Assembly: GCA_951406725.2 (NCBI GenBank)
Contig: OX597830.1
Span: 27,900,001 to 27,964,000, forward strand
Length of the DNA: 64,000 bases
Source: Octopus vulgaris
Lineage: Eukaryota
Reading direction: 5' to 3'
Shown here: positions 1 to 64,000 of the stretch, one piece after another
Position numbering within the stretch: position 1 is the first letter of the stretch
How the letters are laid out: every line of letters starts with the position of its first letter
The notes under the pieces: model-generated
The model's database searches: none
What the model was told of the DNA's origin: nothing
Seen by the model: the letters and a program-made list of their open reading frames with translations, nothing else
Made by a program: the position numbers and the translations under genes

Positions 1-514
1 TATATATACAAGTAATTCTATTTGCATTTGTTGTTATGCTTTCTGCAATGTGTATCACTCTGACTCGACAAATGTGTAAAATTCTGGCTGTAGGAACAGA
101 TTAAGAAAAAAATGTGGTTGGGGCAGGAACGAAATCCCTCAATAGAAAACTAGAAAAACAAAAATTTAAGTATAAGAAACGTATAAGAAAGCAAAATATT
201 GGTAAGTTTTGAATTGGTAATATATTATTTCCCTTCTAATCAATCATTTTACGGGGGACAGGATTGGAACTAAACAGAAATGAAATGAATGCGTATATAT
301 ATGTAACGACACATATGCAAACATGTATATGTATCACCATGCTTCAATCCATTTATCCATACGTACACACACACGCGCACACACGGATATATATATATAT
401 ATATACACATACATTTATACATATGTATAATATATGCATATGTATATGTATATATGTGTGTGTGTATACATAGACAGGCGTACATACATATATTACATCT
501 ATGCATATATCTAC

Positions 515-545
<31 letters not shown>

Positions 546-1006
546 GATATATCTATCTATCTATCTGTCTGTCTGTCTGTCTATATATCTATGATATATA
601 TATATGTATATATATATACATATATATATGTGTGTGTGTGTGTGTATAAGTATATGAAGACACACACACATATATATACACATGTAATATGTATATACAT
701 TGCATATAGAAAGTGGGTGAAAGAATGAGGTAAGCATAGATGTAGAGATATACCATGTGCAGCTTTAAATCTATCGGCTATTTGAATAAGAGACATGTTT
801 AGATTTATAACCTGCTTAACCAGAAATGTACCTCCAAAAATACAAACCTAACAAACCTATGCACATACCCAACTTTTCTGTTCTCTCACTTCCGAAGAAC
901 TATAAATATTCAGTATTTCTAAGTTTTGCATTAGTCCTAATTCATAGTTACTTTCTTAGACACATATATACACGCACGTAGATATATACGTATCTATAAG
1001 TATATA

Positions 1007-1095
<89 letters not shown>

Positions 1096-1111
1096 ACATA
1101 TATACATATGT

Positions 1112-1144
<33 letters not shown>

Positions 1145-1149
1145 CATAT

Positions 1150-1390
1150 AAACATAGATACATATATAAAAAATTCAATATCGCACAAGAACGCTAAACA
1201 TCCAGATAGACGATACAAAGAAAACAAGGACGTGTCATTCGGAGTTTTCTTTTATCAGTCGAGTTCCAGATTATCTTTACAATTTCGGCTTGTTTAACTC
1301 GAGATTGCTCCAATCTGGCCAGTCCCAATGAAAAACTAAGCTAAGAGCATTAGATTCCTTAGAAGAAATCACCGAATGTATACAAAACTT
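1150..1390 (-). mobile_element. Fragment of a dispersed repeat, same family as 45765-46237 (probably Penelope-derived non-autonomous element)
   Basis: aatttcggc..ctcgagattgctccaatctggc..aaaaactaagctaagagcattagattcctt matches the reverse complement of ~45855-45940; embedded in (TA)n. Confidence 0.7.
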
Positions 1391-1436
1391 ATACATAAAT
1401 ATACATATACATATATATATAAATATATATATACGC

Positions 1437-1523
<87 letters not shown>

Positions 1524-1573
1524 TAAATATTTGTTGTGCAAGATTTTTTATGTGAAGTCGTGTGTTGAAACAG

Positions 1574-1804
1574 ATATTGTTATATTTCGGAATGGTCATA
1601 TTGCCAGTTTAGCCAATAAAAACACACGCACTATATATTTGTTGTTATTTTGCTTCAGTGTTATTTATTTTTCACATTAATCTTAATCTTAAAATAAGTT
1701 TAAGATTAATGTAAAAAATAAATAACACTGAAGCAAAATAACACCAAATATATAGTGCGTGTGTTTTTATTGGCTAAACTGGCAACATGACCATTCCGAA
1801 ATAT

Positions 1805-1812
<8 letters not shown>
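1574..1812. repeat. Near-perfect foldback palindrome, ~117-bp arms, 3-nt loop
   Basis: atattgttatatttcggaatggtc...ttaatctta / aaa / taagtttaag...gaccattccgaaatataacaatat, about 4 mismatches; a single arm recurs at 47766-47886. Confidence 0.95.
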
Positions 1813-1850
<38 letters not shown>

Positions 1851-1898
1851 GTGAAAATCAGACGTGAAAATCAGACAAGGTTGGAATTCCTTTTATTA

Positions 1899-1938
<40 letters not shown>

Positions 1939-2299
1939 ACGTGTATATATTTATATATATATATATATATCTGTGTGTGTGTGTGTATGTATGTATGTGT
2001 GTGTATGTGTGTGCGTGTATCTGCATGCGTTTGTAATCATACGTGCTCACATATATATGTTTGTAGTCTCCCTTTCAAAATTGGCACCTCGGAAATGTTC
2101 ACTCGAAAAGCCAACGCTCGATTCATACACATAGGTTTACATGAAGGTCTATTTAATTGTAGATAGATGAGTGAGTTAGTGTGAGCATATTTGAAAGTGT
2201 GTGTGTGTGTGTGTGTGTGTCTGTGGACATATGTTGCGTGTGAATATATAAATTGTTTCTATCTGATATACATACATCCATAGACATACTGCATGCTAG

Positions 2300-3575
2300 C
2301 TAGCCCGAATGTTTTGCATCTTTTCACTGTTCCATTAATGAAAAGTAAAAGTAATTTCCTTTTCGCTCTTTCACCGATTGCTGAGAAACCAAGCATCTTA
2401 AGATTGTCGTTGACTCTCTCACACAATGCGCAGCCTCAATAAACACACTTGTATAAATATAAAGATATGATGCTGATCACATAGACAGGTCCCTCATTAA
2501 CCCTGTATGGATATTAAAAATTTCTCTTATCTTTTATATATCTGCATGCACATATATGTGACCGTCTGATGGATAACAGATCTCTACTATGTAACATGTC
2601 TTTTTCTTTTACCAAATATCTTATCTGTTGTGTGGCTCCAGTATTTTAATTTGGTGTTTTGCCAAGAGCATTCTACTGCTATATGCTTCTACATCACTGC
2701 ATCTTCTTATGTTTTGATCTTTCTACAAAACTCTTTGACTGTTACATCATACCTAATCGAGATGTCAAGATAGGAATGTTGCTTATGTTGTGTTTCACAT
2801 TTTCAATGTCAGTTCCACGGACTCCGCACAGGCAGCCATATCTTTTGTATGCATCGGGTATTTTTTTTATCTCTTGTTCCTAGATTGCATTTGTAAGAGC
2901 TAATATATTCTTTCAAAGTGGAATTTAACATAACGTTTGTTTTCTTCAAAGTAAAGGCTTATATAACGGTTGTTAGTAGAAGATAGCATACTTTCGTTAT
3001 ATCTGTTAGTACTCAGCTTACGTTTTTTGAGAACATGGCTAATGGGAACTTTAGCCTTATTGCTAGAAGGCTTTTCATCAGATGTGTATGAGTGTATGTC
3101 GCTTGTCTCCAGTAATGAAATACTTTTCAGGTAGAACCTTTATACGCCAAATGGGGCTTTCTTCGATAAGGAGATTTGAACCATGAATCCATTCCGACAC
3201 CGCTTTCGAATGAATATGATGCGACATTCAAAAGCTGTTGCAAACAAGGTTAAGCTGCTGTCTCCGCGTGTTCATTGTAGGAAGAGACAACCAGTAAAAT
3301 GTCTAGTGATTGATAGCAGATTTAAAGTTTAATATCGATAGACCAAATCTCATTTAACGTCCAATTGAATAACCCAAATATTGGTATGATTGCTGCTACA
3401 CCAAAACTATCGTACCCCTTATGAAATTGTATCTTTGAGGATCATATTCATTATGACCAACCCTGGTAACGCTTTCTTTACTACAAGTGAAATAATACGA
3501 TATATTAACCTCAATTCCCGTGTATATGTAGCATTTCTCATTACATTGTGGATGAATATTAAATCTATTAATCAC
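2300..3575 (-). mobile_element. Heavily decayed RLE-type non-LTR retrotransposon (R4/Dong-like): RT C-terminus, zinc knuckle and restriction-like endonuclease
   Basis: Broken minus-strand translation gives ordered motifs CYIYTGIEVNISY (YxYLG-like), IIPIFGLFNWTLNEIWSIDIKT, AFECRII, LCGV..IENVKHNIS (CCHC remnant), HNR.D, IVEICYPSD, NLKMLGFS, GTVKRCKTF; many stops and frameshifts. Confidence 0.75.
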
Positions 3576-3584
3576 CGTGATCAC

Positions 3585-3851
3585 CGTGACCGACCGGGCT
3601 ATCAGATGTTGCTACAAATCGCTGGTCACAATGCGCTTCGCATTGTTTTAACCTTCAAATGACGCCAGAAGAAAGAGTGAAAGAAAGTTGTGGTGAAAGA
3701 GTACCGCAGGGATCGCCACCACCCCTTGCAGGAGCCTCGTGGAACTTTAGGTGTTTTCGATCAATAAACACTCACAACATCCGGTCTGAGAATCGAAACA
3801 GCGATGCCACAACCGCGAGTCGGCTGCCCTAACCACTGGGCCATTGCGCCT
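3585..3851 (-). mobile_element. tRNA-derived SINE (family D)
   Basis: Minus strand begins aggcgcaatggcccagtggttagggcag (A box), then gtttcgattc (B box); same body as 58238, 59268 and 59890 copies. Confidence 0.85.
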
Positions 3852-4261
3852 ACACTGAAGCTATTAATATAAATGTTTATATGTATGCAGGAGTATACGG
3901 ACCGTTTCGGGAAGGCCTCAAAACAGTGCACATTCTTTCCTCATGACCCATGAAACCTTCTCGTATATAGTATGGGGAGTTTTCGACTGGCTATCTGTTA
4001 CCACGAAACTGTATGCATGTAGGTACTATGTTTCCCTTCAGCTGTGTCACTGTGGTTTCGTATCCAGCTTGTGCATGGAAAATTCATTAAAAGACTCCTT
4101 CCGTAGTCGTTAGATCTAATGATTTACTAATTCTTTTAACGGGTTAATAATTTTTGCTTCCAAGTTGGAAAGAGTATTAATCGTATTTTCGAGAATGGTC
4201 GTCGCATGCGCCAAAAATGCAACTTAGGACTTCGATCGTCTCTAAGTATGTATTTGCATAT

Positions 4262-4372
4262 ATGCCATTATTCAGTTTTATCTCAAGATTTCTTGCAAAT
4301 AAAGTGTCGGTTTCTAACCTAGATCTAAGGCTCCTTCATTGGAATTCCAACAACATCAACAGGGTATTTTTG
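4262..4372 (-). mobile_element. 3' UTR fragment of RLE LINE family
   Basis: Inverted homolog of 10398-10502; similar to the 3' UTR of the 51745-52062 element. Confidence 0.6.
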
Positions 4373-4384
4373 TATATATATGTA

Positions 4385-4623
4385 TCTATTATATAAAATC
4401 CATTCTGTCTGTCTGTGTGTGTGTCTTCTAGGATTTCGGGCATCTTCCATCCGATATTTAATATGTAGATATCGACGGTATCAGTGCGTGTACAAGTCTT
4501 CAAAAAATTACAAAAGTCGATTCTTGGTGAGAATGCGATCGATAAAGCCGTGGGAACGTGCATTTGTACGCACAAGTACATCAGCTGTTGCGATCGATAC
4601 TACGCGTACGCGAGAAAAATGCA
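4385..4623 (+). mobile_element. Non-autonomous Helitron-like element, 5' portion
   Basis: A|TCTATTATATAAAATCC start followed by (GTCT)n(GT)n; colinear with 58870-59107. Confidence 0.75.
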
Positions 4624-4739
4624 TGTGCAGTTTGGGTAAAAAGAGCCGGCTGGCTTGAAAAAATGCCACAAAATATGAACATATCTAGACATGCAAGTAT
4701 AACATATGAATACACATATAAAACGGAACATACAAATCC

Positions 4740-4802
<63 letters not shown>

Positions 4803-5269
4803 CATATATACTTAAATATATGTATGTATACATGTATGGATGGATGAATATATGTATGCAAGTGTGTATATATGTATGTATGTATGTATACATGTAAGTA
4901 TATATATATATGTATGCATGCATTTATCCATGTATGTATGCATGTATGTATGTATGTCTGTGTGTAGGCATGTATGTATGTATGAATGTATGTATGTATG
5001 TATGTATATATGTATGTAAGTATATAATCGGAAATGCATATTCTATGAATTACAATGCATGCCGGCATGTATAAATGAATTTATACGTGCATGTAGGCAC
5101 TCGTACATATACATTCTCTCGATGAATATATGTGTGCATGTATGCATATATATCTGTGTGTATGCGTGTGTTGTGCGTGTATGTGTGTGGCTGTGTATAT
5201 AAGTAGACGATTTAACTGTAACCTGTAGCTGTCAATCATTCTGAAACTATTTAAATACTTGTCTCTGAC

Positions 5270-5355
<86 letters not shown>

Positions 5356-5477
5356 AATCTATCTATCTATCTGTTTACCTAACTTATACATATGCAACAC
5401 ACAAATACATACACATATACACAGGCACATACACTCACACATAGACTCTCACACATACGCACCACCCTATATATATA

Positions 5478-5643
5478 GGCGCAGGAGTGGCTGTGTGATT
5501 GATTACTAGGTTGCTTACCAACCACATGGTATCGATTTCAGTCCTCCTGCGTGACACCTTGTGCAGGTGTCTTCTACTAGAGCCTCATGCCGACAAAGGC
5601 CTTGTGAGTAGATTTGGAAGGCGGAAACTGAAAGAAGCCCGAG

Positions 5644-5680
<37 letters not shown>

Positions 5681-5890
5681 ATGCATGTCTGTGTTTGTCC
5701 CTTGTAATCGCTTGACAACCGATGCTGGTGTGTTTATGTCCCCGTAACTTAGCAGTTCGGCGAAACTGACCGATAGAATAAGTACTATAGGCTTACAGAG
5801 AATGACTCCTGGGGTCGATTTGATCGACTAAAGGCGGTTTTCCAGCATGGCCGCATTTAAAAGACTGAAACAAATAAAAGAATAAAAGAA
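5478..5890 (+). mobile_element. tRNA-derived SINE (family A, CORE-like, internal (TA)n(TG)n)
   Basis: ggcgcaggagtggctgtgtg head, cacctt(g)ggcaagtgtc-like core, gactgaaacaa.taaaagaataaaag tail; copies at 32255, 44765, 45277, 54715. Confidence 0.9.
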
Positions 5891-5893
5891 GGA

Positions 5894-5948
<55 letters not shown>

Positions 5949-5992
5949 CATACATACACACGCACACACACACACAGACACACACACACACA

Positions 5993-6067
<75 letters not shown>

Positions 6068-6989
6068 CAGTAGGTATTTTTTACATGTATACCATCAATA
6101 AAAGCGTTCCATTTTATAGAAAATGAATTCAGAAATGTACTGAATATGTACTCATACGTGTAAAAATGATCTCTGTAAAAGATGTATATTACTAATCGTA
6201 CGTACGTCTTTATGTGTGTTTATGCTAAAAATACACACATACCCTAACACACATGTAAACGCTCACGTCACAAGTATATATCCTTAAATACTTTTGATAA
6301 ATGTCTATCATACATGTTTATAGGTATGCATGTATATATGTTTGTATATATATATATATATATATGTATATATAGTTATATGTGTATATATATATATATT
6401 TATATATATATACATATATATACATACATATATATATGTACACATATATATACATACATATATATACATATATACATACATATACATATATATACATATG
6501 TACGTATATATATATATATATATATATATACGCACAACGCATGCATACACACATATATCTATGTATGCATATATATATATATATATATATATATTAATAT
6601 GTATGTATATGTACATGCAGAAATGTGTCATCGCTATATATATATATATGTGCACGAATATACTCGTTAGTACTCATGTATATAAATTTGTAGATGTATA
6701 TATATATATATATATATAATACATAAATATGCAAGTATGTATATATGAGTGTATAGTAAATAATATTCTTCTTTGATTCAATATATTTAATAAAAAATAT
6801 TGAATATGAGGAAAATAAGTAATAATAAGAGCCAAAATATAAAATGCAATAGTGGTTTGACAAAGAAATTATTATTTCAATAAGATACCCGTAGCATGGT
6901 GTTAAAACTTCATGTTTTGCAAAGTAAAGAGGAGATAGAGAAAGGAACAATAATAAAAAGAAATATTTATAAAAAAACACTAAAAAAAA

Positions 6990-7055
6990 CAAGTAAATAT
7001 CAAAAACAAAACACAACAATCAGAAAATTATGAAATCTATTCTATTAAATTTATT
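6990..7055 (-). terminator. Candidate cleavage/polyadenylation site
   Basis: Minus-strand AATAAA (7055-7050) followed ~30 nt later by GU/U-rich ttgttgtgttttgtttttg; ~850 nt downstream of the candidate stop at 7897. Confidence 0.4.
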
Positions 7056-7364
7056 TAGATTCCTGACAATAATCTAATATAAGTACTGCATACTAACAAC
7101 AAAGCTTATAATTCGTTTAACCTTGTGCATGTTAAATATTATCTAGACTTTACTGTGAAAATGAAAGAAAAAAAAATCGTTAAAAGAAAACAGCTGAAAA
7201 CTTTAAATGACGCCTGAGGCTAAGTATTTTCATTATTTTTACGTGCAAAACTTAGAGACAAGCTCACTTTACAGTCGAATAATAAAAGTTTTACAAAACT
7301 CTCCATGTATGGTTATTCTTCATCGTTGTTATTGCTGTTGTTATTGTTGTCATTACCTTTATTC

Positions 7365-7394
7365 AATTATTACTATTATTATTATTATTATTAC

Positions 7395-7490
<96 letters not shown>

Positions 7491-7546
7491 CATCATCATC
7501 ATTATTATTCTGATCATTATTATTATTATGAATATTATTATTATTA
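7365..7546. repeat. (ATT)n microsatellite, inside the putative 3' UTR
   Basis: Directly visible. Confidence 0.98.
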
Positions 7547-7896
7547 AAAAGGATAAAAAATATATATAATTGTTTGTATTATTTGCTTTGCTTTCTTATT
7601 GTTTGGAAAACAAAAATCTAATTGTTATTAGATAATATCAAGTTTTGAAATTCGCTTTTTTTCTGCATTCTCAAAAAGAAGCACAACAAAAAAAATTAAT
7701 AATAAATAAAAATTAAAAATTGAATATATATACATAAATATAAATATATGCGTATATGTGTATAGTTGTGTGGTGTGTGTGTGTGTGTATAATTAAAAAA
7801 AAAAACAAGAAAAAGGGTGAAAGAAAGGCACGAAAGCTGTGAAGAGTTGAAAAGATATTGCAGATGACCTAGATCTGTAAAGTTGAGGTTTGAGCT

Positions 7897-7960
7897 TCAT
7901 GAATCTACAGCTTCTGCTAAATCATTATTTTCTTTATCCTGGTTAAAGATTGCGTTACCA
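7897..7960 (-). CDS. Candidate terminal coding exon, (N)GNAIFNQDKENNDLAEAVDS*, protein unidentified
   Basis: Acceptor gttttctttaag|T, open to TGA, phase-compatible with 12965-12905, followed by U-rich UTR-like sequence and a poly(A) signal. Confidence 0.42.
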
Positions 7961-8075
7961 CTTAAAGAAAACTTGTATGTAAGCACGTACACGCACATAC
8001 ACAGAGAAACACCCGTATACATCATATAATATGTATGTATGCATATATTCATACATAAATATATATATATATACA

Positions 8076-8138
<63 letters not shown>

Positions 8139-9218
8139 GTATGTATGTATGTGTACATTTTATTATATCATAATATATATATATTACACACAGACATATG
8201 TACACAGTATATCTTTTTGAGAATTTAATCAGTAATTATATAAATATATATGTAAATATATCTGTGTGTGTGTGTGTGTATGTCTATGCGTGTGTCAGTG
8301 TGTGATGAATTTATGATCCAAGTGTATGCATTTGTGTATTACGTACGTGTATTTAATACGCCTGTCTTTTAACAATTTAATTCATTCAAACAATTATACT
8401 GAAATGCACCCTGTAAAATCATACGTGTGCATGCGAGTTTATATGTAAAAATTTATGTCCGTCGTGTGTGTATATGCTTGTATATACAATGCACACTCAT
8501 ATATTTAATATAATACGATATATAATTCTTTAATATCCGCAAAAATATTTAGCTTAATCTATTAATCTAACAAAATTTTCATTTTTCTTTTAAATATTAT
8601 ATTATTACGTTCACATTTCCATGCGAATTATGAAGATATTCAGATGTTTCAGACAATAAGCTATTAGTGTTTAATTCTTGAAAGTTCTATGGAAGTCATG
8701 AAGAGTAAATGACATGAAATCATATTAAAGTAAATTCAATTAGATATATGTAATGTATATTACATAATAGAACTCCCAAATTTAAAATCGAGAACAAAAA
8801 TTGAGGAGAGCGTTCTCTAAGACTTCATAGTTAGAAATTTTGACAAGTTCTACAACACCATCTAGTCAGTTGTAATAAAGAACTCTGCGATTAAAGTCAC
8901 TCCGGGCGTGATCATCCCGTATTACTTTCCTTTTCATATAGACGAATGTGATTTACAAGATATTTGAGTGCTATTTCTAACACATCAGTTGCCTGCTAAG
9001 ACGATCCTTCTTTACACGGTATTGAATCATTTATACCAACCACTAAGTGATTTCGATCCTTTTCTCACTTCATTTTAATGATATCGTGAGTTAAAAGCAA
9101 CACAGGGACAGTCAAGATATGAAACACAAGAACCCAGTTTTTTTTCCAGTAATTTTATTCAGTCAAACACAGTATAAAATAATTTACACATTTATGCAGG
9201 CATTCACGTCCGTGGGCA

Positions 9219-9430
<212 letters not shown>

Positions 9431-10397
9431 TATCTATTGGTCAGTCTGTCTGTCTGTCTGTCTTATCTGTCTGTTTTATCTGTGTGTCTTATTTGTCTGT
9501 CTATCTGTTTCTATCCATCTGTCTGTCGATCTATTTATCTATCTGTATGCATGCATACTGTGTGTGTGTTTGTGTGCATGTGGTTCTGTGTATGAGTGTA
9601 TGTGTGTGTGTGTGCGCCCCTTGTGTATTTAGTCGTGCGTGTATATGCATAGAAGTCTCGAGTGAACGTGAAATAATTCTTTATTTGGAACGGTGGATCC
9701 TTGAAGCGCATAGTGACATAAAGAATAACTTGTAAATATTGTTTTGAAAGACCTTTGGAAAGATAACATCGAAAGCTGCCTTATTGAAAGCGATTTTAAC
9801 CTAATACTTATACGTTATTATTTACACTTCAATTTGCAGCAAGGTCCACACGCACATACACACACACGTTGTGTATTTCTGAATGTATGCTATGTATAAA
9901 GTCTAGATAATTCTACATTTGCTAAATTGGAAGCCTTGGCAATGGAGATTACAATGATGTGAAAACATCCTATCTCTCTTGAAGTAAACAGGAATAACTG
10001 GAAAACTTCTTAAACATTTGTAAATGCTCCTCATCGGGTGTATAAGACATTTTCCTCTATTCACAATACTTTGAATCTAAATCACTATGTATAGTAATAA
10101 CACATTACATACATAGATGCATACATACATACATACATACTAATTTTTAGAAATTTTGCATCGCAAAACCGGAAGGAGGAAGCTTATTCGACTACAAATT
10201 CAATCCGTCACTGGAACTATAAAAATCTATAAAACCTGCTTGCCAGAACTTTATCATTTAGGTATATATGAACGTGCCTAGATATGCAACTATATGCATG
10301 AAAAGACATGCATAAACCAAAGTTTACAAATCTGAACGTATACATACGTACATAGATTCGTACATACATACATTCATACATGCATATATACATGCAT

Positions 10398-10502
10398 GCA
10401 AAAATACCTTGTTGTTGATATTGAAATGTCAATCTTTGGATCGGGATTAGAAACCCACTCTTTCTGTATTTGCAAGAAATCTTGAAATAAAACCGAATGG
10501 CA
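10398..10502 (+). mobile_element. 3' end of RLE LINE family with (CATA)n tail
   Basis: ...gcaagaaatcttgAAATAAAaccgaatgg(cata)n; homologous to 4262-4372. Confidence 0.6.
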
Positions 10503-12037
10503 TACATACATACATACATACATACACAGACACACACGCACGCACGCACACATACACACATATATGTATGTATATAATGATGATGAGAACGGAGACTTCT
10601 CCATATTTATAATTTTACTAAACAATTATTTACACCATTCTTTCGGGGTACTACATGCATAATTTCAACTGCATCGACTGCACAGTTAAATATGCAGCCT
10701 CTTGGTGCCATTTTCGGTAGAGTTTTATCAGGGTCCATTATTTACTGCTATTTGAAGTTAAACTGTTGAACAATAAGAATGAATTCTCAATGATTCAAGG
10801 ATGAATAACATTTCTGTATTCGTGTATTAAGGCTACTATTGGTTCCATGTTAAGAAAGTATCTTAATATTCTAACAATTTTTCCAGCTGATCATAGAGAG
10901 GAATGTGTTCGTCTCCATTTTGGATGAAAACACGAAAATTCACGGGAATTCAGAATAAATTCTCGTAAGGATCACAGGACATCAAGTGGTACTACTCTAG
11001 GATGACACACAGGCGTACACAAACACACACATACACACATATTCACAAACACACGCACACACATACACATACATATATATATATATATATAAATCCCTCC
11101 ATTGTAGAGCACAATGGAATAGCTTAGCTAACTCTCCGAATTGATATGCATTGAGGACATCTGTATAATACTGTAAGTGATTTTTAGCATATCAGTATTA
11201 GGTAGGTTTTCATTGACAGATTTCCTGATTATGATTGAATTGGAATTTAAAGGCTTTTCATTCCACTTTCTAAGAAAGCAATAAGACCAGGTTTTTTTTG
11301 TTGTTCTCTCTTCGCTATATCTATGGATAGATAGAAATATTTTGCTGTGTTTAACTGTAAGTTTCCTCTCTTACTCACCTCAGATAAAGGACAGTTTTCT
11401 GATATTTAAGCTTAACCCTTTTGAAAGCAATTAAAGTTGTTGAATTTTCCTAGAAATCTCCTATGTAGTAGCTAAGTTATAAATAATCTAGAAATATAAT
11501 TGAAACAGAACCCGCGTAGAGCTTGCAACTCCTGTAGATGCAAGCTTGAACAAGACTTTTGGAGGAAGACAAACAAACAGTTGTCCATGTATGCAAGTTT
11601 CCCCTTTCGTCCCCACCAATGTTTATCTAAATGATGTCTCGGATATGGGTCAATAAACCTCTTTCCAGCTCGTTCAGTCTGGAGAAAGGGAGTTTCCCTA
11701 TGAAATTGTCAGGCTGTCAGAAAAGGGTGATTTCGATACTATTCTGAGCAAGGGGAGCATTAAAACGGACAACTCTATGCTAGCTTTTCTAACTTTTGTT
11801 AAATACAACAAACATAAATGCGAAGATAAATAAAAAAAAAAGAATAAATCCGAGGATAAATAGAGAAATAATACAAATTCATCTTATTTTTACTCTGTTC
11901 CCTGTACACACGGGATAACGACGAAACGTCTTTGTGGCAAGTGTTTCGAATTGTTAGAAATAGCAGCTAAAGTTCTAATCAATCACGTCCTCTTCTGTTG
12001 AAGAAGAGAGAGATATAATACAGAGTATAGTCTAGAG

Positions 12038-12355
12038 CAGAGATTCTCAAAGTTTTGGGGCCATCGCGCCCTCATAGCTACATAATATCCTCAGCGCCCC
12101 CAACCGCATTTTTATGTATAAATAGATATTTAATATTTTACTAATTTATATATACTATGAATCATTTGATATTTAATATATTATATAATTTGTATACAAT
12201 ACTATAATATAATAGATTCTAAGTGTTCTCCAAACCACTGCCTTTCTCCCAATGCCTCCCTTTCTCTACTCCCACCGCCCCCGTAGGCACTAGTGCCCAC
12301 CTGGACCGTCTCAACTCCCACTGGGGGGCGGTAGCGCCCACTTTGAGAACCTATT
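12038..12355. mobile_element. hAT (Charlie-type) MITE
   Basis: TIRs CAGAGATTCTCAAAGT / ACTTTGAGAACCTATT; exact 8-bp TSD GTCTAGAG at 12030-12037 and 12356-12363, matching the NTCTAGAN preference of hAT-Charlie elements. Confidence 0.9.
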
Positions 12356-12440
12356 GTCTAGAGAAACGTTGCCCGATAGAAGGATGAGATTGGCTTGGCA
12401 CAGTCAAGGAAGCTTTGATTGTAAGTCTGCTCAATCACAA

Positions 12441-12657
12441 GGCGGCGAGCTGGTAGAATCGTTAGCACGCCGGGCGAAATGCTTAGCAGTATTTCGTCTG
12501 CGGCTACGTTCTGAGTTCAAATTCCGCCGAGGTGGACTTTGCCTTTCATCCTTTCGGGGTCGATTAAATAAGTACCAGTTACGCACTGGGGTCGATATAA
12601 TTGACTTAATCCGTTTGTCTCCTCTGTGTTTAGCCCCATGTGGGTAGTAAAGAAATA
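12441..12657 (+). mobile_element. tRNA-derived SINE (family B)
   Basis: ggcggcgagctggtagaatcgttagc head, gagttcaaattcc B box, gcctttcatcctttcggggtcgat..aagtaccag central domain, gtaaagaaata tail. Confidence 0.9.
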
Positions 12658-12904
12658 GTAAACTTGTGTTTAATAATAAAAACAAATGTATATATACAGC
12701 TTCACATATTTCTATTCCACCTTATCCCTCGCCTCCTAAATAAACCTATTTTCGTCCATTACCCCTGTCATTACCACAAGCATCTCCACCACCATCATCA
12801 CCACCACTACTTTCGCTGCTGCTACCTCCAGCGCCACAGCCACTACGTTTGCCCGCACGCTGAATTTTCGTTTCTTATCTGAGGGTTTGTTAGGTCAAAC
12901 TCAC

Positions 12905-12965
12905 TTGTTAATGTCGACTTGTAAACACGTATTCGTCGCCCAGTGTGGAAGCTTTTGGTAGAACT
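12905..12965 (-). CDS. Candidate penultimate coding exon, xFYQKLPHWATNTCLQVDIN
   Basis: 61 nt; ctatctag| acceptor (weak), AA|GTGAGT donor (strong); phase 1 to phase 2, joins in frame to 7960; non-repetitive sequence. Confidence 0.42.
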
Positions 12966-13377
12966 CTAGATAGATGTATTAACTTCCTTTAGATTTCCAT
13001 AAGCTATATCACAGCTTATTATTTATAATATGAAAATAAATAAGAATTAATTTCGATTCAGGACTGAAGTTATATAAACGATTTCTCAACAAATAAGCAA
13101 ACTGCAAACAGTAAGTAGCAAATAGCAAATAGAAAATGAAATTTTCGAATAACTGCTGTACTATTTCACTAAAAGCTAAGTAAGTGTATGTACCAAATGG
13201 ATTTCTCCACAATATGTCGCCGTCCTCTCACGTGACCTGATATTACAATGGCAGTGCATAATTATTTAATCGCCCATTGTCCAGCTTTACAGAATAAAGT
13301 CAGCTGGGAGAATATGTTCGTAGAGGATATTGCAATGAGGCAAAATTGATGTTATCATATTTGATGACTTTTGGTAA

Positions 13378-13379
<2 letters not shown>

Positions 13380-13439
<60 letters not shown>

Positions 13440-13800
13440 AGAGAGAGAGAAAGAGAGAGAGAGTGTGAGAGAGAGTGAGAGAGACAGAGATTTAGAGAGT
13501 GAAAGAGAGAGAGTGTGAGAAGGAAAGAGTGAGCGAGAGTGAGAGAGAGAAAGAGAGAAAAAGAGAGTGGTACGTAGACTAGCGTAGTTAAATAGTGAGG
13601 CAGATTGAAAGAGACATAGAGGAGAAAATATAGAGTGTGCTTAGGTATGAACGAGACACAAAGAGAAAGCGAAAGAGAAAAGGAGACACAGACAAAGTGG
13701 GAGAGAGAGAGAGAGAGAGAGAGAGAGGAAGAAAGATAGTGAGATATAAACGGAAAGAAAGAGAGAGAGACAGATAGAGAGACAGAGAGAGAGAGAAAGA
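13380..13800. repeat. (GA)n-rich polypurine tract
   Basis: Directly visible. Confidence 0.95.
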
Positions 13801-14386
13801 AAATCGTAAGTGCGAAAGCGAGAACGAGGAGAGCGGGTGCGTATTTGGTAATATGATGGTAGAGAGGAAGTATGTGCTGCGAGGTGTCTGGTGAGGGCTG
13901 ATTCGATTTCAAATTCAAGAGGTCAATAAGCCATAACCAAATCCATTAACCGTCACAACACTAACATCTCTGATCTATTATCTGTTGTAAATAGCGCGTT
14001 ATAATGAAATCAAATAGATTCAATACGGTATTGAGCTAAAGCTGGACCGTTTTCTGCCCTTTTGTGAGTAGAGTAATGTAGATATCAAATAATGCATTAT
14101 TTCCCTTTGAACCCGGTGTCCCCCAATATTTATTTACACGGTTTGCTTACTAATAAAAAGTATCGTACAGCTTAGAATACAATTACATATGGATGTTACA
14201 TGATCGTAGAAGCTTAGCTAATCGAAACAATTTGTAACCTGATTAAACATTGCTGTTGTCTCTAGTTTTAGAAAGATTCAGGAACAAAGTAAACGGTGTC
14301 ATACCTGCGAATACTATGGCTGATCATTCAGTATTTTTGTCCCTTATGAATTAAATATATGACTTACTATGATTCACGCCTCTTTC

Positions 14387-14491
<105 letters not shown>

Positions 14492-14526
14492 TCATTATCT
14501 ATTTGTCTGTCTGTCTATCTATATGA

Positions 14527-14563
<37 letters not shown>

Positions 14564-14636
14564 TGTGTATGTGTACGTACAAGTATTTGTCTGTGTATAT
14601 ATTACATTTGTGAATATGCATACACACACACACACT

Positions 14637-14724
<88 letters not shown>

Positions 14725-14982
14725 TATATATATATTTATATATACGCATACATAGTAAGTGCATACACATAAATACATCTGTCAATATATATTTGTCTCT
14801 TGATTTCTCTATTTAAATATTGATCGTACTTAATTTTTATTCGTACAAACGTATGTATACACCCATCTTCAGACAAAGCAAGTACGCATACGTACACATA
14901 CATATGAATGTGCATGTATATATATACACACGCATAATAGCATATATATATATATATATATATATACACGTACATAGAGACA

Positions 14983-15024
<42 letters not shown>

Positions 15025-15562
15025 TAAATATGTGTGTGTGTGGACACAAACATTCTCGCACATATACATACATGTATATATCCATACACACACGCGTATC
15101 TATAGGTTCACATATTTACGTACATAATTTAATGGGACGACAGACAAAGAAAGAAATAGATGAGTAAGTATCGGCAAACTTTGATATATGGACTGATTTC
15201 TCTATTTTCAGACACACAACTATGATATTTGACAATTACCCTTCAAGTACGTAGATATCGATGTCCGAGCACTCAGTAACAGAGGAAAAGTTGTAAATGC
15301 ACAGGCGACTGAAAGAGCGTTACTCCTTCTATCTACGGCATAGCCCCTGGGTGTCCTTACGAGCGAGGAAACTACGGAAGGGACTTCAGTTTCTAATCGT
15401 TAGTCGTCATAAACAAACAATTTACCCCACAAATAACAATGATTCCTTTGGAGAAGAAAAATATTTTCATTTGATCTTTATAGTCGCGTGGTTGGCAATT
15501 CAGTGGAAAGAAAAGTTGATCAGATCGGACCACAGTGTTGCAGTGGTATTAATTTTCTGCCA

Positions 15563-15792
15563 GCGGCGAGCTGGCAGAAACGTTAGCGCGCCGGGCGAAA
15601 TGCTTAGCGGTATTTCGTCTGCCGTTACGTTCTGAGTTCAAATTCCGCCGAGGTCGACTTTGCCTTTCATCCTTTCGGGGTCGATTAAATAAGTACAGTT
15701 ACGCACTGGGGTCGATATGATCGACTTAATCCGTTTGTCTGTCCTTATTCGTCCTCTCTGTGTTTAGCCCCTTGTGGGTAGTAAAGAAATAA
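15563..15792 (+). mobile_element. SINE family B, near full length
   Basis: Colinear with 12441-12657. Confidence 0.9.
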
Positions 15793-16379
15793 GTATTACT
15801 TTTCTCAGCTCTGGAAGAATGATGTTTTAATCAGCCTCGGTAAGATTTGAAGTCAGAATATAAAAGGTCATAAATAGATATTGTAAATCATTTCGTTTCA
15901 TGCTCTAATGATTTCATCAAAATAAATTTTTGTCCTTAATCTGTGAGTGGCATGTGAATTGCAGTTTTGTAACGCTAAATAGTACATTGTCTCGATAGAA
16001 AGCACCATAAATTCTCGAAAAGTGTTTTCTAGCTGTATAAAAGAAACAATTAACTTTATTACACGTTTCTCTCAAATCTTTGATTCCCCGTAGTGATATC
16101 AAAATAGGTTTCCGTATTACAATACAAGCATATTTAACGAAAAGTAATTTCTTAATAAGACACAGTTTAAACCTTATCAGAAGATTTAAAAGCCGCACAA
16201 ATGCCTCAGTACGCCGCCTAAGTTTCTTAGAAATACAATGACGAACTTAATACTTGATATATCACTAAGACTTGAATAATTTTCCGGTAATGAAATAACT
16301 TCCAATAGAGCTTTACAATATTATAATAACGCTTTACTTAGAAGTAAATATGTGTGTGTGTATGTGTGTATGTGTGTGT

Positions 16380-16710
16380 GTGGTGCATGGCTCAGTGGTT
16401 AGAGCGTCAAGCTTACGATCGTGAGGTTGTGAGCTCGAATCCCGGACCGGGCTGCGTGCAGTATTCTTGAGCAAGACACTTTATTTCACGTTGCTCCAGT
16501 TCACTCAGCTGTAGAAATGAGTTGCGACATCACAAGTGCCAAGCTGTTTCGGCCTTTGCCTTTCTCTTGGATAACACTGGTGGCGTGGAGAGGAGAGGCC
16601 AGTATGCATGGGCGACTGCTGGTCTTCCATAAACAACCTTGCCTGGACTTGTGCCTGGGAGGGTAACTTTCTAGGTGCAATCCCATGGTCAGTCATGACC
16701 GAGGGAGGTC
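16380..16710 (+). mobile_element. tRNA(Arg)-like SINE (family C)
   Basis: tggctcagtgg A box, ttACGat anticodon-like loop, tcgaatccc B box, then cttgagcaagacact..ttgctccagttcactcagctg body. Confidence 0.85.
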
Positions 16711-18146
16711 TCAGATATATACGTACGTTCTTATAGACAAATATATATGTATTATTATACACACACACAAGCACATATATAAGGAGAGAGACAGAGAAAG
16801 ACTGAAAGATAGACAGATAGATAGATACATATATAAATAAGCATGCTCGCTCACACACATATTTATGCATACTCATGAGAATTTAGTATTGTTCTTCATT
16901 GTACACACGCATTGCTGACGATTTTTTCTTTCATTCAATGTAAGATACTAAACCCATAAGAATTGATAAAAAGAAAATACATATGGTCCATACTATCTAT
17001 AAAAATGACGGATTTCATTCAGCTTTGTATTGTTACTGAAACGTACTAGTACGACAATAATACAAATAATAGGAAAAACATTGAAAATGTCGATATATGT
17101 AAAAAACAAAACTAGACGAAACAAAAAAATAAATACATAAATAAACATCCCACAGAAAAAGAAACCTATTTATTGTTCTAAAGTTGATAGATGTAAAAAA
17201 AAATAATAAAATGAAAAATAATGATCGTACATAAATACTGCCATTTCCATCAAATTACCAGTTTTTATTTTCATTTTGACAATCGAATTGTCTTGAATTG
17301 GTCTCCAAATGCAGCACAAAATTTGATTAATAACATACTTCTTTCTAACCAGCTTCAAAGGTGAGTTATTGTGTGAAGAACTATTGGATTATTTATCGCC
17401 ACTATTTCGAGGAAGAAGTCTTTTGACTTATAGAAATTGTCATGCGGATACACATGTGCACTCATATAAAATGGTGTAGTTATATGGTCCGTGCGTTCAC
17501 AGAATTTTTTGTTTTTATATACATTTTTCTAACAGATTACTGTAACGGGAAACAGAGTGTCTATATTTTGTATAATAAGCCGAAACCACAATGCAAATAT
17601 TCATAGAATGATATAGAAAAGACTCTTAGCATGTGATATATATTAATGCATGGGATATATGCTAGTGCATATGATATATTCCAGTGTATTTGATATATAC
17701 CAATGTGTATATATATATATATATAATGAAAAGCGGAGTTATCACACCGAGGTCCAACTATATTAACATCGAAGCAACAAAAGAGCTTCAAGGCGGTTGT
17801 TATTATTGCTGGAAATATTAAACAAAATTTAACACATCAAAACCTACTATCACAGAAAAAAAGAAGCCTCACGGCTTATGTAGTTTTGAAAGTGAAGATT
17901 ATTGGATGACCATCGTTGGAATGTCTTTATTCATAGGTCTGCTGAGGGACGGCGAGCTATGAGAGTCGTCAGAACGTTGGAAAACAGTGGTATTTGTCCT
18001 GGCACTGTGTTCTGAATTCAAATCGTACCAAAGTAATATTTGCCTTTTATCTCTCCAAGATCAATAAAATAAGATACGAGTCCAAAGACATGGTATCAAC
18101 TTCAGTCTTCCTCTTAACATTTCTTGCCTTGTACATTAATTGAAAG

Positions 18147-18223
<77 letters not shown>

Positions 18224-18600
18224 CATATATAACTGCTGTGTTAACGCTTACTTTACGCTATATATATACATATATAACATACATACATATATATATATAC
18301 ATATATAACTGCTGTGTTAACGCTTACTTTACGCTAAAATATCTTCTAGAATAAAGTATTATTCTTGCAATAAATTCATATTCCTGAAACTGTAGTAAAG
18401 ATTGTTTGCCACCATAATATGGCAGCCTTTGTGTGGGACTAATGTTGCTGTAATTTAGTCCCAGGAGATATCGTCTCCAGTTGGCTATACGCCAGGGTCT
18501 GTGTCCTTATATTTTCGAACAAGGAAATCTAGCACCTCCATTCAGCTTAAAACAATATCTATGTATCGTGATTTGAGCATTGGGGTCCCTCCTTCAAAAT

Positions 18601-18858
18601 ACCAATGGGGTTGATATAATCGAGTCGCCCCCTCCCTTCACAATAGCTATGTGGTCGATAATATCGAGTAGTCCCCTCCCTCACAATAGCACTGGGGTCG
18701 ATATAATTGAGTAACTCCCTCCCTCAAAATAACACTGGGGTTGATATAGTGAAGTAACTCCCTTCCTCAAAATAGCACTTGCGTTGACAAAATCGAGTTA
18801 CCCCCTCTCTCAAAATAGCAGTGGGTTCGATCTAATCTAGTAGCTCCCACCTTTCACC
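18601..18858 (+). repeat. Minisatellite, ~6 x 43 bp, derived from the SINE family B 3' segment
   Basis: Unit consensus gcactggggtcgatataatcgagtaactccctccctcaaaata; compare gcactggggtcgatataattgac at ~12583. Confidence 0.9.
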
Positions 18859-18919
18859 TGTTGTTATTGCGGATTGCAGTAATGACCATGATATCTACAA
18901 TGATGAAAATTATGATAAT

Positions 18920-19426
18920 TAGGATAATCATCATCATCGTTACTCTAAATTCATTTAGTTCTCTTGACTCTGACCATCATTGTGTTCTTCCTCATCGTCA
19001 TTACTTTTTTTCGCTCGAATTTTTCGTCGCAGTATAATATTGTCACAAACACTCAGTGACATACACTGACATACAACGTACGTCGTCATCATCATCCTCG
19101 TCATTATCATCCTCATCATCATCATAATCATCGCCATCTTCAACGCCATCATCTGCATCATCATCATTATCCTCCTCCTCATCCTCATCCTCTTCCTCAT
19201 CATCATCATCTTCATCATCATCATTACCGTCATCATCATCATCATCATCACAGACATCATCATTCCCATCTTTGTCATCACCACCGACACCAACACTAAC
19301 GCCAACCACCACCAGCCAGCACCACCAGCACCACCATCACATCACCAGCACCACCATCACATCACCAGCACCACCATCATCATCATCTCTACTACCATCA
19401 TCACCATCATCACCATCATCACTGTC

Positions 19427-19457
<31 letters not shown>

Positions 19458-19973
19458 TCATTATCATCATCATCATCATCATCATCATTATCATCATCAG
19501 CAGCATCATCATCTTCCTCATCACCGTTACCGTAATTGCTGCCGCCGCCAACTCCTCTAACACCACCACCGCCGCCAAAATTATCCACATCAACATCAAC
19601 ATCATCATCGTCGCCGGCGTCATGGTCATCGTAATCGTCAACAAAACAACCCACTTCTTTACCATAGTAACAACAATAACACCATCAATAACAATAGCAA
19701 CAAAAACAATTCCTTGTTTCGGCATGAGAACAGTAGTTTTGAGGGGAGGGTGCAAAGTCGATACTATCGGTTCCCTATGTGACAAATACTTAATTCTATC
19801 GACCCCGGATGTGGAGTAGGAGTGAAAAGCGAAATCCACAACGCTGGTACTTGAACTCACAATGAACGGAGCCGTTATTCTTCATAATCTTCCTATTTTT
19901 TCATTCTACTATTCTTATTAATCAAAATTCACATCATTATCACAGCAATCACCACCACCACCACCACCATAAT

Positions 19974-20012
<39 letters not shown>

Positions 20013-20660
20013 AATCATCATCATCATCATGATCGTCATCAACATTCGTCGTCGTCACCCTCCTCCTTATCATCAGCATCCTCATCATCGTCATTAACAT
20101 TCGTTATCGCCTTCCTCTTCCTTATCGTCATCATCGTCATCAACATTCGTTATCATCTTCCTTCGCCTCCAGCGCCTCCTCCTCCTTATCATCATCATCA
20201 TCATCATCATCATCCTCATCATTGTCATCAACATTCGTTATCAGCTTCCTCCTACTCCTCTTCCCCCTCTTCCTCATCATCACCGTCATCGTCATCACCA
20301 TTATCATCATCGTTGTCATCGACGTTGCTGTCAATAACTGTCGGCCATATTGCCCACGGCGTCGTTGTTGTTTATGTTGTGGTTGACATCTTCAACTTGG
20401 TCGTCACATCATCCACCGTTATCATCATAGTTGTAGATGCCCTGTAGTCATCGCCCTCATCGCTGCTGTCTTCGGTTTCACCATCACCGTCGTCGTAGTT
20501 TCCGCCGCCGCAATCTTCCTCCTCGTCGTCACAGCCGTTTCAGTGTTCGTCGTGGCCGTCGTGGTCATCGTCACCGTTGTTACCGCCACAGTAATCAATG
20601 TGGTGTTTGTAACCATTGCTGCCGTTGTTGTAATCGCCATCACCGTCGTTCTCGTTGTAT
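18920..20660. repeat. Compound trinucleotide domain (CAT/CAC/CCT/CGT) with a decayed minus-strand SINE at ~19700-19870
   Basis: Directly visible; source of poly-D/M/S/H ORFs. Confidence 0.92.
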
Positions 20661-21127
20661 GATTTAACTTCCATTTCGTTGGTTAGTTCCAACTGCAGAC
20701 TCTGTAGTTGTGTGAGCAAATTTCACCCTTCACTGGACAGTAATTGCTGCCGTTGTCACAACGTTTTAGTGTGGCATTTAGAGTTTGTATATAAAACAAT
20801 TATTGCCTAAGAATGTGGGTGAATGTTTGTGTATATGTATAATTGTATAACAGTGTATGTGTGCGCCAGCAAATTGGTGTTGGAAATAAGTACGGTGGGG
20901 GTGGTGTTCATTGTAGCAAAGTTGCAGATGGTCGTGCTAGTTGTAGCAACCATATACGAATTAAACTTGAGTATCCATAGAGTGTTATTCGTTTCGTGTA
21001 AATAATTGTATGCAAGCGACTACACATATACAAATATATATACATACATACATACATACATACATGCACACATATATTAATATATGTATATATGAGAGAT
21101 ACTAAATGTATATGTATACATATGTAC

Positions 21128-21609
<482 letters not shown>

Positions 21610-22094
21610 TAAAGAGATGTGTGTGTTTGTGTGTATGTGTTTGTGTGTGTTCTAATACTCAGGGTTCGGCGTGAATTGCTGATTAGATAACTCACGTTTC
21701 TGATAGATTTGACAAGTTATTATAACAAACTATGTACGATTGGACAGTCAATGGATTGGATGAAGGTATACAAAATAAAAATAGGATACTATAAATGTAT
21801 GTACGTGTATATATTTGAGCAATAGTATGCTTATTTATATCCGCACACATTAATAACATCTGTCTATTTGCTTATCTAGCTGTCTTTGTATCACCTCTCT
21901 ATCTATGTGTGTGCATGCGTGTTACAGCAGAGAAATAAAAAGCACACCAGATAATACAAGGACAAATACAAACATATATTCACGTGGAGAAAACACCTCA
22001 CTAAATGCTTTTTCCTTTAGTAACGTGGAAACAAATAATAAATGATTTATTTCAGATCAGACTGTCTTTGTATAAGTTACAGTTATATACACGC

Positions 22095-22195
<101 letters not shown>

Positions 22196-22760
22196 CATCT
22201 ACCTACCTACCTACTTACCTACCTACCTATCTACTTTTCTGTCTGTCTTTCTGTCTGTCACATACTATCGGCTTTTGTTATTCACTACTGGTCACAATGC
22301 TTTCCATTACATCACTGAGAAGCATTCAAATGATGATACTTCCCCGCTGGTTAGACGGGCTGGGTTATGGTGTATAAGACGAAAGCAAAATAGTATGATT
22401 TAGAGGAGTGTTGTGCTTTTGATATTGGCATTAGGTACTTTCGAAGCCATGATCAGGCCTCAAATCTCTTAGACTTTCTGCTTTTGACGAAGACGGAACG
22501 TCGAGAAAGGGTTTACAATCCTTTCACGTTTTCAGCAGGGTCAAACAATTTAGAGTGAAGGGTATGGTGGAGTTAATAGATTACTTACTTTATTGCTCCC
22601 GAAAGGATAGAAATAAAAAATGACCTCGTCAGAATTTGAACCTGAAGCCGGAATAAGAGCGACTAAGCATTTTTGGCGAGACTGCTAACAATTTTGGTAG
22701 CTCGCCCGCCTAAAAGACACATACGTACGTACACGTTTATGGTAGTTAAATGAAAAGTAC

Positions 22761-22804
<44 letters not shown>

Positions 22805-22905
22805 GAGGAGGAGTGTATAAAGTGAGAAATATACATGTATACGCAGATTCCTGCACTTATGTATATTGCTGAAGAGTTACGATGAATATCTTATTTATAC
22901 GTATA

Positions 22906-22997
<92 letters not shown>

Positions 22998-23234
22998 ATA
23001 TATATGTATACATACACACATACATATATGCACATATGAGTATATGAGGCTGTATAAACAACGGAGTAAAAGGTAACAAATAAATATTAAAAAATGGGAA
23101 TGAGATTTAGAGATAGAGAAGTTAGACTGAAACATATCCACAATAAAAAACTTTCGGAAGGGAGACAAGCAGGAAAAAAGATATAGAATAACAGCAGAAA
23201 CTAATTAAACATAGCGTGCAGGTGTGGCATTGGC

Positions 23235-23280
<46 letters not shown>

Positions 23281-23349
23281 GCAAGTATGTACATATATTC
23301 ATATCGTATGTTTGGCATATGTGTGAGTGTGTGTGTGTGTATGCATACG

Positions 23350-23382
<33 letters not shown>

Positions 23383-23457
23383 ATTCAACACACATACTTA
23401 ATACATATGCAGATACATGTATGTATATATATATGTATATATATATATGTATATATG

Positions 23458-23551
<94 letters not shown>

Positions 23552-23683
23552 TATGTATATATGTATATACATATATATATATATTTTATATATGTGTGTG
23601 TGTGATTATACTTAAATATATGCACATGTATATAGATATATGTATATTCATGTCTGTGTACATATATGTATATCAATATATGG

Positions 23684-23718
<35 letters not shown>

Positions 23719-24099
23719 CATACATACATACATATATATATATATATACACATACATACATACATACATACATGCATACATTTATATATATGTGTGTGTG
23801 TGTGTGTGTCTACATATATGTGTGTGAGTGTTCGTGTGGTCTCGTACAGATTACATACGCTTATATTGCCGGAGAGAGACAGCAAAATTAATTTTCTGCT
23901 GGACCTGATTGTCATAGATATACGAATCACGTGATATCTATGATAACCTCTTTCCACTTCGGAATCTACTCGTCATATCCATAGGTTTTTTTCTTGACTC
24001 TCTAATACGTTTTTCTACGATTTCTAATCGTATTATTTCACTGTAACTTTCCCCTGGTTTCTTCTTTTATTTTTAAACTTTTATGACTCTCAGATATAA

Positions 24100-24920
<821 letters not shown>

Positions 24921-24924
24921 TACC

Positions 24925-25440
24925 GTTCATCCGTTCGGGGTCGATAAAAAAAGTACCAGTTGCGTACAGTGGTCGATCTAATCGGCTACACCCTTCCCCC
25001 AAAATTTCGAGCCTTGTGGCTATATCACGCCGGGCATAATGTTCAAGGTGCCACGCGTCTGCCGCTACGCTCTGAGTTCAAATCCCGCCGGGGTCGACTT
25101 TGCCTTTCTTCCTTTGGGGGTCAATTAAATAAGTACCAGTTATTTACTTAATCCCTCCCCACAAATTAGAGAGCTTGTGACTCCAGTAGAAAGGATTATT
25201 ATTATTATTATTAACATTATTAGGGCGGTGAGGTAGCAGAATCGTTAGCACGTCAGGCGAAATGCTTAGTGGTAGTTCGTCTGTCATCACGTTCTGAGTT
25301 CAAATTCCGCCGGGGTCGACGTTGTCTTTCATTTTTTAGGGGGTCTATAAATTAAGTACCTTTGAAACTCTGGGGTCGATGTAGACGTGTAGTCCCCTCC
25401 CTCCAGATATCAGGCATTGTGCCTTTAGAAGAAAAGATTA
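24925..25440 (+). mobile_element. Cluster of about three SINE family B copies/fragments
   Basis: Repeated ggggtcgat..agtacc and ctgagttcaaat motifs; intact head at ~25224. Confidence 0.8.
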
Positions 25441-26660
25441 TCATTATTATTATTAATTGCAGTTGTTAGTTCGTTGAAACCAGCGGGGAGTATTTCTGTC
25501 TGACATTTATTTACTCACACATAGATACATATAGACAGAGGCATATCTACATTCTTGCGTAAGTACACACCTGCACTCACACTCAAACGCATACTCACAT
25601 GTATACTTGCACAAACACACGCGCTAATTTTGTGTAATTTTGTCCATTCTTCCCTCTCGTGAGCATTGAACAGCAATCTTTCACTGTCACTATCTATCTG
25701 AATATCTGTATACATATTTACCTAACCTCAAGCGCCCGCATGCGCGCAGGAACTTACACACTAACTCGCGCGCGCACACACACATATATATACATAACTA
25801 AATATACAAATATATATGCGTGTATGTATATATGCACACACACACATACACATATATATATATATATGCATATTTATATATATGTATACACGCATACATA
25901 TATACAACGGTCTCTTTACTCAGTTCTTCAACTCATTATTACTGTTTATTTTTTCAGTATGATATATATATATATATATATATATATACATGCATATATA
26001 TACATATATATACATATATGTGTGTATATATAATATATGTAAGTAAATATATATGGTTTATATATACATGCACACACCCATACCTATATTCACATGAGAA
26101 CGTATAAAAATATATAGGTATGTGTCTGCATATATGTATGTGCGAAAATGTTCGTGTCTGTCGACTCATACACACACTCACACACACTCACACCACACAC
26201 ACACAGACACACACGCGTGCGCACAGACACACTCATATATATATATATCTTTATATATGTATGTATGCATATATGTATGTATTCATATACAAATACCATG
26301 TATGCACATATTTAATTATAATTTCTCCTTTCAGTTGCGAGGTGTGGGTGAATGTTGGTATGAATTCATATGAAGTCAAGAGGAGGCGATTTCATTTAGT
26401 CAGTGTTGGGTGTATACTCTTGTAGAGAACAGAAATAGAAGATGAGGAGCTGGAAAACAAAAACTGCTTTTTAGCTTAGAATTTTTCTGAGTAGCTCAAA
26501 CTAGTTTAATCGACTTTCTGAAGTGACGTGTAGACTTGTTATTTGCTGAAGCAATAATCATTTTTCTAGAGACGTGGGAAGTGATAGAGAGTGAGAAACA
26601 ATGAAGGAAAGAGAGAAAGGAGAAGGAAGAAACTGAGAGGGCTAGAGGGAATGGGGACAG

Positions 26661-26795
<135 letters not shown>

Positions 26796-27429
26796 ACACA
26801 CACAGATAAACGGATGGGAGGAAAGGCCATTTTGTTTTGAGGAGATATAAAGAGATCTGACTAAATTATTGAGTGATAAAGAAGAGAAGAATAGAAAAGG
26901 TTTATTAATGATAGGAAAAAATAAAATTAACAACAAGTTATACGAACAAACAGAATATTCTATTTAAACTAAAACAGCAATTTGCGCAAGAAACCTATTA
27001 AAACGAAATAGTTAGTACGATATATATACATAAAGAAAATATTTTTGTTCCAACGCTACATAAAAAATAGGAGAACCGAAATAAATTCAAACATTGCAAT
27101 GCATTGTGGGTTAAATAACAATATAAACATTGTTTTAATGTACTTTCACTCAGAATGATGACAGGCTGTTTCACGAGTTATCGGTCACTTCTCAGAAAAG
27201 ATCGACGGGGGCTTCCTACCTAATCGCTAACATGGTATATGTAATTACTATATAAAGTAGTCACAAATTATGGTAGCTCCGTGACGACTAATCTACTTTA
27301 CATATTTGTACTTTTGACGGCTCATCATTAATTAAACAATATGTTCTTATATACAACAGCAAAAATAAGAAAATTAGATTAACTATTATTTCAACGAGAT
27401 TTTTTTTGTTCTTTGATATACAATCCATG

Positions 27430-28040
27430 TACGGAAAACTAGAACTGGGAGTCTCTTGACGAGCAGTTTTACGATTTGGTCTTTCTAGAAAATGCTCGGA
27501 AATGTGATTATGGAAAGTAGAAGTTTGAGGAAGACGCTTAAGAGTAAAAGAGTAACTCCAATTTGAGTTACAGAGGCACCTCTTATTGAAATTGTTACCT
27601 AGAATGTGAAAACGGCTATTAAAAAAGATGAAGACACAACAGATTACAGATAGACGTTATGATGCTGAAAATATTTGAAGGGCACGTACTCGTCATTCGC
27701 GTAGAATTTTTTGCCATACATCAGTATCAGGGCGATACTCTTGAAAGAAACAACTGCACAGTTGTCAGTAGCGGAGTGATAGGACGAGTTGGAAGGAAAA
27801 TGAGCTCGTACGAGCTACTGTTGTTGATAATGCTAGGATATACTACAACTACTGCCACCTTCTTGTGAGACAGTTACGAGACAAAGAGTAAGCTATTATA
27901 TCCAACACGTTGACACAGAGAACGAGTTTAAAAGCGAAAGAAGCTCTATAGGTTGCTGGTTACAAATGAAACTACATCTTCATGAGCAGTTTGTGCGAGA
28001 CGTACAGGAAACTCAAAGAGATCCAACTTACCTAAAAGAA
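27430..28040 (+). mobile_element. Decayed R4/Dong-like LINE fragment (RT C-terminal region)
   Basis: Broken translation with LRKTLKSK, MLKIFEGH, WLQMKLHLHEQFVRDVQE (cf. WxxKxLHGQF) in the expected order. Confidence 0.5.
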
Positions 28041-28179
28041 GTACTGTCAATGAGTTCACAGTAGAATTAAGTAAACAAAATGGTGTTCAGTAGAGCTCAT
28101 TTCATAGGTTCTTCTTTCTATGATAGTTTTCAGGCTCCACAAGAGCAGAAGTATATCGGCTGTGAATAGAAACATCTAT

Positions 28180-28870
28180 ATGCTAATAGTTCAAATTTTG
28201 TAGCGGAATCCGTCGAAGGTAGGGAGAGGGCTGGTCTAGTCTATCGAACTCAGTATTACACTGATACTTAGCTCATTCACATCGTAAGGATGAAAGGCAA
28301 AGTCATTCGCAGCGGAATTGCAACTAAGAACGTAAAGACCGGAAAAATTCCAATAAGCATTTTTACCGCTGTACTAACAATTCTACCTTTCGCCGTCATT
28401 AATAACAGAATAATAATGGCTTCAAGTTTTGCGACAAGGGGAGCCATTTTGGGAGAGGGGATAAGTCAGTTTCAACGACCCCATTGCTTCACTGGTACGT
28501 AATTTAATGAACCCAAGAGGATGAAATGCAAAGTCGACCTTGACGGAATTTGAACTCAGATCGGAGCGACGGGCGAAGTGCCGCTAAGCATTTCGTCCAG
28601 CGTGCTGACAATTCTGCCAGGGCTCGCCATCTTAGTATCAGAATAATAGTCCTATCTACTATTGGCAGAAGGCCGGAATTTTTAGTGGACCGGGGATTGG
28701 GTGTAGACTTGTCAATCATATTGACTCCAGTACCTGGCTGGTACTTATTTCATTGACCCCGAAAGGTTTAAAGGCAAAGTTAGCTTTCTCAGCATTTGAC
28801 CTCGCAGCTTAAAAAGCTGATAGAAATGCCGCCAAGAATTTCGTCCGACGTAGAAACGATTCTGCCTTTA
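28180..28870 (-). mobile_element. Cluster of decayed SINE family B copies
   Basis: gaaaggcaaagtc..ggaatttgaactc..ctaagcatttcg reverse-complement motifs repeated three times. Confidence 0.75.
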
Positions 28871-29071
28871 GTACAAGAATAATAATAAATGTTATGGCTA
28901 GTCAGACGATTCTAAATTTTTCGTCTCGCACCACAAAGCAAAGCATGAAGCCTATCCACCATATACAAAATTTCCGTAGCAAGGTGAAAAAATGTATTTA
29001 ACTGGCAATTTTTGCCTTACGTTATCATGATATCAAGCTATTTACATACACCCCCCCACACACACACAAAC

Positions 29072-29127
<56 letters not shown>

Positions 29128-29529
29128 TCATATATATATTAGGGAGTATAACACCAAACTTACAGGGAAAAATTCAATTTAGTATTATATCAAATTTCAC
29201 AATATAAATATATTAAATATATATAGGCCCTTTCTCTAATTTATATTTTATATTTATATATATATAAATATATATGAACATATACAAGCATACATGTGTG
29301 TGTGAGAGTGTGTATAGGTACCCACATACACACACAGATACGTGTGTGTGTGTGAGAGAGAAAATGTGTGAGTTTTTGTGTGTATTTATTTATATTTATA
29401 CACACGTGACGGAAGGCAACGAAATGAAATACTTAAAATTATGTATATCTTTCTTTACATTGACCAATTTTGAAATAGAGATGACTAAGTTATATATGAT
29501 TTAAGATGATTACTATACTGTCACATATG

Positions 29530-29560
<31 letters not shown>

Positions 29561-30232
29561 TATATAGAGAGAGAGAGTGGGAGAGAGAGAGACGCGCATA
29601 CACACACAGAGAAATTTACGTATATACAAATATGCGTGTGTGTGTATGTGTGTGTATTATACATATATCCATACGTGTACATAAATAGCTAGGCATGAAT
29701 GCATTCCATACACATACATACAGAAAGAAGGCGGGAGAGAGAAAGAAGGAGAGAAACGAGAGAGACAGAGAGAGAGAGAGAGGAAGAAAGGGTGAGAGCG
29801 CGAGAGAGAAACCGATGCATTTAAGTGTATGTATTTTTATTTTTAATATATGTCAAATTTATGGCATATCTCCAGTCACATAATTTGTTGTCTGCGCAGA
29901 AAAGTGATTTTGGGAAATGAGAATCCCCGTTAAATAAGATTTCCTTCCTAATCGGGTAAAACTAGAAGACTATTAAAAATAATTCAATTGCAATTGAAAC
30001 AACCAGAAACATATCTATATCTATCTATATATATCTATATCTCTATATATATGTGTGTGTGTGTGTGTAACTATGTGTTAGTGTTTGCTTGAATATATAT
30101 GCGTGTATTTTTACATCATTACATATTTAACTATGTAAAAATTCTAAGCTAGGATGTGCTTACGTATATACACAAACACACACACGTATATATATACAAG
30201 CGCATACATATATACATACATATGTATGTATG

Positions 30233-30299
<67 letters not shown>

Positions 30300-30532
30300 A
30301 TATGTATGTATGTATATATATACATATATAGGTTTGTGGTTCTAAAATCACATTAGGTGTTACAAACGTGTGTGTACGTATCCTTGACACACACACATAT
30401 ATGTATATAAATAATTTTGCACGTAGATACATATGTTTATCTCTCTCTCCTCTCTCTGTATCTACCTATATACATGCATGTGCTTGTATAACTATACGTA
30501 TGTATGTGCGTTAATGTATGAATATATTTATA

Positions 30533-30577
<45 letters not shown>

Positions 30578-31002
30578 ATGTATATATATATATATATGTA
30601 TATTTATATTTATATATACATATATATATTCTTAAATATTTAATCACATATACACTGAGACACACATCTATGTAGGTATGCGCAAAGATTCATTACATTT
30701 AGACCCATAGTTATACACATATGGGATTACAGATAGATTGACAGTTTAATGGATATACCGTATTGGAAATTGTAAACATTCACGTCTATTTATTTATATC
30801 TCCACACATAGAAAGCAAAACACTCGTAAAAATACATAGATACATACATAAAAACATAGATGTGTATATATGGTTGTATTTATGTATATCATCTATGTAA
30901 GTATATACTCATATATAGAAATACACACGCACTTGTATATGTATATCAATGTATATATTTATATATTTTTATACGTATCTCTCTCTCTCTCTCTCTCTCT
31001 CT

Positions 31003-31037
<35 letters not shown>

Positions 31038-31926
31038 TATGTATATATATCTGTAAGTACGCAAGAACATATATCTTCGTTAGAATGCGTTTAAATCTTT
31101 ATTACCGGATTGAAGGGAATAAGCTTATCCATGTTTTTTCTTTTTTTTCTCGGTCTGTCTGCGTGTATTCTTGTATCTGTAGATATGTGAGTCCCTGTAT
31201 AAAGCAGTGCGTAGAAAAGCCCCGTGTATTCGCAGTTATGTTAGTCTATGTTTGATCGTAATCATTTCTATATGTCAATGAACTCGGAATGAAAATAAAG
31301 GAAGGAAAAAAATACAAGACTAAACAAAGCAAATCAAGAATGCATCCGATTTAAGAAAGATGCAGATACAGTCAGCAATTCCGACTTCTCTCTAATCCAG
31401 CAATTACTTACGTTTGCATCGATAAATTAAATTTCTGTAGGAGAGCCAGTGCATATCCTTGATGCCAGGATTGCTGGAGTGGGTTGATGGTTCTGGTCGT
31501 GTTATTAAACATTTTGATCGTATTCAAATCTATGATTACATTTTGGAAACTAACGAACAACTATTAATGATTAATACGATTATACACATAGCAGCTGGGC
31601 GTAGTAATGGCTGATTCGGTAGAGCGGCTGTCGAAATGCTCTGCTCTCTATACTTGAGCTTCTCTACTTTTTTATCGGTTTAAAACTTTTACGCACTAGT
31701 CAGGTGTGAGGACGTCCTTATCAACATTTTCTCAAAATATTCGACGCCATACTTTTCCGTTTATTTGATATTTAGTTATGACCTTTTATCTTACGAGTTC
31801 ACAGTCTGCTCAGGTCAAAATCGACTTTCATCGATATTCTTAGAGTTTTTCGAGATGAAGGTTTATCATTATGACAGAATTTCTTTTCACATGTACTATG
31901 ATAATATACATTCACTGGTATATTTA

Positions 31927-31985
<59 letters not shown>

Positions 31986-32254
31986 GCTGGTATAGTCAAA
32001 CAGGTGTCCTTATCATCATTGTTGTAGCTGTCATGTTTGTCCTTATATATATACTCTGATATATTCAGATTACTGTTCTCATCTAGGATGCGGTAGTCAC
32101 AACGTCTCGTTGTTGTTGGTTATAGTCAGAAGTATTTAGGATAATTCACACTTATGTTTAACTTATTAAGCTCATCCACGAGTGCTAGCTATCAAGCAGG
32201 CGGTAATCCGGAGATTGTTTTATCATACACATACATGAATATCCACATGTATCT

Positions 32255-32990
32255 GCATGGCACCTTGGGCAAGTGTCTCCTGCTATAGCCTCGGGCCGAC
32301 CAAAGCCTTGTGAGTGGATTTGGTAGAGGGAAACTGAAAGAAGCCCGTCGTATATATGTATGTATATGTGTGTGTGTGTATATTTGTGTGTCTGTTTTTA
32401 CCCCACTAACATCGCTTGACAACCGGTGCTGGTGTGTTTACGTCCCCGTAACTTAGCGGTTCGGCAAAAGAGACTGATAAAATAAGAGCCCTCGTTATTA
32501 TGCAAATAGAGGAAATTATCTGTAAATATAATATGTGACAATTATTCGGTAGCCATATAAAACTCCGAGTTTGGGGCGTCGGGGCGGAAACCCATGCCGC
32601 TATCTCTTCAGTTATCCAGCCATCGGAAAAATCGGAGCAAATTTTCGGAGCAAATTGTCACATATTATATTTACAGATATGTATGCATGTATGTATGTAT
32701 GTATGTATGTATGTATGTATGTATGTATGTATGTATGTATGTATGTATGTATGTATGTGTGTGTGTGTACATATATTTGTGTGTCTGTGTTTGTCCCTCC
32801 GACATCGCTTGACAACCGCTGTTGGTGTGTTTACGTCGCCGTAAATTAGCGGTTCGGTAAGAGTGACCGATAGAATAAGTACCAGGCTTACAAAGAATAA
32901 ATCCTAGGGATCGGATTGTTTGACTAGAGGCGGTGCTCTAGCATGGCCACGGACAAATGACTGAAACAAGTAAAAGAATAAAAGAATACA
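32255..32990 (+). mobile_element. SINE family A interrupted by a hammerhead-bearing insert (32488-32680), with the SINE 3' segment on both sides
   Basis: catcgcttgacaacc..ttagcggttcgg..gata.aataag at ~32410-32487 and again at ~32803-32879. Confidence 0.8.
32550..32622 (-). ncRNA. Degenerate type I hammerhead ribozyme motif, same family as the 34.1/34.8 kb copies
   Basis: ggctggataa-CTGAAGA-decayed stem II-CAAA (G12>C)-CTCGGAG-TT-ttatatggct, followed by the same aattgtcacatattatatttacagata tail as 34813. Confidence 0.6.
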
Positions 32991-33824
32991 AATATAAAAT
33001 ATATGTGAAACAAGACGAGACCATCAGTCGACGGATGAAGGACAAAAGCGAAAACAAATAAGATGAAATGTGGACATACGAACAACTTGAAATAAATAAA
33101 CAGAATAGGACCCTTGGGGCAGACAGAAGACAAAAATATGGTTAACGCCTGGGGGAATATCCTAAAGGATTAGAAACAGAAGGTGAACAGAGGGACTGGG
33201 AAACATGTTGAAAGTGGGAGTGAATATACGACCAGTCGCTTCGACGGTCGACTTGAAAAGGAAAAGTGACTAAAATATGACGATGAGCATGGGTCACGTG
33301 TCAGTTGTAGTAAAGAAATAAATAGTGGAAGGTAGAGGGAGAGATAAAGAGAGCAGTGAGAAATAAGGAGAGCAAAGAGAAACACAGAGAGGAGAAAGGA
33401 ACTGCAGAGGACGAGAACAGATAGCAGTACAGGAGTGTAGAGAGGGATGGGAGAAAGGAAGAGAGAGTGAGGAAGAGAAAGAGCGAGAGAGGGAGTAAAG
33501 CAGAGAAAGGAAGGGAAAGGAAGAGAAAAGAAGAGAAAGCATAGGAAAATACGTCGTTTGAAAATATAAAAAACATGGCGTTCCATTAAATGATAAATTG
33601 TAGAACATATAATAAAGTCACAATCAAAAGGAAAGCACGCTGAAGGTCACCAAATCCTCGTCAGTTATCGGCCACAGGCTCAAACGCAATTTTGCGCCTT
33701 CGACGGTAATATTCGAACCCGTGGTGGCACCGGCAGCAACAAGCCGCCGGGAAATAGTTAAAACAGAGAGAATGAAAATGCGATATGTGCGCGTGCGCGC
33801 ATGTGTGAGTATATTCATACATAC

Positions 33825-33876
<52 letters not shown>

Positions 33877-34088
33877 TAATATAGGATAAAATTTTTCGAA
33901 AAAAATTTTTTTATCAATGGCCAGCATATTACAAAATACCTTTAAAGGTTAAATTCATAAATAACTTATAAAAAAGGACAAAAGAAAAAACATTCTAACG
34001 CCAAATAGGCCGAAAATGGACAAATTTTCAATAACCATTATAATTTATCACATGTATATCTTTACATATATGTGACAATTGGTTTGAA

Positions 34089-34154
34089 AATAAAACGAAG
34101 AGTTTCGGATGCCGGAGCTGAAGTCTGCTCCGGCATCTCATCAGTTATTAAGAC
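34089..34154 (-). ncRNA. Type I hammerhead ribozyme motif, core intact
   Basis: taataa-CTGATGA (34144-34138)-GATGCCGGAGC/agacttca/GCTCCGGCATC (perfect 11-bp stem II)-C-GAAA-C-tcttc-GTT-ttatt. Confidence 0.8.
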
Positions 34155-34567
34155 AAACGCTATGAAAAAAAATAAAACCGTTGAACAAAGGGAAATTACT
34201 CCAATAGTCGTGGGGAAAGTAATACTTCGTTCATAGAATCCGCATATGCACACATATACACACACACACATACACGTACGCACACACGTACACACACATG
34301 TATGTATATATATATCTATATATATATACTCATACACACGTGTACATATACATACAAACACATATATATATATACATATGTATGTCTACGCATATACGCA
34401 CATACACACACATGTATACCCATGCACGCATCACTACGCTCATATTAACATCTCTACACGCACACACACAAACATACGCGGATCGTGCATGGGTATATGT
34501 GCGTGTATGCGTAGACATATATATGTATATATGTGTGTTTGCATGTATATGGACACGCGTGTATGAG

Positions 34568-34605
<38 letters not shown>

Positions 34606-34735
34606 CATATGTGTGTGCGTGTGTGCGTACATGTGTGTATATGTGTGCATATGCAGATTCTATGAACGAGGTATTACTTTCTCCATGCCTATTGGAGTAA
34701 TTTCCTTCTATTCAACTTTTTTTTCCATAGCGTTT

Positions 34736-34804
34736 GTCTTAATAACTGATGAGATGCCGGAGCAGACTACAGCCTCGGCATCCGAAACTGAGTTTTATTA
34801 TGAC
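34736..34804 (+). ncRNA. Type I hammerhead ribozyme motif, core intact
   Basis: Stem I GTC.TAATAA/TTATTA.GAC; CTGATGA 34746-34752; stem II GATGCCG../..CGGCATC; GAAA 34784-34787; AC-tga-GT; predicted GUU cleavage after 34794. Confidence 0.82.
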
Positions 34805-34960
34805 AACCAACTAATTGTCACATATTATATTTATAGATAAATTCCTTTATTTTCCATAATATCGAAGTCTCATTCATTCTTTTGTTGTCATATTATTATT
34901 CTTGATATATATGGAAAATAGAAATTAGAAAATCCTAAAATAATTTTATCATAATCATTT

Positions 34961-34995
34961 TAGTACCGGTTTCAGCCTTTGTGACTTTTTCAACT
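34961..34995 (-). ncRNA. Minimal hammerhead-like motif, U3-A8 core variant
   Basis: TTGAAAA-AGTC acaaa GGCT-GAAA-CCGG-TA with palindromic ACCGGT stem III; stem I only ~2 bp. Confidence 0.45.
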
Positions 34996-35261
34996 TTTAT
35001 AATCTCTGTGACTTTTTCAAACATGGAAAGCAATTAAATTGTGGTAAGATTAAATTAAGTCTTTTAAATAAAAATATTTATATAGTTTTCATTTACGTGG
35101 ACATTTTCCTTTTTTTCTGTCTGTCTTTCTTCTCTCAATTTTACTTTTGTGAGGGTTTGGTCGGTAGTTACTAGCTGGTCTGAAGGAATATCTAATATGA
35201 GGGATGTGGGTTCTTGGTTTTGATTGTTTAAGCAGCAGTAGCCGAAAAAGGAGTCGCCGCC

Positions 35262-35356
35262 GAAGAAGAAGAAGAAGAAGAAGAAGAAGAAGAAGAAGAA
35301 GAAGAAGAAGAAGAAGAAGAAGAAGAAGAAGAAGAAGAAGAAGAAGAAGAAGAAGA
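35262..35356. repeat. (GAA)n pure repeat
   Basis: Directly visible. Confidence 0.99.
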
Positions 35357-35358
35357 AA

Positions 35359-36165
35359 CCAAACTTGAGCAAGAAAGAATGGACTGAGCTGAACAAATTA
35401 AAATATCATAAAACAATAACAATAAAAGGGGCTGATAAAGAGAATGCGTCGTCTTAATGGACACGGAATACTATATAACTCTAGTACTATCCATATTAGA
35501 AGACACAACATATTATGAAAAGGTCCAACACTACAGTCAGCAGAAAACAAGGAGAAGCCTAAAAATTACGTTAAACCTAAACAGAGAAGGGCTCACCGAC
35601 AAGGAATACGATTATATTACTAACTTCAACAGTAAATCCATACAGGAGAGCTACATATATAATAATCAAGATACCTACTCCTAATGACCTCAAATTAAGA
35701 CCTCTAAATAGCATTTCCCCTATGAGAAACCCACAGCCTCAGTAACTTTTCAGCTCCTCTCTTAAGACCATTCCTCAAGCATATCAAAAGCTACATAAGA
35801 AACGACCTGTATATACTCAATTACGTCCCTAAAACAATAAGCAAAAACACCCTACTAGTATCCTACGGTGTAGTCAAAATCTATTCTATATCTCCCACAG
35901 CCTAGAGATAGAGGCAATCCAATTCTGGCTAGAGAATTACTCCAATGAAATCCCACACCGCATCAAAAAAGAATTCGTAAAAGAAGGGCTAAAATTCAAA
36001 GTCAACTTCTATCGATAAAAATCGATAAAAATAGGGGACTCCGATGGGTACGAGAACGGCCAACTACTTTGCTAACATAGTCATAGGATATCTATAAATC
36101 AATCTTTATTGTAAGGTACTAGAAAAATATGGCTACCCATTCTCCCTCTACATAGAAAATAACGA
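35359..36165 (+). mobile_element. Decayed Penelope-like element reverse transcriptase fragment
   Basis: PNLSKKEWTELNKLKYHKTITIKGADK (cf. IIKxADKG), MDTEYY..ILEDTTYYEK, KLRP, SYIRN, LLVSYGVV (SFDV-like), IGTPMG; frameshifted; ends before the YxDD motif. Confidence 0.85.
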
Positions 36166-37547
36166 GAGTTTCTTGTAGTGTATATTTCCCAAAATTCTAT
36201 AAGCTTTCAGGAATGAACTAGATATGAGTGGGTATTAATCTACCATACTGATGAAGGTGAATTTATCTAAGGTAATTTGAAACCGTTTAATAACGACACT
36301 ATCATAATTTCATGATATTTGTTGTTTTGTGATTATAGAAGCTAAAATGCACTTCTTGGGTGTCCCTATTTTATTTTGTCGGGGTGGTGATTCTTCACTT
36401 TGGTACAGCAATGAAATAATTCTTGTGATCTTTTAATGTTATGTAAGTAGCCCTTAGTATCTCGTTAGTTTAATTTGATTTTATGGCTGCCGTTATTTTC
36501 TTTTCTTTGTTTTTCATCATCATTTTCTAAGAGGCAGCGTAAGAAATATAACTTACCCCTATCTTTTATGGATATAGATATGACTACGGAATTAATGAAC
36601 CACCTAGGAGCAGGCATACAATGTGTTTGCTCTATTTGTTCGAACCAGCACCACAATGTTCCCCAGAATAACAACATGGTATCTCAAAACTGGAAGGACA
36701 GGTTTGATAATTTGATAATCCTAAATATATTACATGTTCGAAAAAGACATCAAGAATATCTTTGATCATAATTGAGCTTTAACGTTACTGATCTATGGCA
36801 AAACAACAAAAACAACAAAAGCAACAACAACAAAAATATACAAAATCTGACGGCCATAACAGCAGTAATAACTGCAACATCAGCAGGAGCAACTACGGGA
36901 ATTAAGTTTCGGTACATGTAAAGAATTAGAAGCCGGGTATAAAGTGCAATCGAGAGATATCAGGCAGCTATGGCTCATTACTTTTCTTACATACAGCTTC
37001 AGACTACTATCGTCTATCATTATTGGATTCTTCAATTGCTTTTCTTAACAAAGCTCAATAAGTGATACCCGTTTGATGCAATATTTTTTTCTGTCACGAA
37101 TGGAAGTTTGTATTTTTCACTGTGCGAAACAACTGCAAACTTTACCTCAAATAAATTAGTTTCCTCTGCACTGTCAAAGTTTATCTTTTATCTGCAACGT
37201 GTCATGAAAACGTACTCAAGAAGTGACTTTGAAAACCGATTTCTACTCTTAGAATATACATATTTAGTTACTTTGTGATTCACATGCGTTAAGTTAAATT
37301 TGATTATTTGCAAAAAAAGTCAAGAGTTTTGAATAATCAACATCAGTATAGTATCGGGAAAGATTTTTTTCGGTATTTCTTCCGACCTTTAACGTAGTGA
37401 GTTCAAATTCAGCTGAAATTAACCTTGCCTTTCAACGCTCTTGTATCGAGAAAATTTTGTACCAAGTCAGTTACTAAAAAGAAAGAGACACAAAGAGAAG
37501 GAAATTGATAAATGTAAAAGGCTATGCATACATATATATATAAAGAT

Positions 37548-37580
<33 letters not shown>

Positions 37581-38442
37581 AAGATATATATATATATAAA
37601 TATATATATATATACGTATGTATATATAGTCATATATTTATATACACAGTCATACACAGGTATGTATGTGTGTATGTATGTATATATGTAAGTATGTATG
37701 AATATGTATTAGGAATTTGCAGTAATCGTCGGAATGCCTGCCCCTGTTACTCATTTCTAGTGAGACACAGCTAACCTTCCGATCAAACGGCATCTGATAG
37801 TTCGCGGAGTAGGTTCTGGTTTGAAATGATCTTTTCAAATGATTTCCCTTAATCAGTTTAAAGATAATAACAATGATGAAAAATGGCCGATAATGCAAAG
37901 AGGTAGCAGTGTGAGAATGTAACGGATTGGAGTTCACTATATTGGCTTTCGTCTACCTTAATAAATTCGTAGGTCTTCAGGCATTTTCTTAAGGGAACCA
38001 CTCTTCCGCACATGATCATCGGTATTCATTAATTTCTTTTCACACAGGAGAAGAAGGAACTAAGAAAATGTATAAATATATAAACATACATAAAAAAGAA
38101 ATGATTGAATCATATATACATATAGATATATACATGCATATACACACACACACATACACACACATATATAGATATGTAAACATACACACACACACACATA
38201 CACATATATATATATGTATAGCTACATATATGTATATTTATATATATATGTGTGTGTGTGTATATATGAGTATATATAATATACATACAAACACACACAC
38301 ATTTATGTATTACATGATATAAAATATATCTTTCAGATTATATATATATATACATACATATTACATATGTGTGTGTGTATTTGTGTGTGTGTGTGTTTGT
38401 GTGTTTGTGTGTTTGTGTGGTTGTGCCTTTATTTGTTTATAC

Positions 38443-38502
<60 letters not shown>

Positions 38503-39347
38503 GTTTCACGAACGGATTAAAAAGAATGTAGAGAACGGTAGAAAAAAAATAAAGAAACGTAAAAAAGAAATATATAAAAAATAACTTTCTTTGAATAGTG
38601 ACTCCTCCTCCCACCGCCCATGAAATGAAAAGTACTTACGTCTAATGTTCTTAATAAGAGTATCTTGAAGACATTAATTGTCTAAATATTGATGGGAAAT
38701 TTCTTCATATCTCTCCTGGAAGCATTCAGTTGCAAGTCTACAAGAGAAGAGAGACAGATAGAGAAATATAGAGAGAGGGAGGGAGAGAGAGATGGAGAGA
38801 AAGAGATGAGGGAGACGTGTAGGGGGTGAAGGTGTTCTTGATACGGATGATTTCAAGTAAACGGTCTGAAGGTTACGAGATTATGGCAGCCCATAATTTC
38901 AAATTTCTCTTCAGGGTTCCGGGCCACTAATTCACATCATTTTGTATCGTTTTCTTTCATTTATTTTTATTTTTATTTTATTTTACTCAGTTTTTTTTTG
39001 TGTGTGTATATTATATATATATGTATATTTTTTTTTGGCATATTTATTTATTTTATTCATTACATTTTGGATATGACTTTTCTTTGACGGCCGACTCGCC
39101 TCATGGGTTGTGAATTCTATTAGAGAAACAGAAAGAAAGAGACAGATGTAGAGAGAGAGAGAGAGAGTGAAAGAGAGAAAGACAGATAGAGAGGAAAATG
39201 AAGGCGTCAATTGCATAGTGGTTGTGTGTGTTTGTAATGAGAGAGTGAAAGATGGAGAGAGCCAGAGAGAAGAGGAGAGAAAAGGCAAGTCTAAACCAAA
39301 GGATGAATGAGAGAGAGAGACAGGGAGAGAGAGAGAGAGAGAGAGAG

Positions 39348-39385
<38 letters not shown>

Positions 39386-40416
39386 TGCTGGTGTTTAGTT
39401 GTGAGAGTTTGTGTATATATGTGTATTAGACAGACAGAAAAAGAACGTGACAGAGAGTGAGAGAGAGAGAGAGAGAGGAAGAGAGGGGGTAGAGAGGGAA
39501 GGAGAAAGAAAGAGAGGGAGTGACAGAGAGGGCGAGGGCAAATTTATGATGTATGCATTTGCGCATGTGTATTAGGGATTTCATAAGAGTCAACGAGAAA
39601 GGTGGTGGTGGGGGCGGGGAGAGACAGGGAGAAAAGACTGGCGAAGTGAAGTGATAAAGATAGATAAATCTCTGAATGTAAGAACAGTTACTTCTAGTGT
39701 GTTACCTCCCACTGGAATTTCGACAAAGATCAGTGACGGCATCATTGGAACACGGTTAAGCAAATCGGAACGAGTAATCATTGTTTCGTGTTATGCCACT
39801 TGGGGCAACGTAATCAGAATAATCTAAGGAAAAATATTTCTGAAGAACAATGCTATTGGATGGACATCAACCGATCTCTTCAAACACCGATCGATTCTTT
39901 ACAATTGCAACCAATTTTCGCCACCTCCACTCACATTTACATGCCCTTCAAGATGATATGCAACCAATATTCACCGCCACACACATTTACATGCTCTTAC
40001 AGATATACATTCACTATAAGAAAGATCAATTAAGAAGCAAACAGAAGCAAACATAGACATTCCGATTTAAAAGTATTATGTATGCATATCTATATGGACA
40101 ACATGAATACATATGCATATATCTGAATGAATTACGTCTCACCGTATAGAAAGATTTTATCAAGGAAATTCTAACGGTTTCTCTCTTGTAGATAGCAAAC
40201 TAATTTCAGCATTGGAATCAAAGATTTGCAATATTATGATATTTTTACAAGATCAAAACATCGGCACATAGTTATACAGAAGATAAATCAGCTAAGATAC
40301 AGAAAATAAAAGGAAAATTCTCATCCCCGCCATCAAACAAACAACCACGAACGCACAGATACATACATAAATACTGATGCATCTATACACATATAGACAG
40401 ACTAATACATACATAA

Positions 40417-40455
<39 letters not shown>

Positions 40456-40529
40456 AGTACATATTTATATATATATATTTATTTATGTATATATATATAC
40501 GTACATATATATATATATATATTTATGTA

Positions 40530-40564
<35 letters not shown>

Positions 40565-41035
40565 GTACATAAAAGCCAATACATCCAAAGATGCGCATAG
40601 ATTTGTAGAAGCGTACACACATGTATATAGGCTTATGCATACAACTACACATACATACACATATACGTATACAGACATACTCACTCGTATATGCTGATTA
40701 TGCATTGACATACATAGATTCACCCAAACTTACAGACGCACAAAATTAGAAACAGCTCACTTAAGTGTTACTCTGACATTCCAATCAGGTTCAACATCTT
40801 GCGCATATAACAAGATAAACTCGAGCCAATGACGAACTTCCTAGTAGTTTGTTTGACATGCTAAACTTAACATTCGTATCTCACTCATATCAGACTTAAT
40901 CTTTCTTTCTTTCTTTTTTTTGCAATTGTTAAAATAAAAGTGAACGAAACCTAAAACTTATAAATTGAGTTGGCGAGAGTCTGCAACAGCAGCAACAACA
41001 AATATATAAGAATAGGGTTGTGTATGCCCTTAGAG

Positions 41036-41090
41036 TACTTCTGCCCCGGTTCAACCCAATTTTGAGTTCGGTTGAACTGGGGTAGAAGTA
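41036..41090 (+). mobile_element. Tiny MITE-like hairpin, 21-bp arms, TA at both ends
   Basis: TACTTCTGCCCCGGTTCAACC - 13 nt - GGTTGAACTGGGGTAGAAGTA. Confidence 0.7.
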
Positions 41091-41231
41091 AAGATCAGTT
41101 GAAGGAAATGAATATTAATTAGAAATGTTATAAAGTTAGTCTCATAGCAGTCAATTTGTGTTACCGAACGGTTGCATGCTAAAGAACATTTCAGTTGTGT
41201 GAATGTAAATTCACAAACCATGGACATGGCT

Positions 41232-41266
<35 letters not shown>

Positions 41267-41534
41267 AAGTATTGTGACACATATACATACATACACACAC
41301 ATACTCTCTCACATTCTCTCTCTCTCTCTCTCCCTCTGTATTTATATATATATGGAGAGGTCAATCAACAGCTGCAAGAATGTCTTCATACGCTGCTGTA
41401 GCAATTTCGTTTTAGAGTTTGAACATATCGAGGAATATTTGGGGATTAAAGAAACCATTGGGTGCTAGAATCTTTAAAGAGAATTGGCTTTCCACGGCTT
41501 AAACTTTGTTAATGGTACACAAATGTATATATAT

Positions 41535-41629
<95 letters not shown>

Positions 41630-41886
41630 TGTGGGTGTGTGTATGTGTGTGCGTGTGAGTCTATGCTTGTATGTATGTATATAAATCTTACGTTCGAGTA
41701 GATGCATATACGGAGATACATACAGACATACATATAGACATTCAGGCACATATACATACGCGTGCACATATACACACTCATATATCTGCACACACTCTTG
41801 CACGCATAGCTCCAAGTAGATTGAACGACTATGTGATCAGTAAGACTTTAACGAAGAAACAGAAAAGGAAATTAATATACGTTCAA

Positions 41887-42720
<834 letters not shown>

Positions 42721-43107
42721 ATGCTTGTGAGACAGGTTCAAGCAATGATTATAATGAATTAAAAATGAAAGAATCCTGAAGAAATTGGATCAGGAGGAAA
42801 TAGAAACTCGTTTGGTTTCTTTTACTTAATTTTCTTTTTCTTTTCTTTTTTCTCGATACTCGACAGGATTTCTTCCTGGACCTTTAAAGAAAGGTCATTA
42901 GTGGAAAACCGATTTTTTCCCCCTTTTTACTTCTAATTCGTGTAACTTGAGGATATTATTATCTGTTGGATACAATTTCTCGATCTCTTCATCTAGAAAT
43001 TTATAATTTTTTTTCCCGTTTCTCTGTGTATTAATCTTTCTTATTTTGTGTTAATATAAATATGTGTAGGTATGCATGTACATACATACACATGTACGTC
43101 TATACGT

Positions 43108-43149
<42 letters not shown>

Positions 43150-43284
43150 TTATATACATATAAATATATATATATATATCCATATCTATATATATGTATA
43201 TCCATATATATATACTTTATCTCTATGTGTACATATGTATTTGTCATTATTATTTAAATAAGTACTTAAGCTGATATATATATG

Positions 43285-43319
<35 letters not shown>

Positions 43320-43476
43320 TGAGAGAGAGAGACAGACAGACAGACAGACTGACGCAGAAACATATATACAGACACTCACATACACATATCCTTGAATCTG
43401 TATGTACGTTTGTATGTATATACTTATAAATATTACATATACATACACATACATGCATACATACATACACACACAC

Positions 43477-43531
<55 letters not shown>

Positions 43532-43631
43532 CATCCATGTAGTTGTATATGTAAATTCATATATATATACATGCACAATCACACACACATACACACACAC
43601 TACAAGCAAAAGTGTTTTGATTGAATATCGC

Positions 43632-43724
<93 letters not shown>

Positions 43725-43864
43725 TGTGTTTATATTTTTCAATCTAAGTATGTATTTTCGTAGCCTCTGTCTCGAAATCACGCTTTTGCACGAAACTCAA
43801 CGGTGTACCAATCTGTAATTAAATTTGTATATACACATTTGGTCAATATATCTATGTATGTATA

Positions 43865-43960
<96 letters not shown>

Positions 43961-44225
43961 TGTGTGTTGTTGATCTGTTACACACAAACACACACACAGA
44001 CATACCACATACATACACCTATACATATATATAGTGAAATCAATAAGAGTTTATAATAGCTATTTAAAACATCGATTTTTGGACGATGGGAAGCGACGTT
44101 TATCACATTCGTTTATACTTCAAATGTAAGGTAACATTCCGTGTAGTCACTGAGTATAAGGAAATTTTGACTCTATTATTATAGTAGTAAGAATATAAAT
44201 AGTAGTGGTGTTGGTAGGAGTTGTT

Positions 44226-44270
<45 letters not shown>

Positions 44271-44460
44271 ATTGGACCCTACTTTTTCTCAGAAGAGCTG
44301 ATCCTTGATCGATGATGTTGCAGCTACTGCGAGTATTCTATTTGGTTTGTCTTACCTCTCTGATAACAGTTTCTGTTTTTATGTATAATTGGCTGAGGTT
44401 TCAACAATTTCGTTCAACCATATGGTCTCTATCTCTCACTCTTACATTGTGTCTCTCTCC

Positions 44461-44493
<33 letters not shown>

Positions 44494-44764
44494 CCTTTTA
44501 TTTTTTGCACAACAGAGATCTAAAATTCTTGCTAAACGTCGAACAGATTTTTCGTGCTGGTATACGTAGCTCTTCCCACAGCATCAAACATTTGGGCGAC
44601 AATGATTTATAAAACTGGGCTTGCAATTCGCCATGATACTATGGAAGCGTGACTTGGGACCTGTAGCGGAATGCAAAATTATATACACTCTACAGGCCCA
44701 CGACAAAAAAATCAATAGGGTTAATCTCATTCATCATTTATAAAAAAGTGAATATATATATATA

Positions 44765-45165
44765 GGCGCAGGAGTGGCTCTGTGGTAAGTAGCTTGCTTA
44801 CGAACCACATGGTTCCGGGTTCATTCCCACTGCGTAGCAGCTTGGGCAAGTGTGTTATATTATAGCCTCGGTCCAACCAAAGCCTTGTGAGTGGATTTGG
44901 TTGACGGAAACTGAAAGAAGCCCGTAGTATATATGTATATGTATATATATATATGTGTGTGTGTTTGTGTGTCTGTGTTTGTCCCACAAGCATCGTTTGA
45001 CAACCATGCTGTAGTGTTTACGTTCGGCATAAGACCGATAGAATAAGTACTAGGCTTACAAAGAATAAGTCCTGGGGTCGATTTGCTCGACTAAAGGCGG
45101 TGCTCCAGCATGGCCACAGTCAAATGACTGAAACAAGTAGAATAGTAAAAGAATAAAAAGAGTAA
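44765..45165 (+). mobile_element. SINE family A, full length; a decayed second copy follows at ~45277-45630
   Basis: tggctctgtgg A box, cttACGaac, ggttcattccc B box, cttgggcaagtgt core; colinear with 5478-5890. Confidence 0.9.
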
Positions 45166-45174
45166 TATGTATAT

Positions 45175-45217
<43 letters not shown>

Positions 45218-45649
45218 CACACATACACACACACACATATACACACGCACGCACGCACACATACACACATATATAGGTCGACGCAGGTAAGCTGTATGAT
45301 AACAAGCAACCCAATCACATGATTTCGGGTTCAGTCCACAGCGTGATATTTTGGGCAAGTGTTTTCGACCAAACCGTTGAGATAGTATTTGGTAGACAGA
45401 AAGTGGAAGGAACCTGTCCTATTTATGCATGTATATCTATGTGCATTTTTAAAAATTTGTGTTTAACCCCACACCACAACCGGTGTCTACATCCCCGTAA
45501 CCTCGCGGCTCTGTAAAAGAAACAGATCGAATAAATACCAGGCTTAATAAAATAGTAGTGGAAACGATGGCTAAAAGTTAAAGGCTGTGCTATGCATGGC
45601 TACAGTCTAATGACTGAAACAAGTAAAAGACAAAGGCACACACACACAG

Positions 45650-45721
<72 letters not shown>

Positions 45722-45764
45722 ACACCCACACCCACACACACACACATGTATATATATATGAAAG

Positions 45765-46232
45765 ACACCTGTTGTTATGTCCTTTATTTACATTTGTATT
45801 TCTGTACCATTTCTCCGTTTTTTCCGTCCTTGTTTTAATATATATTCGCTGGTTTTTTCCAAGGAATCTAATGCTCTTAGCTTAGTTTTTCCTTGGGGCG
45901 AGCCAGATTGGAGCAATCTCGAGTATAACCAGCCGAAATTGCAAACATAATCTGGAACTTGACCGAAGAAAGTAAACTCCGAATAACTCATCCTTGTCTT
46001 TTTGTATCGTCTGTCTGGATGTTGTTTTGTTGCCCCCTTTTTGTATCATCTTACTATCTGGGTGTTTTGCGTTCTTGTCCCATTTGGGGTTAAATTTTAT
46101 ATATATATATTTTTTTTTTCCTCTGCCTTCCCTTCTCTGGATCTTCCTCCTACTTTCCTTCTTTCCAATAATACTATAATTGTTCCACGTCCTCGCGTTG
46201 TTGTGTTTTTTTGTATTTTCTTGTTAGGATTA

Positions 46233-46237
<5 letters not shown>
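45765..46237 (+). mobile_element. Dispersed Penelope-type non-autonomous element ending in (TA)n
   Basis: 5' part matches 1150-1390; 3' part ttgttccacgtcctcgcgttgttgtgtttt..ggattaact matches 49161-49230 inverted. Confidence 0.65.
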
Positions 46238-46291
<54 letters not shown>

Positions 46292-47276
46292 CATAATCTG
46301 GACAAATAATTATCAGTCGATTAAATCAGTGTTTAAATGATGAGTAGAGCAACGGTACATTTTAGGCTACCTGATGTCATCTGCAGTCATGGTACACTTC
46401 TGTTGGATCTACTTCGGGAACTCCGCAGTGGCAGTTAGGTTTCGACCCATAGTGAGACATATCTTTTTCCATATACCTGACGGTCGGGAATGTGAGAAGG
46501 ACTAATGTGTCGAAACATATTTTGTGCTCAGTAATGATTTAATACTGAATCCAACTCCTGCTAATTAATATTACACGCACATACATATATATGTGTGTCC
46601 TGTAGTTTTAATTCTTCTGTGTTCTGTCGTATGATGAGTCTCCTTTAAATGGAAGTGAATGTTATGCATTAAAGAAACACGTGCATATACATTTAAATAC
46701 ACGGTACACACTGGTATTAGTAAAAGCAAAGTCGACTTTGTCCTGATTCGAACTAATATATATTTTCTGAGTGCGTAAATCTATTTAATTTTTGCTAGCT
46801 TTTGCACAAGCAGTAACAATACGTCGTTTACTGATTTCCATATCGGAGATTGCAACTTTAGGCTGAGTCCAAGTTCGTCCAGGATACTGCTCACAGAGGA
46901 AACGAAATCACATCGAAGCACGATAAGACGATGTCTGACGATACAGCGGTGTTCTCAGCAAAGCTTTGTGTTTGAAATATAAGTCTTTTGTTGAAACTTT
47001 CGACAAGACAGAATGTTACCCTTGATTATTTGTCCCTTTCGTGTATGCGTTGTAAGCTTCTTTATAGGTTGGTACACACACACACACACACACATACACA
47101 TACACACACATTTGGAATTCTCTAAAGATTACATAATACGGTTTTTAAGTATAAAGCGGAGACTTTTAAAAAAATATTTTTTAAAACAATTTATAAAACG
47201 TTTTATCAGGATATTACCAACCTATTTCGAAGAAGTTTGTATTGTATCTTATTGCGAGTATGCGCTTTCGATTAAA

Positions 47277-47358
<82 letters not shown>

Positions 47359-47490
47359 TAGATAGATAGATAGATATAAATATATATATATATGTATAAG
47401 TATATATACATATATATATATATATATATACATACATACATACATATATATATATATATGTATGTATGTATGTATGTATATATATATATG

Positions 47491-47542
<52 letters not shown>

Positions 47543-47599
47543 CATACATACACATATAAACAGAAGATACAAATATTACAGGCATCCCCCCCCCACACA

Positions 47600-47886
47600 C
47601 ACTAAATAAACATAGACGCACATAGAGATATAAGCATGCGCAAATGAAGACATACAATAGAAATACAAAATGGCTGACGGTTAGTAAGGAGAGACACAAA
47701 TACGAAAGAAGAAAACAAAGGACCACTGATGCGGTCACAGAAGTGTGACGAAAGAACTCTGGCCGAAATAAGATTAAGATTAATGTAAAAAATAAATATC
47801 ACTGAAGCAAAATAACACCAAATATATAGTGCGTGTGTTTTTATTGGCTAAACTGGCAATATGACCATTCCGAAATATAACAATAT
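47600..47886 (+). mobile_element. Penelope pLTR-like element with degenerate hammerhead at 47720-47764
   Basis: ggacca-CTGATG-cg-GTCAC agaagt GTGAC-GAAA-GAAC-TC-tggcc; its downstream part is the arm of the 1574-1812 palindrome; ends in (TA)n. Confidence 0.65.
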
Positions 47887-48361
47887 ATATATATATACAT
47901 ACATATATATATACATATATATCCTTTCCAGCTGAAGAAAGTGAAAAGAATTCAACCACGCAGTCTTGCTATGTGACACTTTATTGGTTTGAAATTGAAA
48001 GAAATCTGTCGTCGTGTATACAAATACATACATATGTACACACACATGCGCACAAAAGCACACACACACACACACACACACGTAAACACGCAGGCACACA
48101 CGCACACATATAAATACATTTATATATACATGTATGAGTGGATTTGATTAACAGAAACTGAAAGAAGCCCTTCATGTCTGTAGAAGTAGAAGAAGAAAGA
48201 GAAGAAAAACAAAAAAAGAAGAAGAAGAGAAAGAAAAAAATAGTAAAAGATGATATATATATATATATGTATGTATGTATATATCTATATCTATCTGTCT
48301 ATCCACCTATCCATCTATCTATCTATCTATCTATCTATCTACCCATCTATCTATCTATCTA

Positions 48362-48556
48362 TAAAGAAGGAAGGAGAAGAAGGAGAAGAAGAAGAAGAAG
48401 GAGAAGAAGAAGAAGAAGAAGAAGAAGAAGAAGAAGAAAAAGAAGCAGTAGTAGAAGACGAAGAAGAAGAAGAAGAAGAAGAAGAAGAAGAAGAAGAAGA
48501 AAAAGAAGAAGTAGTAGCAGTAGTAGAAGACGAAGGAAAAGAAGAAGAAGAAGAAG

Positions 48557-48588
<32 letters not shown>

Positions 48589-48722
48589 GAAGACGAAGGA
48601 AAAGAAGAAGAAGAAAAAGAAGGAGGAGGAGGAGAAGAAGAAGAAGATGATGATGATAATGATGATGATGACGATGACGAAATTGAGGATGTCGGCGACG
48701 ACGATGGTAAAGTTGATGATGA
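48362..48722. repeat. Compound (GAA)n domain sharing interruptions with 42115-42440
   Basis: gtagcagtagtagaagacgaa motifs and ggaggagga..gatgat ending in the same order. Confidence 0.85.
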
Positions 48723-49097
48723 GGTCTGGCATTGACAATCAGCACTTCCATAGGCTGCTAAACGCTATAGATTGACAAGGCTGTTAATCCTGGAACTAAC
48801 AGTACAATTTGACTCTCCAACCAAATCACTGTCATGTATGAAATAGCCCGAAACAAGCGTGATCTACTGGACCTATCGCTAGAAAGTGGTAGGACTTTGC
48901 TCCCCTGCATGCAATAACTCGGATGCAACTGTACATCGTTAACCAGAAAGAGGAGATGTCTTCTTGGGGTTAAAAAATTGTAGTAAAGTCCGTTTGAACG
49001 GAAAGCCATATTGAAGTGGATGTGAACATTGCTGGTTAGTACAACTACTTTGTTGATCTCTTAGAGTGATTTTAGAACTAGCATTTTTGCTGATGTT

Positions 49098-49160
<63 letters not shown>

Positions 49161-49165
<5 letters not shown>

Positions 49166-49363
49166 ATCCAAACATGAACAAAGAGAAAACACAACAACGA
49201 GAGGACGTGGAACAAGTATAATGTTATTGGACGCTCAGGAAAGGAAAAAAAGAAGGAGGATTTAACGGTTCGATCAGAGATCTTCGTCAGAAACATAGAA
49301 AAAGGAAAGGTCCAAGGAAGGGAAGACGGAGGAAAAAATCGCCAATGATACACACGCGGTCAC

Positions 49364-49365
<2 letters not shown>
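49161..49365 (-). mobile_element. Small element inserted in (AT)n with degenerate hammerhead at 49260-49294
   Basis: gttt-CTGACGA-a-GATC tct GATC-GAAC-CG-TT-aaat; (AT)n on both sides. Confidence 0.65.
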
Positions 49366-49430
<65 letters not shown>

Positions 49431-50707
49431 TGGTGTTTCTCCTTCTAATAGTAAATTTTCATCAATAATATTTCTATTTGGACTTGGCATGGAAATAGTA
49501 AATTTTTCTTCCTGTTTGCGATGTGATTCATGAATCATAACTAGTAAAATATCGAGACTTGTTATTATAACCGTCTCTTCATTAACACCCTTGTCATTCT
49601 AATCTTTATTGTTATCATTATTATTGTTGTTGTTGTTGTTGTTACTTTATTTTCATTATCATCATCGAAATCCTCCTCCTCAACATCATCATCATTAACA
49701 ACAACATAAAGAGCGACATTGGTGGTGGTGGTGGTGATGGGGGACTCTGTAGCCCGAACTATATGCAAAAACAGAATAACATGCAGTATTGTAAATTTGT
49801 AACAACACAAGTGTTACAGTAACATTTTGGTACTATTAATCAACCGTAAAAAACAACGGTATTAAATTTATTAACAACGACAGTAACAATAACAACACCA
49901 ACATCAAAAAGCAGTAGGAGCAGCAGTAGCAACAAGAAGGAGAGGAAAGAAATAGTACCACTACCAGTATTACCACCGCCGCCATCATTAGGAAAAACAA
50001 CAACAACAACAAATGTAAAAGCAACTGAAGGTGATGCAGTATACGCACCGCTAGCAACAGCTGCATCAATAACAGTAGAAACAGCAGTAAATTCATCAAG
50101 AGAGACTGTTAGTTGGAGCAGGAATTTTGTTAGTAATAATGAGTGGAATAAAAGTGTCGATAGTGACTTTAACCGGAAGCAACGTCAGTGTAGCATGTGC
50201 GATGAATATTTTAAAAATCTGGACTGCTCTGTTGTCTATAAATTTGATCAACAACATTCTTAATTATGTGAGCTCTCACTTCCGATTAACCGTGCACACC
50301 AAATAAAATCAGAATTAAAATAAAAGGAAATACAAATGAAAAAGAAAAGAAAAAAATATTCACTAAAACATCATTGTTTTCGTTGCAACCAAACATGGCT
50401 GATCATGTCCGTTTGAACGCCATTACACATTAAGGTCGTAGTAAACCTGATTGAAACAATAGCTGTGGCGAATATGACCGACTTCTATGATGAACAAACC
50501 TCTTTTTGTGATTAGCTCACCTATAGTACAATTATTGACTAACTGGGAATTGGAATAAAGGAAGGGGAGGAGAGTGCTAGGACTTCAAGATGAAAGGAAC
50601 CAGAGAAACAATGCGAAATAAACGTCCGTTTAATTGATAAAATAGCTTTGTGCTGGCATATACATATATGCACACCTGCTTGCTCACATATGTTGATATA
50701 TACACAG

Positions 50708-50803
<96 letters not shown>

Positions 50804-50811
50804 CACACACA

Positions 50812-50897
<86 letters not shown>

Positions 50898-51646
50898 TTA
50901 TATATATGTTTATGCGTGTGTTTATACATATGTGGGTGCGTGCATGCTTGTCTGTGCGTATTTGTGTATCTATTTTTGCAGGAATATAAATATTATATTC
51001 AAGCATGTATATGTATATATATGTGTGTGTGTGTACCTGTGTGTGTGAGTGTTTGTACGTGTGTATATACATACACACACACACACACATATATATATAC
51101 ATATATATGTGTATGTATATATATATATAAATACATACACATATGAACACACATATATACATATATACATATATATGTGTGTGTGTATGTATATATATAT
51201 ATATATATATATATACATACCCACACACATATATATGTATATGCATTTACAAAAGCATACGGATGTGGTCGCACATACAAACATGTATGTATACATACGT
51301 ACATATGTAACCAAAGAACTGACATGCATCATATACTTCATACCCTCTCTCTCTCTCTCTCTCTCTGTCGCTCACATACACACACCCATATATCGGGGCA
51401 GCTTATTTTTTTAACCAATAATGAATGATTCACTCGAGTAATGTTTCACTATTAACAAAATGACGTAATCTCGGTACAACTCCAGTAATGATGCAATAAT
51501 TAATGAGAGTAAGTGATGAGCCGTTAGGAAGCGCCTTAAAGTGTAGTTTATTGTATAAAATCATAATAGAGCCTATGATGCTTATCCTGGATGGGTATAA
51601 TATCGAAATATACAGCAAGTATGACCTCGGTATCATTTGAACTTAA

Positions 51647-51736
51647 GGCGGCGAGCTAGCAGAATCGTTAGCACGTCGGGCGAAATGCTTAGCGGTATTT
51701 CGTCTGCCGTTACGTTGTGAGTTCAAATTCCGCCGA
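51647..51736 (+). mobile_element. SINE family B 5' half, truncated at the junction with the LINE fragment
   Basis: ggcggcgagctagcagaatcgttagc...gagttcaaattccgccga. Confidence 0.85.
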
Positions 51737-51744
51737 ATTTTCCA

Positions 51745-52062
51745 CTGAGGAGGGAGCCGATTTCGAACTACGATACAAAGCTCAATCTTTGGGATGTAGT
51801 TAACACAGACGAATTCACAGTTGGAGCTTGAGAAAAGTCTTGTATATTTTTACTGTTCCACTCACAGATTGGACTTGTAATGTCAGCCGGTCAATATCTC
51901 TTTCTGAAAATCTCAGTTTATCCAGATTCTCCTTTAAGCATGTACTAACAAAGCCTAGTGCTCCAATTATTGGTATGGATATGATTTCATAGTCTGGATA
52001 TAGAAGCTGCTGGTTTCGAAGCAGTTGTCCATAGATATCCTGTTTTACTTTGATTTTCAAAG
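51745..52062 (-). mobile_element. RLE LINE C-terminal fragment plus 3' UTR
   Basis: YGQLLRNQQLLYPDYEIISIPIIGALGFVSTCLKENLDKLRFS..QSVSGTVKIYKTFLK* (PIIxGALG motif of RLE non-LTR elements); homologous to 2300-2500. Confidence 0.85.
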
Positions 52063-52074
52063 ATGTATGCATGC

Positions 52075-52460
52075 AAGTATGTATGTATGTATGTATGTAT
52101 GTATGTATGTATGTATGTATGTATGTATGTATGTATGTATGTATGTATGTATGTATGTATGTATGTATGTATGTATGTATGTATGTATGTATGTTTGTAT
52201 GTATGTATGTATGTATGTGTGTATGTTTGTAGGTATGTATGTGTGTATGTATGTATGTATGTATGTATGTATGTATGTATGTATGTATGTATGTATGTAT
52301 GTATGTATGTATGCATGTACGTATGTGCTAGTGTGTTTGTGTATGTATGCGTGTGTGTATGTATGTATGTATGTATGCACGTATGTATGTATGCATGTAT
52401 ATATAAATATATGTATATATGTATGTATGTATGCATGTATGTATGTATGCGTGAGTATGT
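52075..52460. repeat. (TATG)n microsatellite
   Basis: Directly visible. Confidence 0.98.
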
Positions 52461-52768
52461 ATATGGGATTGTATTTGTGATACAAATTGCGAAGTTGATG
52501 CAATTTGAAATTTGAATGTATCACCTGTACGTATGTATGAATGTATCATCATCATCATCATCATCATAATCATCATCATCATCATCATCATTATCATCAT
52601 CATCATCATCATCATCATTGTCGTCGTCGTCGTCGTCTTTACCATTATCGATCGTTAACAAACGTTAAATGAAGGACTCACGGAAGAAGTCAAACATTTA
52701 TTTATTAAGTCAGAAGCTGCTTCCCATTTACGAAGTCCACTTTAAAAATATGTATGATGAATGTAGGT

Positions 52769-52852
<84 letters not shown>

Positions 52853-52967
52853 TGTATGTGTGTGTGAATGAAAAGTGTATGTGCGTGTGTGAGAAAGACA
52901 GAGAGAGGCAAAGAGAAAAAGGGTGAGTAAAGAGTAAAAGAGTATCTCTAAAGAACACAAACGAACG

Positions 52968-53007
<40 letters not shown>

Positions 53008-53952
53008 TACACACACATACTCACACACACAAACACATAGATTCCTGTATGGATGTAAATGCATGAAAAATCGAATTGTTGAACTACGCCTAATGTCTGC
53101 GGTCAGTACGAAAGTACAACATCTCAATTAGCTAACTTTATCAGTCATTGAAAAAAAAAAACTGTCTACACGTAATAAAACAGTTTACACAATCTCACAG
53201 CACAGCATCACTCAGCACTCTTGAAATTTGTATAGAAAAGTCAAAAAGATGATGGCAACAGTATTTATTTTGAGATGGTCAATTCAGTTCCGAAGCACAC
53301 CATTACAGACGTGAATCTGCAAATTGTAACATGTTTCCCAGATAGCCACAACAAATAAATATATATATAAGTATGTAAATAAAACTTTCTATATATCTAT
53401 ACACTCGCACAAATCAGAAAAGCTCAGTAATACTGGCTGCCCGAAACGTTTTCTAAGTGTGAATTCAATACTCAAGTGATTTGGATCTGTCCGTCGCATC
53501 ATTCCTGAATTCCTTCTAATGAACTTTAATAAACGCTCACAATATCACCGGCTGACATATAAAAGGCGATGGACAGCACTTTATGTCATATCCCATATAA
53601 TATATGATAATTTGGCCGAATTTTAAACTGCTACGTGTTATTCTTTACTTTTCACCTAGCAAACTATGTATAGACTCTTTACAAACGCTAGAGTATGCAG
53701 ACACAGAAACACACACTTTTTTATACACACACACATCACACATCAAACACATACACATCCCCCCCACACATACACAAACACTCACAGAGACGCACACTCA
53801 TTTTCTTTACTTCTATTGTCATACGTATGCATATATTTTACGATATATTTTTCCGCAAGAATCAAGACATGATCTCTATTATATTTTTATAAGAAAATTA
53901 GTAATATAATGCGTTATATATATATAATTATATATATATATATATATATATA

Positions 53953-54126
53953 TGGGGGGGTTCAAGAAAAAAAAAACAAAAGACGAAGACAGGTGGTGTA
54001 GAAAGCAAACAGATATATTAGTATAACGCTCGGGAATTGGAAAAGTCTTTAACGTCTCGAGCCTACGCTCTTCCACAGAAAGGAACACAGAAAGACACAA
54101 GGAGAGAAAAAATGTGTGAAATGGCT

Positions 54127-54128
<2 letters not shown>
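53953..54128 (-). mobile_element. Small element in (TA)n with degenerate hammerhead at 54047-54082
   Basis: cttt-CTGTGGA-a-GAGC gtag GCTC-GAGA-CG-TT-aaag; same architecture as 49260-49294. Confidence 0.55.
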
Positions 54129-54164
<36 letters not shown>

Positions 54165-54165
54165 T

Positions 54166-54222
<57 letters not shown>

Positions 54223-54650
54223 TCACACACATAGATATGTATCTATACATACACATGTATGTATGTATGTATGTATGTATGTATGTATGTATGTGTGTGT
54301 GTATAGTTTCTTGAAACATTGAGAACATATAACCAATAAATGTTGACGTCAGTTAATACACTGTGTAAAGCGGTTTCGCCCAAATCGTTTTGTCAACGAG
54401 TTACTATCTTTGAACTACCTTAAAATTTCTACATTTTATATACGAATTATAAAAGTGGGAGAAGTTACAAGCTAAATGAGGAGTTACAATATTGAAAAAT
54501 AGTTCTACTTTTTAATATTTAACACTGAATCTTGGGATCATATTGTTATGTTCTTAGTTATCAATTGAACAATGCAAAACTTTTTCAGTAAATATATATA
54601 TATACATACCTTCATACATATATGTGTGTATATATACGTATACACATACA

Positions 54651-54711
<61 letters not shown>

Positions 54712-54714
54712 ACA

Positions 54715-54831
54715 CATAGCTTGCTTCCTAACGACATGGTTCCTAGTTCAGTTCCACCGTGTGACACCTTGCACAAGTGTTTTTTCTATGGCCTTTGGCC
54801 CATCCAAAGACGGAAACTTGAGGAAGGCTGT

Positions 54832-54869
<38 letters not shown>

Positions 54870-55240
54870 TGTATGTATGTAGAGCAGAGAAAAAAAGCTC
54901 AACAAATTCAAGGCAGGAGGAGTATCTCAAGCCATTTAGAATATTTACTGAGAGTGAGGCGAATTACTTCAAATTCACCTTACTCAACTTAAATATTCTA
55001 AATGGCTTGAGACACTCATCCTGTTTTGGTTTTGATGTCCTTTCTCCTTTAATATACAGCTGCTAACTCGGAAGCCTATTGCGGATCCCTCGCTCCAGCT
55101 TGTGGACTTGGAACCTAACATATAACCAATTCTAGCACTTAGAAAGCGTACCTATTCGTTTAGATTACCCTCATATTCTTTATGTATGTATGTATGTTTG
55201 TTTGTATGTATGTATGTATGTATGTATGTATGTATGTATG

Positions 55241-55286
<46 letters not shown>

Positions 55287-55480
55287 TCTTTGTGTTTGTG
55301 TTTGTTCCCCCATACCATTTGACAACCGGTGTTGGTGTGATTAGATCCCCGTACGCAATCGATAGAACAAGTAACAGGCTAAAAAAATAGTACTGGTTTC
55401 AATTCATTCGACTAAAAATTCTACAACGTAACGCTTCGGCTTGCACGCAGTCTAGTGACTGAAACAAGTAAAAGGTAAAA
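54715..55480 (+). mobile_element. Decayed SINE family A with a ~300-bp insert in its internal microsatellite
   Basis: 5' half 54715-54835, 3' half 55285-55480. Confidence 0.7.
54909..55028. repeat. Inverted repeat, ~57-bp arms, 6-nt loop
   Basis: Perfect 23-bp core TCTCAAGCCATTTAGAATATTTA (54925-54947) / TAAATATTCTAAATGGCTTGAGA (54990-55012). Confidence 0.9.
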
Positions 55481-55739
55481 ATTAATGATGAAAGATATGG
55501 TGTACTGTTTCGTTTTATGTAGAACAAAGAAACAAAAACAAAAAAAGGACATCATATAATGGGAGACGAGTATCAGTTTGCAAACACAAGATTAAAACGT
55601 GAGCTACTATAAGTTTCCTGATCGGATTGTACAGTAATCAAACGGATTTGTATAGTGTGCCGTTTATCATATATATATATACATACATACATATGTATAT
55701 ATATATATATGTATACATACATACATACATATATACACA

Positions 55740-55790
<51 letters not shown>

Positions 55791-55791
55791 A

Positions 55792-55843
<52 letters not shown>

Positions 55844-55988
55844 TATACATATATATACATACATAAATATATTTGTATATATACACATGGACGTGTATAT
55901 ACAGTTATATATATGTATATATATGCATGTATATATATATATATATATATTATGTATATATATATATAAATATATATGTATATATATG

Positions 55989-56081
<93 letters not shown>

Positions 56082-56844
56082 ATATATGTATATAAATGGT
56101 AGTGTGTAAGTAGTAAGTGATATAATCACTTCTGTTGAAATTTAGTGATCGTAAAAAAAAAATTCCTTTAGAATCTCTAACATCATTTCACAAACGTAAT
56201 ATAGCTAACCATTTAAGAGATTCATATAAACTAGTTATTGAATAATTATATTTATATATAATCCGTAAGAGAGATGAAAAGGAGAAAAATAAGTGTAACT
56301 GGTATGAAATGAAACAAATAAACACTGCGTATGGTATGGGTGTATATATATGTCTTTCTTTATATATATGTCTATCAATCTCTCTCTATCTCACTCCCTC
56401 TAGATCTCTGTATCTGTATATATATTTCTCCCACCCTCTCTCTCTCTTTGTATATATAAATATATATTTGTATATCATACACACCCCATACACGTACATA
56501 CGACTGCAAATACATACACGAACACATTTATTCACTTAAAATAGAACAAACCGTAAAATGGACATAAAGCCCTATAGTCTTGCACACAATTTATAAAAAG
56601 TCAAAGCTTTAGCTACGAAAGAGAAAAACGAGTTTATTATACCATAAATATTAGTTAGAAACCCAATAGCTGTTAAAATATAACCAATTGAATTAAGACT
56701 ACCTACTTGTATTATAAAAATGGCCAATACATTTGGAGCTAAAAATGTCATAGTGTTCTATTAAACACAATTTCGTTGCATTTTTTTTTCGTTTTTTCAT
56801 GTAATGAGTTTCTACCTATGTTATATGTGTGTATGTGTCCGCTT

Positions 56845-56894
<50 letters not shown>

Positions 56895-56912
56895 ATTAAA
56901 TTAATAATTATA

Positions 56913-56945
<33 letters not shown>

Positions 56946-57077
56946 GATTATATTAAGGGAGAAAGTCTAAACATGAATTTTTCTCCCCCATGCTGAATGA
57001 ATGTCTAAACATTACTATGCTACCGAGAAAAAACATCATAAATAAATAAATATATATATATATACGTACACACACAC

Positions 57078-57125
<48 letters not shown>

Positions 57126-57203
57126 GCACATATATATATATGTCTATATACATACATACCAGCACATATACCACCGACAGACACGCACCGATATATATAT
57201 ATA

Positions 57204-57298
<95 letters not shown>

Positions 57299-57364
57299 GA
57301 CGGCATGCCTATATGCATGTATTTATGTATTTATCTTCTATGCATGTATCATATACATACATGA

Positions 57365-57408
<44 letters not shown>

Positions 57409-58217
57409 AATATTACTATTATATAGTGAAAAAGTTATTTTAGCCATTGAAGAACAGAGAAAATCTAGTCTATTCATTTCTTTGTTTATTTCTTAATAAC
57501 GTTGTCTGTTATGATATGCCAAATGTTTCGTCGCAATTCTTTGTCATGATCAATGACGTAGTGACATCGTCGATATGCGTTAAATTATTCCATATTGAAC
57601 TGTACTATTACGAAATAAACGAAAATTTAAAAATGATCGTCTTTGTCTGACCTGATGCTGTGAAACTGATCTCTATATAACATTATGCGCATGTCTTCAT
57701 GTAGACATAAACGCACATACATATATATATGTATGTATGTATGTATATATATACATATATGTGTGCGTGTGTATTTGTGTGACTGTATATGTACATGTGT
57801 ACGCTTGTATATACTTATGTATGCTTGGATGTATGTATACTTAATTCATAATATTAATCGTTCATGCTGTCGTTGCATCTTTTGATTTTGTGTTAGCATG
57901 AAATAGCATAGCTGTTCCTCACATTTGTTTTTTGATTTGCTTTCCCATACTTCACGTATTTAATGGTCATTTTATTGATATCTGAGCATTAAAATCAAAA
58001 TTCACTAGAAGCGAAATTTTCTATATTGTACGTACATCAATATGTCTTCGCATGACCTGTTGTCAAGTTTCGATATCTGTTATAACTTACCAGAAGCCCT
58101 TCACGAATGATTATATTAATGTTGTTACTTAACGAATCTACTCATTTGTTAAAGAAATTACAAAACCAGATGCTTTTACCTTTCAGTTCACAAAGCTATT
58201 TTATATAGACATCTTTA

Positions 58218-58869
58218 TATTATATGTAGTGTTAGTGAAGGCGCAATGGCCCAGTGGTTAGGGCAGTGGACTCGCGGTCGTAGGCAGGGGTTGGTGGCGA
58301 ACCCTGCTGACCTCTTTCACCGCAACTTTTCTCACTCTGTCTTCCTGTTTCTGTTGTACCTGTGTTTCAAAGGGCCAGACTTGTCACACTCTGTGTCACG
58401 CTGAATCTCCCCGAGAACTACGTTAAGGGTACACGTGTCTGTCGAGTGCTCAGCCACTTGCACGTTGATTTTACGAGCTGGCCGTTTCCGTTGATCGGAT
58501 CAACTGGAAGCCTCGTCGTCCTAACCGACAGAGTGCCATGATGTGTAGTGTTGATTAGAAATCTATAGCTATATTCTGCAGTGCTGTAGAGCGATAAAAC
58601 TAACCGCTGTTAATACACCAGTAATTTATTAATCGAAATAAATGCTCACCAACAATCCATGATATATGCAAATTAGTCGGTGCTACTTTGGTATGCGATT
58701 TACGTGTAATGAAATTGCTTTGGTATGCGATCTACACTTTATATGTGCTTCATTCTAATTTCCTTTTAATAATAAATGTACTAAATGATAAATTTTAATA
58801 ATAAATATATTAACGATAAAGTTATCATACTTGTTTCAAATTCGCTTCATTCTAATTTCATTTTAATAA
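58218..58869 (+). repeat. Direct-repeat copy A (internally deleted family D SINE, unique DNA, MITE left end)
   Basis: Colinear with 59248-59878. Confidence 0.92.
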
Positions 58870-59247
58870 TCTATTATATAAAATCCGTTCTGTCTGTCTG
58901 TGTGTGTGTCTTCTAGGATCTCGGACATCCTCCATCCGATTGCGCTCAAATTTTATATGTAGATACCGACGGTATCAGGACGTGTATAAGTCTTGAAAGA
59001 ATTACAAAAATCGTTTCAAGGTGAGAATACGATCGATAAAGCTGTGGGAACGTGCATTTGTTCGCGCAAGTACATCAGCTGTTGCGTTCGATACTACGCG
59101 TACGCGAGAAAAATGCACGGCGTCTCAAATTTAGGTTGAATCAGTGTTTCTCAAAGGGGAGGCCTATGGGACGATCGGACAAGTTATTTTGAGAAAATTT
59201 GGTTTTCAAACTCAGCACCGTCCATTAGGCGGGGAACGTTTTGCTCG
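58870..59247 (+). mobile_element. Non-autonomous Helitron-like element, both ends present
   Basis: A|TCTATTATATAAAATCC 5' end, (GTCT)n, weak GC-rich 3' hairpin gcggggaacgttttgc, CTCG|T end, inserted between A and T; second copy at 4385. Confidence 0.75.
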
Positions 59248-59878
59248 TATTATATATAGTGTTAGTGGAGCTGCAAGGGCTCAGTGGTTAGGGCAGTGGA
59301 CTCGCGATCGTAGGCATGGGTTGGTGGCGAACTCTACTGTACTCTTTCACCGCAACTTTCTCTCACTCTGTCTTCCTGTTTCTGTTGTACCTGTGTTTCA
59401 AAGGGGCCAGCTTTGTTACACTCTGTGTCACGGTGAATCTCCCCGAGAACTACGCTAAGAATACACGTGTCAGCCACTTGCAGGTTAATTTCACGAGTAA
59501 CCTCTTCCGTTGATCGGATCAACTGGAACCCTCGTCGTCGTGACCGACGGAGTGCCACGATATGTAATATTGATTAAAAATCTATAGCTAAATTCTGCAA
59601 TGCTGTAGAACGATAAAACGAATACACCAGTAATTTATTAATCGAAGTAAATGCTCACCAACAATCCATGATATATGCAAATTACACGGTGCTATTTTGG
59701 TATGCGATTTACGTGTAATGAAACTGTTTTGGCATGCGATCTACACTTTATATGTGCTTCATTATAATTTACTTTTAATAATAAATGTACTAAATAATAA
59801 ATTTTGATAATAAATATATTAACGATAAAGTTAGTAAACTTGTTTCAAATTCCCTTCATTCTAATTTCATTTTGATAA
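59248..59878 (+). repeat. Direct-repeat copy A'
   Basis: Same SINE deletion junction (gtaggca.gggttggtggcgaac) and same unique sequence as copy A. Confidence 0.92.
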
Positions 59879-60420
59879 TCGTTATGTTTTTTCCTTCTCA
59901 TAAGGGCCGGTTTCCCGGTTTCCTTGGCGTAAAGGTTCCCCACCTAGTCTTGATGCCGGTCCGTCGCAGGTGAGTTTCAAGTTGCAGTAGGAAAGAGTGA
60001 GAGAAAGTTGTGGCGGAAGAGTCAGCAGAAGTTCGCCATTACCTTCTGCTGGAGCCGCGTGGAACTTAGGTGTTTCGCTCATAAACATACACATCGCCTG
60101 GTCTGAGATTCGAACCTGCGATACCTCGACCGCGAGTCCTCTGCTCTAACCACTAGGCCATGTGCCTCTACTATTTTAATGATAAATGTATAAAATGCAT
60201 AAAAATTTTAATTCTCTATTTTTTACTTTTCTAACTGATGTTCGTTCGATTTGCCCATAAAATTAGTAAACTTGTGTCAAATTCGTTTAATGTTTTTTTT
60301 TTAAATAAACGTATAGAAATATAAGAATGTTTTAATCAAGCCATAATAAATAAACGAAGCGTGTAGATCACATACTAAGGTAGAATTTGACGCTTGTACA
60401 TCGCATACCAAAATAGCACC
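59688..60420. mobile_element. MITE with GG-starting TIRs (Merlin- or MULE-like), containing a nested SINE
   Basis: GGTGCTATTTTGGTATGCGAT (59688-59708) / ATCGCATACCAAAATAGCACC (60400-60420), perfect 21 bp; aattagtc flanks the left end in copy A (58671-58678) and recurs at 60424-60431. Confidence 0.75.
59890..60168 (-). mobile_element. tRNA-derived SINE (family D variant)
   Basis: gaggcacatggcctagtggttagagcag head, ggttcgaatctc B box. Confidence 0.85.
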
Positions 60421-61604
60421 ACCAATTAGTCTATCCAGTTTATTTCAGCTCTTAGTAATAACCCTTTCTGCAATAGGTACATGGTGTAAAATTTTCCGAT
60501 CCCAGTAAGTCAAATGATACTAATTTCAATGAACCCAAAACGATGAAAAGCAAAGGAGACCTCGGCGGAATTTGAACTCAAAGATGGAAGAAATACTACT
60601 AAGGATTTTGCTTGGCTTTCTAAAGATCCTGTCTGCTCGCTGCCTTAAAGCTTTTAGTAGTAATGATTAGATAATCAATTGCAAGGAACTTGAAATTAAT
60701 CCAGTTGACCTCTGCTTTTGTCAGTGAGAAAATATGTCGAAAGCCATGGTGTTTACATCTCTCACTCTTCGTAGGGTGTTGGCTAAAAATCTATAGATAT
60801 ATTTATCAAAATAGAATAACATAGAATTTTGTGAATTAAAGTCAAAATTATGATCCTTTGAGAAGTTTATAGTTGATATAAAATATAGATTTATAGGATA
60901 AAGTAATGTGAAATATAATGGCGGACATAGGTTTGTTTAGTCCATTGAAGTTATGGCATCATAGAAATTATATTTTTCACGTTAACGATGTTCTGTTTTG
61001 TAAAGAGGAACATAATGTAAAAGATATAGTAAAATTATCCAAACACAGTGTTACCTTCCTTCTCTGATTTACAACAAAACACTGTTCATAGTTACTAGTA
61101 GCGACTAACAACTACGAGCATTCCTATTTCAGAATGAGGTGTCTTTCCGATTATTAAACTGTTGTTGTAAGAACACAAGCTGACAGATTCGTTTGCACAC
61201 CAGATAAAGTGCTTAGCGGCATTTCGACTGTCTTCACATACTGAGTTCCAAAATTGCACTGAACTTGACGTTACCTTTCATCAACTTGGTGTCAATAAAG
61301 CTTTTGTAATAATGTACGGAGGTCAACGTAATGGGTTTAACATCCCACGAAAAACTGCTGGCCCTGTGCCAAAATTTGAAACCATAATTATACTGTTGTT
61401 GTATCATTCATTCACCACACATATTCATTACTGTTTTTCCACCTATGTAGCATGTTTATTTCCTTTTTATTAACATTAATTACCTTCTGTTACCATTAAT
61501 AATCTAGAAAACCGTATGTCAAAAGAATTTCGTACATGATGTTGCATGTATTATGTTAGTCATTCTTTAAGAATGACTGTGATCATAAGTACTGACAAAA
61601 AATA

Positions 61605-62045
61605 AGGCGGTTAGCTGGCATAAACGCTGGGCGAAATGCTTAGCAGTATTTCGTCTGCCGTTACGTTCTGAGTTCAAATTCCGCCGAGGTCGACTTTGCC
61701 TTTCATCCCTTTCGGGGTCGACTTTGCCTTTCATCTCTTTCGGGGTCGATGAATTAAGTACTAGTTACGCACTGGGGTCGATGTAATCGACTTAATCCCT
61801 GTGTCTGTCCTTGTTTGTGCCCTCTGTGTTTAGCCCCTTGTGGGTAGTAAAGAAATAGGTATTTCGTCTGCCGCTACGTTCTGAGTCCAAATTCCGTCGA
61901 GGTGGACTTTGCCTCTCATCCTTTCGGGGTCGATAAATTAATTACCAGTTATGCATTGGGGTCGATGTAATCGACTTAATCCCTATGTCTGTCCTTGTTT
62001 GTCTCCTCTGTGATTAGCCCCTTGTGGGCAATAAAGAAATAAGAA
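61605..62045 (+). mobile_element. Head-to-tail partial dimer of SINE family B with internal 29-bp duplication
   Basis: Second unit starts at ggtatttcgtctgccg directly after aaagaaata; gtcgactttgcctttcatc..tttcgggg repeated twice. Confidence 0.88.
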
Positions 62046-62829
62046 ATAAAATAAGAATTAGTGTCGAGCTTGGACTAAACAAAAGCTATTGCGCTTACCT
62101 TTTAATATTTCTTCTTTAAGACCCTTATTTTATTTTCCCTTCATCATTTACTTATTTATTGTTGTTGTTGCTGTTGTGTCTTCGTCTTCGTCGTTGTCAC
62201 CGTTATCGTTGTTGTTTAGACTCAAGCCAGTCTTGACCGAACAGACTTAAATCGAAGCAGTCAAGTCATCACCAGCTCCTTTTATTTTTGTTTGTATATC
62301 TATGACTCCATTGTTCACTATATCTTCCCTATCTAACATAATGTAGTGGGATTTGAGAAATTCTGGGTAGTTACCACGTATAGGAGCCCCTCCTTTCAAC
62401 TGTTCGGTTTGAGCAACTATTTACTCTGTATTTAGGTTCTGAGTTCAAATTTCACCATGTAGATTTTACCTTTTGCCCTTTCGTGAGTCAATAAAATAAA
62501 TACCAGTCGAACAGTGGGGACCAATGAAACCGAATATCGCTTTTCTCCTAAAAACTTCAGGCCATGTTGCTCTAGCAGAAAGGATTATTTCTCAGTCTTA
62601 ATCTGCGGAGATTGCTGAATAATTAACACGACGAAACAAAATGGATTAGCAGCATGTCTTCTTCCGCCGAGATCGACTTTGCCTTTCACAATCGGGATCG
62701 ATAAAATAAGTAACAGTTGTACCAGTTAAGCTCTAGAATCGAAGTAGTCGACAGCCTCCTTCCCTACAATTTCTGGCCTTCTGCCAAAATTAGAGAATTA
62801 TATTTCTGTGACTTTATCTTTACATTTTT

Positions 62830-63960
62830 TTGCCCCACCCAGACACTCTTAATCCCACACTCTCTTCTCATCTTTCTTTATCCCTCATATTATCATCTTC
62901 ATATTCTTATTCGGCATTTCTATATTTCTTTTAATTCTTTCTATATTTCTTGTATACTTCTCCGTCTTTCCTTCATTTTCTCTCTATATGCATCCATCTT
63001 CATCTTCCTCTATCTCTGTCTCTCTGTCTCTCTCTGTCTCTCTCTCACTTTCTTTTTTCTGTAATTCATTGTTACTCTTCCTTTCTTCCTGAGTCTCTCT
63101 CACTTTGCCTCTGTCCGTCTGTTTGTCTTTCTCTCTTTCATATTCTTTCTCTGTGAATAACACACTATTATCTTCACTTCCCTCTCACCCTCCTTTTCGT
63201 TTCTTTCTCTTCTGTCACTCAACGCCAATCTTCTTTCTTCCCAATGTCTCTCTTTCTTTCCATCTCCCTTCCTCTCACACGCTCTCTCCCACCCCATCTC
63301 TCTTTTTCTCTAGTCATTTCCTTTACTTAATCTGCCTACTTCGCGCTTCTTGTCTTTCTGTTACCCCCACATCCACTTCCAACCTTATCACTACTCAGTT
63401 TCTCTCATCTTTTACTCTCTCCATTGCTGTCTCCGTGCCAGCCATCCTCCCAATTTTCTCTCTTTCCATCACTTCAAATCTCCACCGCTTCCTATTGCTT
63501 TCACTGTTTCGTCATATCCATATATCTACGTTTCATTGATGTTTATAGTATTTTGGCCTTGTTCTGCATTTATGCAAACGTGTCTACGTCTCTTTGCATT
63601 GTCTCCCTTTGCATCTTCACTCTTCCCGCTCCACACTCCTTCTACCTTCACAGACTTCAATCTTTTAGCACATACACACACACACACGTATACATACATA
63701 TATATATACGCGCATACACACACAGAGACCACAGACACATGCATAAATTAATACAGTTACACTCAAGCAGACAACCACATATTCATACACAAAGTTCCTC
63801 GCTGTTTCACTCAGCCATACTTTTCAACTTCCCAGCCCGTCTCTCACCCTTACTTTCACTTTCCCTTGCTCTCCCATACTTGCTCTTTTACTTTTTACCT
63901 CCCTTTACAGGTCAGACTCCTTTTCTCTCTCTCTCTCTCTCTGATTTTCCTTCTTTCACT
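62830..63960. repeat. CT-rich polypyrimidine low-complexity tract
   Basis: Directly visible. Confidence 0.85.
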
Positions 63961-64000
63961 ATGTCTCTTACTTGTTTTAACATCACATTTTCGCTCTATG

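Follow-up and report, generated by a model that had tools for sequence, protein, structure and literature searches.

At 34057..34900 of a 64,000-nt stretch of the Octopus vulgaris genome (the window; positions are counted from its first nucleotide) lies a palindrome that carries two hammerhead ribozyme motifs on opposite strands, both facing outward. An earlier note on this DNA proposed that the pair serves the host, each ribozyme being masked by the opposite arm so that a surrounding intron escapes self-cleavage. Is the pair a co-opted device of this kind, or is it what a retrotransposon left behind on inserting? The genome concerned is large (2.8 Gb) and rich in microsatellites.

The inverted repeat is real. 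In an alignment of the two arms, positions ~34066-34428 pair with 34484-34823 around a 55-nt loop. CTGATGA starts at 34746 on the plus strand and at 34144 on the minus strand, and leads in each case into a hairpin, after which come a single additional C, then GAAA, then a GUU triplet. The outward pair of cores described in the earlier note is thus confirmed, and the features read as follows.

34057..34483, minus strand: left arm, a 5'-truncated 3' end of an element that is most likely Penelope-like, made of TG/TA-rich 3' UTR and a hammerhead.
34083..34156, minus strand: left type I hammerhead, core whole, 11-bp stem II, extra C, stem III palindrome broken, stem I of 5 bp.
34429..34483, minus strand: 55-nt loop of the palindrome, element 3' UTR reached by the left arm only (arm and copy alignments).
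34484..34900, plus strand: right arm, a 5'-truncated 3' end of the same element as the left arm, with the long, tailed 3' end.
34734..34806, plus strand: right type I hammerhead, core whole, one mismatch in stem II, extra C at 34783, stem III 2 nt short.
34824..34900, plus strand: 'tail' of about 65-77 nt, at the right end only (from the comparison of tailed with untailed copies).

The arms meet head to head at 34483/34484 with no spacer. Longer natural copies (L002, L029) align to 34483-34057 on the minus strand, while the clean match between the arms stops near 34066; the left arm ends as the short, untailed family 3' end, 96 nt beyond the core. The right arm aligns to L002, L012, L020 and L029 up to about 34900, with its end 157 nt beyond the core, so that the element runs on past 34824, where the feature had been closed. 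Nor are the arms bordered by microsatellite, as had been supposed: unrelated copies share the TG/TA-rich upstream DNA in register and have varied 5' cut-offs, and this DNA is therefore part of the element, its 3' UTR.

A palindrome may also be created by a hairpin or chimeric read during assembly. Artefactual palindromes would have near-identical arms, whereas those of the window differ at ~10% of sites plus indels and possess unlike 3' ends; moreover, the pair obeys the one-tail rule that is described below for other pairs. That no contig from the public sequencing runs joined an arm to its flank would fit an artefact, but these contigs were short paralogue pieces only. The probability that the palindrome is an artefact of assembly is very small.

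The window holds further repeats. Positions 33810-34051 are the end of another dispersed repeat (2,184 first-look candidates) that adjoins a (TA)n run and breaks off at the end of the left arm; inverted or tandem pairs account for several of its copies, and it may be another Penelope-like family. A search for an empty site or a target-site duplication found none, the left flank being this repeat, cut at 34051 and not resumed in the right flank. A third, separate 3' end, from a related subfamily and with a decayed hammerhead (GAAA without its G), lies 1.5 kb away from the left arm, with which it shares its orientation (32484-32630, minus strand). A putative SINE-like repeat, met again in many of the loci retrieved, has two copies in the window, at 32353-32486 and 32746-32879, which are 82% alike. 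An array of about six 43-nt units occupies 18586-18848.

How much of each ribozyme survives? The motifs had been called intact, which is true of the cores but not of stem III, whose palindrome is disrupted in the left copy and reduced in length in the right one. Likewise, the 11-bp stem II ascribed to both is perfect in the left motif, where it is completed by a private C>T change, but contains an A-C mismatch and a G-U pair in the right one. The extra C before GAAA is present in both, as claimed. Stem I of the right motif consists of 6+5 bp around a U-U mismatch. Both copies thus display the type I core (CUGANGA/GAAA/UH) and three stems, stem III being damaged, and the predicted cut sites fall after 34794 (plus strand) and after 34094 (minus strand). 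Each motif folds better than shuffled sequences (z -3.5 to -4.7). The core pattern is weak evidence by itself, since a loose version of it matches 7 places within the window. The stems covary between subfamilies, with four pairs changed on both sides and 13 covarying cells against 5.3 after shuffling, a count that is drawn from 10 related sequences and is not a probability. The check with hammerhead covariance models that the earlier note had suggested left the motifs unrecognised: Rfam reported no hammerhead at gathering score, and none among 82 matches at E<=10. The Rfam matches obtained by E-value were discarded as microRNA models lying on simple repeats.

The state of stem III bears directly on activity. 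In the family, this stem is the palindrome CUC-U-GAG, which closes on a single base and hence can pair only as a dimer. The left copy reads CUC-U-UCG (two changes) and the right copy has lost 2 nt. The calculated stem III self-duplex is worth -7.9 kcal/mol in a near-typical copy (L022), -4.2 in the right motif and +0.3 in the left. The predicted probability of the monomer fold is 2e-5 to 7e-5 in the two window motifs, against 1e-3 in L022; being nearest-neighbour estimates, these figures take no account of tertiary contacts. As to the extra base, it is a trait of the lineage: it is C in 21 of the 23 copies with a letter at this position, and U in a young sister family introduced below. The hammerhead is the element's standard dimer-type motif, and would work, if at all, in tandem transcripts of the full element.

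The arms belong to a dispersed family. A 191-nt probe from the right arm yielded 1,463 first-look candidates, and the 40 of these that were scored were 86-92% identical to it. Two exact patterns gave 80 and 79 matches, 10 of them common, from which capture-recapture estimates ~600 copies, probably an undercount. Copies are truncated at varied 5' points and finish in one of two ways on the 3' side: the tail is present in 15 of 29 other copies, while 14 stop short of it, 13 of those in TA-rich DNA. Relative to the column majority, the left arm differs at 9 of 143 positions and the right arm at 8 of 146, whereas left and right differ from each other at 15 of 141 (~10%), plus indels. They share only one departure from the family majority, and 26% of random pairs of copies are equally close. 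The arms have thus decayed independently. Two observations count against reading the locus as a scar, namely that both cores are whole and that both arms (5-6%) are nearer the majority than the family mean (7.7%).

Whole cores in both arms might be taken as a sign of selection. However, 12 of 27 copies retain all 11 core positions, and two whole cores at one locus are therefore unremarkable. After trimming, decay is 5.5% in the core and 7.9% elsewhere (p 0.19); this count and the untrimmed one both omit L062, L075 and L081 (3 of 30 loci), where the element ends just past the anchor. Selection on the core had been considered on the untrimmed figures (4.7% versus 10.9%, p 0.0007) and was abandoned, since that signal arose from the inclusion of non-homologous ends and was lost once these were trimmed.

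To which element do these 3' ends belong? Two longer copies, L031 and L032, run upstream into broken frames for an endonuclease (GIY-YIG-type) and a reverse transcriptase (RT). Searching with the L031/L032 protein uncovered the young sister family (23,391 candidates, of which 150 were scored, many with 717-residue open frames). It comprises thousands of copies, about 99% alike in DNA, with intact 708-aa ORFs (for instance L048, L049, L050, L051 and L055); over their best stretches, the L031/L032 remnants are 71-82% identical to the sister protein. L032 also contains a LINE-type element unrelated to the palindrome, whose intact frame of 1,062 residues (512-3697, plus strand) encodes an AP endonuclease domain and an RT domain.

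The sister ORF has the motifs RWK and DKT, a CxCx5C linker and CxxC/CxH, and lacks the CCHH cysteines, a combination that defines the Hydra clade of Penelope-like elements (PMC8557442, section 11). In the C-terminal region, a putative GIY-YIG endonuclease, Y..Y-x-G, R, H, E and N are conserved in 98-100% of 120 aligned rows, and two cysteines between the GIY- and YIG-like motifs are found in none of the 120. The structural model of the protein (pLDDT 93.9) matches reverse transcriptases, telomerases taking ranks 2-7. A single ORF with a telomerase-like RT, a trait of EN+ Penelope-like elements, is present in the sister family, and RT remnants are present in that of the window. By sequence, no Pfam family matched the element proteins, PF01541 (GIY-YIG) gave a weak, below-cut-off match in one of eight homologues, and searches of PDB sequences with the element protein returned nothing significant. 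The sister protein has 992 homologues, and none of the 120 listed bears a name. An upstream pLTR (a partial tandem) is found in L048, L049 and L050, and the family shows the tandem and inverted-truncated arrangement of Penelope-like elements. Its unit measures 2,593 nt, within the <3 kb of the Hydra clade; TA-rich DNA follows its ends, and a hammerhead is present. The window's own family displays most of the clade features, with DKT seen in L031, while RWK was seen in the sister family only. The window element is therefore most likely a Penelope-like retrotransposon of the Hydra clade, a clade call that rests on motifs, and its family is probably an undescribed member of that clade. The earlier suggestion of a link to Penelope-like elements and to dimer-type type I hammerheads is right.

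The hammerhead of the sister family has diverged in its own way. It carries CCGA in place of CUGA, with 3,852 exact matches against 565 for CUGA. Six CUGA loci were inspected and are 14-18% diverged from the young 3' UTR, and CCGA consequently looks derived. A U4C change weakens hammerhead activity in vitro, yet a viroid that carries it stays infectious (PMC3088659). A sister-lineage 3' end with the CCGA core lies ~10 kb upstream of the window (L034:132-226, minus strand).

Comparison with described systems shows both likenesses and differences. The Hydra-clade elements Penelope-13_HM, Penelope-3_HM, Hydra-1_aJap and Hydra-1_oBim (Craig et al. 2021, PMC8557442) resemble the octopus elements in protein motifs, a unit of ~2.6 kb and (TA)n targets; inverted copies truncated on the 5' side occur there too, as does a one-ended tail. 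Their hammerheads (File S2 of the same source) likewise occupy a 3' position; the palindromic stem III, actc-N-gagt, has a one-base loop, and the cut-site base is U. The octopus motif differs by its longer stem II (11 bp) and by the unpartnered base before GAAA, its tail is about 65-77 nt long versus 30-40 in those elements, and the long TG/TA-rich 3' UTR is a further feature that sets the window's family apart. On the hammerhead lines, which were the lines compared, the motif differs from that of Hydra-1_oBim and so belongs to another family. The minimal Penelope hammerheads of metazoans (Cervera and de la Pena 2014, PMC4209133) are similarly of type I, with a palindromic stem III, a long stem II and a predicted dimer, but their unpaired base lies between positions 9 and 10.1 and not, as here, between 11.1 and 12. 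A parallel in the 3' ends is offered by the Poseidon element PAc of the green anole (Frangieh et al. 2024, PMC11167929): a tail separates its two 3' ends, its targets are AT-rich, and a hammerhead lies close to the element boundary. PAc is nevertheless of another clade, and its hammerhead overlaps the start codon, whereas that of the window element sits in the 3' UTR, well before the next ORF.

With the identity of the arms settled to this extent, the masking model can be assessed. In a read-through transcript the antisense arm would indeed come first, as had been argued, and 86-87% of the sense motif is predicted to pair with sequence beyond the motif. That the ribozyme thereby shields a host intron, to be released by editing or folding kinetics, is a different matter. 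Whole cores in both arms, the predicted masking (0.86-0.87) and the fact that inverted repeats are ADAR targets, with lizard Penelope elements heavily edited (PMC5625713), all speak for it. But neither copy has an undamaged stem III, and folding as a monomer is improbable; since each strand offers only one sense copy, there is probably little to mask. Cleavage of a single minimal motif from Schistosoma was undetectable (PMC4209133), and the anole motif required its protein, with RNA-seq ends absent at the cut site (PMC11167929). Independent divergence of the arms argues against a maintained pair, and so does the expectation of hundreds of such pairs in the genome. As for the host intron, no host exon and no exon-like ORF was found in the window, and Pfam searches over 84 kb (the window extended by 10 kb at either end), made with the longest 148 of its 189 filtered ORFs, gave three matches, all below cut-off; short exons or a very long intron are possible at this locus. 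Co-option of the pair as a masked ribozyme is accordingly very unlikely, and its role in protecting an intron is not borne out.

Similar pairs recur elsewhere in the genome. In the window's family, the 28 sites provided by the first 30 of 79 anchored loci had seven outward partners and one inward. Among the 150 scored protein matches of the sister family, 12 outward pairs, one tandem and no inward pair were counted, where 0.04 are expected by chance. The first 100 of the 3,852 sister-motif matches, a non-random sample that covers the first 72.5 Mb of C1, fell into 63 clusters, with 29 outward, seven tandem and one inward; extrapolation gives about 1,100 outward junctions of the sister family in the genome. 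Outward pairs are thus a routine insertion product of these elements. The arrangement itself is already in print: dual motifs ~100-700 bp apart on opposite strands have been reported (PMC4209133), inverted 5'-truncated copies and one-ended tails are described for Penelope elements (PMC8557442), and File S2 of the latter lists, for Penelope-13_HM, an inverted 5'-truncated copy with a motif on each strand.

Recurrence of short hammerhead-tipped palindromes is also what would be expected of a unit that moves as such, either a non-autonomous retrozyme or a MITE with hammerhead-bearing terminal inverted repeats. However, the junction point is different in every pair, the spacings range from 21 to 3,827 nt, no tandem array of the unit exists in the window, and copies run into the ORF. 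Mobility of the palindrome as a unit is therefore extremely improbable. Non-LTR retrozymes were considered and rejected, as these consist of tandem units that each have a hammerhead and no ORF, whereas the window has a head-to-head pair and its element an ORF upstream. Those described in bioRxiv 10.64898/2026.07.22.740005 share type I hammerheads from Penelope repeats, but form head-to-tail arrays, in contrast to the head-to-head truncated ends of an autonomous element seen here. The palindrome is very probably one old Penelope-like insertion, comprising two 5'-truncated 3' ends joined head to head, and the resulting scar is probably functionless now.

The remaining question is how one insertion gives two ends. 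Young pairs are informative in this respect (20 of the 29 outward junctions were fetched and added to four earlier loci, with L125 giving one arm only). Of 23 young pairs, 21 have exactly one tailed and one untailed end (p 3e-5 if the ends were independent); the same one-tail pattern holds for nine of 11 pairs of the window's family, including that of the window, in which the right end is tailed and the left untailed. In the series L106-L124, all 19 scored outward pairs on C1 have one tailed and one untailed end. Arms diverge by 0.53% within pairs and by 1.5% between pairs (8 long pairs), which indicates that both arms of a pair derive from one source. Among 19 junctions, 10 show overlaps of 1-5 nt, two are blunt, six contain fillers of 2-25 nt and one is ambiguous.

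These patterns can be accounted for by priming on both target strands, one for each 3' start point. The RT-endonuclease of the element would nick both strands of an AT-rich site, and each nick would prime a cDNA at one of the two 3' start points, giving one tailed and one untailed end. Both cDNAs would stop early and be joined at their unfinished ends. With such a junction the two hammerheads necessarily face outward, and two-strand priming followed by the joining of unfinished cDNAs would explain together why pairs face outward, why they have a single tail and why their junctions vary. A precedent exists in another clade: the Penelope protein of PMC11167929, a predicted dimer, cleaves both strands, extends them, and begins synthesis at two RNA positions, one on either side of the tail. 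Judging from the genome patterns and from that experiment, two-strand priming reasonably likely formed the pair.

The same insertion could have been born otherwise, from a single primed cDNA that folded back and copied its own start, or from two separate insertions at one site. In favour of such a birth are the common source of the arms in young pairs (0.53% versus 1.5%) and the 1-5-nt overlaps at 10 of 19 junctions, and folding back predicts that the tailed arm extends further 5', as it does in 12 of 18 pairs. In the other six, the untailed arm is the one that extends further 5', by as much as 946 nt, an outcome that a simple fold-back cannot produce; here, as in the window, the loop is on one arm and the tail on the other. 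Independent insertions, for their part, would not yield 29 outward pairs to one inward or a single tail in 21 of 23 pairs. A birth by either of these routes is thus somewhat unlikely, although it would leave the identity of the locus the same. A literature search on inverted Penelope copies and template switching, with most subscription papers outside its scope, gave no match, and one on twin priming listed a review of human elements; the two-priming model and the extra hammerhead base may already be in print.

The locus itself is a real but ordinary retrotransposon scar. A transcript that crosses it would form a hairpin of ~350 bp, open to ADAR editing as a bystander. More generally, when outward hammerhead pairs are met in invertebrate genomes, the first reading should be that of a Penelope insertion scar. 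The making of inverted Penelope structures and the role of the hammerhead are both called open in PMC8557442, and both questions become testable in this genome, given thousands of ~99%-alike copies with intact ORFs, the one-tail rule and the CCGA core. A tentative extension, which I consider possible but on balance doubtful, is a general rule by which a dimer of the Penelope RT-endonuclease primes both strands at two 3' start points and leaves one tailed and one untailed end in nearly every inverted insertion, the youngest wave having seeded on the order of a thousand hammerhead-tipped hairpins as the core drifted to the weakened CCGA. If this were true, the lineage would offer a natural test of Penelope spread in which self-cleavage plays no part, and would supply the editing machinery with much double-stranded RNA.
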